Shown: positions 1-64,000 of the stretch, piece by piece | Layout of the letters: each line of letters starts with the position of its first letter | Numbering within the stretch: the stretch's first letter is position 1 | NCBI GenBank assembly: GCA_965202835.1 | Contig: CBDBCA010000002.1 | Coordinates: forward strand, 1,671,200-1,735,199 | Length of the DNA stretch: 64,000 nucleotides | Reading direction: 5' to 3' | Source: Alphaproteobacteria bacterium | GTDB taxonomy: Bacteria; Pseudomonadota; Alphaproteobacteria; MPNO01 | Position numbers and translations under genes: made by a program | Notes under the pieces: generated by a model | Told to the model about the DNA's origin: nothing | The model's input: the letters and a program-made list of their open reading frames with translations, nothing else | Databases searched by the model: none

Positions 1-120
1 CCGCGCGCGACGGCAATTGCCTTGGCCCGTCGAAACAAGGAGTGGGAGAACTCGATTGCGGTCTTCACTCGCCAATATGACCGCAAGTCCGAACGATTGA
101 CAATCCTGGGTTGTTTCGCC

Positions 121-1263
121 TCACAACCGCGCCTCCAGCCAGTCGAGCATCATCGGGATGTTGTGGGCCCAGGCGTCGTGGGCGCAGTGGGCGATGCCGC
201 CGATCTTTGGGTCGTCGTAGATCTTGAGCGTCTTGTCGGCCGCGCCGATCTCGGCGAACAGGCGTTCCGCGCCCCGCACGTCCATCAGCCGGTCCGGGCG
301 CGGGTGGCTGATCAGGGTCGGGCAAGCGATCTTTCCGGCGATCCCTTCCATCGTGTAGGCCTTGAGCCGTTCCAGCGCCTCTTCGTGGCTGACCCCGCCC
401 AAGAGACGCCGGAGCGTCGGCTTGAGCCCGTCATAGAAGAGATAGATGTCGTCGAGCAGCGAGTAGGACCCGCACCAGGCGATCAGCGCCTTGACCCGCT
501 TGTCGAAGGCGGCGACACGGGGCGCGTAATAGCCCGCCATCGAGATTCCCATCAGGCCGATCCGGTCGGGGTCGACCTCGGGCCGCGACACCAGCCAGTC
601 GATCGCGGCCATGCCGGGGACCTCGTAATCCGGCCGCGTCGGGATGCCCTTGAGATACATCGACGAGCCGCGCCCCGGCGTGTCGACCAGCAGCATCGCG
701 ATCCCGCGCTCGCACATCTGTTTGCCGGAGAAATAGATCTCTTCGGCATAGGCGTCCGCGCCGCCGATGAAGAACACCGCCGGCCACTTCTTCCCCGGCG
801 CGGGATCGACCGGGTGGCAGAAATAGCCGTCATAGGTCTCGTCGCCGCAGGAGACCTCGATGACCTCGATCCTCGGCGAATGCAGCTTCGCCGCCTCGCG
901 GAAACAGGCCTGCGCCTTCGAGAACCGTTCCGCTCGGTCGGCCGCGCGGTCCTCGCCCAGGAAGACGTCCGCCATGCGCCAGTACTGGTTGGCCTGGAAG
1001 AAGTGCTTCATCGCAGTGACGTTCCGCCCGCCGGCCAGCGCCTCGCGCGCGAGACCCTCGATCCGCTGTGCGAGCGCCACCCACGCCCGTTCCCAGCTGT
1101 CGATATCGCCCTCCTCGATCTCACGGCAGCAGCGCGCGATGTCGAACACGTCGCCGCCGCCCTGCTGGGCTTCGGCGACCAGGCGCAGGGTCTGCGAGCC
1201 GAAGGCGTGGCTGGGGAACAGGAAATCGAACACGTCATCCTCCCTCGATTGGCGCGCCGCCAT
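121..1263 (-). CDS. Alpha/beta hydrolase (2,6-dihydropseudooxynicotine hydrolase/FrsA-like)
   Basis: GISMAG nucleophile elbow, GGADAYAEE, C-terminal AHC; start re-picked at ATG 1263 behind GGAGA. Confidence 0.8.
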   Translation of the reverse strand: MAARQSREDDVFDFLFPSHAFGSQTLRLVAEAQQGGGDVFDIARCCREIEEGDIDSWERAWVALAQRIEGLAREALAGGRNVTAMKHFFQANQYWRMADVFLGEDRAADRAERFSKAQACFREAAKLHSPRIEVIEVSCGDETYDGYFCHPVDPAPGKKWPAVFFIGGADAYAEEIYFSGKQMCERGIAMLLVDTPGRGSSMYLKGIPTRPDYEVPGMAAIDWLVSRPEVDPDRIGLMGISMAGYYAPRVAAFDKRVKALIAWCGSYSLLDDIYLFYDGLKPTLRRLLGGVSHEEALERLKAYTMEGIAGKIACPTLISHPRPDRLMDVRGAERLFAEIGAADKTLKIYDDPKIGGIAHCAHDAWAHNIPMMLDWLEARL

Positions 1264-1318
1264 ATTCTCCGTAGACTCCGGCACGCGCAAACCGGGGAGC
1301 CGAAGACGGGGAAGGGCG

Positions 1319-2359
1319 ATGTTCCTGCGGAACTGCTGGTACGTGGCCGCGTGGAGCCACGAGGTGGGGCAAAAGCCGATGGGCCGCACGCTGCTGAACG
1401 AGCCGGTGGTCCTCTACCGCACCGAAGAGGGCGTTCCGGTCGCGCTGGAGGACCGCTGCTGCCATCGCGCGCTGCCGCTCTCGCTCGGGACGGTGGAAGG
1501 CGAGGGCCTGCGCTGCGCCTATCACGGGCTCCTGTTCGACCGAAGCGGCGCCTGCGTCGAGGTGCCCGGGCAGACGCGGATGCCACCCGGCGGCGCGGTC
1601 AGGTCCTACCCGCTGGTCGAGCGAGCCGGCTGGGTCTGGATCTGGATGGGCGACGAGGCGCCGGACGAGAGCCTGCTGCCGGACTGGTGGTGGATGGACC
1701 ACCCCGACTGGAAAACCGTGCCCGGCAACAACGGAAAGCCGCTCTATTCGCGCTGCAGCCACCGGCTGATCGTCGATAATCTGCTCGACCTCTCCCACCT
1801 CACCTTCGTCCACACCGATACCATCGGCAACGACGAGATCACCCGCTTTCCCTGCCGAACCGAGCGCGAGGCGCGGCTGGTCCGGATGGAGAGGCTGATG
1901 CCCGAGGTCGAGCCGCCGCCTTTCTACAGGGCGGCCGGCGGTTTCGCGGGCAAGGTAGACCGCTGGCAGATTGTCGAGGCCATCCTGCCCTGTTACGTCG
2001 ACGTCGATGTCGGCTGCACCGAAACCGGGCGCGGCGCGCTCGACGGCGACCGCGTGCAGGGGACTGCTTTCCACGTCCCCAACTGCCCGACGCCGGAGAC
2101 CGAGCGCACGACCCACCACTTCTACGCCCATACGCGCCTGTTCCGGACCGACAGCGCGGAGATGGACGAGGTGTTCCGCACCGACTTCCTGCGCGTGTTC
2201 CACCAGGACCTGGAAATCATGGAGGCGCAGCAGCGCGTGTTCGATTCCCGGCCCGAGGCGCCGCTGGTCGACATCAACGTCGATGCGCCCGCGCTCACAT
2301 TCAAGTGCATGCACCAGGATGCGCTCGAAGCGGAGACCGGGGCGAGAACCACCGCCTGA
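1319..2359 (+). CDS. Rieske aromatic oxygenase alpha subunit (VanA-like)
   Basis: MFLRNCWYVAAW start; Rieske DRCCHR...CAYHG; mononuclear Fe site DNLLDLSHLTFVH. Confidence 0.9.
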   Translation: MFLRNCWYVAAWSHEVGQKPMGRTLLNEPVVLYRTEEGVPVALEDRCCHRALPLSLGTVEGEGLRCAYHGLLFDRSGACVEVPGQTRMPPGGAVRSYPLVERAGWVWIWMGDEAPDESLLPDWWWMDHPDWKTVPGNNGKPLYSRCSHRLIVDNLLDLSHLTFVHTDTIGNDEITRFPCRTEREARLVRMERLMPEVEPPPFYRAAGGFAGKVDRWQIVEAILPCYVDVDVGCTETGRGALDGDRVQGTAFHVPNCPTPETERTTHHFYAHTRLFRTDSAEMDEVFRTDFLRVFHQDLEIMEAQQRVFDSRPEAPLVDINVDAPALTFKCMHQDALEAETGARTTA

Positions 2360-2380
2360 GCTGACAGGGAGAATCGCCAC

Positions 2381-3730
2381 ATGCCGATGAAACCGCTCTG
2401 GGACCTCGCCGGGGATCTGGCCGAGGGTCGCACGACCTCGGCCGCGCTGACCGCCGAATGCTTCGACCGGATCGACGACCCGGACGGGGAGGGCGCGCGC
2501 GCCTTCATCCGCCTGTTCCGGGACGCCGCGATGGACGCGGCGCTCGCTTCGGACAGGGCGCGGAGCCACGGCGTCGTCCCTTCACCGCTCGCCGGGATCC
2601 CGGTCTCGATCAAGGATCTCTGCGACGTGCGCGGCTACACCACGCTCGCCGGATCGAAGGCGCTGGAAGGCCGCCCGCCGGCGACGGAGGACGCGCCGGT
2701 CGTTGCCCGGCTTCGCGCCGCCGGCTCGGTCATTCTCGGGACCACCAACATGACCGAGTTCGCCTTCGGCGCGCTCGGCCTCAACCCGCATTACGACACG
2801 CCGCGCAACCCGTGGGACCGCGCGACCGGGCGCATCCCCGGGGGATCGTCCTCGGGCGCCGCGGTATCGGTGAGCGACGGCATGGCGGCGGTCGCGCTCG
2901 GCAGCGACACCGCGGGATCGGTGCGCATGCCCGCGGGCTTCTGCGGCATCACCGGCTTCAAGCCGACCACCGGCCGCATCCCGATCGATGGCCTGGTGCC
3001 GCTCGCCGCCACCCTCGACAGCGTCGGCCCGCTCGGCAACAGCGTGCAGTGCTGCGCGCTGGTCGACGCCGTGTTCGCCGGGGAGAAGCCCGAGCCGGTC
3101 GCCGTCCATCCGGTCGGGCACGCGACGATCGCGGTTCCCAAACGCCTCGTCTGCGACGATCTCGACGAGGCGGTCGCGAGCGGCTTCGAGTCCGCACTGA
3201 ACCGCCTTTCGGACGCCGGCGCGCGCATCGTCGAGATCGAATTCGCGGAGCTCGACGAGATCGCGCCGCTCAACGCCAACGGAACCCTGCCGATCATGGA
3301 GGGCCATGCCTGGCACCGCGACTTGCTGGCCGAGAAGGGCGACCACTACGATCCGATCATCGCGCAGCGGTTGCGTAACGGCGCCGACATCCCGGCCCAT
3401 GTCTATATCGACCTGCTCGAGGCGCGCCGCGATCTCATTGGCCGCGCCGATGCCGTCACCGCGCCTTACGATGCCGTCGCGATGCCGACGCTGGCCTGGG
3501 TCGCGCCGCCGATCGCCTCGATCGGCAACAGCGCGGACGAATGGCTGGCCGCCAACGCGCGCACGCTGCGCAATACTTTCGTCGGCAATATCCTCGACCG
3601 CTGCGCGATCACCATGCCCTGCCACGAGCCCGGCTCGGGCCCGGTCGGACTGATGCTGATGGGAGCCAGAGGCGGCGACGCCGCGCTGCTGCGACTGGCG
3701 GCGGGGGCGGAGGCGGCGCTGGCGCGCTGA
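2381..3730 (+). CDS. Amidase signature family protein
   Basis: SIKDL, GGSSSG, GSDTAGSVRMPA. Confidence 0.9.
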   Translation: MPMKPLWDLAGDLAEGRTTSAALTAECFDRIDDPDGEGARAFIRLFRDAAMDAALASDRARSHGVVPSPLAGIPVSIKDLCDVRGYTTLAGSKALEGRPPATEDAPVVARLRAAGSVILGTTNMTEFAFGALGLNPHYDTPRNPWDRATGRIPGGSSSGAAVSVSDGMAAVALGSDTAGSVRMPAGFCGITGFKPTTGRIPIDGLVPLAATLDSVGPLGNSVQCCALVDAVFAGEKPEPVAVHPVGHATIAVPKRLVCDDLDEAVASGFESALNRLSDAGARIVEIEFAELDEIAPLNANGTLPIMEGHAWHRDLLAEKGDHYDPIIAQRLRNGADIPAHVYIDLLEARRDLIGRADAVTAPYDAVAMPTLAWVAPPIASIGNSADEWLAANARTLRNTFVGNILDRCAITMPCHEPGSGPVGLMLMGARGGDAALLRLAAGAEAALAR

Positions 3731-3732
3731 GC

Positions 3733-4509
3733 TTACCTGCCGGTGAAGTTCGGCTTGCGCTTCTCGACGAAGGCGGCCATGCCCTCGCTCTGGTCGGCGG
3801 TGCCGAAAGTCGCCTGGAACAGGCGGCGCTCGAAGCGGACGCCCTCGCTCAGCGATACCTCGTAGGAACGGTTGACCGCTTCCTTGACCATCAGCGTGAC
3901 GGGTGGCGACATCCCGGCGATCTTCCGCGCGGTCTCGACTGCCTCGTCGACCAGCCGATCCGCCGCGACGACGCGGCTCACCAGTCCGGAGCGCTCGGCC
4001 TCGTCGGCATCCATCATCCGTCCCGTTAGGCACATCTCCATCGCCTTCGACTTTCCGACGAAGCGGGTCAGGCGCTGGGTCCCCCCGGCGCCCGGGGTGA
4101 CGCCGAGCTGGATCTCCGGCTGGCCGAAACGTGCGGTGTCCGCAGCGATGATGAAGTCGCACATCATCGCGAGCTCGCAGCCGCCTCCCAGCGCATAACC
4201 CGCCACCGCGGCGATCACCGGCTTGCGGCAGCTGAGGATGCTTTCCCACTCGGCGGTGATGAAGTCCTCGCTGTAGGTGTCGGGCCAGTTCTTGGACTGC
4301 ATCTCCTTGATGTCGGCGCCCGCCGCGAAGGCTTTTTCCGAGCCGGTCAGCACCATCGCGCCGATCGCCGCATCGGCCTCGAACCCTGCCAGCGCGGCGC
4401 CCAGCTCGCGGACCAGCGGCGTCGACAGCGCGTTGAGGACGTTCGGGCGGTTCAGCGTGATCAGTCCGACGGATTCGCGGGTTTCGACGATGATGTTCTC
4501 GTAAGCCAT
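3733..4509 (-). CDS. Enoyl-CoA hydratase
   Basis: MAYENII start; [27 protein letters not shown]. Confidence 0.93.
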
Positions 4510-4535
4510 GGACCCCTCGTTGCTTCGTTGGAGTG

Positions 4536-4916
4536 TTATCGGGTGATCAGGAAACGCGCCGTGGTCTCGCCGCGATCGGGAGACAACTTCAGTTCGAGTG
4601 CCTGGCCCTCGCGACGGTACCGGTCGGGCGGCGCGCAGTCCGGCGCGGCGCATTCGGGCACCCAGCCGAGCGGCGGCAGGGTGCGGCGGTAGAACTGCCT
4701 GACGGCGGCCGGCTCGACCGGCCCCGACGCGACCGCGGTCGCGACCTGTCCGGTCGCGTGGTCGAACACCACCGCCGACTCCGGCCGTTCGGTGAGGCCG
4801 GGCATCAGGGGGAGATCGGGAAACCCGTCGAAGAAATCGCCGGCCCGGACGCTCGACACGACCAGGAGTCCGGCGAGCGCGAAGAGAGTCGCCAGCCGGG
4901 TTCGCCGCATGCCCAT
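4536..4916 (-). CDS. Hypothetical exported protein
   Basis: Signal-peptide-like N-terminus, DLPLMPGL motif, packed between mutM and the hydratase. Confidence 0.65.
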
Positions 4917-4919
4917 CCC

Positions 4920-5765
4920 TCAACGCTGCCGCGCGGCGCAGTAGAAAGTCGAGCGTCCGGACTGGACGATGCGGCGAACCGCGCCGCCGCAATCGCAGCC
5001 CGGACAGCGCTCGCCCTCGCGCCCGTAGACCTTGAACCGGTGCTGGAAATAGCCGAGCTCGCCGTCGGGAGCGACATGGTCGCGCAGCGAGGAGCCGCCG
5101 GCATCGATCGCCGAGGCGAGGGTCTCCTGGATCGCGCGGGCGAGCCGCCCGGCGCGCGCGGGACCCACATTGGCGGCGAGGCGCCGAGGCGAGATGCCCG
5201 ACTCGAACAGGCTCTCGCAGACATAGATATTGCCCAGCCCGGCGACCACCCGCTGGTCGAGCAGGGCCGCCTTGATCGGCGTGCGCTTTCCCTCGATCAG
5301 CCTCCACAGCCGGGCCCCGTCGAATTCCACTCCGGTGGGCTCGGGGCCGAGATGCGCGATCAGCGGGTGCTCCGCCAGCCCGCCCTTCGCGACCCAGTCC
5401 ATCATCCCGAAGCGCCGGGGATCGGCGAAGCGCACGAAGGTCCGGTTGCCGAGCACGAAGGTGACATGCTCGTGATCCGCGAGAGGGTGGGAGGACCGCG
5501 CGTCCGGCCCGCTCTCGTCGACGATCATCCGTCCCGACATGCCGAGATGGGCGAGCAGCACGCCGCCGTCGTCGAGGTCGATGGTGAGATACTTCGCCCG
5601 CCGCCCCACCGCCGTCACCGTCCGTCCGGTCAGCCGCTCCTCGAAATCTGGGGGCAGCGGGCGCCTCAGATCGCGGCGCGCAACGCGCACGCCGTCGATG
5701 CGCCGGCCTTCCATCGCGCGCGCGAGGCCGCGGCGGACGGTTTCGACCTCGGGAAGTTCGGGCAT
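4920..5765 (-). CDS. mutM: Formamidopyrimidine-DNA glycosylase
   Basis: [21 protein letters not shown]-terminal zinc finger. Confidence 0.97.
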
Positions 5766-5860
5766 GCCGCAAACTAGCGCATTTTCGAGCGAAGTCGAGT
5801 GGCCCCGCCGGGCCGGAACCGCGTTGTCGGCCGGGCGGACATGGGATTATGGTCGCCGCC

Positions 5861-6622
5861 ATGACGGAGGAACCCGGCACTTCCGAGACGGGCGAGGCGC
5901 TCTTCGGACACCGCAGGATCGGCGCGCGGGAACACGCCGAGCGCGTGCGCGGCGTCTTCGCGGCGGTTGCCCCGCGCTACGACCTGATGAACGACCTGAT
6001 GAGCGGCGGCCTCCACCGGGTGTGGAAGGCGTTGATGATCGACTGGCTCGAGCCGCGGCCGGGCTGGACGGTGATCGACATCGCGGGCGGCACGGGAGAC
6101 ATCGCGCGCGGCGTGCTTCGCCGTGTCGAGGCGGAGGTCGTCGTCTGCGATCCCAGCCTCGAAATGCTCAACGTCGGGATCGACCGCGCGGTCGACGGCG
6201 GGCGGCTCTCCGGCATCCGCTTCGTCGCCGGTCGCGCCGAGGCGCTGCCCTTCCCGCCCGCGACGGCGGATGCCTGCACTGTCGCCTTCGGCCTCAGGAA
6301 CGTCACCGACCGGGTCGCCGCGCTCGCCGAGGCGAGGCGGGTTCTCAAGCCGGGCGGAAGGTTGCTCTGCCTCGAATTCAGCCGGCCCGCCGCAGCGGCG
6401 CTGCGGCCGCTCTACGACGCCTATTCCTACCGGGTCCTGCCCCGTCTCGGCGCCGCGGTCGCGGGCAACGCCGACGCCTATCGCTATCTCGCCGACAGCA
6501 TTCGAACCTTCCCCGATCAGGAAACGCTGGCGGACGAAATCCGCGCCGCAGGATTCGGGGCGGTGCGTTACCGCAATCTGAGCGCCGGCATCGCCGCCAT
6601 GCACTCCGCCTGGCGGACCTGA
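5861..6622 (+). CDS. ubiE: Ubiquinone/menaquinone C-methyltransferase
   Basis: [28 protein letters not shown]; start could also be 5849. Confidence 0.95.
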
Positions 6623-6625
6623 GCG

Positions 6626-8191
6626 ATGTTTCACGGGCTCCGGAACCTCCGGCGCATCTGGCGCATCGTTCGAACGCTCGCCCGCCACGACGTGCTGTCC
6701 GCGTTCGAACCGGCCAGGGCGCATTCTGGCATCCGGATCGCCTCCTGGCTCGTCGGCAGGCCCCTCGTCCGGGCCGCGCGGACCGGGAGACCCGGCGAGA
6801 AGCTGGCCGCGGCGTTTCAGGAACTGGGGCCCGCGTTCGTGAAGCTGGGCCAGGCGCTGTCCGTCCGCTCCGACGTGATCGGCGAGGAAGTGGCCGCGGA
6901 TCTCGCCCAGCTGCAGGACCGCCTGCCGCCATTCCCCAGCGCCGAAGCGCGGAAGACCATCGAGGCCGAGCTCGGCTGCAAGCTGGAGGACGTCTTCGCC
7001 GAGTTCGACGACGAGGCCGTCGCGGCGGCTTCGATCGCCCAGGTGCACCGCGCGGTGACGGTCGAGGGCGACGAGGTCGCGGTCAAGGTGCTGAGGCCCG
7101 GCATCGAGGCGGCGTTCAACCGCGACCTCGACCTGATGCGCTGGCTGGCGAGCCTCATCGCCCGCCTTCACGGCACCTTCGACCGTCTCAAGCCGGTGGA
7201 GGTAGTCGAGACCTTCGCCGAGACGTCGCTGATCGAGATGGATCTCCGTCTCGAAGCCGCGGCGGCGCAGGAACTCCAGGCCAATTTCGAGGAGACGGAC
7301 GGGTTCGAGGTGCCGACGGTCGACTGGCGGCGGACCGCGCGCCGCGTGCTCACGTCGAGCTGGGTCGATGGCGTGCCGATCCACGATCGCGAGCGGCTGG
7401 AGGCCGACGGGCACGACCTCGCGGAGATCGTCGCCCTCATGGCCTCGGTGTTCTTCTTCCAGATCTTTCGCGACGGCTTCTTCCACGCCGACCTGCACCC
7501 GGGGAACCTGCTGGTCGACCGGGACGGCAGGGTGCACGCGGTCGATTTCGGCATCATGGGGCGGGTCGACCGTCCGACGCGGCGCTACCTCGCCGACATG
7601 CTGTATTCGTTCCTCGTGCGCGACTACGGCCGGGTCGCCGAGATCCATGTCTCTGCGGGGCTGGTCCCGGCCGACCAGTCGGTGGACGGCTTCGCCCAGG
7701 CCGCCCGCGCCATCGCCGAGCCCATCCTCGGCCTGCCGCTCAACCAGATTTCGCTCGCCCGTCTGGTGGGCCAGCTCTTCCAGGTCACCAAGCGCTTCAA
7801 GATGGAGGTGCAGCCTCAGCTCCTGCTGCTGCAGAAGACCATGCTGGTCGCCGAGGGGGTGGGGCGGCGGCTGCACCCCGAGACCAATATGTGGGAGCTC
7901 GCGCGACCGCTGATCGAGGAGTGGATGGCCGAGCAGATGGGGCCGCAGGCGCGCGTCCGCGAGACCGTGGAAACGCTGTCGGACGCGCTCGCCCGCCTGC
8001 CCAAGGCGCTCGGCGATCTCGAACGGACGGTCGACGTGCTCGCCCAGAACCGCATCCAGCTCGACCCCGAAACCCTCGCCGCGCTCCGCTCCGAAATGGC
8101 GGGCCGCGGCAACGCGCGGGGTCTCTGGATCGCCGTGGCCGCGCTGGCGGTTGTGGCGGCGGTGCTCGCCTGGACGCAGGCCGGGGGGTAG
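6626..8191 (+). CDS. ubiB: Ubiquinone biosynthesis kinase-like protein
   Basis: LGPAFVKLGQ, AASIAQVH, FHADLHPGN, DFGIMG. Confidence 0.96.
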   Translation: MFHGLRNLRRIWRIVRTLARHDVLSAFEPARAHSGIRIASWLVGRPLVRAARTGRPGEKLAAAFQELGPAFVKLGQALSVRSDVIGEEVAADLAQLQDRLPPFPSAEARKTIEAELGCKLEDVFAEFDDEAVAAASIAQVHRAVTVEGDEVAVKVLRPGIEAAFNRDLDLMRWLASLIARLHGTFDRLKPVEVVETFAETSLIEMDLRLEAAAAQELQANFEETDGFEVPTVDWRRTARRVLTSSWVDGVPIHDRERLEADGHDLAEIVALMASVFFFQIFRDGFFHADLHPGNLLVDRDGRVHAVDFGIMGRVDRPTRRYLADMLYSFLVRDYGRVAEIHVSAGLVPADQSVDGFAQAARAIAEPILGLPLNQISLARLVGQLFQVTKRFKMEVQPQLLLLQKTMLVAEGVGRRLHPETNMWELARPLIEEWMAEQMGPQARVRETVETLSDALARLPKALGDLERTVDVLAQNRIQLDPETLAALRSEMAGRGNARGLWIAVAALAVVAAVLAWTQAGG

Positions 8192-8362
8192 GCGGAGGAG
8201 GCCGGTTCCGCCGCTTTCCGAGGCCGCGCCCCGCTATCGCCCCGGTTCTTCCTACCGCTACCCCGGACGAGGTCGGGAGCTCCGGTCGAAAAGACGGATA
8301 GATAATGGGAGAGGCGGGGTGACTTTGGAGATCGGTCGGCGCCATGCCGGAACGGTCCGCCC

Positions 8363-8701
8363 ATGATTCCCCGTATCAAGGCGGCGATCTGGGTCGATGC
8401 GGAAATCCGGCGCTGCCGGGTGAACGGTATCGACGCCTACCTGGTGCGCCGGGGCGACGAGCATGCCGGCGCGATCCTGATCAAGCACAACCGGTTCGAG
8501 GCGGGGTGCACCGTCTATACGCCCGCCACCCCGCCCGACGGCGGCCGGGCGTGGCGCCGCGGCACCGGCGACGACCCGGTTCCCGAGACTGACGCCGACG
8601 CCTATATCGCCCGCCAGCGCGGCTACGATCCCGACCTCTGGGTGGTCGAGATCGAGGACCCGCGCGGCATCTGGACGCTCGCCGAGCCGGTTCTGTCGTA
8701 A
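8363..8701 (+). CDS. DUF1491 family protein
   Basis: RRGDEHAGAILIK and DPDLWVVEIED motifs. Confidence 0.85.
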   Translation: MIPRIKAAIWVDAEIRRCRVNGIDAYLVRRGDEHAGAILIKHNRFEAGCTVYTPATPPDGGRAWRRGTGDDPVPETDADAYIARQRGYDPDLWVVEIEDPRGIWTLAEPVLS

Positions 8702-8799
8702 TGCACTGGCGTTCCCAGCGCTCCCCAACCGATTTCTTCCGATTGCGCCCCCGGGGCGGGTATCATGGCAGGGTCGCTCGAACCATGCGGAGCGGGGCC

Positions 8800-10017
8800 G
8801 TGCTGGACGGCAAGCGCATACTGCTGATCGTCGCGGGCGGGATCGCCGCCTACAAGACGCTCGAACTGACCCGCCGCCTCGTCGAGCGCGGCGCTCTTGT
8901 GCGCTGCGTGCTGACGGATGCCGGAGCCGAGTTTGTCACCCCGCTGTCGCTGTCGGCGTTGAGCGGCGACAGGGTCTACCGGGACCTGTTCTCGCTCACC
9001 GACGAGCACGAAATGGGACATATCCGGCTCTCGCGAGAAGCCGATCTCGTCGTGGTCGCGCCGGCGACGGCGGACATTCTCGCCAAAATGGCCGGCGGGC
9101 TGGCGAACGATCTCGCGACGACGCTGCTGCTCGCGACCGACAAGGACGTGCTCGCCGCGCCCGCGATGAACGTCCGGATGTGGGAGCACGCCGCGACCCG
9201 GGCCAACCTCTGCACGCTCCGCGAACGCGGCATCCGCTTCGTCGGTCCGGACGAGGGGGACATGGCCTGCGGCGAGTACGGTCCGGGCCGGATGGCCGAG
9301 CCCGCCGCGATCCTCGAAGCCATCGAAGGCTATTTTGCGGCGCGCGGACGGCTCGGCGGGCGCGCCGCGCTGGTGACCAGCGGGCCGACCTACGAGGCGT
9401 TGGACCCAGTCCGTTTCATCGGCAACCGCTCGTCCGGCAAGCAGGGCCACGCGATCGCGGCGGCGCTGGCGCGCGCCGGCGCGCGGACCCGGCTGGTGAC
9501 CGGGCCGACTCACCAGGCCGACCCGGCCGGCGTCGAGGTCGTGCGCGTCGAAACCGCGCGCGAGATGCTGGAGGCCTGCAGCGCCGCGCTGCCGTCCGAC
9601 GTCGCGGTGTTCGCCGCCGCGGTGTCCGACTGGCGCCCGACCCGCGAGTCCGGTCGCAAGATGAAGAAGTCCGACGGCACGCCGCAGGCGATCGAGCTGG
9701 TCGAGAACCCCGACGTGCTTGCCTCGGTCGCATCCGCCGGCAACGCGCGGCCCGCGCTGGTCGTCGGATTCGCCGCCGAGACCGACGACATCCTCGCCAA
9801 CGCTCGCCGGAAGCTTGAGACCAAGGGCTGCGACTGGATCCTCGCCAACGACGTCACGCCGGGATCGGGGACGTTCGGCGGCGCCGACAACACGATCCGC
9901 CTGGTGAGCGCCGACGGGGTCGAGGACTGGCCCCGGCTCGGCAAGGACGCGGTCGCCGAGAGGCTGGCGGCCAGGATCGCCGACTGGTTCGACGCCCGGG
10001 CCGAGGCCGCCGAATGA
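8800..10017 (+). CDS. coaBC: Phosphopantothenoylcysteine decarboxylase/ligase
   Basis: [37 protein letters not shown]; start GTG 8800 or ATG 8785. Confidence 0.96.
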
Positions 10018-10475
10018 GCGAAGTCGCGGTCGCGGTGACCCGTCTGCCGGGAAACGACGACATCCAGCTGCCGCGCTACGCGACCGCGCAATCCGCCGGA
10101 CTCGATCTCGCCGCGGCGGTGGCGACGACGGTGACGCTGGCGCCCGGCGGTCGGGCGACGATCCCGACCGGGCTCGCGATCGCGCTCCCGCCGGGCTACG
10201 AGGCGCAGATCCGCCCGCGCTCCGGGCTGGCGGCAAGAAGCGGCGTCACGGTTCTGAACGCGCCCGGCACGGTCGATGCGGATTACCGAGGCGAGGTGAA
10301 GGTGGTGCTCGCCAATCTGGGCGCCGAGCCCTTCGCTGTCGAGCGCGGCATGCGGATCGCCCAGATGATCGTGGCTCCGGTGACGCGGATCGCCTGGAAT
10401 GATGTCGAGGCGCTGCCGGACAGCGCCCGCGGCGCCGGCGGGTTCGGCTCGACCGGCTCCGGTCCGGCCGGCTGA
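10014..10475 (+). CDS. dut: dUTPase
   Basis: [30 protein letters not shown]. Confidence 0.97.
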
Positions 10476-10489
10476 CGACCGGCGCCCCG

Positions 10490-11251
10490 ATGACGCTGAC
10501 CGAAGCCCAGCTTCAGCGCTACGCGAGGCACATCGTCCTGCCCGAGGTCGGCGGCATCGGCCAGGAAAAGCTGCTCGGCGCCCGCGTGCTGGTGGTGGGC
10601 GCGGGCGGGCTGGGCGCGCCGCTGCTCCTTTATCTCGCCGCCGCCGGCATCGGCACCGTGGGCGTGGTCGACGACGACGCGGTCGACCTCTCCAACCTGC
10701 AGCGCCAGGTGATCCACGCGACCGAGCGGATCGGCATGCCCAAGGTCGAGAGCGCGGCCGAGGCGGTCGCGGCCGTCAACCCCGAGATCCGGCTGGTCGC
10801 GCACCCGGCGCGGCTCGACGCCGACAACGTCGCCGGGCTCATCGCGGGCTATGACGTGATCGCCGACGGCAGCGACAATTTCGCGACCCGGTTCACCCTC
10901 AACGACGCCTGCCACGCCGCCGGCAAGACCCTCGTGGCCGCCGCCCTGCTGCGCTTCGAGGGGCAGCTCGCGACCTTCAAGTCGGGCCTCGACCCGACGC
11001 TCCCCTGCTATCGCTGCCTCTACGCGGCGCCGCCGCCGTCCGGGACGGTGCCCACCTGCGCCGAGGGCGGCGTGCTCGGCGCGCTCGCCGGCACGATGGG
11101 ATCGCTCCAGGCGACCGAGATCCTGAAGGAGGTGATGGGCATCGGCGAGAGCCTGGCAGGCCACCTCCTGATCTACGACGCGCTGACCACGACGGTCCGG
11201 AAGATGGCGCTCAAGCGTAACCCGCGCTGCGCCACCTGCGGCGATGGGTAG
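10490..11251 (+). CDS. moeB: Molybdopterin-synthase adenylyltransferase (MoeB/ThiF)
   Basis: RYARHIVL, GAGGLG, SNLQRQ, two CxxC motifs. Confidence 0.9.
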   Translation: MTLTEAQLQRYARHIVLPEVGGIGQEKLLGARVLVVGAGGLGAPLLLYLAAAGIGTVGVVDDDAVDLSNLQRQVIHATERIGMPKVESAAEAVAAVNPEIRLVAHPARLDADNVAGLIAGYDVIADGSDNFATRFTLNDACHAAGKTLVAAALLRFEGQLATFKSGLDPTLPCYRCLYAAPPPSGTVPTCAEGGVLGALAGTMGSLQATEILKEVMGIGESLAGHLLIYDALTTTVRKMALKRNPRCATCGDG

Positions 11252-11627
11252 GCTTTCCATAATCGTTCATTCCGGCGCGTTCGACCGGGTGCATTACGCG
11301 ATGGTGCTGGCGAGCGCGGCGGCGGCGATCGACCGCGAGGTCACGCTGTTCTTCACCATGGAGGGCTGCCGCGCGCTGCGCCCGGCCGACGCGCTGGGCG
11401 ACTGGGCGGCCGGCGAGGGGACCTTGCGCGGCAAGGGCCTCGCGACGCTCGAGGAGCTGCTCGCGGCCGCCGCCGAGCTCAACGTCCGCTTCCTGGTCTG
11501 CGAGCTCGGACTACGGGCCGTCGGCCTCTCGCTCGACGAGTTGCGCGACGATCTCGGCATCCGCGAGGCCGGCGCGGTGACCTTCCTCAACAACGCCGGG
11601 CCGGACGCGCAGATGGTGTTTGTGTAG
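11244..11627 (+). CDS. DsrE/DsrF-like protein
   Basis: LFFTMEG, FLVCELGL, AGAVTFL; overlaps moeB stop. Confidence 0.8.
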   Translation: MGRLSIIVHSGAFDRVHYAMVLASAAAAIDREVTLFFTMEGCRALRPADALGDWAAGEGTLRGKGLATLEELLAAAAELNVRFLVCELGLRAVGLSLDELRDDLGIREAGAVTFLNNAGPDAQMVFV

Positions 11628-11644
11628 CGGAGGCCGCTCCGGCC

Positions 11645-11661
11645 TGTAACGGGCTGTTACA
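11645..11661. promoter_or_regulatory. Palindrome TGTAAC-N5-GTTACA, possible operator
   Basis: Perfect 6-bp dyad about 90 bp upstream of the cytochrome b gene. Confidence 0.3.
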
Positions 11662-11751
11662 AAATTGCTCCGGTCCTGAAACACGCGGGCAAAGAAGCGC
11701 CTGTAAGACAGCCGTGTCCCGAGCGGAAATTCGATAGCGAGAGGTTCCCCC

Positions 11752-12252
11752 ATGCCGGCAACGAGGTGCGGATACTCCACCGCGCAGATCGCGCTGCACT
11801 GGATCGTCGCGGTGCTGGTGATCCTGCAGATCGTCCTGCATGACGGCATGGTTGCCGCATACGCGGCCCTGCGCGGCGAGGGTGCGGCGACGGAGGCCGC
11901 GCTGTTGCTGGGCGACCTTCACGTCGCGTTCGGCATCGCGATCTTCGTGCTCGCCCTGTTGCGCGTCGCGTTGCGCGTGACGCGCGGCGCGCCGCCGCCG
12001 CCGGAAGCCGAGCATCCGACGCTCCGCACGGCCGCCCGGGCAACCCATCTCGCGCTTTACGCCGTCATCCTGGCGATGCCGATGACCGGCGGTCTCGCCT
12101 GGTTTGCCGGCATAGACGCGATGGCCGAACTCCACCGGGCCGGCAAGGTGGCGATCTTCGTTCTGGTGGTCCTCCACATCGCCGGCGCCCTCTATCAGCA
12201 CTTCGTCCTGAAGACCGACGTGCTGCGCCGGATGCTGCGGGCCGAAAAGTGA
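11752..12252 (+). CDS. Cytochrome b561 family protein
   Basis: ALHW, LHVAFG, HIAGALYQHF..D.L.RM; four hydrophobic helices. Confidence 0.88.
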   Translation: MPATRCGYSTAQIALHWIVAVLVILQIVLHDGMVAAYAALRGEGAATEAALLLGDLHVAFGIAIFVLALLRVALRVTRGAPPPPEAEHPTLRTAARATHLALYAVILAMPMTGGLAWFAGIDAMAELHRAGKVAIFVLVVLHIAGALYQHFVLKTDVLRRMLRAEK

Positions 12253-12275
12253 GGCACGAAGCCTCGCGGCGATGC

Positions 12276-12459
12276 TAGGGCCTGTCCGTTTCAGATTGAA
12301 CCGCTGTTACCCTTGCTTCCTGACCGTCATGGTCGGCGGAGGCCGACCATCCACGAGTTTTAAGTCTCTGGAATCAAAAACAAAACGTGGATGGTCGGCC
12401 TCCGCCGACCATGACGGAAAAAAGGACGAGGCGGTTCCAACTAAATCAGACACGCTATA
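12276..12459. mobile_element. About 185-bp TA-ended MITE carrying a family-A REP doublet
   Basis: Near-identical inverted copy at 52944-53130, including the sequence outside the palindrome. Confidence 0.7.
12324..12417. repeat. REP-like doublet, family A (CGTCATGGTCGGC-GRAG-GCCGACCATCCACG)
   Basis: Two inverted hairpin units around an AT-rich spacer; further copies at 42613, 52989 and 56196. Confidence 0.9.
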
Positions 12460-12496
12460 GGATTCGACAGGAAACGCCCCAAGACGGGAGGCAGCG

Positions 12497-12511
12497 ATGT
12501 GCGACGAGAAG
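12497..12511 (+). pseudogene. Native 5' end (MCDEK) of the dienelactone hydrolase split by the IS66-like element
   Basis: GGGAGG-N5-ATGTGCGACGAGAAG joins in frame to TLRDEEEY at 16302 once the element and one TSD are removed. Confidence 0.85.
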
Positions 12512-12720
12512 GATAGCGTTCGGTCACGCGGTGATGAGAGTGGCGGATTCAACGATTGAGCGTCCGCTTCCAGTCCTTGCGGAGGGGCCGCAACCAGATG
12601 TCCTTTTTCGGCTCGGCTCGTTTCGTATGCCTGTCATAGCGTCCTCTTCCCTGGGTGCGGATGTCATTTTCGATACCCTCAACAAGACACTGGTAACGCC
12701 GCCGGCGATTCGATATCGTC

Positions 12721-15378
12721 GTGCGCATGGCGATGCGCGACGAGGATTTCGGGGCACCCGCGAGGCTGGACGAGGCGGACGGCGGGTTCTGGTCGCCGTC
12801 CACGGCGGCACCGGCACCGGAGCCGCGCGACTGGCAATCCCTGTGCGAGCAGGCGCAGGCCCGCGCGGAGACGGAACGGGCGCGGGCGGACGCGGCGGAG
12901 GCGCGTTGCGAAGAGTTGCGGCGGGCGGAGCGGGAAGCCCGTTCCCGCGCGGGTTCGCTGAAGTGGCACCTCGACAAGAGCCGGGACAGGCTCAAGGCGG
13001 CGGTCGAGGAGGTGAAGGAAGTCCGCCGCGCGGCGAAGGACGCGCTGTTTTACCAGTCGGAAGTGACGCGGCTGGAAAAGCTCCTGTCGGAAGCCGGCGT
13101 CGATGCGCGCAAGCGCGGCACGATGATGTCGCTGCGCATGGAAGTCTTCCGGCTTCGCGAAGCCTTGCAGTTGTTGCAGGCCGGGAAGGATGCGGTCGCG
13201 GCTGCGTCCGGAGGGCAGATCGAGCCGCTCAAGGCCATGCCGGCGCCGAAGACCGGCAAGGACATCGCCGGGGCGCTGCGCGGGGAAGTCGCCTCCCTGA
13301 CCCGGGAACTCCGCCAACTGACGCGGGAGAACGCCCGGCTGAGCAAGGCGCTGGAGTGCTCGCAGGCGCAGAAGGACGAGATCGCGGCGTTGCGCAGGAA
13401 AGTCGCGGCGCTTCTTCGCAAATTGAAACGGGCGGCACGGCCTTCGCCGCCCCGGAGAGCGGGCGCCCAGCTTCGCAAGGCGCTGGAACGGGCGCGCAAG
13501 CAGAAGGACACGATCAAGGCGCTGCGCCAGGACGTCGGTTCCCTGAACCGGGAGACCCGTCGGCTGGAGCGGGAGGCCTGCCGGCTGCGCCGCGAGCAGG
13601 AGCAATTGCAGGACCTCAAGAAGACTGTCCGCAGCCTGACCGACGAGGCCGGGATAATCCGCGGAGAGCTGGCCGGCTACCACGACCAGATGGACCTCAT
13701 CGAGGAGCAGACGTGGCGCATCTTCCATCTGAGACGCGCCCTGAGGACGTCGGCCGACAAGAACGAGAAGCTGGAGGCCAAGCTTGCCGAGCGTCCCCTG
13801 CTGAGCGCGGTCTTCAGGATCGTGCGCGATCGGGACAGGACCATCGAGTCGCTGCACAGGGAAATCGCCCGGCAGCGCAAGTCGAACGAACGGCTGGGCA
13901 GGAAGATAAAGTCCCTGCGCGCCCACAGGGCGAGACTGCAAGCCCGGATTGCCCAGCTCCGCTCGACGCGGGCTTCGTTGTCGAAGGCGGTCTTCGGAGG
14001 CCGGAGCGAGAAGCAGGAAACACCTCGCTCGGAGCGCAAGCGCGGCCAGCAGCGCGGCGCGCCCGGCCACGGCCGTACTCCACGGCCTGCGCTCGAGGAG
14101 AAGGAGGAACGGCAGGAGCCGCCGCAGGACGCGCTCATCTGCTCGTGCTGCGGCAAGCCCTATGTCGCCAACGGCGAGCGTTCCTCGGCCGTCATCGAGA
14201 TCGCGGTCAAGGCCCACGTCCGCAGGATCGTCCGTCCGCGCTACCGCCGGGGCTGCGACTGCCCGTCCTCGCCACCGGAGGCGATCGCGCCCCCGCCGGC
14301 GCGGCTGTTCGCCAGGACGCCCTTCGGGACCAGCGTCTGGGCGCGCATCCTCTACGAGCGCTTCGCCTGCTTCCGGCCCTTGCGTCAGGTCGCGGCGTGG
14401 ATGACCGACCAGGGGCTGGCGGTCGCGCCGGGGACGCTGGCCAGCAGCGTGCGCCGCTTCCAGCCGCTGTTCGCGCCGCTCGCCGAGGCGATCCTCGCCC
14501 ACCAGAACGGGATGGCGGTGCGCCACGGCGACGAGACCGGCTGGCGCATCCAGGCGCTGAGCGAGACCGGGCGCTCGCGGCGCGCGTGGCTGTGGATCTC
14601 GGTCGGCAAGGACGCCGTCTACTACCGCGTCGACCCCTCGCGCGGCGCCGAGGCCGCGATGAAGCTGTTCGGTTCGGTCAAGGGCCCCGTGTTCCTGGTC
14701 TGCGACCGCTACGTCGCCTACATCAAGATGGCGCGCGAGCTCGACGGCAAGGTGATCCTGTGCTGGTGCTGGATCCACCAGAGGCGCGACTTCATCGAGT
14801 GCGCGGCCGGCCAGATGAAGCTCACGCAGTGGTGCGAAGGGTGGGTCGAGCGGTTCGCGTCGGTCGTCCGGCTGAACAAGGAGCGGCTGAAGCATTACGA
14901 CCCCGATCTCGCTCTCATACGCCAGACGCCGGCGTTCGACGCCGCGCAGGCCGCGCTGAAGAAGGCGGTCGACGAGCTGTTCGCGCAGGGCGAAGCGGAG
15001 CTGGCCGACCTGCCGGCCAAGGCGCGCCAGGCCAAGGCGCTGCGCTCGCTGCTCAAGCATCGCGAGGGACTGAGCGTCTTCGTCGACAATCCCCAGGTCC
15101 CCATGGACAACAATGTCGCGGAGCGCGAGTTCCGGAGGGCCGTTATCGGGCGCCGATTATGCTTCGGTTCGGACAGCGAGGACGGCGCCGACTTCACGGC
15201 GGCGATGTACTCGGTCCTCGGCACCCTCGCCATGAACGGCATCGACGCCCTGCGCTGGCTGGAGGCGTGGCTCGAAGCCTGCGCGGAGAACGATGGCCAG
15301 CCGCCCGACGACCTGTCGCCGTGGCTGCCCTGGACGATGAGCGAGGAGCGCAGGCGCGAGTTCACGGCGCCGGAATGA
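12721..15378 (+). CDS. IS66 DDE transposase with long N-terminal coiled coil
   Basis: FGGRSEK, CxxC zinc ribbon, HGDETGW, VCDRY, CWIHQRRDF, DNNVAERE; exact start 12721/12727/12733 uncertain. Confidence 0.92.
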   Translation: MRMAMRDEDFGAPARLDEADGGFWSPSTAAPAPEPRDWQSLCEQAQARAETERARADAAEARCEELRRAEREARSRAGSLKWHLDKSRDRLKAAVEEVKEVRRAAKDALFYQSEVTRLEKLLSEAGVDARKRGTMMSLRMEVFRLREALQLLQAGKDAVAAASGGQIEPLKAMPAPKTGKDIAGALRGEVASLTRELRQLTRENARLSKALECSQAQKDEIAALRRKVAALLRKLKRAARPSPPRRAGAQLRKALERARKQKDTIKALRQDVGSLNRETRRLEREACRLRREQEQLQDLKKTVRSLTDEAGIIRGELAGYHDQMDLIEEQTWRIFHLRRALRTSADKNEKLEAKLAERPLLSAVFRIVRDRDRTIESLHREIARQRKSNERLGRKIKSLRAHRARLQARIAQLRSTRASLSKAVFGGRSEKQETPRSERKRGQQRGAPGHGRTPRPALEEKEERQEPPQDALICSCCGKPYVANGERSSAVIEIAVKAHVRRIVRPRYRRGCDCPSSPPEAIAPPPARLFARTPFGTSVWARILYERFACFRPLRQVAAWMTDQGLAVAPGTLASSVRRFQPLFAPLAEAILAHQNGMAVRHGDETGWRIQALSETGRSRRAWLWISVGKDAVYYRVDPSRGAEAAMKLFGSVKGPVFLVCDRYVAYIKMARELDGKVILCWCWIHQRRDFIECAAGQMKLTQWCEGWVERFASVVRLNKERLKHYDPDLALIRQTPAFDAAQAALKKAVDELFAQGEAELADLPAKARQAKALRSLLKHREGLSVFVDNPQVPMDNNVAEREFRRAVIGRRLCFGSDSEDGADFTAAMYSVLGTLAMNGIDALRWLEAWLEACAENDGQPPDDLSPWLPWTMSEERRREFTAPE

Positions 15379-16256
15379 CCGGCGCGGTCGAGTGCCGCTA
15401 CTACGGCCGCGACTTCACCGCCGACGAGATGGCGCTGCTGCGCGCGCTCATAGACGCCGATCCGCAGCCCACCCGCGCCGCCCTGTCCCGGGAGTTCTGC
15501 CGCCGCATCGGCTGGCTCAAGCCCGACGGCGGCCTCAAGGACATGATGGCGAAGGTGACCATGCTCGCCATGCACCGCGACGGCGTGATCGTCCTGCCGC
15601 CGCCAAGAGGAAGACAGGGCCGGCCCAGGCCCATTGTCTTCGGACCGGAGACCGAGCCGCCGCTGTTCCCCGCCCCGACGACGCTCGACGAGGTCCGCCC
15701 CCTCGACATGCGCATCGTCGTGCGCAACACCCGCGAAGGGAAGCTGTGGAACGAGTTCGTCGCGCGCTACCACTACCTCGGATACAAGACCCTGGTCGGC
15801 GCCCAGATGCGCTACGCCGTCCACGACCGCAACGGCTGGCCGCTGGCCATGCTCGGCTTCTCCACCGCCGCCTGGAAGCTCGCCCCGCGCGACCGCTTCA
15901 TCGGATGGTCGCCCGAGATGCGCGAGAAGAACCTGCCGCTGGTGGTCGACAATCCGCGCTTCCTGATCCTGCCGTGGATCGAGATCCCCAACCTCGGCTC
16001 GCACATCCTCGCCATCGTGCGCCGCCGCCTGCCCGGGGACTGGACGGCGCGCTACAACACCACGCCCGTGCTCATCGAGACCTTCGTCGAGACCCCGCGA
16101 TACACCGGCGCCGTCTACAAGGCGTCCGGCTGGACCCGCGTCGGGACCACCCAGGGAAGAGGACGCTATGACAGGCATACGAAACGAGCCGAGCCGAAAA
16201 AGGACATCTGGTTGCGGCCCCTCCGCAAGGACTGGAAGCGAACGCTCAATCGTTGA
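15375..16256 (+). CDS. DUF4338 (DruA-like, IS-associated) protein
   Basis: YHYLG, RDRFIGW, NPRFLILPW, ETFVE, YKASGW..G.TQGRGRYD; ATGA overlap with the transposase stop. Confidence 0.85.
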   Translation: MTGAVECRYYGRDFTADEMALLRALIDADPQPTRAALSREFCRRIGWLKPDGGLKDMMAKVTMLAMHRDGVIVLPPPRGRQGRPRPIVFGPETEPPLFPAPTTLDEVRPLDMRIVVRNTREGKLWNEFVARYHYLGYKTLVGAQMRYAVHDRNGWPLAMLGFSTAAWKLAPRDRFIGWSPEMREKNLPLVVDNPRFLILPWIEIPNLGSHILAIVRRRLPGDWTARYNTTPVLIETFVETPRYTGAVYKASGWTRVGTTQGRGRYDRHTKRAEPKKDIWLRPLRKDWKRTLNR

Positions 16257-16277
16257 ATCCGCCACTCTCATCACCGC

Positions 16278-17165
16278 GTGAACGAACGCTTTCACGAGAA
16301 GACGCTCCGTGACGAGGAAGAGTATCTGCGACGCTCGGGAAAACTGACCCGGCGCGGTTTCGGGACGCTTTCGGTCGGAACCGGGCTCGCCATGCTGCTT
16401 CCGCGTGCCGCGAACGCGCTGGCGGTGACGGCGAAGAACGTCGAAATCACGACACCCGACGGCACCGCGGATTGCCACTTCGTGCATCCCGCCGCCGGCG
16501 CCCATCCCGGCGTGCTGATCTGGCCGGATGCGCTCGGTCTCAGGCCCGCCTTCGAGCAGATGGCGCGCCGGCTCGCCGAGTCGGGCTACGCGGTGCTGGT
16601 CGTCAACCCCTACTACCGCAAGGTGAAGGCGCCGGTCCTGCCCGAGGGCGCCTCGTTCCGGGATCCGGCGACGCGCAAGGTGATCTTCCCCCTGATGCGC
16701 TCGCTGAGCCCCGAGACCAACGTGACCGACGCGAAAGCCTTCGTCGGCTTCCTCGACGGCCAGGCGGCGGTGGCCAGGGACCGCAAGATGGCGACGACGG
16801 GATACTGCATGGGCGGTTCGATGACCATGCGCACGGCGGCGGCGTTCCCCGACCGGGTCGGCGCCGGCGCATCGTTCCATGGCGGCAGGCTGGTGACCGA
16901 CCGGCCGGACAGCCCCCACCTGCTGGTCGGCAAGTTGAAGGCGCATTACCTGTTCGCGATCGCCGAGAACGACGACAAGAAGGAGCCGGAGGCCAAGACG
17001 GTTCTGCGCGAGGCCTTCGCCGCCGCCAAGCTGCCGGCCGAGATCGAGGTCTACGCCGGCACCCTGCACGGCTGGTGCCCGCCCGATTCCGCCGTCTACA
17101 ACGAAGCCCAGGCGGAACGGGCGTGGAGCCGGATGCTGGCCCTGTTCAAGACCGCCCTGGGTTGA
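16278..17165 (+). CDS. Dienelactone hydrolase with Tat-like signal (interrupted allele with IS-supplied GTG start)
   Basis: TRRGF, GYCMGG, SFHGG, HGW motifs. Confidence 0.85.
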   Translation: MNERFHEKTLRDEEEYLRRSGKLTRRGFGTLSVGTGLAMLLPRAANALAVTAKNVEITTPDGTADCHFVHPAAGAHPGVLIWPDALGLRPAFEQMARRLAESGYAVLVVNPYYRKVKAPVLPEGASFRDPATRKVIFPLMRSLSPETNVTDAKAFVGFLDGQAAVARDRKMATTGYCMGGSMTMRTAAAFPDRVGAGASFHGGRLVTDRPDSPHLLVGKLKAHYLFAIAENDDKKEPEAKTVLREAFAAAKLPAEIEVYAGTLHGWCPPDSAVYNEAQAERAWSRMLALFKTALG

Positions 17166-17211
17166 GGCGGCGGGGCGCCGCGAAAGGGCTGCCCCATGTC
17201 GCCCCCCGTCG

Positions 17212-17499
17212 CTATGCGCTGATACGCAGCCGCATCCCCAGCGCCCGCGTGATGCGCAATACGGTGGCGAAGGTCGGGTTGCCGTCTTCGGACAAGGCCT
17301 TGTAGAGCCCCTCGCGGCTCATACCGGCGTCGCGCGCCAGCCGGCTCATGTTGCCTGCCCGGGCGATATCGTTGAGGGCGGCTCGGATCAGGCTTCCGTC
17401 GCCCGGATCTTCCTCCGCGCACGCCTCTAGGTAGAGACGCGCGTCTTCCCGATTACGCAGGTGCTCCGTGACTTCCCAGTTCGTGAAGTTCTCGGTCAT
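17212..17499 (-). CDS. Addiction module antidote (HI1420-type HTH)
   Basis: ALNDIARA.NMS.LARDAG.SREGLYKALS..GNPTF. Confidence 0.92.
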   Translation of the reverse strand: MTENFTNWEVTEHLRNREDARLYLEACAEEDPGDGSLIRAALNDIARAGNMSRLARDAGMSREGLYKALSEDGNPTFATVLRITRALGMRLRISA

Positions 17500-17792
17500 G
17501 TCCGCCTCCAGTCCCTCGCCAGCCGTTCCGCGCGGGCGATGTCGCGTTGCTGGCTGCCTTTGTCGCCTCCGCAAAGCAGGACGACCTTCGTACCCTCGCG
17601 GAGGAAATAGATCCGGTAGCCCGGTCCACGATGGATGCGCATTTCATACAGGCCGCCGCCCACCGGCTTCGAATCTCCCAAATTGCCCAGCGACACATTT
17701 CGCAACCGCGCGCTTATCCACGCAACGGCGGCCCGGTCGCCCAGGCCGCGAATCCAGCGCCCGAACGTGGCGCTTTCAATGACTTCGAGCAC
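17496..17792 (-). CDS. RelE/ParE-fold addiction module toxin (HI1419-type)
   Basis: GNLGD.KPVG.G..EMRIH.GPGYRIY, LLCGGDK.SQ..DI; 4-nt overlap with the antidote. Confidence 0.92.
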   Translation of the reverse strand: MLEVIESATFGRWIRGLGDRAAVAWISARLRNVSLGNLGDSKPVGGGLYEMRIHRGPGYRIYFLREGTKVVLLCGGDKGSQQRDIARAERLARDWRRT

Positions 17793-17923
17793 TTGTCATG
17801 TGTAAACTGTGGTGGACGGTTTGGCAACCCAGAGCCCACCGGGCATCGCGTTTCCCACCGGCGGTATCAATCTGACCGCGGGAGTTTGCCGCTTGCCGCC
17901 CATTGGGCGGTCGGTCCGGCGCC

Positions 17924-19174
17924 TTACGCCGGCGGGCCTTCGGCGCGTTGGTCGAGGCGGGCGGCGCGGATCCGGTGGAGCGTCCAGAGTCCCGCGAGCG
18001 TCCCGAAACAGGCCGCGACCGCGATCGGAAGGCCCAGCCCGAACAGCGAGGCGAGCCCGCCCAGCAGCGCCGCGCTCGCCGCCGGCACCGCGCGGAAGGT
18101 GAGGCCGACCAGGCTCATCACCCGCGCCCGCATCGCCGGGTCGACGCAGTTCTGGATCAGGATCTGGCTGCAGATCGAGTTCGTGTTCGACAGCAGCCCG
18201 TAGGCCGCCATCAGGGCGATGCCGAGCCAGAACGCATCGGTCGAGGCGAAGCCCGCCACCGCGATGCCGCACAGCACCCCGGTCGCCCCGAGCAGCCGGG
18301 TGAGTCCCTGCGTCCGGCCGCGCCGTGCGAGAACCAGCGAGCCCAGGATAGCGCCCGCCCCCGCCGAGGACAGCAGCGTCGCCAGCCCGTCCGCGCCGCG
18401 CCCGAAGACGTCGGATGCGAAGGCCGGCAGGAGCTCGACCACCGGCCGCAGCAGCACCGAGAACGCGACGGTCATCACGAGCAGCGAGCGGATCGTCTCG
18501 TGGCCCGCGATGTAGCGCAGCCCCCGCGCCACGTCGCCGAGCAGGCCGCCGGCGCCGCCGGCCAGCCGGACCGGATCGCGGTAGGAGATCGCCAGCAGCG
18601 CCGCCACCATGCCCATGTAGGAGACCGCGTTGACCGCGAACGCCGCCGCCGCGCCCTGCCAGAGTATGAGGCCGCCGGCGAGCGCCGGGCCGATGAAGCG
18701 CGCGGTCTGGACCATCGAGGATTGGAGCGCGACGGCGGACGACAGGTCCTCGCGCGGCACCAGGTTGGCGACCAGGGCGAAATAGGAGGGCTGCATGAAC
18801 GCCATGTTGACGCCGTTGAGCACGACGAAGACCAGCAGCAGCTCGATGGTCATCGCATCGAGCGCGGTGACGAGCGCGAGCGCGGCCATCACCGCCGAAC
18901 CCGAAATCTGACCGGCCGTGAAGATGCGGTGCGCGCCGAGCCGGTCGGTCGCGGCGCCGGTGAGCGGCACCAGCGCGATGATCGGCACCACCTCGCAGAA
19001 CACGACGATGCCGAGCCAGGCCGGCGAGCGGGTCAGCTCCCAGGCGAGCCAGCCGAGCCCGGTGCGGTAGATCCAGGTGCCGAGGAACGACCCCGACGCG
19101 CCGATCGAGTAGAGCCGGTAATCCCGATGCCCGAGCGCGGTCCCGATACCGCCAAGCCAGGCCGCGCCCGCCAC
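17924..19174 (-). CDS. MFS transporter
   Basis: About 12 hydrophobic helices, GAATDRLG, MRARVMS. Confidence 0.9.
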   Translation of the reverse strand: MAGAAWLGGIGTALGHRDYRLYSIGASGSFLGTWIYRTGLGWLAWELTRSPAWLGIVVFCEVVPIIALVPLTGAATDRLGAHRIFTAGQISGSAVMAALALVTALDAMTIELLLVFVVLNGVNMAFMQPSYFALVANLVPREDLSSAVALQSSMVQTARFIGPALAGGLILWQGAAAAFAVNAVSYMGMVAALLAISYRDPVRLAGGAGGLLGDVARGLRYIAGHETIRSLLVMTVAFSVLLRPVVELLPAFASDVFGRGADGLATLLSSAGAGAILGSLVLARRGRTQGLTRLLGATGVLCGIAVAGFASTDAFWLGIALMAAYGLLSNTNSICSQILIQNCVDPAMRARVMSLVGLTFRAVPAASAALLGGLASLFGLGLPIAVAACFGTLAGLWTLHRIRAARLDQRAEGPPA

Positions 19175-19205
19175 CTCCCCCGGGTTCCGTGGGCTCTCGG
19201 TGCCC

Positions 19206-20549
19206 CTACTCCGCCGCTTCGGCCGCCGTCTTGGGGCTGTTGGCGGCGATGGTCTTCATGTTGTTGCGCTGGGTGACGAACTTCTCCGGCCCCTCGTAGA
19301 CGCCGTCCGGGATGTCGAAATAGCCCGCCTCGTACTGCGCCTCGTCGGTCAGCCGCATGGCGATCGAGTCGAACGGACAGACGTCCAAGCAGAGCTCGCA
19401 GCCGATGCAGGTCTCGGGGTGGACGTCGACCCGACCCTCCGGGCTCTGCGACAGCGCCTCGTAGAAGCACATCTGGATGCAGATGGTGCAGCTCGGGTTC
19501 TGGCAGGTGTCCTCGTTGACGACCGCGTGCACGCGGTCGCGCGCGAACTGCTCGGCATAGTCCTTGGCCGCCCGCCTGGATGCGATGCCCCGCATCGACT
19601 CGACGTCCGGATAGCCGTGCTCGTCCATGAAGCGCTCGACCCCGCCGATGATGTTGGGCAGCCACTTCATGCCCTTGATCATCAGCACCGAGCCGATTTC
19701 GACGACATTGGCGCCGGTCATCAGGAACTCGACCGCGTCGCGGTGGTCGAAGATCCCGTTGGTGCCGGCGATCGGGATGCCGACCTGGGTGTAGATGTTG
19801 TGCACCCACCTCAGCGTCAGCGGCTTGACCCAGGTGCCGCCGACGCCGGCCGTGCCGGCGAGGCGCGGCTCCGCCGCCTCGATGTCGACCGCGAAGCCGG
19901 TATGGCGGTTGGTGGCGGTGACCGCCGCCGCGCCCGCCTTCTGGACCGCGCGGGCGATCTCGACCGGGCGCGACTGGTCCGGGGTCAGCTTGACGACGAC
20001 CGGGATGTCGACCGCCTCGACCACCTGGCGGGTGACCTCGTAGGCGATGTCCTCTTCCTGGCTGATCATGCTGCCGCCGTGGACGCCCGGCATCAGGGCC
20101 GGGTGGGGGCAGCCGAAATTGAGCTCGACCATCGGCAGGCCGCAATCCTCGATGGTGCGGCAGATGTCCTTCCAGCCGTCCACGTCCTTGGCGCCGGCCG
20201 AGCCGATCAGGTGGGCGTCGCGCTCCCGGGCGTAGGCCCCGACCTCCTTCAGATAGGGGATCCAGTCCTTGTAATAGGTGCTGGAATAGCCCGACCGGCT
20301 GTAGAACACGAAGTCGCGCGGCACCTTGCCCTTGATGATGTCGCCGCGGTCGTTGAGGATCGCGTATTTCGAGTTCTGCGTCAGACGCGCCATGTCCTCC
20401 ATGTCGGTCAGCGTCTTGACGATGGCGCCCGCCGCCCCGTAATCGAAGCACTGCTTCATCAAATCCGGGCTGTTGGTGGTCTCCAGCGAGGCGACCACCA
20501 CCGGGTTCTTGAACGGGATGCCGCAAAACTCGACTGCCATATGTGCCAT
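19206..20549 (-). CDS. Dihydropyrimidine dehydrogenase PreA-like FMN subunit with 4Fe-4S dicluster
   Basis: KNP, ELNFGCPH, VKLTP, two C-terminal ferredoxin motifs. Confidence 0.82.
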   Translation of the reverse strand: MAHMAVEFCGIPFKNPVVVASLETTNSPDLMKQCFDYGAAGAIVKTLTDMEDMARLTQNSKYAILNDRGDIIKGKVPRDFVFYSRSGYSSTYYKDWIPYLKEVGAYARERDAHLIGSAGAKDVDGWKDICRTIEDCGLPMVELNFGCPHPALMPGVHGGSMISQEEDIAYEVTRQVVEAVDIPVVVKLTPDQSRPVEIARAVQKAGAAAVTATNRHTGFAVDIEAAEPRLAGTAGVGGTWVKPLTLRWVHNIYTQVGIPIAGTNGIFDHRDAVEFLMTGANVVEIGSVLMIKGMKWLPNIIGGVERFMDEHGYPDVESMRGIASRRAAKDYAEQFARDRVHAVVNEDTCQNPSCTICIQMCFYEALSQSPEGRVDVHPETCIGCELCLDVCPFDSIAMRLTDEAQYEAGYFDIPDGVYEGPEKFVTQRNNMKTIAANSPKTAAEAAE

Positions 20550-20632
20550 CGGGTGTCTCCGCGTTTCCGGGCGGCCGGGCCGCCGATTCCCTCAGTGTAC
20601 TGACATTTTGCCGGCGCCGTCCACCGCGCGCC

Positions 20633-20944
20633 TCATTCCTCGGGCTCGGTGGTGAACTGGAGCGGGTGGCCGTGCTCGCGCCCGAGATCGGTCGCCTCGG
20701 TCGCCTTGGTCTCGGCCACGTCGCGGGTATAGACGGCGACCACGCAGGAGCCCTTGGTGTGCGCCGTCGCCATCACGCGGTAGGCCTCGTCGTCGCCCAT
20801 CCGGAATACCGCCCTGAGCACCAGGATGACGAACTCGCGCGGCGTGTAGTCGTCGTTGAGCAGGATGACCTTGTGCAGCCTCGGCCGCTCGGTCTTGGTC
20901 TCGGTCTTCGTTTTGGTGCGCTGGTCGGTGTCGATGTCCCTCAT
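20633..20944 (-). CDS. clpS: Clp protease adaptor
   Basis: KVILLNDDYTPREFV, AH..G, DVAETK. Confidence 0.95.
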   Translation of the reverse strand: MRDIDTDQRTKTKTETKTERPRLHKVILLNDDYTPREFVILVLRAVFRMGDDEAYRVMATAHTKGSCVVAVYTRDVAETKATEATDLGREHGHPLQFTTEPEE

Positions 20945-21401
20945 CGCGCCCGGTCCCGCAACCGCCCCGCGAAACCCCAGCCTCGCACGGTTCCGCGCCC
21001 CGGTCCAGCGGCGGCTGACACCCCGCGCACGACACTGGTCGGCGATGTCGGTTCCCCGGGAACGCGGGAGTCAAGTCAGGGCGCATGGCTTCCCCGCCCG
21101 ACCAAAGCAATGCGGAACAAATCGAACGCCCCGGTCTCGACGGTGCCGGCTGCCGCGGCCTTTACGGAAGTAACGGCCCGGTGCCGCGCCACGCGGCGCC
21201 TCGGATGGACCGCCGGCGCGAAAAACCGGCCCGCCCCCCGCCGGCCATGATGGCTTGGAGGATGACCGCGACATGAACGGCGAGAGAGATCGCAAGATCG
21301 AATCCAGCATTCGCACACGAATCTCAAATATGCCGTTATAGTATTGGGGCGAATGGGTTAGGATTCGAAGTAATAGTGAAGATCAAAACGGGGAGGATGG
21401 G

Positions 21402-23432
21402 TTGAATAACGCAAGCGAAGCCAGCGCCGCCTGGCGACTCCATCCGAACCGTTCGCGCCGCGGGGCCGCCCTGATCGCGCTGGCGGCGGGCGCCGCCGTC
21501 CTCGGCGGAGTCCCGCATTCCCCGCCGGCGCTGGCGGCCGAGTTCGAGGCGGGCGGGCTGCAGGGTAGCGTGGACACCACGATCTCGCAGGGCATGGCCT
21601 TCCGGGTCGGGGAGCGCGACAAGACCCTGGCCGGCAAGACCAACAGCAATGACGGCAATCTCAACTACGACCGCGGCATCGTCGCCAACACGTCGAAGTT
21701 CACCACCGACCTCGACATGCGGGCCGGCGACTTCGGCCTGTTCGTCCGGACCGCCGGTTTCGTCGACCACGAGAACCGGGACGGCGAGAGGGAACGCACC
21801 GAGCTGAGCGGCGCGGCGAAGGAGCGCGTGGGCAGCGATCTCGGCGTGCTCGACGCCTACGTCACCGCCCCGTTCGAGGTCGGCGACGCGGCGATCGATC
21901 TCAGGCTCGGCAAGCACGTGCTCAACTGGGGAGAGAGCACCTTCATCCCGAACGGCATCAATGCCATCAACCCCTTCGACGTGAGCAAGCTCAGGCTGCC
22001 GGGTTCGGAATTGCGCGAGGCGCTGCTTCCCGTGTGGCTGGCCTCGGCCGAGGTAGCGCCGACTGACACCCTGTCGGTGGCGGGCTTCTACCAGTTCGTG
22101 TGGGAGGAAACCCATATCGACCCGGTGGGCAGCTACTTCTCGGTCACCGACTACGCGGGGCCGGGGGCGCGGAAGGCGGTGGTCAGCGATGTCACGCGCG
22201 GCAGGGACGACGGCCATCCGTTCGGTCCGCTCGCTGCGGCTATCGATGCCGATCTGGCCGCGTTGGGACAATTCGACCCGACCGCGGCCGCGATAGGGGC
22301 AACGGCCCCGATATCGTCCGACAGGGATTTTGCCGGCGTCCTGCGCGACCCGGACGCCGCGCCCCGGGACTCGGGCCAGTGGGGTCTGGCGCTACGCTAC
22401 CTTGCCGAGGAGCTGAACCATACCGAGCTCGGCTTCTACTTCATCAACTACCACAGCAGGCTGCCTACGATCGGCGCGCGAACCGCCCCCCGGAAGGCTA
22501 TCCAATCGGGTCTCGCGGCGGCGCGCGCGGTAAGCGGGCCGAGTTCCAGAACCGTCGCTGCCGTGACCCGGGAAGTTACCCAGCAAGTCACGAGCGCGGC
22601 ACAGGACGGATTGATTCCCCCGGAAGCCGTGCCGGATCAGATCCGGCAGCAGGTCGAGAAGCAAATCCAGGGAATCGTTCCGGCCCTTGCGATCGACCGC
22701 TACGGCAAGGGCGGGCACTACTTCCTCGAATATCCCGAGGACCTTCAGCTCTTCGGGCTGAGCTTCAACACCGTGCTGGGAGCTTCGGGCTGGGCGCTGC
22801 AGGGTGAATACTCCCTGCGTCCCAACGCGCCGCTGCAAAGAGCGGAGCGGACGGTGCTCGAGGAGGGTCTCCGACCGATCATCGACGCCCTCGGACTGTC
22901 CGCTGCCGGGGATCTGCAAGGTCTCGGCGGCTATCTCGCCACCTACCGGCCCTCCAAAGTTCAGGGCTATGTCGAGCGCGAGGTGAGCCAGGTCCAGGCC
23001 ACGGCCACCAGGGTATTCGGACCCATGGCGGGCGCGGACGCGCTCGTCTTCGTCGGGGAAGCCGCGCTGATGCATGTCCACGACATGCCGGACGAGCCCC
23101 TGGAGAGCCCCGCCGGCGGCACCCTCTCCGACGCCGCCGCCGACGCGGACGCCACGTCATGGGGTTACCGCGTGGCCGCGCGGCTCGACTACACCAACGC
23201 CATCGGCGCCGCGCATCTCTACCCCTACGCGCAGTTCCTGCACGACGTCGGCGGCAACAGCCCGGCGCCGAGCGGCCCGTTCGTGGAGGGCCGGACCGCG
23301 CTCACCCTCGGCGTCAGGGCCGACTATCTCAGCCGCTGGCAGGCCGACCTCGCCTACACGCGCTACGGCGGCGACGGAAACGACCTGAGCGACCGCGACT
23401 TCGTCTCCCTCTCCGTCAAGTACTCGTTCTGA
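21402..23432 (+). CDS. DUF1302 outer-membrane protein
   Basis: NDGNLNY, NWGESTF, NYHSRLP, C-terminal DRDFVSLSVKYSF. Confidence 0.9.
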   Translation: MNNASEASAAWRLHPNRSRRGAALIALAAGAAVLGGVPHSPPALAAEFEAGGLQGSVDTTISQGMAFRVGERDKTLAGKTNSNDGNLNYDRGIVANTSKFTTDLDMRAGDFGLFVRTAGFVDHENRDGERERTELSGAAKERVGSDLGVLDAYVTAPFEVGDAAIDLRLGKHVLNWGESTFIPNGINAINPFDVSKLRLPGSELREALLPVWLASAEVAPTDTLSVAGFYQFVWEETHIDPVGSYFSVTDYAGPGARKAVVSDVTRGRDDGHPFGPLAAAIDADLAALGQFDPTAAAIGATAPISSDRDFAGVLRDPDAAPRDSGQWGLALRYLAEELNHTELGFYFINYHSRLPTIGARTAPRKAIQSGLAAARAVSGPSSRTVAAVTREVTQQVTSAAQDGLIPPEAVPDQIRQQVEKQIQGIVPALAIDRYGKGGHYFLEYPEDLQLFGLSFNTVLGASGWALQGEYSLRPNAPLQRAERTVLEEGLRPIIDALGLSAAGDLQGLGGYLATYRPSKVQGYVEREVSQVQATATRVFGPMAGADALVFVGEAALMHVHDMPDEPLESPAGGTLSDAAADADATSWGYRVAARLDYTNAIGAAHLYPYAQFLHDVGGNSPAPSGPFVEGRTALTLGVRADYLSRWQADLAYTRYGGDGNDLSDRDFVSLSVKYSF

Positions 23433-23443
23433 GGACCGGAGCC

Positions 23444-24805
23444 ATGACCAAGAAATCGCTTCCGTTCGGCGCCGCCATCCTCCAGGGCTGCGTGCTGGCC
23501 TTCCCGGCGGCGGCCGAAATCTCCGCCGACCAGATCGCGCGGCTCGGCGCGGATCTCACCCCGCTCGGAGGGGAACGGGCCGGCAACGCCGACGGCACCA
23601 TCCCGGAATGGAACGGCGGCATCGTCAAGCCGCCCGCCGGGTACGAGCTGGGCGAGCATCACCGCGATCCGTATGCCGCCGACAAGCCGCGCTTCACGAT
23701 CGACGCCGGCAATCTGGACCGGCATCGCGACCGGCTCCCCATCGGGCTCCAGCGCATGCTGGAGACCTATCCGGGCTTCAACCTGCGGGTCTATCCGACC
23801 CGGCGCAGCGCTTCGGTCCCGCGGCGGATCTACGAAGCCACCCGCAAGATCGCGGCCGCCGCGAAGCTGGTGGACGGCGGCAACGGGGTGGCCGGCGCGG
23901 TGATCGGCATTCCCTTCCCGATCCCCGGGAACGGGCTGGAGGCGATCTGGAACCACCTGCTGCGCTACCGGGGCGAGTCGGTGGCCTGCGTCATCGGCCA
24001 GGCGGCGGTCACCCGGGGCGGCGCCTACACGCTGGTCAAGCAGAGCCTGGAAATCGAGCTGCGCTACTCGCTCCCCGGCATGACGTTGCAGAAGCTCGGC
24101 AACAGGATGATCCTGTTCAAGCAGAAGACGCTCGCGCCGGCCAGGCTCGCCGGGGACATCGTGCTGGTGCACGAGACCATGAACCAGGTCCGCGAGCCGC
24201 GAAACGCGTGGACCTACAACCCGGGGCAGCGGCGGGTGCGGCGCGCGCCCAATATCGCCTACGATAACCCCGGAACCTCGTCAGACGGGCTGCGCACCGC
24301 CGACCAGCTCGACATGTTCAACGGCGCCGTCGACCGCTACGACTGGAAGCTGCTCGGCAAGCGCGAGATGTACGTGCCCTACAACTCGTACCGGCTGCAC
24401 AGCGCCGACCTCGCCTTCACCGACATCCTCAAGCCGCTCCACGTCAACCCGGAGCATTTGCGCTACGAGCTGCACCGGGTATGGGTGGTGGAGGCGACGC
24501 TCAAGCAGGGCGCGTCCCACATCTACAAGCGGCGCACCTTCTATATCGACGAGGATTCCTGGCAGATCATGGTCGCGGACCTCTACGACAACCGCGATCA
24601 GCTGTGGCGGGTGTCGGAGGCGCACGCGATCAACTACTACGAGAAACCGCTGGTCTGGCCGACGCTCGAGGTCCACACCGATCTTCAGGCGGGCCGCTAT
24701 CTCGCCTTCGGCCTCGACAACGAGTTCCCGATGTGCACCTGGGACACCCGGCTGCGGTCGCGTGACTTCACCCCCGCCGCCCTGCGCCGCGAGGGCCGGC
24801 GCTGA
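23444..24805 (+). CDS. DUF1329 periplasmic protein
   Basis: LTPLGGERAGN.DGTIP.W.GG, PGQRRVRRAP, YELHRVWVVEA. Confidence 0.92.
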   Translation: MTKKSLPFGAAILQGCVLAFPAAAEISADQIARLGADLTPLGGERAGNADGTIPEWNGGIVKPPAGYELGEHHRDPYAADKPRFTIDAGNLDRHRDRLPIGLQRMLETYPGFNLRVYPTRRSASVPRRIYEATRKIAAAAKLVDGGNGVAGAVIGIPFPIPGNGLEAIWNHLLRYRGESVACVIGQAAVTRGGAYTLVKQSLEIELRYSLPGMTLQKLGNRMILFKQKTLAPARLAGDIVLVHETMNQVREPRNAWTYNPGQRRVRRAPNIAYDNPGTSSDGLRTADQLDMFNGAVDRYDWKLLGKREMYVPYNSYRLHSADLAFTDILKPLHVNPEHLRYELHRVWVVEATLKQGASHIYKRRTFYIDEDSWQIMVADLYDNRDQLWRVSEAHAINYYEKPLVWPTLEVHTDLQAGRYLAFGLDNEFPMCTWDTRLRSRDFTPAALRREGRR

Positions 24806-24913
24806 TCCGACGATACGACGGCCCCGGGCGACTCCGCCGACGGATGCCTTGCACCGCTTGCGTTCCATTCCGGCGGCTTCAAGTCGACAGGGTCCCGTCC
24901 CGCGCGCCCATAC

Positions 24914-25295
24914 CGTCCTGCCCGGATTTGTGCCAACTGGTGTCCGGTTTAGGCTGGGCGGACCGGGCGCATGGCTTGGGGGCGAGCGGGTTGTCGGCGC
25001 ATCGGCCGAATCGAGGCTCGGATCGCGGCACGCCCGCACCGCCCGTTACGGCATTTTCCGACCTGACCGGTTCGCGGCGGTCCGTACCACCGACCCACCC
25101 TCCCCCGGCCCCTCCCACAAGCGGGAGGGGAGAAGGCCAGGAAGGGTCGGCGAACCGAGTCCCCCTCTCCCCCCGCGGGGAGAGGGCCGGGGTGAAAGGG
25201 CTTCAGGGGGCGCCGGCGGGCCGCGCTCGTGCCCGGTCGAAAAACGCCCCAGAACGGCTGAACCGGACGGCGGTGGAACAAGCCCGGGCATGACG
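24914..25295. mobile_element. Degenerate MITE flanked by REP family-C halves and carrying a family-D doublet
   Basis: Ends ACTGGTGTCCGGTTTA / TGAACCGGACGGCGGT; first about 110 bp resemble the reverse complement of 51885-51994. Confidence 0.65.
25098..25200. repeat. REP-like doublet, family D (CCCTCxCCCGGCCCTCTCCC...GGGAGAGGG)
   Basis: Two inverted hairpin units; related unit at 52354-52391. Confidence 0.75.
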
Positions 25296-25347
25296 ACAAA
25301 GGGGGCGGTGTCGGAGGACGCCCGCAGCGCCCGCCAGTGTCCCCGAT

Positions 25348-25461
25348 TTGTCACCCCGGACTTGTTCCGGGGTCCGGAATTACCGGTACGGTCACAGCCC
25401 TTCTCCCCCCGGATCGCAGTCCGGGGCAGGCCTGGACCCCGGAACAAGTCCGGGGTGACAA
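25348..25461. repeat. REP-like doublet, family B (TGTCACCCCGGACTTGTTCCGGGGTCC)
   Basis: About 27-bp inverted arms; copies at 50480 and 51779, half copy at 48008. Confidence 0.9.
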
Positions 25462-26444
25462 GAGGGGGAGCCGAGGGAACGGCGATCCGGGACCGTGGGA
25501 TTCCCGCGCGTATCGCCTGTCTGGCACTGGCGTTCCTGCTCGGACTGCTCGCTTCGGCGGGCGCCGGGGCGGAAGAGGCGGTCCGGGCGCCGCTTTCGGT
25601 CCGGTCCCTGCTGCTCGACGGGGCCGCCGTCGGTTCGCGCGTGGTGGCGGTCGGCGAGCGCGGCCACGTTCTCGTATCGACCGACGACGGCGCCAGCTGG
25701 ACGCAGGCCAGGGTGCCGACCCGCGTCCTGCTCACCGCGGTGCACATGCACGACGCGCGCACCGGCTGGACGGTCGGGCACGACGCGACGATCCTGCGCA
25801 CCCGCGACGGCGGAGAGAGCTGGGCCGTGGTGCACCGGGCGCCGGAAGAGGAGCTTCCCCTGCTCGACGTCTGGTTCCGCGACGGGAAAACGGGATTCGC
25901 TATCGGGGCCTACGGTTACTTCCTCGCCACCGGGGACGGCGGCGAGACCTGGACCCGGCGGGCGATCGGGGAGGACGACTTCCATTTGAACGCCCTGATC
26001 CCGGTGGCGGGCAGGATGTCGCTCCGGCTCTATATCGCCGCGGAGGCCGGGGTCGTCTATCGCTCCGACGACGCCGGCGCGACCTGGCGCAGGCTGCCGT
26101 CGCCCTACGCCGGCTCGTGGTTCGGCGGGCTCGCGCTCGACGGGAACGAAGTGATTCTTGCCGGGCTCAGGGGCCACCTGTTCCGCTCCGACGACGCCGG
26201 CGAGAGCTGGACGCGGGTTCCCACCGGGACCGCCGCGACCCTCACCGGCGTCGCCCGCCTGCCCTCCGGTTCGATCGCGATCGTCGGCCTCGAAGGCAGC
26301 GTGCTGTTCAGCGGGGACGGAGGGCGCAGCGTGTCTTCCCGGAGGTTGCCGTCGCGCGAGGGGATCTCCGCCGTGCTGCCGCTCGCCGACGGCGGCGTGC
26401 TGCTGATCGGAGAGTTCGGCGTCCGCCGCCTGGCCGATCGATGA
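25455..26444 (+). CDS. YCF48/BNR-repeat beta-propeller protein
   Basis: AVGERG, repeated S/TxDxGxxW Asp-boxes; usual position in DUF1302-DUF1329-RND loci; start uncertain. Confidence 0.85.
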   Translation: MTRGGAEGTAIRDRGIPARIACLALAFLLGLLASAGAGAEEAVRAPLSVRSLLLDGAAVGSRVVAVGERGHVLVSTDDGASWTQARVPTRVLLTAVHMHDARTGWTVGHDATILRTRDGGESWAVVHRAPEEELPLLDVWFRDGKTGFAIGAYGYFLATGDGGETWTRRAIGEDDFHLNALIPVAGRMSLRLYIAAEAGVVYRSDDAGATWRRLPSPYAGSWFGGLALDGNEVILAGLRGHLFRSDDAGESWTRVPTGTAATLTGVARLPSGSIAIVGLEGSVLFSGDGGRSVSSRRLPSREGISAVLPLADGGVLLIGEFGVRRLADR

Positions 26445-26457
26445 CCCGGCGGGTTCG

Positions 26458-28770
26458 ATGACCGCCTGGATCGAAAACCTGCTGTTCGCCCGTCGCCGTC
26501 TCGTGCTCGCGGCGTTCGCGCTCGCCACCCTGGCGATGGGGTGGCAGGCGGCGGGGCTGAGGGTCGATGCCGGCTTCACCAAGCTGGTGCCGGTCGAGCA
26601 CGAATACATGAAGACCTTCCTGCAGTACCGCGACGAGTTCGGCGGCGCGGACCGCGTGCTGATCGCGGTGATGGCGCGGCAGGGCGACATGTTCACGCCC
26701 GGGTTCCTCGCGGCCTTGCGCAAGGCGACCGACGCGACGTTCTTCCTGCCGGGCGTGGACCGGACGCAGGTCTATTCGATCCTCACGCCCAACGTGCGGT
26801 TCATCGAGGTGGTGGAGGACGGCGTCGCCGCCGGCAACGTGCTGCCCGCGGATTTCGAGCCGACCGCGGCCGGCTTCGCCCGGCTGCGCGAGAACATCCT
26901 GAAGGCCGGGGTCGTCGGGCGCCTGGTGGCGAACGATTTCACCGGCGCGATCGTCGCCGCCAGGTTGCAGGAGTTCCACCCCGACACCGGCGAACGGCTC
27001 GACTACATCGAGGTGGCGCGCGAGCTGGAGCGCATCCGCCGCGAGGTCGGCCGGGGCGAAGGCGTGGACGTGCATGTCGACCTGCACGTCATCGGCTTCG
27101 CCAAGGTGGTGGGGGATGTCGCGGACGGAGCGTCCCGCGTCATCGCGTTCTTCGGGATCGCGTTCCTGATCACCGCGCTCTTCGTCTACGCCTATACCCG
27201 CTCGCTCCGGCTCACCGTGCCGCCGCTGGCATGCTCGCTGGTCGCGGTGATATGGCAGCTCGGCGGGCTCGCCGCGCTTGGCTTCGGCGTCGATCCGATG
27301 TCCATCCTGGTGCCGTTCCTGGTGTTCGCGATCGGGGTGAGCCACGGGGTGCAGATGGTGAGCGCGGTGCGCTCGGAGGCGGCGGGAGGCGCCGCCGGCA
27401 TCGACGCCGCGCGGGCGGCGTTTCGCGGGCTCCTGCTGCCGGGCACGGTGGCGCTCGCCTCCGACTCGGTGGGGTTCATCGCCATCGCGCTCATCGAGGT
27501 GCCGGTCATCAAGGAGATCGCGATCACCGCGAGCCTCGGGGTCGCCGCGATCATCCTCACCAACCTGGCGCTGCTGCCGGTTCTGCTGTCCTGGTTCGAC
27601 GCCGGCGAGGAGGAGCGCCGCGCCGCCCGGGAGCGCGACCGCATGTTCCGGCCGGTCTGGTCGCGCCTCGCCGGCGTGGCCCGCCGGGGACCGGCGCTGG
27701 CGGCGATCGGCGTGGCTGCGGCGCTGGTGGCGGCCGGCGCGAATTACGCCCCCCAGGTCCGTGTCGGAGACGAACGCCGGGGCGTGCCCGAGCTCAGGGC
27801 CGATTCCGTCTACAACCTCGATTCCGCCGCGATCGCCGCGCGCTTCGAGATCGGCGTGGACGTGCTCACCGTGATCTCGGAAACCGTCAAGGACGGCTGC
27901 GTGGACTACGAGGTGATGCGGACCCTCGACGACTTCGAATGGCACATGCGGAACGTGGACGGCGTCCAGTCGGTGCGCGGGCTCGCGGGCGTCGCCCGGG
28001 CGATCAACGCGAGCTGGAACGAGGGCAGCCTCAAATGGCGGACGCTGCCGCGCAACCGCCACATGCTGGTTCAGTCGGTCGCGCCGGTGCCGACCGGCAG
28101 CGGGCTCCTGAACCTCGACTGCAGCGTGATGCCGGTGTCGGTCTACACCGCCGATCACAAGGCCGAGACCATCGCGCGCGTCGTCGCGGCGGTGAAGGAA
28201 TTCGACGGCGCGAACCGCGACCGGCGCATCGCCTTCCGGCTCGCCGCGGGCAATGTCGGCGTGATGGCGGCGACCAACGAGGAGGTCGAGGCCGCGCAGT
28301 TCCCGATCCTCGCCTATGTCTACGCCGCGGTGATCGTGCTCTGCCTGGTGTCGTTCCGTTCGGTGGCGGCGACGGTGTGCATCGTCGTTCCGCTCGCCGC
28401 GGTCTCCCTGCTCGCATACGCGCTGATGGCGCTGCTGGAGATCGGACTCAAGGTCTCCACCCTGCCGGTGGTGGCGCTCGGCGTGGGGATCGGGGTGGAT
28501 TACGGCATCTACATCTACGGGCGGCTGCGCACTCATTTGCGGCAGGGGCTGGACTTCGCCGCGGCCTACGAACGGACGCTCGCCACCACCGGCGCGGGCG
28601 TCGTGCTGACCGGCCTCACGCTGGCCGCCGGCGTGGCGACCTGGATCGCGGCCCCGCTCAAGTTCCAGGCCGACATGGGAACGGTGCTCACCTTCATGTT
28701 CCTGGTCAACATGGTGGGCGCCGTGGTGCTGCTGCCCGCGCTCGGCGCGTGGCTGGCGCGAAAACCGTGA
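26458..28770 (+). CDS. RND/MMPL family transporter
   Basis: FAIGVSHGVQ, GVGIGVDYGIY, FQADMG. Confidence 0.92.
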   Translation: MTAWIENLLFARRRLVLAAFALATLAMGWQAAGLRVDAGFTKLVPVEHEYMKTFLQYRDEFGGADRVLIAVMARQGDMFTPGFLAALRKATDATFFLPGVDRTQVYSILTPNVRFIEVVEDGVAAGNVLPADFEPTAAGFARLRENILKAGVVGRLVANDFTGAIVAARLQEFHPDTGERLDYIEVARELERIRREVGRGEGVDVHVDLHVIGFAKVVGDVADGASRVIAFFGIAFLITALFVYAYTRSLRLTVPPLACSLVAVIWQLGGLAALGFGVDPMSILVPFLVFAIGVSHGVQMVSAVRSEAAGGAAGIDAARAAFRGLLLPGTVALASDSVGFIAIALIEVPVIKEIAITASLGVAAIILTNLALLPVLLSWFDAGEEERRAARERDRMFRPVWSRLAGVARRGPALAAIGVAAALVAAGANYAPQVRVGDERRGVPELRADSVYNLDSAAIAARFEIGVDVLTVISETVKDGCVDYEVMRTLDDFEWHMRNVDGVQSVRGLAGVARAINASWNEGSLKWRTLPRNRHMLVQSVAPVPTGSGLLNLDCSVMPVSVYTADHKAETIARVVAAVKEFDGANRDRRIAFRLAAGNVGVMAATNEEVEAAQFPILAYVYAAVIVLCLVSFRSVAATVCIVVPLAAVSLLAYALMALLEIGLKVSTLPVVALGVGIGVDYGIYIYGRLRTHLRQGLDFAAAYERTLATTGAGVVLTGLTLAAGVATWIAAPLKFQADMGTVLTFMFLVNMVGAVVLLPALGAWLARKP

Positions 28771-30917
28771 TGGGTCCCTCCCGCCGTTCCGCATTCGCCC
28801 TGCCGGCATCCTGGGCCTGTCTTCTCGCCGCCTTCATCGGGATCGTTGCCGCGCACGGCTCGGCGCAGGAAATCCGCGTCCTTTCAAGCCGCCCCGACAT
28901 GGTCACCGGCGGGGACGCCCTGGTGGGCATTGCGGGACCGGGTTCGGATCTCGCCGGTATTCGCGTGTATCTCGACGGAAGCGACGTCACCGGCTCGTTC
29001 CGCCGCTCCTCTTCCGGAGTGCTGATGGGATTGGTGGACGGGCTTTCCCGGCGCAGCGTGCTGCGCTACACGACCGGCGATGGCAAGCGGGGTGGCACGC
29101 TTTCGCTTACGAATTATCCCATCGAAGGGCCGGTATTTTCCGGACCGCACCAGCGGCCGTTCGTCTGCGAGACCGAGTCTTTCAGGCTGGTCTCAGGCGG
29201 GACGCTGGGCGCGCCGCTCGACGAAAACTGCTCGATCGAGCGCCGCGTCGACTACGCCTACCGGCCGTCCGGCGGCGGAAAGCTGAAGCCGCTACCCGAC
29301 CCCTCGCTGAGGCCGCCCGACCTCGCGACGACGACCACGCTGACCGGCGCGACGGTGCCCTTCATCGTCCGCATCGAGACCGGCACGGCGAACCGCGCGA
29401 TCTACCAGATCGCCATGTTGCACGATCCGGTAAACGAAGCCGCGCCCGACCCCTGGAGCGCGCCCGGCGGTTGGAACGGGCGGCTGGTCTACACCTTCGG
29501 CGGCGGCTGCGTGAACGGCTGGTTCCGCCAGGGCGCGCGCACCGGCGGGGTCACCGACCCCTGGCTGCTCGGGCGCGGCTACGCCGTCGCCTCGTCCAGC
29601 CTCAACGTGTTCGGCAACAACTGCAATGACGTGCTGGCCGCCGAGACCATGATGACGGTCAAGGAGCGCTTCGTCGAAGCCCATGGGGTGCCGCGCTTCA
29701 CGATCGGGCTGGGCTGCTCGGGCGGCGCGTACCAGGCGCACCAGATCGCCGACAACTATCCCGGGCTGCTCGACGGCATCGTGCCCGGCTGCAGCTTCCC
29801 CGACGTGATGTCGGCGACCATCCCGATGGTCACCGACGCGCGGCTGCTGCGCCGGTATTTCCACCGTGGCGGCGAGGTCCTGTTCAGCGAGCGGCAGCGG
29901 CACGCGGTCGCGGGGTTCCTGATGCTGGAAACCATGCACAACGTCTCGCACAAGGCCGGCCGCATCAGCGTCGGCGAGTTCTGCCCCGAAGCGCTGCCGG
30001 AGGAGCTCAGGTTCCACCCGACGGACAATCCGCGGGGCGCGCGCTGCGACGTCTTCGAGCACCACGCGAACGTCTTCGGCCGCGTCCCGGCGACCGGTAT
30101 CGCGCTCAGGCCGCTCGACAACGTGGGAGTCCAGTACGGCCTCGGGGTGCTCAACGAGGGCGTCATCGACGCCGCCCGGTTCCTCGACCTCAATGAGAAA
30201 ATCGGCGGCTACGACGCCGATGGGACGCACCACCCGGAACGGACCGAGGCGAGCCCGGAGACGGTGCGCATCGCCCACGAGACCGGCCGGGTGACCGGCG
30301 GCGGCGGCGGGCTGGCCGCGACGCCGATCATCGACTACCGCGCCTATAGCGACGACCGCGAGGCGGGCGACATCCACACCCGCTACCACTCGTTCTCCAT
30401 GCGGAAAAGGCTCGGGAAGGCGAACGGGCGGACGGACAACCACGTCATGCTGGTCGAGGACGGCCGCCACGGCCTCTACGCCATCGCCAGCCCGGTGCTG
30501 CGCTACGCGATCCGGCAGATGGACCGCTGGCTGGGGAACCTGGCCGCCGATACCTCGAACGACCCCCTCCCCGACAAGGTCGCGCGGGCGAGGCCGGCCG
30601 GTCTGGTGGACGCCTGCTGGTCGCGCGACGAGATGCCGGTGAAGATCGTCGAGACGCAGGAGCGCGCTTCCGGTCGCTGCGCCGAGCTATACCCCGCGCC
30701 GCCGTCGCCGCGCGAGATCGCCGGCGCGCCGCTCGCCAGCGACATCCTGAAGTGCCGCCTGAAGCCCGTCGACCCGGCCGACTACGCGATCCGCTTCGCC
30801 CCGGACGAGATGCGCCGCCTGCGTCGCATCTTCCCCCAGGGCGTCTGCGACTGGAGCCGGCCCGGCGTCGGCGTGGCGAAGCTCAGGGGCACCTGGCTCG
30901 GCTTCGGGCCGGGGTGA
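28770..30917 (+). CDS. DUF6351 / tannase-like exported hydrolase
   Basis: Signal peptide, SRPDMVTGGDALV, WNGRLVYTFGGGC, GCSGG, FPQGVCDWS. Confidence 0.82.
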   Translation: MGPSRRSAFALPASWACLLAAFIGIVAAHGSAQEIRVLSSRPDMVTGGDALVGIAGPGSDLAGIRVYLDGSDVTGSFRRSSSGVLMGLVDGLSRRSVLRYTTGDGKRGGTLSLTNYPIEGPVFSGPHQRPFVCETESFRLVSGGTLGAPLDENCSIERRVDYAYRPSGGGKLKPLPDPSLRPPDLATTTTLTGATVPFIVRIETGTANRAIYQIAMLHDPVNEAAPDPWSAPGGWNGRLVYTFGGGCVNGWFRQGARTGGVTDPWLLGRGYAVASSSLNVFGNNCNDVLAAETMMTVKERFVEAHGVPRFTIGLGCSGGAYQAHQIADNYPGLLDGIVPGCSFPDVMSATIPMVTDARLLRRYFHRGGEVLFSERQRHAVAGFLMLETMHNVSHKAGRISVGEFCPEALPEELRFHPTDNPRGARCDVFEHHANVFGRVPATGIALRPLDNVGVQYGLGVLNEGVIDAARFLDLNEKIGGYDADGTHHPERTEASPETVRIAHETGRVTGGGGGLAATPIIDYRAYSDDREAGDIHTRYHSFSMRKRLGKANGRTDNHVMLVEDGRHGLYAIASPVLRYAIRQMDRWLGNLAADTSNDPLPDKVARARPAGLVDACWSRDEMPVKIVETQERASGRCAELYPAPPSPREIAGAPLASDILKCRLKPVDPADYAIRFAPDEMRRLRRIFPQGVCDWSRPGVGVAKLRGTWLGFGPG

Positions 30918-31037
30918 GCCGCGCCGGTTGGTGACCGTGCCAACGGCGACACTCCACCCGAACAAGGCGGAAGGATGATGCCGCCCGCCCCGCGTGTCTT
31001 CGCACGGCGCCCCGTTCGGGTGATCGCGCGCCGGCGA

Positions 31038-34175
<3,138 letters not shown>

Positions 34176-34182
34176 GTCCTCG

Positions 34183-35316
34183 TCAACCGTCTTCCAATTC
34201 CCGCCCGTCATCGCGCAAGACGCCCTCTAGGTGAGCACTAAGCAGCCTCCATCGCTGGCCTACACGCTCAAGATCGCCTACGAGCACAACCGGCGCCTGA
34301 TCCCTGTGGGCTTGAACCGCGCGCTCGTATTCCGTCTGTTCCAGGACTGCCGTGACCGACTGCAATTGCCCGTCGATTTCGGTACGGAGCCTGATCGTTC
34401 CGTCGGCATCTTCCTCTCCGCGTTCCAGGATGCGAACGAAGCCATGGAGACGCATGTCGAGTTTTGGAGCACGCTCGCGAAGCGAGCGCGCAGCCTCGCG
34501 CAGCAGCGCCGCGTCCGCCTGTCCGAAACGGACAATCCGCGGCATTGGCGTTGGCCGTGTCAGAGCCCACGAGACACGAATGTCCAGCTTGGGGAACGGT
34601 TCGATGATCTGCACCAGCGCCTCGCACAGATTGGCGCTCACGCCGTTGCTCACCGTCTCACCGAAGACGCCGCCATCGCCGGCAACCGTCCGTTCCACCG
34701 CATGACGCGCCGCGGCAAGCGCCTCGACAAGCCGCCTCGTCATTTGACGGGCGATTGGCGCGTCGAGATCAACCGGTTCCTCGAACAAAGTTGGAATGGG
34801 CGGCGGGACAACCGGTGTCAGCAGCGTCACCACGAAGCTGCCTTGGTCCGTCTGCCCGAGCCGCATCGACCGCAGCAGCTCCACCGCGTCCCTATTCGCG
34901 CCAGCGCGGTATACCGGCCGCGTTTCGTGAAGCGAGCACGCCGCCGACAACACCATGTCACGGGCGCCTTCGACAAGGTTCACGCCGTCGTTCAACCCGA
35001 GACTGCCGTCATCGCTCTCCGCCGCTCGAATACGAATTACGTCGCGATCCGCTGTCACCAGCGAGCGGTACACGGTCAACGCGTCTTGTTCGGCAACCTG
35101 CGCGAATGTCTCGATCAGCGCCGCCACTACGCTCGCATAGTCCCCTAGGCGCTCCGTACGCGGAACGATGATCTCCGGCAGCGTATCGCTGATATAGATG
35201 TCGGAATGCTCGCGGTACGAGCCGTGATGGCTCCAGCCTGCGACACGGGCGTAGGCAGACAGCGCTGCCGGTGAAATCGTCAGCAACGCCTCGCGGTCGT
35301 GAATGCTGACTCGCAT
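34183..35316 (-). CDS. Hypothetical 377-aa protein inside the RM operon
   Basis: Long ORF with 1-nt overlap to DUF4365 and 7-nt gap to hsdR; no family recognised. Confidence 0.8.
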
Positions 35317-35816
35317 CAGAGTTCTCCAGTCCTGGAACGTTCCATCAGCTCTCGCAAAGTCTCGACACTGAGCACGTTCTTTTCGGGGATATGAACGGTG
35401 ACGGCCTCCTGACCTGTGATTTCCTCATGATCCCGTTGCAGGTTCAGCCAGTAGGCGCGCCGCCGCAGAACGAGCTTCTCTCTGGTCACAGCCATCCACC
35501 GCGCCTCGTCTGCCGGAAGTTCCAGCACCACGAGCAGCCGCGGTGTCTGTGTCTCGATGCGGAGATCGTTATAGTTTTTCATGGACAATCGAAACCGCAG
35601 GACGCCGTCTCGTGCGTCGCCGATGCTGGCCGTGGCCTTGAGTTGTAGGTCAAGTGCCGGGCGGTACGCACCTCCCGCCTGAATCCGCAGGTCCACGCTG
35701 TCCCGGTCGGGCTGCGGTACAGAGATCGAATAGCCCGCACGCACCGCCAGAGCCTTGGCATAAACGAGAGACAGGCCCTCCTTTTGATCGGGACCGGTGA
35801 GCAGGCCATCAGTCAC
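35316..35816 (-). CDS. DUF4365 PD-(D/E)XK-like nuclease-fold protein
   Basis: D.DSVD...LQLKAT, KNYNDLR, PRLLVVL, AYW..L. Confidence 0.82.
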   Translation of the reverse strand: MTDGLLTGPDQKEGLSLVYAKALAVRAGYSISVPQPDRDSVDLRIQAGGAYRPALDLQLKATASIGDARDGVLRFRLSMKNYNDLRIETQTPRLLVVLELPADEARWMAVTREKLVLRRRAYWLNLQRDHEEITGQEAVTVHIPEKNVLSVETLRELMERSRTGEL

Positions 35817-37429
35817 GTAATTTCTCCGACAAGCCGTTCGGCGTCGGGAACACGAATTTCGCCAGAGACGAGTTTTGGGAGAAGCATATCGCGAAGTGCG
35901 GCGAGGGGCCTGTTACTGTGAATGTTGGCAACAATACGGTCCAGCATCGGCCCAACTATATTCTGAAACGCCTGTGTTACCGGTTCGACCGGAAGACATA
36001 TCTCGTATCGGCTCATTATTTTCCAGCTTGTTCGTGGCATTTTCGTGCCCGTCGACGTATGATCTGTGTATTTTACGAATTCCACAGAAGACACCAAGGC
36101 CAATACGAACGCGGACCACGAGGTATTTTTTGGAGCTACAACTACAATGTCCGTGGAACAAATGCCTTCGACAGGTGCTAGGCCGACCTTGTGGAAATAG
36201 GGTCTGAGTTTGCCAAAAAGAACTTCCCCCTTTCTGAACGCGGATTTATTGCTCGTAACCTTTTCAGAACTCTCCCATTCTGTAAGCGCAATGGAATGCC
36301 GAGGCATATGTTCAAGACCGATATACGATGTGCCGGCGCATACTTCAGTTGGATTGACACTTCTGCGCGGAGAACCGGCGACATCATCTAGACAACCGAC
36401 TTCCCACCCCTCCGGTATCTTGTCGAGTTCGGAGTCGACGAGCCGGTCGGGGAAGAGGTCGGCGATGTGCTGGGGGAGGCCAGTGTCGCGGCCTTCCATC
36501 TTGGCGCGGACGGGATCGAAATCGACGAACCACGACTTGAACAGGGCGCGAGCCATCGCCTCCAGCGTCTCGTTCATGCGTCGGTTCAGCTCGATCTTTT
36601 CGTCTAGAGTGCCGAGAATGTGGGCGATGGCGCGCTGTTCGCAATCGGAAGGGACTGGTACTTCCACAAGCCCAATATCTGCCTTTCGCAATCCAAACCT
36701 AGTGATGCCGTTGGCGTACGCGTGAAACTGATGCTGAATGGGTGTTGTCGTAAGTGTGTAATACAAATAGGGGCCGTATACATGCTCCGATGGCCTTAGT
36801 ATCGCCAGATGATAACCACATACCAAATTTTCAATTTCTTCTCTAACTAACGCAGGAACACCAATATCGTCGTGTTTTTCAGAGTCTTTTGTGATAATTA
36901 CATCGTTTAATTGCAAGGTACATTTCTCTATTTCTCGCTCCGAAGCGGTGGCCCCCATGAAATTCATGTCTGCACGAATGAAGCTGTTATAGTAGACGTC
37001 CGTGTAATTGCAAAGAAGCACGTTGCTTTCGGTTGGAGCTATTTTCTTGTCGACACTGCTAAGTCGGACGTCGACTAAATCCGCTAAGGGCCGACTTCGC
37101 CATTTGCTTGCTGTCTGATGTCCTGTGAACAACACCACATGTTCTGCCTTGATCTGTTCACGAAACTGATCGGACACTTCATCCCAGACGAACAGGTCCA
37201 CCCGGAAGGGTAGGTCGCTTTCTTCCAACGCTTGCTGCAGGTCGCGCACACGGCGAGCTTGTTCCGGTGGTGCGAACACCACTATGTCGAGATCGGATTG
37301 CGGCCGCGAGGTCCACTTGGCACGCGACCCGTAGACCCAGGCGGCCGTGCCCGGCAGATGCCGTTCGAGCAATGCTAGGATGGTCCTACGCTGCCCGGCG
37401 GTTATGTCGATGGCGCTGTCTATTCCCAT
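35813..37429 (-). CDS. hsdS: MNT nucleotidyltransferase-HsdS fusion (type I specificity subunit)
   Basis: N-terminal about 100 aa with YGSRAKWTSRPQSDLD and LPFRVDL; then TRD1, EQRAIAHILGTLDEKIELN, IPEGW, TRD2, LRDMLLPKLVSGE. Confidence 0.92.
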   Translation of the reverse strand: MGIDSAIDITAGQRRTILALLERHLPGTAAWVYGSRAKWTSRPQSDLDIVVFAPPEQARRVRDLQQALEESDLPFRVDLFVWDEVSDQFREQIKAEHVVLFTGHQTASKWRSRPLADLVDVRLSSVDKKIAPTESNVLLCNYTDVYYNSFIRADMNFMGATASEREIEKCTLQLNDVIITKDSEKHDDIGVPALVREEIENLVCGYHLAILRPSEHVYGPYLYYTLTTTPIQHQFHAYANGITRFGLRKADIGLVEVPVPSDCEQRAIAHILGTLDEKIELNRRMNETLEAMARALFKSWFVDFDPVRAKMEGRDTGLPQHIADLFPDRLVDSELDKIPEGWEVGCLDDVAGSPRRSVNPTEVCAGTSYIGLEHMPRHSIALTEWESSEKVTSNKSAFRKGEVLFGKLRPYFHKVGLAPVEGICSTDIVVVAPKNTSWSAFVLALVSSVEFVKYTDHTSTGTKMPRTSWKIMSRYEICLPVEPVTQAFQNIVGPMLDRIVANIHSNRPLAALRDMLLPKLVSGEIRVPDAERLVGEIT

Positions 37430-37836
37430 GTCTCGCCGGTCATCGTCTGGTATAAGCCGATGGCGTCGTCGATGAAGTCGGGCATCAGGGTCAGGCAGGC
37501 TTTGGCCTTTTCGGCGTCGTAGTCGTGCGACGTGTCGATGCGCGCCTCGGCATACAGCAACCATTGTTCCAGAGGAGAGGCGAACAGGCCGTTCTCGTGA
37601 GCCAGCCTGATGAGAGGCTTGGGGCTGTTCGGGGGCTCCGCGATTCCCAGCCCCTCGTTCAAATGCCGTCTCAACACCTTCCATAGACAGTCGTAACAGG
37701 TCTCGAATCGCTGGATGACCGATTCGGCTATGCCCTCCCGCATCAACTCCGGCAGCGCCTGATCCAGAGTCCGGTGGTTATCGTGCTGGTCCTCCAGACG
37801 CTTCAGGGACAGCCGGAATTTGTCGTAGTCGATCAT
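37420..37836 (-). CDS. HEPN toxin (HI0074 nucleotidyltransferase substrate-binding family)
   Basis: IQRFETCY..WK, SPK..IR.A, RIDTSHDY (RX4HXY). Confidence 0.9.
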   Translation of the reverse strand: MIDYDKFRLSLKRLEDQHDNHRTLDQALPELMREGIAESVIQRFETCYDCLWKVLRRHLNEGLGIAEPPNSPKPLIRLAHENGLFASPLEQWLLYAEARIDTSHDYDAEKAKACLTLMPDFIDDAIGLYQTMTGETWE

Positions 37837-37861
37837 GGCTGTCTGTTATGTTTCTTGACGG

Positions 37862-39454
<1,593 letters not shown>

Positions 39455-39566
39455 GCCCGATTTTATCAGCTATCGAACGCGGCGTATCCCGCTCGCGAAT
39501 ACTTTCCGGCCCCGGGTTCCCGGCCGCGCCCCGCTCGCCCCCGCCCTTGGGCGGCGATGCGCCTCC

Positions 39567-40847
39567 CTACGAATCCGCCCCGGCCCGGCGGTAGAGGGAC
39601 TTCAGCGTGGTCCGCCAGTCGACGTTCTCGTCGACCACGCGTTCGATGGCGCGGATGCCGTAATAGCTCGGCGCGACGCCCGGCGGGTCCTCGTCGGGCG
39701 CCGGGCTCCTGAGCCGGCCGAGCAGGATGCGCCGCGTGGCGATCACCGCCGCGTCGGTGGTGCCGAGGTTCTCCTTCGACCGGTCGACGATCGGCCCCAT
39801 GCTCTCCTGCACCGCGTGGTCCTGATTGTTGATCCCGTCGATGCCGCTATAGGTCTCGGTCTTCTGCACGCCGCGGTCGATCAGCCAGTCGACGTCGCGG
39901 TTGCGCAGCTTGCGGTGCCGGTCGCCGATTTCGCCCGGCGCGCGGCCGCGGCTCCATTCGAGGATCTCGCGCTCCCGCTCGCCCAGCGCGTCCTCGCCGT
40001 ATCTGCCGATCCAGTTGTAGACCATGGTGTTCTCGTCATCCATCGGCACGAAGATATGGCCGTTGACGATCGGCCGCAGGGTCTCGCCGTCGCCGCCGAG
40101 CTCGAACGGGAAGAAGGTGTGACACGGCATCACCCAGTGATAGACCTTGACCCACTTCCTGCCGCCCGGCATCGGCCGGATCGAGGCGTAGACATGGCCG
40201 TAATCGGTGACCTCGACCTCGTCGCGGAGCGGCACCGGCACGGTCCAGAGCCCGCTCAGCCCGGCGCGCCCGGTATCCGGGGTCAGCGTGGTGTGGAGCG
40301 CCGAGGCGTGCGCGCTGTCGATCCCGCCCTCCAGCGCCTGCAGCCAGTTGCACTCCTGCCAGGTGCGGGTGACGACGCGCTGGTCCTCGCGCAGCCCGGT
40401 CCATTCGAAGCAGGGCGGGGCGGGCGGCTCGCCGTCGCCGAGAAAGGCCCAGACCACCCCGCCAAGCTCGACCGTGGGGTAGGCGGCGAGCCGGATGCGG
40501 GATTTGAAGTCGCTCCCGGCCGGCTCGGTCGGCATGTCGACGCAGCGGCCGCGCGCGTCGTATTTCCAGCCGTGATAGACGCAGCGGAGCCCCGATTCCT
40601 CGTTGCGGCCGAGGAACAGCGAGACCCGGCGGTGGGCGCAGAACTCGTCCACCAGCCCGATACGGCCGGCCGTGTCGCGGAACGCCACCAGCGGCTCGCC
40701 GAGCAGCCGGACGCGGACCGGCGGGCCGTCGGGCTCGGCGATCTCGTGGGCGAGCAGGGCGGGGAGCCAGTAGCGGCGCATCAGCCTCCCGAGCGGCGTC
40801 GCCGGGCCGACCCGGGTGACGAGTTCGTTGTCTTCCCGGGACAGCAT
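39567..40847 (-). CDS. Rieske oxygenase (phthalate 4,5-dioxygenase/LigX type)
   Basis: MLSREDNELVTRVGP, CAHR, CVYHGW, NWLQALEGGIDSAH. Confidence 0.92.
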   Translation of the reverse strand: MLSREDNELVTRVGPATPLGRLMRRYWLPALLAHEIAEPDGPPVRVRLLGEPLVAFRDTAGRIGLVDEFCAHRRVSLFLGRNEESGLRCVYHGWKYDARGRCVDMPTEPAGSDFKSRIRLAAYPTVELGGVVWAFLGDGEPPAPPCFEWTGLREDQRVVTRTWQECNWLQALEGGIDSAHASALHTTLTPDTGRAGLSGLWTVPVPLRDEVEVTDYGHVYASIRPMPGGRKWVKVYHWVMPCHTFFPFELGGDGETLRPIVNGHIFVPMDDENTMVYNWIGRYGEDALGEREREILEWSRGRAPGEIGDRHRKLRNRDVDWLIDRGVQKTETYSGIDGINNQDHAVQESMGPIVDRSKENLGTTDAAVIATRRILLGRLRSPAPDEDPPGVAPSYYGIRAIERVVDENVDWRTTLKSLYRRAGADS

Positions 40848-40852
40848 CGCCG

Positions 40853-42586
40853 TCAGCCGCCTTGCATCTCCGCGCGCAGCGCCCCGGTCGCCGCCTCGTC
40901 GACCGCGCGGCCGCCCTCCGCCGCTACCACGCCGTAGACCTCGCGCATCGTTCGCTCCGACACGATGCCGTCGCGGAAGTCCCTGAGCACGCTCGCCGGG
41001 TCGCGCTCCAGCGGGTCGCCCCAGCCGCCGCCGCCGGGCGATTGCGTCACGAAGCGCACCGGCCCGGTCGATTCCAGCCCGAACTTGGGGGCCTTCCGCG
41101 TCTTCCCGTCTTCGAAGCGGAGATGCATGTGGCCGGGCGCCCCCGCGCCGCCGCCGTTCACCCCATAGCCGGTCTCGTATTCGAGCCCCTCGCCCCGGAA
41201 GGAATGGGTCGCGTCGGTCAGGATCTCGACCTCGTAATCGGCGCCCGAGCCGCCGCGCCAGCGGCCCGGCCCGGCGGCATCCTCGCGGAACTCCTGGCGG
41301 TGGAACAGGACCGGGTAGAGCTGCTCGTAGACCTCGACATTGGGCATGGTGAGCCCGCCCAGCGTGCAGACATGGCCGATCTGGTTGAACCCGTCGCGCC
41401 CGTCGACCGCCCCCGCGCCGGCCGCCGCGGCGCCGTGATAGAAGACGTAGCGGTTGCCGTTCGCCTCGCGCCCGACCGAGATCCCGAACACGTTCTTGGC
41501 CCAGCCGGCGCAGCCCCGCGCCGGGTCGGCCTGGGCGAGCGCCTTCCACACCGCGTGGATGATCTCGTGGGCGAAGAAGACGGTGCACATCGTGGTCGGC
41601 GCGCCCTCCTCGGCGTTGACGATGGTGCCCTCGGGCGCGGTAATCTCGACGCAACGGAACGCGCCCTCGTTATGCGGCAGCGAGGGGTCGAGGAACGAGG
41701 CGAGCGCGGTGTAGACCGCCGAATGGGTGTTGCCGAGGGACGAGTTCTTGAACCCCCGGATCTGGTCGTCGGTGCCGGTGAAGTCGATGCCGAGCCGGTC
41801 GCCCTCGATCGTCGCCCTGACCCGCACCGTCACGTCGCGCAGCTCGAAGCAGTCGTTGTCCGAGCGGTCCTCGGCCTCGTAGACCCCGTCCGGCATCTTG
41901 GCGATCTCGGCGCGGACGCAGCGGTCGGCATGGTCGAGCACGCCGGTGAAGTAGTCGAGCGCGGTCCCGGGCCCGAGCTCGTCGGCCAGGGCGGCGACCC
42001 GCTCCATGCCGATCCGGGTCGAGCCCAGCATCGCCCGCAAATCCCCGTCCAGCAGATGCGGCGTCCTGGTGTTCAACATCAGCAACTTCCAGAGGTCGTC
42101 GCGCATCGTGCCGGCCTCGACCAGGCGCAGGACCGGCAGGCGGATGCCCTCGTGGAACACCTCGGTGGCGGACGGGTTGTAGGCGCCCGCCGCGCCGCCG
42201 CCGATATCGGACTGGTGCGCCCGGTTGCAGGTGAGCCCGACGAATTCCCCGCCGGCGTAGATCGGCCGCGCGATCACCCAGTCCGGCAGATGGTTGCCGC
42301 CGGCCTGCCAGGGGTCGTTGAGGAGGTAGACGTCGCCCTCCTCCATGACCTCGCCGAAATCGCGCAGGATCGCGCGCACCCCGAACCCGCCGCTCCCGGT
42401 ATGGATCGGGATTCCGTCGGCCTGGCTCACCACCTCGCCGTTGGGCCCGGCGATGAAGCAGGAGAAGTCATGCGCCTGGCTGAAGATCGGGCTGCGGGCG
42501 GTGCGGACCATCACCCAGCCCATCTGGTGCGAGATGTGGTCGAGCCGGTTCTGGGTCAGCGCCAGGATGACGGGGTCGAGTTGCAT
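40853..42586 (-). CDS. Hydantoinase B/oxoprolinase family protein
   Basis: RTARSPI, NDPW..GNHLPD, HQSDIGG, PGGGGWGDP. Confidence 0.92.
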   Translation of the reverse strand: MQLDPVILALTQNRLDHISHQMGWVMVRTARSPIFSQAHDFSCFIAGPNGEVVSQADGIPIHTGSGGFGVRAILRDFGEVMEEGDVYLLNDPWQAGGNHLPDWVIARPIYAGGEFVGLTCNRAHQSDIGGGAAGAYNPSATEVFHEGIRLPVLRLVEAGTMRDDLWKLLMLNTRTPHLLDGDLRAMLGSTRIGMERVAALADELGPGTALDYFTGVLDHADRCVRAEIAKMPDGVYEAEDRSDNDCFELRDVTVRVRATIEGDRLGIDFTGTDDQIRGFKNSSLGNTHSAVYTALASFLDPSLPHNEGAFRCVEITAPEGTIVNAEEGAPTTMCTVFFAHEIIHAVWKALAQADPARGCAGWAKNVFGISVGREANGNRYVFYHGAAAAGAGAVDGRDGFNQIGHVCTLGGLTMPNVEVYEQLYPVLFHRQEFREDAAGPGRWRGGSGADYEVEILTDATHSFRGEGLEYETGYGVNGGGAGAPGHMHLRFEDGKTRKAPKFGLESTGPVRFVTQSPGGGGWGDPLERDPASVLRDFRDGIVSERTMREVYGVVAAEGGRAVDEAATGALRAEMQGG

Positions 42587-42612
42587 GGCGAACAGAACCG
42601 TCCTTTCAAGTT

Positions 42613-42706
42613 CGTCATGGTCGGCGAAGGCCGACCATCCACGAGTTTTTAGAGCGGGCGGGCGGAAAAACAAAACGTGGATGGTCGGCCTTCGCCGACC
42701 ATGACG
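42613..42706. repeat. REP-like doublet, family A
   Basis: Same arms as 12324; lies between the hydantoinase A and B genes. Confidence 0.9.
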
Positions 42707-42734
42707 GGAGGGGGCCAAGGGAAGGAAGTCCCAT

Positions 42735-44816
42735 CTACCCCGTCTCCACGAAGTCGATCAGGTAGTTGTCGAGCCGGTCCACCGCCGCCCGCTCGCCGGA
42801 GCCGACGACGACGGTGGTGGTCTCCTCCTCGATCACCGCCGGGCCGTCGACGAAGTGGCCGGGCACCAGAGCGGCGCCGTCATGGATCGCGGTGTCGAGG
42901 AAGCCGCCGGTGGCCTCGTCGTAGACCGGGCGCGTCGACACCGGCTCCGCCCGCCGCTCGTGCGTCTCGAAGACGATCTCGGCCAGCGGCGGCAGCTTGC
43001 CGATGCCGACCACCCGGAGGTTGGAGACGACGATCCGCCCGCCCGGGTTGGTGTGACCGTATTGCCGGTCGTACTCGGTCTCGAAGGCGGCGCGGATCTC
43101 GTCGGGCGAGGCGTCGGGCGCGAGCGCCACCCGCACGTCCCATTGCTGGCCCTCGTAGTGCAGGTCGAGCTCGTGGCCGAAGCGTGTGTCGCCCGGCTCG
43201 AACCCCTCGCGGCGGAGCGCGTCCGCCCCCTGCGCCTCCAGCGCCGCGTAGCCCTCGGCCAGCGCCCCGGCCACGCGATCGCCGAGCTCGCGCATCACCA
43301 CCTGGACGAAATCGCGGCGCACGTCGGCGTGCTGCATCCCGATCGCGCAGAACGCGCCCGCCTGGCGCGGGATGTAGACCGCGCGGGCTCCCAGCATCCG
43401 CCCCACGCTCGCCCCGTGCATCGGCCCCGCCCCGCCGCAGGCGACGAGAATAAAGCGGCCCGGGTTGTAGCCGCGCTGGATCGAGATGCGCTCGACCGCG
43501 TGCAGCAGGTTCTGCTCGACGATCCGGATGATGCCGGCCGCGGCCTCGGCGAGCGGGATGCCGAGCGGCTCGGCGACCTTCTCCGCGACGGCGCGCTCGG
43601 CGGCTTCGAGATCGAGCGTGACCGAGCCCCCCGCGTAAGGCCCGGGCCGCAGCCGGCCCAGCACCAGATGCGCGTCGGTGACGGTGGGGAGCGTCCCGCC
43701 GAGCCCGTAGGAGGCCGGCCCCGGCCGCGCGCCGGCGCCCCGCGGCCCGGCATACATCATCCCGGCGCCGTCGATGCCGGCGATGGTGCCACCGCCCGCG
43801 CCCACGGTGTGGATGTCGACCGAGGGCGTCACCAGGTCGTAATCGGCGACCGAGAGCGAATCCGTGATCGCGACGCGGCCCTCGCTCATCAGCATCACGT
43901 CGCAGCTCGTCCCGCCGATCTCCATGCTGACGAGATTCCCCTCGCCGAGCCCCTTGGCGAGGTGCTGGATCGCGCCGACGCCCGCCGACGGACCCGACAG
44001 CAGCAGATTGACCGGCTGCTCGATGAGCTGGTCGAGCGAGGCCGCGCCGCCGTTGCTCTGCAGCATCAGGAGCCGGGTCTTGAGCCCCAGCGCCGCGAGC
44101 CGGTCGGCCAGCGCGGCGAGGTAGTCGGCGACGCGCGGCATGACATAGGCGTTGACCGCGATGGTCGAGACGCGCTCGTACTCGCCCATGATCGGCACGA
44201 TGTCGGCCGAGACCGAGACCCAGCGGCAGAGACCGGACCGGCGCACCACCTCGGCGACGGCGTGCTCGTGCGCCGGGTTCTTGAAGCTGTTGATCAGGCA
44301 GACCGCGACCGAGTCCACGCCTTCGGCGCGGAAGGTCTCGATGGCCGCGCGCGCGTCGTCGAGCGCGACCGGCTCGATCTCGCCCCCGTCGGCGCCGATC
44401 CGCCCGCGGACGGGCAGGCGGAGATAGCGCGGCACCAGCACGGGCGGGTAGGGGGTGCGGTGGTCCCACGGGTCCTTGCGCAGGCCGCGGCGCGCCTCGA
44501 GCGAGTCGCGGAACCCGGCCGTCGTCAGCAGCCCGACGCGCCCGCCCTTGCCCTCCAGCAGCGTGTTGGTCGCCACCGTCGAGCCGTGCAGAAAGAACGC
44601 GCAATCGCCGAGGAACGCCGCGAGCGGGAGCCCGAGCGCCGCGCATGCCTTCTCCAGCGCCGCGATCGCCCCCGCGCCCGGGTCCTCCGGCACCGACGGC
44701 ACCTTGAACACCGCCGTCCGCCCTCCCGCGTCGGCGACCACGAGATCGGTGAACGTCCCCCCGACGTCGACGCCGACGCGCCAGGGGGGTGCGGTGAGGC
44801 CGTGCGTTGCGTTCAT
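42735..44816 (-). CDS. Hydantoinase A/oxoprolinase family protein
   Basis: DVGGTFTD, HGSTVATN, SGPSAG, GGTSCD, GAGGG. Confidence 0.93.
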   Translation of the reverse strand: MNATHGLTAPPWRVGVDVGGTFTDLVVADAGGRTAVFKVPSVPEDPGAGAIAALEKACAALGLPLAAFLGDCAFFLHGSTVATNTLLEGKGGRVGLLTTAGFRDSLEARRGLRKDPWDHRTPYPPVLVPRYLRLPVRGRIGADGGEIEPVALDDARAAIETFRAEGVDSVAVCLINSFKNPAHEHAVAEVVRRSGLCRWVSVSADIVPIMGEYERVSTIAVNAYVMPRVADYLAALADRLAALGLKTRLLMLQSNGGAASLDQLIEQPVNLLLSGPSAGVGAIQHLAKGLGEGNLVSMEIGGTSCDVMLMSEGRVAITDSLSVADYDLVTPSVDIHTVGAGGGTIAGIDGAGMMYAGPRGAGARPGPASYGLGGTLPTVTDAHLVLGRLRPGPYAGGSVTLDLEAAERAVAEKVAEPLGIPLAEAAAGIIRIVEQNLLHAVERISIQRGYNPGRFILVACGGAGPMHGASVGRMLGARAVYIPRQAGAFCAIGMQHADVRRDFVQVVMRELGDRVAGALAEGYAALEAQGADALRREGFEPGDTRFGHELDLHYEGQQWDVRVALAPDASPDEIRAAFETEYDRQYGHTNPGGRIVVSNLRVVGIGKLPPLAEIVFETHERRAEPVSTRPVYDEATGGFLDTAIHDGAALVPGHFVDGPAVIEEETTTVVVGSGERAAVDRLDNYLIDFVETG

Positions 44817-44936
44817 GCTTCGGGACGGTTCATCAGTATGCTGACAGTTAAGGCAGGAGCCTATGGCGGGGCGGCTTCCGGTTCAAGGGGAGTGTAGCAG
44901 GAGCGGAAGGGCGGGGAGAGGGAAGCGGTCCGGGTC

Positions 44937-45239
44937 TCAGAGCAGGTCGCCCGGATCGACGTCCAGAATCCTGGCGATGGCGGCGAGAGTGCGCAGCGAA
45001 CCGGTACGCTTGCCGGTCTCGATCTGCGACAGGTAGACGGGATCGATTCCCGCCGCCTCCGCCAGCCGCTTCTGCGTCATGCCGCGGTACGTCCGATACA
45101 CCCGGATCGGGCTTTCCCCGGAAAGCAGGCGGTCGACGACTTCTGCCGGGAAGAGCTCGCCGCCGTCGGCCCTGGCCTCGTCGTAGAGCGCCTCGTCGCT
45201 GGGCAGGATTTGTGGCGTCGTCAACGTGGAAGCTCCCAT
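44937..45239 (-). CDS. XRE-family HTH protein, probably N-terminally truncated
   Basis: SPIRVYR.YRGMTQ..LA..AGI...YLSQIETGKR. Confidence 0.75.
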   Translation of the reverse strand: MGASTLTTPQILPSDEALYDEARADGGELFPAEVVDRLLSGESPIRVYRTYRGMTQKRLAEAAGIDPVYLSQIETGKRTGSLRTLAAIARILDVDPGDLL

Positions 45240-45274
45240 CCGTACCAACCCGCGCCGCTCGATATTCGACCTTC

Positions 45275-46087
45275 TTATATGATCGAAATTAGAATACCCG
45301 CAACGGCGAGGACTGCGCCAACGAACCAATACCAAAAAGAATTGTTGTTGAAGTGCTCGTGCAATTTCGAGGTCCAACGCTCCTTCGCCGGTTCGATGTT
45401 CCCGCGATCCGATTTCAATTCGTTGGAGGGACGCCCACCGGTCACGCTGTCGGCAAATTCAGCGAGTTGTTTCGTGAGGGCGTCTTTGAGCAGTGTCTCC
45501 ATAGCGGTTACGTCGACCTTGCCTTCCTTCGCGGCGGCATCGGCCTCGTCGATCGCCGAATAATACGGGCCCTTGTCCTCCGCAATGAACTCCGGGATCG
45601 TCTTGCGTCCGGGCAGTCTCAGACCAAGTTTGATACATAGGATCAGATACGAAATAGCTCGTGAAGTGCGGCCGTTACCGTCCTCGAATGGATGAATCCA
45701 GTTGAGCCGCCACATCACATATGAGGCAAGATGCCAAGCATCCTGACCCCAATTCTCATTTACGTAATCGCACATCGTTTCGACATGAGCGGGCACATCT
45801 TGAGCAGGCGGAGGATCGTGACTACTGTGCACGATCGTCATCGGACCGGGCCGGTAGGTGCCCGGCAACTCCGATAGCCCTTCGATGGCAAGTCGGTTCA
45901 GCGTCGAAAGGAGGGACGGACGCAAGAAAAAGTCTCCGCCCTTCTGCAAATTTTCGTCGATCGTGTCCATGACGAATTTTGTTTGGCGAAGTCCATTTTC
46001 CGCTTCAATTGCGGCAATTTCGTCCGGGTCTTTAGTGGGTGCCTCTCGTTCGGGTCTACTCTTTCTCTGATCGACGTCGTTTGTCAT
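45275..46087 (-). CDS. Fic-domain protein with C-terminal hydrophobic helix
   Basis: Canonical HPFEDGNGRTSR; ends FWYWFVGAVLAVAGILISII. Confidence 0.9.
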   Translation of the reverse strand: MTNDVDQRKSRPEREAPTKDPDEIAAIEAENGLRQTKFVMDTIDENLQKGGDFFLRPSLLSTLNRLAIEGLSELPGTYRPGPMTIVHSSHDPPPAQDVPAHVETMCDYVNENWGQDAWHLASYVMWRLNWIHPFEDGNGRTSRAISYLILCIKLGLRLPGRKTIPEFIAEDKGPYYSAIDEADAAAKEGKVDVTAMETLLKDALTKQLAEFADSVTGGRPSNELKSDRGNIEPAKERWTSKLHEHFNNNSFWYWFVGAVLAVAGILISII

Positions 46088-46090
46088 TGA

Positions 46091-46273
46091 CTAATGTTCG
46101 CCGCGTTCCTTGAGTTTCTTGGCTGCCGTTGCGATGGTTTCCTTCGTAATCCTGCTATTTTCGATATGGGTGTTGCCGAAAGCGAAACTTTCTCTCTGTT
46201 TTTCATTATCGCGCTCAGTCATCACCACAGTCTTCGCCGCTTCGATCAGAGCTTTGAGTTTTCCTTCGTTCAT
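46091..46273 (-). CDS. Small protein, probable Fic antitoxin
   Basis: 60 aa, 3 nt upstream of fic; NTHIEN resembles the (S/T)xxxE(G/N) inhibitory motif. Confidence 0.65.
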   Translation of the reverse strand: MNEGKLKALIEAAKTVVMTERDNEKQRESFAFGNTHIENSRITKETIATAAKKLKERGEH

Positions 46274-46367
46274 GGTCTCACCTTTCGCGGCTATGTCCAT
46301 GAGATCAACATAATGGAACCGGGCGCGGTTTTGAATAGTGAATCCTCCGGCAGGATGTGATCGCTAC

Positions 46368-46949
46368 TTACGCTGCTTCCCGCGCTCGCTGTTCGTTGAC
46401 CCAATTGGAGATCGGGATAGGACGAAGGTCTCCCGGCATGTAGACGCTGGCGATAACGGCGCCGAGATGAGCCAACAAGGCCGCCGTGAATGGGATGTCG
46501 GATCCCTGCTTGCTGCCCTCGCCATTTCTCGGACCACACTCTTCCGCCTTTATTCTTGGGACTCGCCTTGGCTCCTTCCGAAACGCCCGGTGACTTGTCC
46601 CATTTTGTGGCCATCGAGGCAGCAGACGCCGCCCCTGCTCCACCACCACCGCCGTCCCGTTGGCCGACACCATGAGCATGCTGCCGCGGTCGCCCGGCAC
46701 CTCGTAGTCGAGGTCGACGCCCACCGCCGCGTTGGCGCCCCGGCTCGCGGCCTCGTCGGTCATCTCGCCGATCGCCGTGTCGCGGGCGTCCTTGAGCACT
46801 TTCTCGCAGGCGCCGGCCTGGCCGCCGACGATGTCGCGGACGGCGGCGACCGGGTCGCGGAAGATGTTGGCGCCCATCGCGGCCTCGCCCGGGACGAGGC
46901 CGGCATGTTCGACGATGCGCCTGCCCTCCAGCGCGGTCGGAACAATCAT
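46368..46949 (-). pseudogene. YbjQ/UPF0145 protein, degenerate, reading past its expected stop
   Basis: GANIFRD...[31 protein letters not shown], followed by about 90 aa that look non-coding. Confidence 0.7.
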
Positions 46950-47713
46950 GCTTCGGTCCTCCGTTCGTCGCCGGTCCGGCCCTGCATAGCACGGGACGTC
47001 CCGGGCCCGTCCGCCGCATCGAGCGCTCTGGCGATCGCGGCCAGCGTCGCCAGCGAGCCGCGGCGCCTGCCGGACTCGATATGCGCCAGATGACCGCGGC
47101 TGATGCCGACGGACTTCGCCAGTTGCCGCATAGAGAGGCCACTGTTCAGCCGGCGGGCCTTGACCGGGTTCTCCTCCAGTCGATCCAACTCCGCGACGTT
47201 CCAGGCAGGGTCCGCCTCGCCGACCCCGGGGCCGGGGCCCGACCAGTCGCGGGGTCCGGTGAGCACGGTGAACTGGGGCGCGGCCGGGGAGGCGCCGATC
47301 CTCCAAGTCCGCAACTCCACGGCGAAGCATCGGAGCCCGGAGCCGTCCCGCTCGTTCAGCCGGTCGATGACCGCGCGGTGCTCGTCGTGGAACGCGGTCG
47401 CGAGCCATACCACGATGTCGCCCTGAAGCCCCACGCCATAGGTGAGGAGCTGGCCAAGATGGGAGTGGTCGGAATGCCCGAGCCGGGCCTCGATCACCAC
47501 GGTGTTGCCGCTGTCGCGGTCGCGGCACACGAGATCGGCGCGGAACCGCCCGACCATCGCCTCCCGCGCCACGGGTTCGAGATCGAGTCCGAGCGCGTCG
47601 CCGAGCCGGCAAAGGTTCTCCCCCATGGCGAGCCAGGGGAGGAAATCGCCCGACTCGCTCGCCCAGAGGCTCGCCGGATCGACGCGTTCGAGGTGTTCGA
47701 CAGGTTTCTTCAT
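46946..47713 (-). CDS. DUF4268-associated/NucS-like nuclease domain fused to XRE HTH
   Basis: [29 protein letters not shown]; C-terminal HTH. Confidence 0.75.
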
Positions 47714-47759
47714 CGGGCCGGTGCTCCGTTTTACGATGCAAGGAGAGGGTGCGGGCAAG

Positions 47760-47790
47760 AAAAAGGGGCGCCGGAAATCTCCGGCGCCCC
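47760..47790 (-). terminator. Intrinsic terminator
   Basis: 11-bp stem GGGGCGCCGGA/TCCGGCGCCCC, 4-nt loop, followed by TTTTT on the minus strand. Confidence 0.75.
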
Positions 47791-47808
47791 CACTTCTCGA
47801 CCATGCAA

Positions 47809-47837
47809 AATATACCCCGAAACGCGTCCCGAGTCAA
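47809..47837 (-). promoter_or_regulatory. Sigma70-type promoter
   Basis: TTGACT-N17-TATATT with an AT-rich upstream tract. Confidence 0.65.
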
Positions 47838-48256
47838 GCAATAATTACTGATTTACGATATATTGGTCGGTAAGTCCCGGAAATCAGGGCACTTTTTCTC
47901 CCTTCGGATTCCAACCGGGAACCGCCTCCCGAACCCCCGAATCCGTCCCACGCGCCGTTCTTGCGACGGCCTCCGTCCCGATGGGCGAACCCGTCTCCGC
48001 TCCCCCTTGTCACCCCGGACACCGTTCCGGGGACTTGGTCTTCGCCGGGCGGAGGGGGTGCAAATGCCAATCGCCCGATGCGCTCAAACGCCTTGAGCAG
48101 AAATTCCCGCAGCACCGCGATCTCTTGCCTCCGTGTCCACACCCTCTTCCACTCGGAGTAGATTCCGAGAATGATCGATGTAACGACGCCTGCCCCCACT
48201 CCGATTATCAGTCCATACCGGATGCCGGACCAAGTTTTCGGGTCTTCCGTTGGCAC
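47834..48256 (-). pseudogene. Small membrane-protein gene, 3' part replaced by repeat-like DNA
   Basis: N-terminal TM segment; half family-B palindrome at 48008-48032 lies inside the ORF. Confidence 0.35.
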
Positions 48257-48340
48257 AGCTTCGTCTCCCTTCCGCGCCCCCGGGATATCCCCACAAAAGG
48301 ATTGGCCGCAAGCCCCGCACTTCCTGTGGAGAAGGCGGCC

Positions 48341-49240
48341 CTATTCGGCCGGCGGTAGCCACTGGCGAATGGTCTCGGCGCTTTCGCGCTTGATGCACTG
48401 GGACATCACCCAGCGACCCTCCCATGCCAGGCTGTGATGGAAGGGTCCTCCCGCGATCGTGTCGAAGAGCCAGATCCGGTGCCCGAGCCGCTTCACCTTG
48501 CGGTAATACTCGACCTGGCTATGCCACGGGACCCTCTCGTCCCTGGGATCGCCGAGCATGAATATCCGCCGGTCCGGGTCGACCGGCATGTCGACGACGC
48601 CGTCGATCGGATCGTATGCGTAGTCCAAGGGCCTCCAGCCCTTGTGCCAGCGCCGCGACTGGACCGCGACATGCCCTGAGGTGATCACGGCGCAGCGAAT
48701 ATCGCTGCGGACGTTCAACAGGGCGGCGACCAAGAGCCCGCCGCCGGACCGTCCCGACAATGCGAGCGCCTCGATCCCGTGGCGCCGGACGATCTTCTCG
48801 ACCGCCCCGATGACCAGCTTGGGGTTACGCGGTTCGAGGCGCTTGCTGTGATCCCCGGACGAGCCGTAAACCCCCGGGCGCGAGACCTGAATGTACGGGA
48901 TACTGTGGGCACCGTATTGCCCCCTCGCGGCTCTCTGCTGCCGTTCGGCGCTCTCGTTCCGGTACCCCCGGTTCACTTTCCGGGTGGAGCGATGCGCCGC
49001 ATCGCCGTGGAACCAGATATGCGCGAGCGGGTTCCTGTCCGAGGCCAGCCCGGCATGGAAGTAGCGGATGCAGTCGCCTCGGCCGGAGACCACGACCCAG
49101 GCGGCCGTATCGCCGTATCCGGCGCATTCCTCCTCGGTGCTCGTGGCGCCTTGCTGGACGCCGGCGCGGGTCCAAGTGTTCGCGTCGGCACCGGATGAGC
49201 CGATCAGCAGAAACGAAATCACGATCCAACGGTGACCCAA
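48341..49240 (-). CDS. Exported alpha/beta hydrolase
   Basis: Signal peptide, WFHGD, RPGVYGSSG, GRSGGG, D..VP, late His. Confidence 0.75.
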   Translation of the reverse strand: MGHRWIVISFLLIGSSGADANTWTRAGVQQGATSTEEECAGYGDTAAWVVVSGRGDCIRYFHAGLASDRNPLAHIWFHGDAAHRSTRKVNRGYRNESAERQQRAARGQYGAHSIPYIQVSRPGVYGSSGDHSKRLEPRNPKLVIGAVEKIVRRHGIEALALSGRSGGGLLVAALLNVRSDIRCAVITSGHVAVQSRRWHKGWRPLDYAYDPIDGVVDMPVDPDRRIFMLGDPRDERVPWHSQVEYYRKVKRLGHRIWLFDTIAGGPFHHSLAWEGRWVMSQCIKRESAETIRQWLPPAE

Positions 49241-49272
49241 GGGTATTCCTCACTGCGGTGTGCAGCACCCGC

Positions 49273-49686
49273 TCATTTCCGCCCACCCGCGGGCTCTTCT
49301 CTCGCGGGCACCAGGGTGATGTTCACCGGCGAGGTGTACTTGTTGTCCGCGCCGGAGGCCGAGTCGATCGCCCAGCCGATGCCGCCGCCCAGCACGATGT
49401 TGCCGAAGGTCGCGCCGGCCGCGTCGGACTTGTTGGCGTAGGTCGCCTTCTGGTAGCCGTCGAGCTCGCACTCGATGGTGATGTCGTGCTTGGTCTTCTT
49501 GATCGTCAGGGCCGACGGTGTGCGGGGGATCCGGCCGATGGAGCGGCCCTCCCGGATGAAATTGCACTCCGCGCCCGACGGGTTGGTGTTGACGAAGATT
49601 TCCTGCGACGTGCCCTCGATGATCGAAGAGCACGCGCCAAGCGGGATTGCGCACACAAGCAAGGGCAGGATCCTGCGCGGTAACAT
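49273..49686 (-). CDS. PEGA-like lipoprotein
   Basis: Lipobox LGAC, GNIVLGGGIGWAID..SGA. Confidence 0.8.
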   Translation of the reverse strand: MLPRRILPLLVCAIPLGACSSIIEGTSQEIFVNTNPSGAECNFIREGRSIGRIPRTPSALTIKKTKHDITIECELDGYQKATYANKSDAAGATFGNIVLGGGIGWAIDSASGADNKYTSPVNITLVPAREEPAGGRK

Positions 49687-49877
49687 CTGAAACTCCCGAT
49701 TTCGTCCGAACCCTGTTCCGCCAAGGGCTGTCGATGGCCTTGGCTGGACGACAGGCGCGCGGAGTTGAGGCAGGCTTGGAAAGTGTTTGAATGAACTAAA
49801 GTGTCGCCAGTATTATCTTTTTCGACATATATTCATGTCAATATAGTCATAATGGTTGTAATTCATACTCGGCAGCG

Positions 49878-50447
49878 GTGCGAATAGTGGAAATCATTGC
49901 CGTCGCCGCCCTCGCGGCAGCCCTGTTTCTCGCCAGGGGAGCGTTGAGGAGACGCCCCCGCCGCCGTTCCTCCCGCGGCAACGTTCGCCGGCCGCGTCCC
50001 CGCCGTGAATTCGCCCGGCGCCCCGCCCGCGACATCTCCGGCAAGGCCTATGTCACGGACGGCGACGGCATCCGCGTTTCCGGGCAGGAGATACGGCTCG
50101 CCGGGCTCGACGCGCCGGAATGGGACCAGCCGGCGCGGCACCGGGACGGCTACTGGTTCGCCCACGGCAAGCGGGTGAAGAGCGCGCTGATCCGGGAGAT
50201 CGGCGGCCGGCAAGTCCACGTCGCCATCGAGGACTACGACCGTTTCGGACGCGCGCTCGGCACCGTGACCTGCGACGGCCGCGACATCGGCGAATGGCTG
50301 GTCCGCGAGGGCCACGCCATCGCCGCTTACAGCGAGCGCTACAAACAGGTCGAGCGGGAAGCACGCAACGCGCGGCGCGGAATGTGGGCGCACGCCCGCA
50401 ACATCGACCCGAGGGTGTGGCGGCACCGGAATGGGAAGGACGCGTGA
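49878..50447 (+). CDS. Thermonuclease (SNase) family protein
   Basis: DGDG, IRLAGLDAPE, DRFGR, A....RGMW; N-terminal membrane anchor. Confidence 0.9.
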   Translation: MRIVEIIAVAALAAALFLARGALRRRPRRRSSRGNVRRPRPRREFARRPARDISGKAYVTDGDGIRVSGQEIRLAGLDAPEWDQPARHRDGYWFAHGKRVKSALIREIGGRQVHVAIEDYDRFGRALGTVTCDGRDIGEWLVREGHAIAAYSERYKQVEREARNARRGMWAHARNIDPRVWRHRNGKDA

Positions 50448-50479
50448 TCGTCAACCAGGCGCTTCAAAACGGACAATCT

Positions 50480-50592
50480 TGTCACCCCGGACCTGTTCCG
50501 GGGTCCAGAGACACAGGCACCGCTGTCGCCCGGCATTCCCCCGGATCGCTGCCCGGGGCAAGCCTGGACCCCGGAACAGGTCCGGGGTGACA
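50480..50592. repeat. REP-like doublet, family B
   Basis: Inverted TGTCACCCCGGACCTGTTCCGGGGTCC arms; spacer related to the 25348 copy. Confidence 0.9.
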
Positions 50593-50688
50593 GCCGAGGC
50601 AAGGGCGGACCACGTCCCTCCCCGCCCTTGCCCGCCGCCGCGCCCGCCGCCATTCTGCGCGCCCACGTTCGCCCGGGAGACGCCCGGC

Positions 50689-51648
50689 ATGCTGCCCGAC
50701 CTCGCGGCCATCGAAGCGGCGGCGGAGACCGTCCATGCGGTCATGCCGCCGACGCCGGCGCATCGCTGGCCGCTCCTGGCCGCGCGCAGCGGGGCCGAGG
50801 TCTGGGTCAAGCACGAGAACCACACCCCCATCGGCGCGTTCAAGATCCGGGGCGGGCTGGTCTATATGGACCGGCTGCGCCGCGAGAACCCGGCGGTCGG
50901 GGGCGTCATCGCGGCGACGCGGGGCAATTTCGGCCAGAGCGTCGCGGTGGCGGCGCGGATGTCGGGGCTCGACCCGGTCGTCGTGGTGCCGCGCGGCAAC
51001 AGCCGCGAGAAGAACGCCGCGATGGAGGCGCAGGGCGCGGAGCTGGTCGTCCATGGCGGCGACTTCCAGGAATCGCTCGAATACGCGCAGGGGCTCGCGG
51101 ACGAGCGCGCGCTCCACATGGTCGAATCCTTCGCCGAGCCCCTGGTGCACGGGACGGCGACCTACGCGCTCGAGCTGTTCCGCGCCGTGACGGACCTCGA
51201 TGCGGTTTACGTGCCGATCGGGCTGGGCTCGGGCATCTGCGGGGTCATCGCGGCGCGCGACGCGCTCGGGCTCGGATGCGAGATCGTCGGCGTCTGCGCC
51301 GAGCGCGCGGCGGCCTACGCGCTCTCCTTCGAGGCCGGCCGGCCGGTCTCGACCAATTCCGCCGACACCATGGCCGACGGCATGGCCTGCCGGGTGCCGG
51401 ACCCGGACGCCGTCGCCATCGTGAACGCGGGCGCGGCGCGGGTGGTCGCGGTCGGCGAGGACGAGATCGCCGAGGCCATGCGCGCCTACTACGCCGACAC
51501 CCACAACGTCGCCGAAGGCGCCGGCGCCGCCCCGCTCGCCGCGCTGATGCGCGAACGGGACGCGATGCGGGGCCGCAAGGTCGCCCTGATCCTCTCAGGC
51601 GGCAACGTCGACCGCGAAGTCTATCTCCGGGTGCTCGGCGGCGGGTGA
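50689..51648 (+). CDS. Threonine/serine dehydratase (PLP)
   Basis: KHENHTPIGAFKIRGG, ATRGN, PIGLGSG, LSGGN. Confidence 0.9.
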   Translation: MLPDLAAIEAAAETVHAVMPPTPAHRWPLLAARSGAEVWVKHENHTPIGAFKIRGGLVYMDRLRRENPAVGGVIAATRGNFGQSVAVAARMSGLDPVVVVPRGNSREKNAAMEAQGAELVVHGGDFQESLEYAQGLADERALHMVESFAEPLVHGTATYALELFRAVTDLDAVYVPIGLGSGICGVIAARDALGLGCEIVGVCAERAAAYALSFEAGRPVSTNSADTMADGMACRVPDPDAVAIVNAGAARVVAVGEDEIAEAMRAYYADTHNVAEGAGAAPLAALMRERDAMRGRKVALILSGGNVDREVYLRVLGGG

Positions 51649-51711
51649 ACCGGGGTCGCGCCGCCCCTCGCCCCCGCCGTCACCCCTCGCCGTCATGGCC
51701 GGACTTGTTCC

Positions 51712-51994
51712 ATTGCTGTCCGGTTTAACTTCGGGACGGGCTCGGTGCGGATGGGCGAGACCATCTCCGCCCCCCCCCGCTGTCACCCCGGACTTGTTCC
51801 GGGGTCCAGGGAAACCGGGCGAGAGCGGCGCCTGACAGTCTGGACCCCGGAACAAGTCCGGGGTGACAGCCGGGGGGGCAAGGACGGAAAGCGCGGGCGT
51901 CCCGAAATCCGTGTCCCGACCCGGCCGATGGGCCGGTAACCCGCTTCTACCAACGCCTTGCGCCCGGTCCAGCCCATCTAAACCGGACAGCAAT
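51712..51994. mobile_element. 283-bp MITE inserted in a family-C REP hairpin
   Basis: Perfect TIR ATTGCTGTCCGGTTTA/TAAACCGGACAGCAAT; direct repeat GGACTTGTTCC at 51701-51711 and 51995-52005. Confidence 0.85.
51779..51870. repeat. REP-like doublet, family B, nested in the MITE
   Basis: Perfect inverted arms. Confidence 0.9.
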
Positions 51995-52038
51995 GGACTT
52001 GTTCCGGGCATGACGGCGGGGGAAAGGCGAGCGCCGCG

Positions 52039-52305
52039 TCGCTCTGGGAGGTCGCGATCGAGAACGGGCTGGGACGCGCCGATTTCCGGGTCGATCCGCA
52101 TCTGCTGCGCCGGGGATTGCTCGACAACGGCTACGAGGAGTTGCCCATCGACGGAGCCCACGCGGTCGAGGCCGGGCTGCTGCCGCCGCTGCACGGCGAT
52201 CCCTTCGACCGTATCCTGATCGCCCAGGCGCGGGTCGAGGGAATCCTGCTGCTGACCGCCGACAAAACGCTGGCGCGCTACCCCGGGCCGATCCGCGCGC
52301 TTTGA
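52039..52305 (+). pseudogene. VapC/PIN toxin remnant lacking its 5' end
   Basis: SLWEVAI...HGDPFDRILIAQARVEG..LLTAD; no start or antitoxin upstream. Confidence 0.82.
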
Positions 52306-52395
52306 GGCATTTTTCGACCGGGCACGATCGCCGCCGGCCGCCGGCCGGGAGGGCCCCTCGCCCCGGCCCTCTCCCCAGCGGGGAGAGGGGGACTC
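52305..52395. repeat. Partial copy of the 24914 MITE interior with a family-D hairpin
   Basis: TTTTCGACCGGGCACGA and the hairpin match the reverse complement of about 25160-25250. Confidence 0.6.
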
Positions 52396-52417
52396 GCGCG
52401 CCGCCTCCGCCCCCCCC

Positions 52418-52897
52418 TCAGAGCGGGATGACGATCAGCGTGTCGATCGTCTCGGAATCGCAGACCACCGTGCGTTCGGCGTAGCGCAGCTCGGCGGCGG
52501 CCTCGACCACGACATCCAGATAGCGCCCGGCGCAGAACAGCTGCGTCGCCGCCATCTGCATGGTGCGGAAGACCGCGAAGTTGGTCCGCACGGTCCAGCG
52601 CCCGGGGCGGGCCAGGACGACGGTCGGCGGGTCGATCAGGTGGCGGTAGCAATGCGGCTCGAAGACATTGGCCTCGCGCAGCGCCTTGATCCGGTCCCCC
52701 ATCATGCCGTGCCCCTCGCACAGCATCAGCCCAACCGGCATGTCCGCCGCGTGGTTGGCCCGCGTGGTGATCCGGTAGACCCCGGTCTCGGTGAAGAAGC
52801 CCGGCCATTCCTCGAGCGTATCCTCGTCGATCGCGTGCGCGTAGGCGCGGTTGAGGGCGTCGATCCGGCGGAGAAGCGCGGGGTCGGCATCGGTCAT
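52418..52897 (-). CDS. Aromatic ring-hydroxylating dioxygenase beta subunit
   Basis: YA..ID...LEEWP.FF, DRI.ALR.AN, GRYLD, IDTLIVIPL. Confidence 0.88.
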   Translation of the reverse strand: MTDADPALLRRIDALNRAYAHAIDEDTLEEWPGFFTETGVYRITTRANHAADMPVGLMLCEGHGMMGDRIKALREANVFEPHCYRHLIDPPTVVLARPGRWTVRTNFAVFRTMQMAATQLFCAGRYLDVVVEAAAELRYAERTVVCDSETIDTLIVIPL

Positions 52898-52943
52898 GGC
52901 GGGCAGTGGCGGGGTCACGTCTCTCTCCGTCGCGGGCGGGCCA

Positions 52944-53130
52944 CTATAGCGTGTCTGCTTTAGTTGGAACCGCCTCGTCCATTTTCTTCCGTCATGGTCG
53001 GCGAAGGCCGACCATCCACGTTTTGTTTTTGATTCCAGAGACTTAAAACTCGTGGATGGTCGGCCTTCGCCGACCATGACGGTTAGGAGGCAAGGGTAAC
53101 AGCGCTTCTATCCGAAACGGACAGGCTCTA
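52944..53130. mobile_element. TA-ended MITE with family-A doublet (52989-53082)
   Basis: Inverted near-copy of 12276-12459. Confidence 0.7.
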
Positions 53131-53217
53131 AACCACCGAAGCCGCGCGGCCGGAAGGGGACATCTCACGGCCCGGCGCGTAGACTGGCGCGGCAACCGAC
53201 CACCGAAGGAGATCCGG

Positions 53218-53514
53218 ATGAGCGCCGTCGTTCTGCTCGTGGAATTGAAGATGGCCGAAGGCAGGCGGGACGACTTCGTCGCCCGCGTGCGGCGGCACCG
53301 CCAACTGGTGCTCGACAACGAGCCGGCCTGCCAGCGCTTCGACATCGTGGTTCCGGACGGCGCCGACGACGTGGTCCACCTCTACGAGGTCTATGACGAC
53401 CAGGACGCGGTCGACCACCACATGCAGACCGGGCACATGGCCGCCTACCGCGCCGATACCGCGCCGATGGTGGCGGACCGGAAGATCGTGACGGCGGTGC
53501 TCGCGAACGGCTGA
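53218..53514 (+). CDS. Antibiotic biosynthesis monooxygenase/LsrG-like protein
   Basis: EP.C..FD, LYEVY, H..T.H. Confidence 0.85.
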   Translation: MSAVVLLVELKMAEGRRDDFVARVRRHRQLVLDNEPACQRFDIVVPDGADDVVHLYEVYDDQDAVDHHMQTGHMAAYRADTAPMVADRKIVTAVLANG

Positions 53515-53563
53515 GCCCGCGCCCGGCCGCTACCCGAACGCCGCGAATACCGGAGGACCCGCC

Positions 53564-54031
53564 ATGACCGGCGCCATCGACTCCCGCCTCGCCGAGCTCG
53601 GCATCGCGCTGCCCGACGCTCCGGCCCCGGCGGCCAACTACGTGCCCTGGGCGGTGACCGGCAATCTGGTCTTCGTCGCCGGGCAGGTGCCGTTCAGGGA
53701 CGGCGCGCTGAGCCATGTCGGCAAGCTGGGCGACGCGTTTTCGGTCGAGGACGGCCGGGAATGCGCCCGCATCGTCGCGATCAACATCCTGGCCCAGCTC
53801 AAGGCGGCCTGCGGCGGCGACCTCGACCGGGTGACGCGCTGCGTCAAGCTCGGCGGGTTCGTCAACTCGACGCCGGACTTCACCGACCAGCCCCAGGTGA
53901 TCAACGGAGCCAGCGACCTGATCGTGGAGATTTTCGGCGACGCCGGCAGGCACGCCCGCTTCGCGGTCAGCGCGCCCTCGCTGCCGTTCGACGCGGCGGT
54001 GGAGATCGACGCGGTGTTCGAGATCGCCTGA
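53564..54031 (+). CDS. RidA/YjgF family protein
   Basis: PAANYVP, NGASDL, GRHARFAV, LP..AAVEI. Confidence 0.92.
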   Translation: MTGAIDSRLAELGIALPDAPAPAANYVPWAVTGNLVFVAGQVPFRDGALSHVGKLGDAFSVEDGRECARIVAINILAQLKAACGGDLDRVTRCVKLGGFVNSTPDFTDQPQVINGASDLIVEIFGDAGRHARFAVSAPSLPFDAAVEIDAVFEIA

Positions 54032-54037
54032 GCGGCG

Positions 54038-54499
54038 CTACTCGGCGGGGACGACCTCCTTCGCCCTGGCCTCCCGCTCCTCCTTCTCCCTGCGCAGCTT
54101 GCCGACTGGCTCGGTGGCCCAGCCGTGCTCGGAGATGTCGAACACGACGCCGTTGATGTCCTTGTACTTCTCCTCCGCCTGGAGACCCTCGTAGTCGCCC
54201 TCCAGCGTGTAGTAGTAGGACCCGCCGGCCTCCTCGATCTTCTTCGCGGTCGCCTCGGCGTCGTCGACCACGAACCCGACATGGTGCATCCCGGCCCAGT
54301 CGGGGCCGTTGATCAGCCCCTTGGTGCCTTCCGGGAAGTTGAGAAGGGCTACGTTCATCACCCCGTCCGACAGCATGATCACGTTGCCGAACGGCGTGTC
54401 GCCGCGGCAGACCCGCTCCATGTCGAACACGCTCTCGTAGAATTGCGCGGCCTTTTCGAGGTCCGGCACCTGAATGGCGACGTGGCGCAGCTTGGCCAT
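54038..54499 (-). CDS. VOC/glyoxalase family protein
   Basis: LRHVAI.VPD, LSDG..NVALL, HHVGF.VDD. Confidence 0.88.
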   Translation of the reverse strand: MAKLRHVAIQVPDLEKAAQFYESVFDMERVCRGDTPFGNVIMLSDGVMNVALLNFPEGTKGLINGPDWAGMHHVGFVVDDAEATAKKIEEAGGSYYYTLEGDYEGLQAEEKYKDINGVVFDISEHGWATEPVGKLRREKEEREARAKEVVPAE

Positions 54500-54638
54500 C
54501 GATCCGCTCCGTGGCTGTTTGCGTGGCGCGATTTTGGCCCATGCGCGGGCCCGCCGCAACGGGAACCGGGCGCCGGGGTTGCTCCCCACCGCCCGCTGCC
54601 GCTATGCAACCCCGGCAGTCGTCGGAGAGGGAATCATC

Positions 54639-55679
54639 ATGAAGATCGGCGTGACCATCGGCTATTCGGGCTCCAGCTTCTCGGTTCCGCCCGGGGAACT
54701 CCAGGAGATCGAGAGCCTCGGCTACGATTCCGTCTGGACCTCGGAGGCCTACGGCTCCGACGCGATCACGCCGGCCGCCTGGGCGCTCGCCCATACCGAG
54801 CGAATGGTCGTCGGCACCGCGATCATCCAGATGGGGGCGCGGACGCCGACCGCCGCGGCGATGGCGGCGATGACCCTGCAGGCGCTCTCGGGCGACCGCT
54901 TCGTGCTCGGCATCGGCCCGTCCGGTCCGCAGGTGATCGAGGGCTGGTACGGCATCCCCTACGGCAAGCCGCTGACCCGGACCCGCGAATACATCGCGAT
55001 AATCCGCAAGATCCTCGACCGCGAGGCGCCGCTGACGCACGAGGGCGAGCACTACACCATCCCCGCCGCCGGCCCCGGCGTCACCGGGCTGGGCCGGCCG
55101 CTCAAGAGCATCCTGCACGCCAGGCCCGGGCTCAGGATCTTCACCGGCGCGTTCACCCCGGCGGGCGTGCGCACCGCGGCCGAGATCGCCGACGGGTTCT
55201 TCCCGGTCTTCATGAACCCCGAGCGCTTCGACCTGTTCCAGGGGCCGCTGAACGACGGCTTCGCGGCGGCGGGCGGCGGCAAGAGCCTCGCCGATTTCGA
55301 GATCGCGCCCTTCGTCCCGGTCCATGTCGGCGACGACCTCGACGCCTGCCGCATGGAGGTCAAGCAGCACCTCGCGCTCTATGTCGGCGGGATGGGCGCG
55401 CGGGAGAAGAACTTCTACAACGACTACACCGTCCGGCTCGGCTACCCCGACGCGGCGGCCGAGGTGCAGGACCTCTTCCTCGGCGGCAAGCGCCGGGAGG
55501 CGGCGGCGGCGATCCCCGATTCCTTCGTCGACGACATCGCGCTGGTAGGTTCGCGCGAGAGGATCCGCGAGCGCCTGTCGGTGTGGAAGGACGCGGCGGC
55601 GAAGGGCCATGTCACGACCCTGATCGCCAACCGCTCGGACGCGCAGGCGCTCCGCGTGCTCGCCGAAGAGGTGCTGTAG
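54639..55679 (+). CDS. LLM-class, putatively F420-dependent oxidoreductase
   Basis: WTSEAYGSDA, LGIGPSGPQVIEGWYG, YVGGMGA...NFY. Confidence 0.9.
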   Translation: MKIGVTIGYSGSSFSVPPGELQEIESLGYDSVWTSEAYGSDAITPAAWALAHTERMVVGTAIIQMGARTPTAAAMAAMTLQALSGDRFVLGIGPSGPQVIEGWYGIPYGKPLTRTREYIAIIRKILDREAPLTHEGEHYTIPAAGPGVTGLGRPLKSILHARPGLRIFTGAFTPAGVRTAAEIADGFFPVFMNPERFDLFQGPLNDGFAAAGGGKSLADFEIAPFVPVHVGDDLDACRMEVKQHLALYVGGMGAREKNFYNDYTVRLGYPDAAAEVQDLFLGGKRREAAAAIPDSFVDDIALVGSRERIRERLSVWKDAAAKGHVTTLIANRSDAQALRVLAEEVL

Positions 55680-55688
55680 GGGCGCGCG

Positions 55689-56150
55689 ATGGAGCTGACC
55701 GACGAGGACGTTCGCGAGATCCTCGATCTGATCGACAAGTCGAAATTCGACTATTTCGAGATCGAGTATCGCGGCCTCAGGCTCACGGTCGGCAAGACGC
55801 CGGTCGCCGCGGCGCCCGCCCGCGCTTCGGTCTCCGCAGCCCCGCCGAGCCCGGAACCGGCAACCGTCCCCGCTCCGCGCAAGCACCGCGAGATCCCGGA
55901 CGGGCTCGCCGCGATCCCGGCGCCAATGGTCGGCACCTTCTACCCCGCGCCCCAGCCCGGCGCGCCGCCCTTCGTGAGCGTGGGCGATAAGGTCGAGCCC
56001 GACACCACGGTCGGGCTGATCGAGGTGATGAAGGTGTTCACCGCCGTGACCGCCGGCCTCGTCGGGACGATCGAGGAGGCGCTGGCCGGCGACGCCCAGG
56101 GCGTCGAGTACGGCGAGCCCCTGTTCCTGGTCCGCCCGGACGGGGGGTAG
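55689..56150 (+). CDS. Biotin carboxyl carrier protein
   Basis: APMVGTFY..P, EVMK biotinylation motif. Confidence 0.9.
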   Translation: MELTDEDVREILDLIDKSKFDYFEIEYRGLRLTVGKTPVAAAPARASVSAAPPSPEPATVPAPRKHREIPDGLAAIPAPMVGTFYPAPQPGAPPFVSVGDKVEPDTTVGLIEVMKVFTAVTAGLVGTIEEALAGDAQGVEYGEPLFLVRPDGG

Positions 56151-56195
56151 GGCGTAACCGTGGCAACCGGAAGTCTCGCACCCGATACCCTCCAC

Positions 56196-56289
56196 CGTCA
56201 TGGTCGGCGAAGGCCGACCATCCACGTTTTGTTTTTTGTTTCCAGCGCCGCAAAAACTCGTGGATGGTCGGCCTTCGCCGACCATGACG
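56196..56289. repeat. REP-like doublet, family A
   Basis: Same arms as the other copies. Confidence 0.9.
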
Positions 56290-56327
56290 AATGGAAGGGG
56301 CCACGCCCCCGGGACGGTCATTAGCCC

Positions 56328-57785
56328 ATGGCGGCGATCCGCTTCGTCGACACCACGATCCGCGACGGGCATCTGAGTCTCTGGGCGTCCGGGATGACCA
56401 CGGGGATGATGCTCCCCGTCGTCGGGACGCTGGACCAGGCCGGGTTCGACGCGATCGAGGTGCTTTCCGACGGCCAGATGGGGAAGGCGGTCCGCGACCT
56501 GAAGGACGATCCGTTCGAGCGTATGCGCATGATGGCCGAGCGCGCGCCGAACACCCCGCTCCGGCTGATCGCGGGCCGCATCGCGACCTTCGAGTACGAG
56601 CCGCCCGAGGCGTTCGCGCTGTTCCTCCGGCTCGCCGCGCGGAACGGCATCTCCGAGGTGCGGATTTCCGATCCGTGGAACGAATACGCCGGCTGGAAGC
56701 GCCGGGTGGACGCCGCGCACGCCGCCGGGCTCCGCGTCATCCTCAACCTCGTCTATTCCATCTCGCCGGTCCACACCGACGCCTATTACGCGGAACGCTG
56801 CCGCCAAGCCGCATCGCTCGGCGTGTACCGGCTCTGCTTCAAGGATCCGGGCGGGCTGCTGACGCCCGAGCGCACGAAGGCGCTGGTCCCCGTGATGCTG
56901 GAGAACGCGGGCTCCACGCCGGTCGAGTTCCACACCCATTGCACCACAGGGCTCGGCCCGCATTGCTGCCTGGAGGCGATCGGGGGCGGGTTGACGATCG
57001 TCAACGCCGCGCTTCCGCCGCTGTCGGACGGCTCGTCGAACCCGTCGGTCTTCGACGTCGCGGCGAACGCTGGAGCGCTCGGCCACCAGCCCGATCTCGA
57101 TCTCGAGTCGCTCGGGCCCGTGTCCCAGCACTTCGAGACGGTGGCGAAGCGGGAGGGCTTTCCCATCGGCCGGCCGGTCGCGTTCGATGCCGGCCAGCAC
57201 CGCCACCAGGTGCCGGGCGGGATGATCTCCAACCTCGTCTTCCAGCTCCGCAAGGTGGGGATGGAGGACCGGCTGGCCGACACGCTGGAGGAGACCGTCC
57301 GGGTCCGCGCCGAGCTCGGCTACCCGGTCATGGTGACGCCGCTCTCGCAATTCGTCGGCAGCCAGGCGGCGATCAACGTGATCGCGGGCGAGCGCTACCG
57401 CGAGGTCACCGACCAGGTCATCGAATACGCGCTCGGCTATTACGGAGAGACCGCGATCGAGGCGATGGACCCCGACATCCGCCGGCGCATCCTGGAGCGC
57501 AGGCGCACCGGGGAGGTCCGGCGCGGCGAAGGCCCGGAACCCACCCTCGACGATCTGCGCGAGCGCTTCGGCGGTCCCGGCGTGCCGGATGAGGAGATGA
57601 TGCTGCGCTGGCTGTTCGGCGCAGACGCCGTCGAGGCCCAGCGCCGCGCCGGCCCGCCCGAGCCCTACCAAAGCGGCCGCCACCCGGTGGTCGATCTCGT
57701 CGACCGCCTCGCGCAACGCGACGACCGCGCCCTGATCGCGGTCGAGCGGCCGGGGCTGAAGCTGCGGCTGGAGCGGCGGGGGTAG
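56328..57785 (+). CDS. Carboxyltransferase (pyruvate carboxylase B / oxaloacetate decarboxylase alpha-like)
   Basis: DTTIRDG, KDPGGLL, HTHCTTG, HQVPGGMISNL, MVTPLSQ. Confidence 0.88.
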   Translation: MAAIRFVDTTIRDGHLSLWASGMTTGMMLPVVGTLDQAGFDAIEVLSDGQMGKAVRDLKDDPFERMRMMAERAPNTPLRLIAGRIATFEYEPPEAFALFLRLAARNGISEVRISDPWNEYAGWKRRVDAAHAAGLRVILNLVYSISPVHTDAYYAERCRQAASLGVYRLCFKDPGGLLTPERTKALVPVMLENAGSTPVEFHTHCTTGLGPHCCLEAIGGGLTIVNAALPPLSDGSSNPSVFDVAANAGALGHQPDLDLESLGPVSQHFETVAKREGFPIGRPVAFDAGQHRHQVPGGMISNLVFQLRKVGMEDRLADTLEETVRVRAELGYPVMVTPLSQFVGSQAAINVIAGERYREVTDQVIEYALGYYGETAIEAMDPDIRRRILERRRTGEVRRGEGPEPTLDDLRERFGGPGVPDEEMMLRWLFGADAVEAQRRAGPPEPYQSGRHPVVDLVDRLAQRDDRALIAVERPGLKLRLERRG

Positions 57786-57817
57786 GGCGTGCTCCAGCCC
57801 GGCTACTACCCCGACCC

Positions 57818-57846
57818 GTCATGGCCGAACTTGTTCCACTGGTGCT
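57818..57846. repeat. Half family-C REP plus start of the MITE TIR
   Basis: CGTCATGGCCGAACTTGTTCC-ACTGGTG matches the left junctions at 51691 and 24914. Confidence 0.55.
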
Positions 57847-58234
57847 CGCCCATTTCGACTACGATTTCCGCCTCCACGGCAAGGAGGGCGGGCTCCGGCG
57901 CACCACCTGGATATTCGAGCCGCGCCCGGATGACGGCGAGGGCGGCGCCGAGATGCGGGAGGCGGTCATGGCTGCCGCCGACCTCCACCGGGAGTTGCTG
58001 GACCGCGTGTTCGCCGATGTTCTGAAGGGACGAAGGAGGCCGGTCCTGAGCGATCCCCCGGACGGAGGGCATGGCGGTCCGGAACCCTCCCTGGTTTCGG
58101 GATACCAGTATGTCGGGCGGCTGACCTGGAAGGGCGGGTGCCGTCTCGGAGGGCGTCTGCGTGTAAGAGCTTTGCATCTTGCACGGCTTTCGGCCCGCTG
58201 GACCGGGACGCTCAGGCTGCCATGGCCGACAGCT

Positions 58235-58700
58235 TGACGGTTAGGCTGGTTTTGACTGGGTTGCGGGGCTGTTCCTCCTCGAAGCGGTTGGGGCTGAGAT
58301 AGCCGAGGGCCAGGTGGAGGTGGCCTCTCGTTATAGCTGTCGATGAAGCGCGGCAGGTGCTCGGCAACGTAATCTGCGCTCTCGAAGGCCAAGGGATAGA
58401 CGCCCTCGACCTTTCGGCGTCTTCATGAAGCTTTCCATCATCGCGTTGTCGTAAGGGTTGCCGCGGCGTCCCATCGAGCCCACCAGACTGCGTTCGCTGA
58501 GCAAGGCACGGCAGGCCTGGGCGGCGCGTTGCGAGCCCCTGTCGGAGTGCTGGATACCCGGCTCCGGCCCTCGATCGCGGCGGTGAGCGCTCCGAGGGTC
58601 AGCCACGCATCGATCGGTGGGCCGGGCGCGTGGCCCGTGATGCGTCGAGACCGTGCATCCATGATCGCCACCAGGCACCGTCGAAGCTCGTGACGCTCCC
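58235..58700 (-). pseudogene. IS3-family transposase remnant (frameshifted)
   Basis: Fragments DARSRRITGHA, HSDRGSQ, GNPYDNAMMESFMKT and YNER in different frames; limits approximate. Confidence 0.85.
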
Positions 58701-58781
58701 TTGCGGCGCCGCGCCGCCACAAAATCCCGCCAAACTCGCGCGTGACGGTCTTGCGCAATCGCCAGCGTCGCCACGGCCCGG

Positions 58782-59567
58782 TCAGGTGAACCGCGCACGT
58801 ATCCGGCGTTCCAGAATCGACGTCGCCAGGAAAGCCGCGACCGAGACCGCGGTGGCGATGACGCTGGTTCCGAAGGCGCGCTCGGTCAGAAATTCCTGCT
58901 TGGTGACCGCGAACAGGTAGCCGAGGCCGGTGGTTCCCATCAGGAACTCCGCGATCATCGCGGCCAGGATGGCATGCGCCGCGGCGAGCCTGAGCGCGAT
59001 CGCCATATTGGGAACCGCGGCCGGCAGCGCGAGTCGCCGCAGCGTCGCCCAGCGCGACGCGCCAAGGGCGGAGAACAGATCCTGGCTGCCGTGCGGCAGG
59101 TCACGCAGCCCCGCCGTGGTGAACACGAAGGACGGGAAAAAGGTGATGATCGCGACGATGGCGATTTCCGTCGCCATGTTGTAGCCGAGGATGCGAGCAA
59201 TGATCGGGATCATGGAAACCACGGGCACGGAGCTGAACAGCACCGCGGTCGGGCTCACGATGCCGCTCAGCAGCGGCGAGAACCACGTCAGAACGGCAAG
59301 ACCCGTGCCGACCGCGAGCCCGCACGCCAACCCGACCAGGGCGACGAAGAGCGTCACCGAGGTGTTCTCGATATAGACGCCGGGGTTGGAGACCATGTCG
59401 ACCGCCACGCCCTGCGGCGACGGCATGACGATGGGATTGAAGTCATTGACCACGACCCAGCCCTCCCAGGCAACGAGGATCAGCAGGATCCCCCAGTTGA
59501 GAAGGAGGAACCGGGTGACCACGTTGCGCCGCGTGGTCTCCGCTCGGTCGAGGGTGCCGACGGCCAT
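58782..59567 (-). CDS. ABC permease (nitrate/sulfonate/pyrimidine type)
   Basis: LGASRW..L.RL.LPAA.P, AEFL..GLG. Confidence 0.9.
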   Translation of the reverse strand: MAVGTLDRAETTRRNVVTRFLLLNWGILLILVAWEGWVVVNDFNPIVMPSPQGVAVDMVSNPGVYIENTSVTLFVALVGLACGLAVGTGLAVLTWFSPLLSGIVSPTAVLFSSVPVVSMIPIIARILGYNMATEIAIVAIITFFPSFVFTTAGLRDLPHGSQDLFSALGASRWATLRRLALPAAVPNMAIALRLAAAHAILAAMIAEFLMGTTGLGYLFAVTKQEFLTERAFGTSVIATAVSVAAFLATSILERRIRARFT

Positions 59568-59576
59568 CGCGGCGCG

Positions 59577-60335
59577 CTACCGGAATCGCCGGTAGGCCGC
59601 CCGTTCGAGCAGCGTCAGCAGGCCGAAGAAGAAGAGCGACACCATGGCGGCGAGCAGCACCGCCGACCACAGCAACTCGATCTGGAAGTTCTGCATGGCG
59701 TTGATGATCAGGATGCCGATCCCGCGCGGCGCTCCGAACCACTCGCCGATGATCGCCCCGATCAGCGCGGCCGGCCAGGAGAGCCGCAACCCGCTGGCGA
59801 TGGCCGGCACCGCGGCGGGGAAGTTGAGCCGCAGGAAGCGCTTTACGCGGCTCGCGCCGAGGGCGGAGAACAGGTCTTCATGGGCCTGCGACGCGCTCGC
59901 CAGGCCGGAATTCATCGACACGTAGACGATGAAGAAGACGTGGATCGACGCCACTCCGGCGGGCGTCGCTTCGCGACTGATGAGGATCAGGAATATCGGC
60001 CCGAGCGCAATCGAGGGGATCGAATTCACCACCGCGGCGAAGCGGTCGGAACCCCTTTGCAGGATCGGCAGGGTATAGGCCGTGCTTGCAAGCGCGATGC
60101 CGGCGAGCGCCCCGAAGGCGTAGCCCGCGACCGTGGATCGCAGCGTCGCGTCGATCGCCCTCAAGAACAGCGCATGCCGATCAGGGTCCAGGAGATACTG
60201 CACCACTGCCGTGAGCGGCGGCCAGGACAGCCCGGCGAGCTGATAATGGCCGATGATCTGCCACAGAACGAAGAATCCGGCCAGCCCGGCGGTGCCCCAG
60301 GCGACGGTGAAGGCGCGCGCGCTAAGGCCCGTCAT
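59577..60335 (-). CDS. ABC permease (nitrate/sulfonate/pyrimidine type)
   Basis: LGASR, GAIIGEWFGA..GIG. Confidence 0.9.
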   Translation of the reverse strand: MTGLSARAFTVAWGTAGLAGFFVLWQIIGHYQLAGLSWPPLTAVVQYLLDPDRHALFLRAIDATLRSTVAGYAFGALAGIALASTAYTLPILQRGSDRFAAVVNSIPSIALGPIFLILISREATPAGVASIHVFFIVYVSMNSGLASASQAHEDLFSALGASRVKRFLRLNFPAAVPAIASGLRLSWPAALIGAIIGEWFGAPRGIGILIINAMQNFQIELLWSAVLLAAMVSLFFFGLLTLLERAAYRRFR

Positions 60336-61113
60336 GCCCCGTCCCTTCCCCCGGGTGCAGGGCGTCCGTGAGGTCGTCGACAAGATCGTGGAACTCGGCG
60401 CTCCTCATCATCGCGGGATCGCGCGGGCGGTTGAAGGGCGTCGCCACCTCGCGGATGATGCGGCCCGGCCGCGCGCTGAGGACCAGGACGCGGTCGGCCA
60501 GGAACAGCGCCTCGTCGACCGAATGGGTGACCAGGACGGTGGTGATGCGCTGGCGCGACCAGATTCGTTGCAGTTCGATATTCATCTGCCGCCTGGTGAC
60601 CGCGTCCAGCGCACCGAACGGCTCGTCCAGCAGCAGCACCTCGGGCTCCAGCACCAGCGAGCGCGCGATGGAAACGCGCTGGCGCATGCCGCCCGACAGC
60701 TGTCCCGGGCGCGCGGTCTCGAAGCCGTTGAGCCCGACGAGATCGATCAACCCGCCGACCGCTTCCCTGTCGACCGGACGGTTGGCGAGGCTGAACGGGA
60801 GCGCGATGTTATCGCGGACCGTGAGCCAGGGGAGCAGCGCGTGGTCCTGGAAGGCGATGCCGAGCGCATGGCGCGCCGACAGGCTGAGGGGGTCTTCGCC
60901 GCCGATGCTAACCCTGCCCTCGGTCGGACGCTCCAGCGAGGCGACCAGCCGCAGCAGGGTGCTCTTTCCGCACCCGCTCGGCCCCAGCAGGGCAACAAAC
61001 TCGGACTGCGCCACAGCGATCGAGATGTCCTCCAGGGCAAGCACGCCGTCGGCCTGCCCCTTGAGGGGGAACCGCTTGGTGACGTGCTCGATGGAGATCG
61101 CGGCGCCGGTCAT
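60322..61113 (-). CDS. ABC ATP-binding protein
   Basis: GPSGCGKST, LSGGMRQR, LLDEPFGALD. Confidence 0.95.
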   Translation of the reverse strand: MTGAAISIEHVTKRFPLKGQADGVLALEDISIAVAQSEFVALLGPSGCGKSTLLRLVASLERPTEGRVSIGGEDPLSLSARHALGIAFQDHALLPWLTVRDNIALPFSLANRPVDREAVGGLIDLVGLNGFETARPGQLSGGMRQRVSIARSLVLEPEVLLLDEPFGALDAVTRRQMNIELQRIWSRQRITTVLVTHSVDEALFLADRVLVLSARPGRIIREVATPFNRPRDPAMMRSAEFHDLVDDLTDALHPGEGTGHDGP

Positions 61114-61137
61114 GCCGTGGTTGTATGGACGCCTCCC

Positions 61138-61400
61138 GGGACGCAAGGTTCGATTTCGGTGTGACGGGCAGGCAGATTGCAGTTTTGTATCCGGCCTGTC
61201 GGTGCGGGACTTGATGCCCGCTGGCCTTGATGGAATCTGCCGATCCGCGCCTCATTTCCTCCGTGGGCTTTACGCCCCACACCGCATTCAGGCTTAGCGG
61301 ATCGCGGTCTGACCTGTTTGCCATCACTCCTTGTCGTGCCTTGCGCAACCTTTCAGCGGCCACCTCCTCTGTTGGTTCGCTGTCCCGTCGTCAGCCGCGC
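61138..61400 (-). ncRNA. Predicted seekRNA/bridge-RNA region
   Basis: About 260-bp non-coding region downstream of the transposase, where IS1111-type elements encode their guide RNA; RNA ends not determined. Confidence 0.55.
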
Positions 61401-62426
61401 CTATGCCGGCTGGCTGACGAAGTTCGCCTGGTACGCCCGGTCATGGGCCAGCAGGGCCCAGATCGTGCGCGCCGTCTTGTTGGCCAGCGCGACGGTGACC
61501 ACGTTGGCCGGCCGCCGCTCGGCCAGTCGCACCGCCCATTCGGGCGGCGCCTTGGCATGTGTGAGCACGCTCCGCGCGCCGTGGATCAGCAGGGTTCGGA
61601 GATACCTGTCCCCGCGCTTGGAGATGCCGAGCATTCGAACCCGTCCGCCGGTGCCGTCGTGCCGGGGCACCAGGCCCAGCCAGGCGGCGAACTCGCGCCC
61701 CGACCTGAAGGCGGCGGGATCGCCCATCGCGGCGATGACGGCCGTCGCGGTCAGCACGCCCACGCCGGGGATCTCAGCGATCCGCTTGCTGTCGGCATTG
61801 CCGCGGTGCCACACGCCGATCCGCCGCTCGATCTCGGCGATCTCCTCGTCGAGCCGGCCAACCCGCGCCCACTGCTCGCGAAGAGTGTCGATCACCATCG
61901 CCGGCAGCCGCGCGGCGACCCGCTCCAGGGCCTCGGCCATGCCACGGCGCATGCCGGCACGGCCCTGCGGCATCACCTCGCCGTATTCGGTCAACAGGCC
62001 GCGGAGCCCGTTGATCTGCGCGGTGCGGAACTTGACGAGCTGCTGGCGCATCCGGTGCAGCGCCAGGATCGCCTGCTGTTCCTCGCTCTTGACGGCAACG
62101 ATCTTGATGCCCGGCATCTGCGCCGCGGTCCAGATCGCCCGCGCGTCGTGCGTGTCGTTCTTGTTGCCGGACACGAAGGGCCGCACCGCCTTGGCCGGCA
62201 ACAGCCAGGGATCGTGGCCGAGCTCCAGAAGCTGCCTTGCCCAGTGCTGCGAGCCGCCGCAGGCTTCCATCGCGACCACGCACGGCGTGCGGTTGGCGAA
62301 GTGCTCCAGGAACTTCGCCCGCGTCAGCTTCAGATCCTCAATCTCGCCGGTCTCCATATCGACCCAGTGCAGCTGGAACACGCGCTTCGCCGTATCCACC
62401 CCGACGACGGTTCTGTTAGTCTTCAT
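61401..62426 (-). CDS. IS110-family DEDD recombinase
   Basis: GVDTAK, MEAC, KNDTHDA, IPGVG, GLVP...TGG, ISKRGD, VALANK. Confidence 0.96.
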   Translation of the reverse strand: MKTNRTVVGVDTAKRVFQLHWVDMETGEIEDLKLTRAKFLEHFANRTPCVVAMEACGGSQHWARQLLELGHDPWLLPAKAVRPFVSGNKNDTHDARAIWTAAQMPGIKIVAVKSEEQQAILALHRMRQQLVKFRTAQINGLRGLLTEYGEVMPQGRAGMRRGMAEALERVAARLPAMVIDTLREQWARVGRLDEEIAEIERRIGVWHRGNADSKRIAEIPGVGVLTATAVIAAMGDPAAFRSGREFAAWLGLVPRHDGTGGRVRMLGISKRGDRYLRTLLIHGARSVLTHAKAPPEWAVRLAERRPANVVTVALANKTARTIWALLAHDRAYQANFVSQPA

Positions 62427-62573
62427 CTCGGACCCTCCGGTTTGCCTGTGAAGAGCTTGCTCTTCCCCATTGGCACTTTGATGCCGTCGGCCCGCGAGGG
62501 TCCACTCATCCCTCAGGTCCTCGAACATCAGGGGGTGGGAGGCGTCCATCCCATTTCCTCCGGGCGGCGACCC

Positions 62574-63956
62574 TCAGCTGGCGACGCTCTGGAACCGGTC
62601 CATGAGCTTGGGGAGGCGCGCCTTGAGGTCGTGGATCAGCCTGTCGCGATCGACGGTGAGCAATTCGCGGTCCTTCATGACGACGTCGCCGTCGATGACG
62701 ACGGTGCGGACGTCGCGCCCCACCGTCATGGTGGCCACGGCGAATAGCGGGTCGTAGCGCGGGGTCTGATCCATCTCGCCGCATTCGACGATCAGGATAT
62801 CGGCCTTCTTGCCGACCTCAAGGCTGCCGATCTCCTCCTCCACCCCGAGCGCCGCGGCGCCGCCACCGGACGCGACGCGGATCAGCTCCTCGCTGGGCAT
62901 GATGTCGTGGAAATGGAGCGGCGTTCCCGCCACCGCTTGCTGCCCGATACGCGCCGCATGGGCCGCCCGGAAGATATCGAGCGAGCTCCACGAGGCGGCC
63001 CCGTCGGTCCCGAGCCCCACCCGTATGCCGCGCTGGCGCATGCGCAGCAGGGGGTGGGGTCCGACATGGTAGTTGTTGAACGGGCAATGGCCGACCGAGC
63101 AGTCACGCTCCGCGTAGAGCTCGATCTCGCCGGGCGAAGCCAGGGTCGAGTGGGCGGTATGGAGGAAGTCGCCGAGCCCGTCGATGCTTTCCATGTATTC
63201 GGCCGGGCGCTTGCCGAACCGCTCCATCGTGTAGTCGATCTCGTAGGAGCCCTCGCAGAGATGGACGTGGATGCGGCTGTCCATCTCGCGCGCGGCCTCG
63301 ACCGTCATTCCGATCAGCGCCGGCGAGCAGGTGATGATCTGGCGCAGCGCGAGCCACGCCCGTACCCGGTCCTGGCCCGCCCATCGCCGGACCAGCTCCA
63401 CGTTGGTGCACAGAGCGCGATCGGTCTCCATGCGCATCGGCACGGGGAAGGCCTCGCCCTGGTCGATGATCGAGCAGGCGAGAAAACCGCGTATACCGGT
63501 TTCCAGCGCGGCGCGGCCCATCTCGTCGGGGTGGGGCCCGCCGGCCTCGGCGAAGCAGGTGGTGCCGACGGTGATCATGTTGGCGTAGCAGGCGAGCCCG
63601 CTCAGATAGACGTCCTCGGGGTCGAGCATCGCCTCGAACGGGATGTAGTAGTTTTTCCAGATCGGGATCTTCACCCGCTCGCGGCGCGCGATCTCGGCAA
63701 TCTTGCCGCGCAGCAGATGTTGGGCGGTATGCACATGGGTGTCGATCAGCCCCGGCATGGCGATCGTGCCGGCGCCGTCGATCGTCGAGGCGGCGTCGAA
63801 CAATCGACGCGCGTCGGAACCCGGCCCGATCCAGCTTATGCGGTTGCCCGAGACCGCGATCGCTCCGTCGGGGACCACCGTCCCCGCCGGGTCGAGGCAC
63901 ACCAAATCGGCGCCGGCGATCAGCAGATCCACCGGCTCGCGCTTTCCGTCCGTCAT
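62574..63956 (-). CDS. Amidohydrolase (AtzA/SsnA/MTA deaminase-like)
   Basis: PGLIDTHVH, HVHLCE, GLGTDG, GSLEVGKKAD. Confidence 0.92.
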   Translation of the reverse strand: MTDGKREPVDLLIAGADLVCLDPAGTVVPDGAIAVSGNRISWIGPGSDARRLFDAASTIDGAGTIAMPGLIDTHVHTAQHLLRGKIAEIARRERVKIPIWKNYYIPFEAMLDPEDVYLSGLACYANMITVGTTCFAEAGGPHPDEMGRAALETGIRGFLACSIIDQGEAFPVPMRMETDRALCTNVELVRRWAGQDRVRAWLALRQIITCSPALIGMTVEAAREMDSRIHVHLCEGSYEIDYTMERFGKRPAEYMESIDGLGDFLHTAHSTLASPGEIELYAERDCSVGHCPFNNYHVGPHPLLRMRQRGIRVGLGTDGAASWSSLDIFRAAHAARIGQQAVAGTPLHFHDIMPSEELIRVASGGGAAALGVEEEIGSLEVGKKADILIVECGEMDQTPRYDPLFAVATMTVGRDVRTVVIDGDVVMKDRELLTVDRDRLIHDLKARLPKLMDRFQSVAS

Positions 63957-64000
63957 CTGGAGTTACCCCGAACGCCCGGCCGCGTGCGGCCGGGGGCCGG

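Follow-up and report, generated by a model that had tools for sequence, protein, structure and literature searches.

Type VII toxin-antitoxin systems of the HepT/MntA kind pair a HEPN ribonuclease, marked by an Rx4HxY motif, with a minimal nucleotidyltransferase (MNT, marked by GSx10DxD) that oligo-AMPylates the motif tyrosine of the ribonuclease (PMC7641770; PMC11586414; these and the other papers cited by number are drawn on in excerpt). In such pairs the MNT gene usually lies 5' of the HEPN gene (PMC3710099). The two may also be joined covalently, as in the fused MNT-HEPN proteins of FhepTA, where the joining fixes their stoichiometry (PMC13000451), and PrrC, a HEPN-superfamily RNase encoded within a type I hsd operon, is thought to be controlled by the restriction-modification (RM) enzyme (PMC3710099; PMC12707154). 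The closest solved relatives, by sequence, of the MNT and HEPN proteins described here are HI0073 and HI0074 of Haemophilus influenzae (PDB 1no5 and 1jog). We take HI0073 to precede HI0074 in that genome, the reverse of the order found here, and we know of no RM context for the pair.

Our study concerns a complete type I RM operon in a 64,000-nucleotide stretch of DNA (the window). We consider it somewhat better than even, at a probability of roughly 55%, that this operon carries a toxin-antitoxin pair resembling type VII systems, in which HsdS bears the AMPylating antitoxin as a tethered N-terminal domain. The two genes share both motifs and the adjacent, co-oriented arrangement with the described HepT/MntA pairs (Shewanella oneidensis SO_3166/SO_3165 and the pairs of Aphanizomenon and Legionella), but they differ in that the HEPN falls by its Pfam match in the NTase_sub_bind/HI0074 rather than the DUF86/HepT family, the MNT lacks the long C-terminal helix and scores below the MntA equivalog cut-off, and the predicted antitoxin forms part of a 538-aa HsdS instead of being a free protein. 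The toxin gene also comes first, against the usual order. HI0073 is likewise free, a protein of 114 residues with Gly where the fused forms carry Trp39. With PrrC, which is held by the type Ic enzyme EcoprrI, the locus shares a predicted HEPN RNase gene inside a type I hsd operon; however, PrrC joins an N-terminal ABC-type ATPase to HEPN in one large protein and is silenced through binding, whereas the protein here is a stand-alone HEPN of 138 aa with a single domain and no ATPase detected by Pfam, and its control would, by analogy with the type VII pairs, be exerted by an enzyme domain of HsdS. The covalent joining of a type VII antitoxin domain to another polypeptide is common to FhepTA and this locus, but in FhepTA the partner is the cognate toxin and here it is a third protein with an unrelated job, leaving the toxin free.

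Table 1. Features of the type I operon and of the HEPN and MNT-HsdS genes within it (window coordinates).
Feature	Position	Strand	Basis or remark
hsdM (type I DNA methyltransferase subunit, 530 aa)	37862..39454	-	PF02384 N6_Mtase 9.2e-103; PF12161 HsdM_N 1e-28
HEPN gene (138 aa + stop; HI0074 / NTase_sub_bind family; predicted RNase toxin)	37420..37836	-	PF08780
Rx4HxY motif RIDTSHDY, HEPN residues 99-106	37519..37542	-	read from translation
HEPN-stop / MNT-HsdS-start overlap, 10 nt	37420..37429	-	ORF coordinates
MNT-HsdS ORF, 538 aa	35813..37429	-	ORF list and Pfam
Minimal nucleotidyltransferase (MNT) domain, HI0073 type, residues 1-97; predicted AMPylating antitoxin	37139..37429	-	PF18765, PF01909
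GSx10DxD motif GS-RAKWTSRPQS-DLD, G34-D48	37286..37330	-	read from translation
Trp39 codon, in GSx10DxD loop	37313-37315	-	tracks fused state
Linker, residues 98-108 of MNT-HsdS	37106..37138	-	low pLDDT, unconserved
HsdS part, residues 109-538 + stop; two TRDs, two long conserved helices	35813..37105	-	PF01420 in two stretches
DUF4365 gene (166 aa), PADLOC candidate PDC-M02A	35316..35816	-	PF14280 3e-21; PDC-M02A 8.4e-51
377-aa gene, PADLOC candidate PDC-M02B	34183..35316	-	PDC-M02B 4.9e-118
hsdR (type I restriction subunit, 1057 aa)	31038..34211	-	TIGR00348 4.6e-172; HSDR_N, SWI2_SNF2 and T1RH-like_C domains

Open reading frames and profile searches place the hsdM and hsdR partners of MNT-HsdS on the same strand, and the closest solved chain to the hsdR product is EcoR124I HsdR (2.2e-31). 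The original prediction had placed a HEPN gene with an intact RX4HXY motif between hsdM and hsdS, overlapping by 10 nt an ORF that begins with an MNT carrying an exact GSX10DXD motif and runs without a stop into a complete two-TRD HsdS; translation, ORF coordinates and the Pfam matches bear out each of these points. The earliest ATG/GTG/TTG of the MNT-HsdS frame would give a product of 623 aa, but relatives conserve the start at 37429. A 927-nt piece from public contigs, covering 36560-37486, shows 0 differences and no indel at the junction between MNT and HsdS; it comes from contigs of two runs of one study that are possibly from the source sample, so that the agreement is not independent support. 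The HsdS part has a GC content of 0.47-0.55, against ~0.69 in the flanks, and a promoter and terminator scan of 30800-39800 gave counts no higher than the shuffled expectation. PDC-M02A/B is a second embedded accessory module, outside the toxin-antitoxin pair; its 377-aa gene has no Pfam or NCBIfam match and its Atlas matches are unnamed clusters only.

The HEPN protein, present as a single copy in its own genome, matches PF08780 NTase_sub_bind (1.7e-20, 73.7 bits against a cut-off of 31.8), its sole Pfam match at E<=0.01, at which it is not matched by the HepT-like PF01934 (DUF86/HepT); the closest solved chain is that of HI0074 (2.4e-08). Residues R99, T102, H104 and Y106 are invariant in an alignment of 41 sequences. 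Given the role of the motif in the characterised pairs (PMC7641770), Tyr106 would be the expected acceptor of AMP.

Residues 20-102 of the 538-aa protein match PF18765 Polbeta (9.8e-12, 45.3 bits; cut-off 26.9), and the MNT domain also matches PF01909 (1.8e-07). HI0073 is the closest solved chain by sequence (5.3e-15), and the fold matches it as well, with a Foldseek TM of 0.74 (on target) and 34% identity over 91 columns. Residues G34, S35, D46 and D78 are invariant, and D48 at least 90% conserved, across 32 aligned fused proteins; in the AF2 model the nucleotide-binding loop, residues 36-43, has a pLDDT below 50. Among characterised systems, the long C-terminal helix missing here is required for full activity in two, while the Legionella MNT is active without it (PMC7641770; PMC11586414). 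Counting against our preferred reading, along with the missing helix, the toxin-first gene order and the HEPN family, the MntA equivalog model NF047752 (47.1 bits; cut-off 60) and the HI0074 subfamily model TIGR01987 (48.5 bits; cut-off 55.8) both score below their curated cut-offs. The linker of ~10 residues is predicted to be disordered (pLDDT below 50) and is gapped in alignment, its length and sequence differing from one relative to another; a short, unconserved, disordered linker would equally be expected of an accidental fusion, and this too weighs against our preferred reading.

Residues 109-538 correspond to an ordinary type I HsdS, with two TRDs, two conserved helices and HsdM and HsdR as partners, which differs in lacking the extra N-terminal enzyme domain; relatives have highly diverse TRDs. 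PF01420 Methylase_S is matched in two stretches (8.3e-16) and the PADLOC Specificity_I match extends over residues 107-536 (2.3e-92). In the AF2 model of the whole protein (mean pLDDT 85.9) the N-domain, of alpha/beta type, stands apart and is followed by the linker and two beta-rich TRDs with long helices at 262-302 and 482-522, and Foldseek aligns the HsdS part with the solved HsdS chains 1yf2 (3.5e-20), EcoKI S 2y7c_A and EcoR124I S 7bst_A. Prediction of a complex between HEPN and full-length MNT-HsdS, run without controls, gave an ipSAE of 0.00 in both runs, which counts neither for nor against an interaction. Public records label such fusion proteins only 'restriction endonuclease subunit S'. 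Positions 2-119 of the PADLOC Specificity_I model PDLC03138 match residues 7-122 here, almost wholly the MNT domain; judging from this match, the S subunits behind the model appear to have carried an N-terminal domain of this kind, and the fusion would thus already sit silently in databases.

The sequence of events that we infer for this locus includes toxicity, AMPylation, translational coupling, MNT activity inside the RM complex and a biological trigger. HEPN would be translated first, and ribosomes would re-initiate at the overlapping ATG to make MNT-HsdS, whose MNT domain would, with ATP, AMPylate Tyr106 next to the Rx4H RNase site and so keep HEPN silent, while the HsdS part would assemble with HsdM, and with HsdR, as usual. 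Since the only cognate MNT is made within HsdS, HEPN would be neutralised only while hsdS is expressed and its product intact. If the locus were lost or disrupted, or HsdS blocked or destroyed in infection, freshly synthesised HEPN would escape modification and the cell would be arrested; in this way the module would act as a back-up layer, abortive or addictive, wired to the RM enzyme. AMPylation is covalent, and toxin that already carries the modification may therefore stay inactive after simple loss of the antitoxin, as may be gathered from the excerpted account in PMC7641770.

The alternative that survives best, which we nevertheless judge unlikely, is that a free pair entered the hsdM-hsdS gap, lost the MNT stop codon and was carried along by a successful mobile type I family. 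The pair would then be an ordinary selfish toxin-antitoxin system and its tether to HsdS would have no functional consequence. The hsdM-hsdS gap is a known hot spot for accessory genes. In keeping with this account, further unfused HEPN-MNT pairs of another lineage occupy the same gap in five loci (L002, L003, L048, L081 and L091), the present locus also carries PDC-M02A/B, and the linker is as disordered and unconserved as described above. HsdM and HsdR are highly similar among fused loci (E down to 0), and inheritance of the whole operon would explain much of the persistence of the fusion.

The breadth of the recurrence is harder to reconcile with a fusion of no consequence. The original prediction asked whether the fusion might be unique to this genome and remarked that others might exist in databases; it proved recurrent. 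Among 1371 candidates, 1087 proteins (clusters), 295-942 aa in length, show similarity to the MNT part at E<=1e-3, and PF01420 is present in 118 of the 120 of these that were listed; the best 150 representatives of 50%-identity clusters include 111 that combine MNT and HsdS. For the related genome loci, 225 confirmed stretches were ordered by how closely they resemble the full-length query, and the best 80 were kept. Within these 80, which cover at least 13 named phyla, a strong MNT lies in one open frame with HsdS in 78, and in a 79th (L035) a divergent MNT does so too; an HsdM homologue lies farther upstream in most. A HEPN gene immediately precedes MNT-HsdS in 73 of the 80, an arrangement kept far beyond chance, with the identical 10-nt overlap in 66 of the 73. 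In a metagenome sample of 80 loci picked by the MNT domain alone, and so unbiased for fusion, 34 are fused, 31 of these with an adjacent HEPN, and the fused form accounts for 34 of the 43 RM-embedded loci. The fusion occurs in at least three sequence-divergent lineages. The divergent fused loci L035 and L165 have MNT ~40% and HEPN ~35% identical to those of the window. Plasmid pZMOB01 of Zymomonas mobilis ATCC 10988 provides a cultured example, with an MNT 37% identical, both motifs intact and a HEPN homologue that does match PF01934 (1.6e-09).

Plasmid records gave no match to the MNT of the window at E<=1e-15 and 11 at 1e-5, all below 60% identity and one of them fused. The distribution is patchy, resembling that left by HGT, and the local dip in GC is characteristic of defence cargo. 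Searches of the literature found no description of an MNT-HsdS fusion, and Additional file 1 of PMC3710099, known to us in excerpt, or its Figure 5, which has a label 'RM_TRD', may show one. A viable hsdSp deletion in Z. mobilis ZM4 (PMC8432527, in excerpt) was considered as a knockout test and rejected: the HsdS of pZM32 is a plain 420-aa protein directly after hsdM, without HEPN, and the deletion is therefore uninformative on the fused form.

Both motifs are retained across these relatives, with GSx10-12DxD/E kept in 78/78 genome-locus and 80/80 metagenome MNTs and Rx4HxY intact in 69/73 and 71/73 of the adjacent HEPNs, respectively. Where a full HEPN is absent from an MNT-bearing locus, eight of the nine cases examined retain the last 11-39 HEPN codons ahead of an intact MNT, and one (L006) has no HEPN remnant there. 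Conversely, a HEPN-centred search yielded 26 uninterrupted full-length HEPN genes, and 25 of these are followed immediately by an MNT gene. HEPN is lost while MNT-HsdS stays, a pattern of decay that, judged from the genes, fits toxin and antitoxin roles; that HEPN deletions are tolerated also suits a tether without consequence.

Least of all do we expect a role outside toxin-antitoxin biology, in which the tethered nucleotidyltransferase would modify a molecule other than HEPN, whether DNA, a phage protein or a subunit of the RM enzyme, with HEPN as its substrate-binding or regulatory partner: the Pfam and NCBIfam family names, the original view of HI0074 as a 'nucleotidyltransferase substrate-binding subunit', the existence of domesticated MNT-HEPN enzymes (PMC3710099) and the persistence of MNT-HsdS with intact motifs where HEPN is deleted would suit this very improbable reading, but domesticated HEPN domains typically lose the Rx4HxY RNase residues (PMC3710099), which with the acceptor Tyr are kept in nearly all HEPNs here, and the decay is that of a toxin and its antitoxin.

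A comparison of fused and free forms bears on both a neutral and an integrated tether. Free HEPN-MNT pairs of the same subfamily make up 32 of the 80 metagenome loci, some of those classed as free having short flanks; in a phylum sample the MNT ORF lies downstream of HEPN in 24 of 27 loci, all 24 unfused within 1.5-kb flanks. Fused and free forms interleave in trees. Free pairs are thus common and nested among the fused, from which it follows that the HEPN-MNT pair works without HsdS; their abundance and interleaving favour a neutral tether and weaken any strict dependence on the RM enzyme. Well-supported branches of the tree of concatenated HEPN and MNT, the MNT-only tree having too few columns to resolve, force at least eight changes between the fused and free states, and a single origin of the fusion as a firm claim was rejected on this ground; as the tree is unrooted, repeated fusion and repeated fission are indistinguishable.

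The residue at position 39 of the MNT domain separates the two forms. Trp39 occurs in 86 of the 94 fused rows and in none of the 24 free ones, one of the search patterns for the genome loci having included this residue; in the metagenome set, collected with patterns lacking it, the counts are 32/34 fused and 1/32 free. Trp goes with fusion in 5.8 of 6 independent contrasts on average and never the reverse (sign test, median p 0.031), the six on well-supported branches being the only independent ones. It also occupies this position in L035, L165 and the Zymomonas protein, while four extra unfused pairs within the same RM loci have Gly instead. Such an association with fusion from one contrast to the next, together with the lack of Trp39 in the unfused pairs of those loci, is not predicted by a neutral fusion, and a fusion-specific Trp in the active-site loop of the MNT argues, as a signal in aligned sequences, for a functionally integrated fusion. 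Our preferred reading, of a type VII-like pair with its antitoxin tethered to HsdS, draws support from such integration.

More doubtful than a neutral tether is the extension of this reading in which the tether would make the type I enzyme the sensor of a type VII toxin: MNT bearing Trp39 would AMPylate HEPN only in a particular M2S/R2M2S state, and DNA-mimic anti-restriction proteins, HsdS proteolysis or locus loss would free the RNase. The specific guard model of the original prediction, which we find a little less credible again, holds that either MNT activity or access to HEPN depends on the M2S/R2M2S state, and that DNA-mimic anti-restriction proteins, Stp-like peptides or HsdS proteolysis would unleash the RNase as abortive infection, in the manner of PrrC and EcoprrI. 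The antitoxin domain is physically part of the DNA-recognition subunit, the fusion-specific Trp, exposed in a flexible nucleotide-binding loop in the model, could be a coupling element, and PrrC and PARIS are precedents for guardians embedded in type I loci (PMC12707154; PMC3710099); the patchy distribution and the GC trough are also as in defence cargo. Against this guard model, free pairs function without an RM enzyme, and, AMPylation being covalent, quick release would seem to need an eraser or rapid resynthesis of the toxin. Three stretches of viral contigs matched in a search with two patterns and none encodes an MNT relative, which bears only on phage-borne copies.

An antidote that is a domain of the recognition subunit of a restriction enzyme provides a direct and easily testable link from toxin to RM, and the fusion is kept in over a thousand protein clusters, many phyla and at least one cultured bacterium. 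Annotation as plain 'subunit S' hides the predicted antitoxin and makes HEPN look like an orphan; deletion of hsdS to ease the transformation of such strains could also remove the antidote. To our knowledge few guardians of restriction enzymes have been worked out so far, and we know of no natural trigger established for HEPN/MNT (type VII) toxins. Were the sensor reading true, PrrC and PARIS would be joined by a different and widespread RM guardian, one wired through an enzymatic step, and type VII toxins would gain a named natural trigger.

The window carries a co-oriented string of genes in which a predicted HEPN RNase toxin is followed by its predicted antitoxin, a minimal nucleotidyltransferase (MNT), present as the N-terminal domain of the type I specificity subunit HsdS. 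The HEPN protein belongs to the NTase_sub_bind/HI0074 family (closest solved chain 1jog, 2.4e-08), and its Rx4HxY motif reads RIDTSHDY at residues 99-106. The MNT part of the 538-aa protein (PF18765, 9.8e-12; closest solved chain HI0073/1no5, 5.3e-15) holds the motif GS-RAKWTSRPQS-DLD at residues 34-48; no stop separates it from HsdS, which matches PF01420 in two stretches and the PADLOC Specificity_I model (2.3e-92, residues 107-536). The stop of the HEPN gene and the downstream ATG of MNT-HsdS overlap by 10 nt. Translations and domain matches bear out every element that the original prediction had described: the HEPN gene, both motifs, the overlap and the in-frame fusion. The frameshift or stop at the MNT-HsdS junction that it had named as counter-evidence is absent from public contigs, possibly of the source sample; a 927-nt contig piece, found in two runs of one study, spans 36560-37486 with no difference and no indel.

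Coordinates of the gene string in the window and of the cultured example on Zymomonas mobilis plasmid pZMOB01
Replicon	Feature	Coordinates	Strand	Basis or remark
Window	Whole gene string	31038-39454	minus	ORF listing, translations
Window	hsdM	39454..37862	minus	ORF, domain matches
Window	HEPN gene, 138 aa	37836..37420	minus	PF08780, 1.7e-20
Window	MNT-HsdS ORF, 538 aa	37429..35813	minus	PF18765 + PF01420
Window	Second accessory pair, PDC-M02A/PDC-M02B	34183-35816	minus	between hsdS and hsdR
Window	DUF4365 gene, PADLOC PDC-M02A	35816..35316	minus	8.4e-51
Window	377-aa gene, PDC-M02B	35316..34183	minus	4.9e-118; without Pfam family
Window	hsdR	34211..31038	minus	end of gene string
pZMOB01	hsdM	30878-32470		
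pZMOB01	'HI0074 family' gene	3-392		
pZMOB01	527-aa 'restriction endonuclease subunit S'	389-1972		Polbeta+Methylase_S; then hsdR

Within the window, GC content falls to 0.47-0.60 (0.64 at most) between 34200 and 38000, against about 0.69 outside. Only HEPN, MNT-HsdS and the two PDC-M02 genes lie in the trough, hsdM and hsdR being flank-like (0.66-0.71); this pattern suggests that the central cassette was swapped more recently than the outer subunits. Relatives of the 377-aa protein are found in 14 of the best 80 loci of the genome scan described below, and relatives of the DUF4365 protein in 10. Contigs of three runs (X1-X3) break at 36490-36560, within the central helical region conserved in HsdS, and summed depth there climbs from about 15 to 95-243; this stretch is probably common to several hsdS alleles of the sample, as TRD shuffling predicts.

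An AlphaFold2 model of the 538-aa protein, built from 32 fused homologues (mean pLDDT 85.9, pTM 0.67), places an N-terminal alpha/beta domain (Foldseek match to HI0073, TM 0.74 on target) before a stretch of pLDDT below 50 at residues 98-108. The HsdS body has the canonical layout, its two TRDs rich in beta structure and its long helices spanning residues 262-302 and 482-522, and matches solved S subunits (1yf2, 3.5e-20; 1ydx; 7vru_C; EcoKI 2y7c_A; EcoR124I 7bst_A). Among the homologues the linker shows no conservation and measures anywhere from about 7 to 30 residues; given this, the separate N-domain and the low linker pLDDT, the MNT is a domain that folds separately on a flexible tether. 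The GSx10DxD loop itself is partly of low confidence in the model (residues 36-38 and 40-43).

The fusion is far from unique to this genome. At E<=1e-3, 1087 of 1371 candidate protein clusters of HsdS size match the MNT part, and Methylase_S is present in 118 of the 120 such clusters listed. In a genome scan with each species represented once, 225 stretches were confirmed and the best 80 of these analysed; in this set, whose ranking by full-length query similarity favours fused forms, MNT and HsdS share one open frame in 78 loci, with L035 also fused through a divergent MNT and L013 a truncated copy. HEPN lies directly upstream in 73 of these 80, with the same 10-nt overlap in 66 of the 73; such co-occurrence of HEPN and fusion was a check proposed in the original prediction. 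All 78 MNTs keep GSx10-12DxD/E and 69 of the 73 HEPNs keep Rx4HxY, the motif being degenerate or frameshifted in L009, L023, L033 and L074. Record titles of the 80 loci name 13 phyla: Pseudomonadota (30), Acidobacteriota (21), Latescibacterota, Rhodothermota, Binatota, Verrucomicrobiota, Actinomycetota, Nitrospirota, Gemmatimonadota, Nitrospinota, Tectimicrobiota, Planctomycetota and Lentisphaerota. All 80 (L001-L080) come from metagenome-assembled genomes, and several titles bear names like Candidatus Poriferisocius and Poriferihabitaceae. MNTs of different phyla are as much as 65-80% identical, a sign that the module has recently spread by horizontal transfer among organisms of shared habitats. 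Around the window it behaves as an accessory module: with HEPN as query it turned up in none of 11 genomes of the same genus, in 4 of the 40 relatives searched and in 27 of 400 further genomes belonging to the phylum. More divergent fused forms occur in Acidimicrobiaceae (L035) and in the window's own order (L165), with MNT about 40% and HEPN about 35% identical to those of the window, and plasmid pZMOB01 of Zymomonas mobilis ATCC 10988 provides a cultured fused example with both motifs intact.

Some relatives carry further domains or modules. Extra C-terminal PF04480 and/or PF18741 (DUF559/Vsr-like with MTES_1575) occurs in protein clusters P0004, P0045, P0094, P0097, P0100, P0107 and P0119, and PF01541 (GIY-YIG) in P0011, P0025, P0034, P0044 and P0105; in this family, extra enzyme domains seem to be gathered at both ends of the specificity subunit. 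Tandem MNT-MNT-HsdS proteins and/or a second pair are seen in clusters P0003 and P0005 and loci L002, L003, L048, L081, L091 and L141; where a second HEPN-MNT pair is present, it is sequence-divergent, unfused and upstream of HEPN and MNT-HsdS. The gap between hsdM and hsdS repeatedly collects HEPN-MNT modules.

To escape the ranking bias, a scan of metagenome contigs used an alignment restricted to the MNT domain. Among the 80 best loci, 34 carry the HsdS fusion (31 with adjacent HEPN, 2 lacking it and 1 at the end of its contig). A further 9 are unfused beside hsd genes, and some of these, such as L086 and L088, resemble frameshift splits. Another 32 are unfused, and their available flanks, which reach 2 kb or more on each side in 9 cases, contain no hsd gene; the last 5 run into a contig end. 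HEPN adjoins MNT in 73 of all 80 loci. Below 295 aa, 355 of 368 candidate proteins match the MNT, among them stand-alone MNTs of 100-125 aa that lie on long contigs and have 65-82% identity. The best 150 representatives of 50%-identity clusters comprise 111 MNT+HsdS and 16 MNT-only proteins (<=160 aa), a ratio that overstates the fused share because variable TRDs split fused proteins into more clusters; the same representatives show that many different predicted specificities ride on the same MNT. A HEPN-centred search found an MNT ORF (one truncated) directly downstream in 25 of 26 uninterrupted full-length HEPN loci, the exception being L172, and in the sample from the phylum 24 of 27 loci have a downstream MNT ORF, all 24 unfused within 1.5-kb flanks. 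At L172 an intact HEPN (RTGTSHDY, 1489-1923) is followed by an ORF for a 191-aa hydrophobic protein, making it an apparent orphan toxin.

A tree of concatenated HEPN and MNT (125 rows, 243 columns, IQ-TREE quick) does not unite the fused forms in a single clade: 15 changes of state are required on the best tree, and well-supported branches force at least 8. Midpoint rooting, in a tree without a real root, separates a basal group of free forms from a large one that is mostly fused; nested in the latter are free pairs, among them L112, L113, L116 and L140 with long RM-free flanks. The unrooted tree fits repeated fusion and repeated escape alike.

A column-wise comparison of fused and free MNTs singled out residue 39, which lies four positions beyond the GS of the GSx10DxD loop. 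Trp occupies it in 86 of 94 fused and 0 of 24 free rows of the concatenated tree, and, in the metagenome set, whose search patterns did not include residue 39, in 32 of 34 fused and 1 of 32 unfused loci (Gly in 19). Among cluster representatives in which the motif was found, Trp is present in 100 of 108 MNT+HsdS proteins and in 8 of 14 short MNT-only proteins whose context is unknown. No weight was placed here on the genome-scan set, since it was partly retrieved by a Trp-containing pattern. With the residue-39 column removed, the tree yields six independent fused/free contrasts on well-supported branches, and Trp goes with fusion in a mean of 5.8 of these and never the reverse (sign test median p 0.031), although there are only six contrasts and some free loci have short flanks. 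Trp39 is also present in the divergent L035 and L165 and in Zymomonas; Gly is found in HI0073 and in the four extra unfused pairs examined (L002, L003, L048, L091), which lie within the same RM loci. The fused MNT of L127, weak and probably decaying, is an exception with Gly. A purely neutral fusion would hardly explain why a conserved aromatic residue of a flexible active-site loop accompanies attachment to HsdS. In the last HEPN helix, Asp123 and Gly127 (window 37454-37470) are enriched in fused loci (0.81 vs 0.17 and 0.78 vs 0.08) and may co-vary with Trp39.

Decay of the module is one-sided. Nine examined loci have MNT and no full HEPN; eight of these (L045, L048, L054, L059, L123, L124, L125, L148) keep the last 11-39 HEPN codons right before an intact MNT start, indicating that HEPN was deleted internally while the MNT-HsdS gene survived, and L006 has no such remnant. 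This asymmetry is as expected of a putative toxin and its antidote, and it shows that the RM enzyme can do without HEPN.

The module resembles HepT/MntA in gene pairing and, by analogy, in chemistry, and the pair is of HI0073/HI0074 type; the window's MNT nevertheless falls below the cut-off of the curated MntA equivalog model, and its HEPN below that of the HI0074 subfamily model and outside the HepT-like Pfam family. The usual order places MNT first (available text of PMC3710099), whereas here the toxin comes first. PrrC-EcoprrI is alike only as a HEPN RNase within a type I operon, the window's HEPN being without PrrC's ATPase, and in contrast to fused MNT-HEPN proteins (PMC13000451) the antitoxin has a third protein as its fusion partner. 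According to the same text of PMC3710099, HEPN-MNT genes cluster with R-M operons, and RM-linked HEPN domains are fused to nucleases, helicases and ATPases, with none fused to methylases; that text, figures and supplementary files aside, does not mention that an MNT carried by the specificity subunit could connect the two indirectly. The literature searched contained no description of an MNT-HsdS fusion. The suspicion that such fusions were already in databases proved right: RefSeq names the protein 'restriction endonuclease subunit S', and one PADLOC Specificity_I model pairs residues 7-122, which fall nearly all within the MNT, with its own N-terminal positions and so appears to include an MNT-like domain.

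MntA-type MNTs use their GSx10DxD motif to take AMP from ATP and attach it to the Rx4HxY Tyr, which silences the HEPN RNase (PMC7641770 and PMC11586414). By this chemistry, HEPN would be made first and MNT-HsdS by coupled re-initiation; the tethered MNT would AMPylate Tyr106 of HEPN, and the HsdS part would assemble with HsdM and HsdR. The most likely role is that of a back-up, with growth arrest following when hsdS expression or integrity fails, by locus loss or during infection. The guard model of the original prediction, in which the MNT would be turned off by anti-restriction proteins, is an appealing special form of this role, whose direct support consists of the tether and Trp39. Points against any simple release model are that AMPylation is covalent and that the MNT is without the long C-terminal helix needed by two characterised MntAs; a Legionella MNT is active without it (PMC11586414, available text). 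The predicted interpretation stands in part, supported by the fusion, the motifs, their recurrence and the decay pattern, and weakened, as are the release models, by free pairs that work without RM. The tether would mean that the supply, location and lifetime of the antitoxin are those of HsdS. The architecture is real, is old enough to have diverged to below 40% identity, has been widely transferred and is under selection, and it is silently present in databases under subunit S names.
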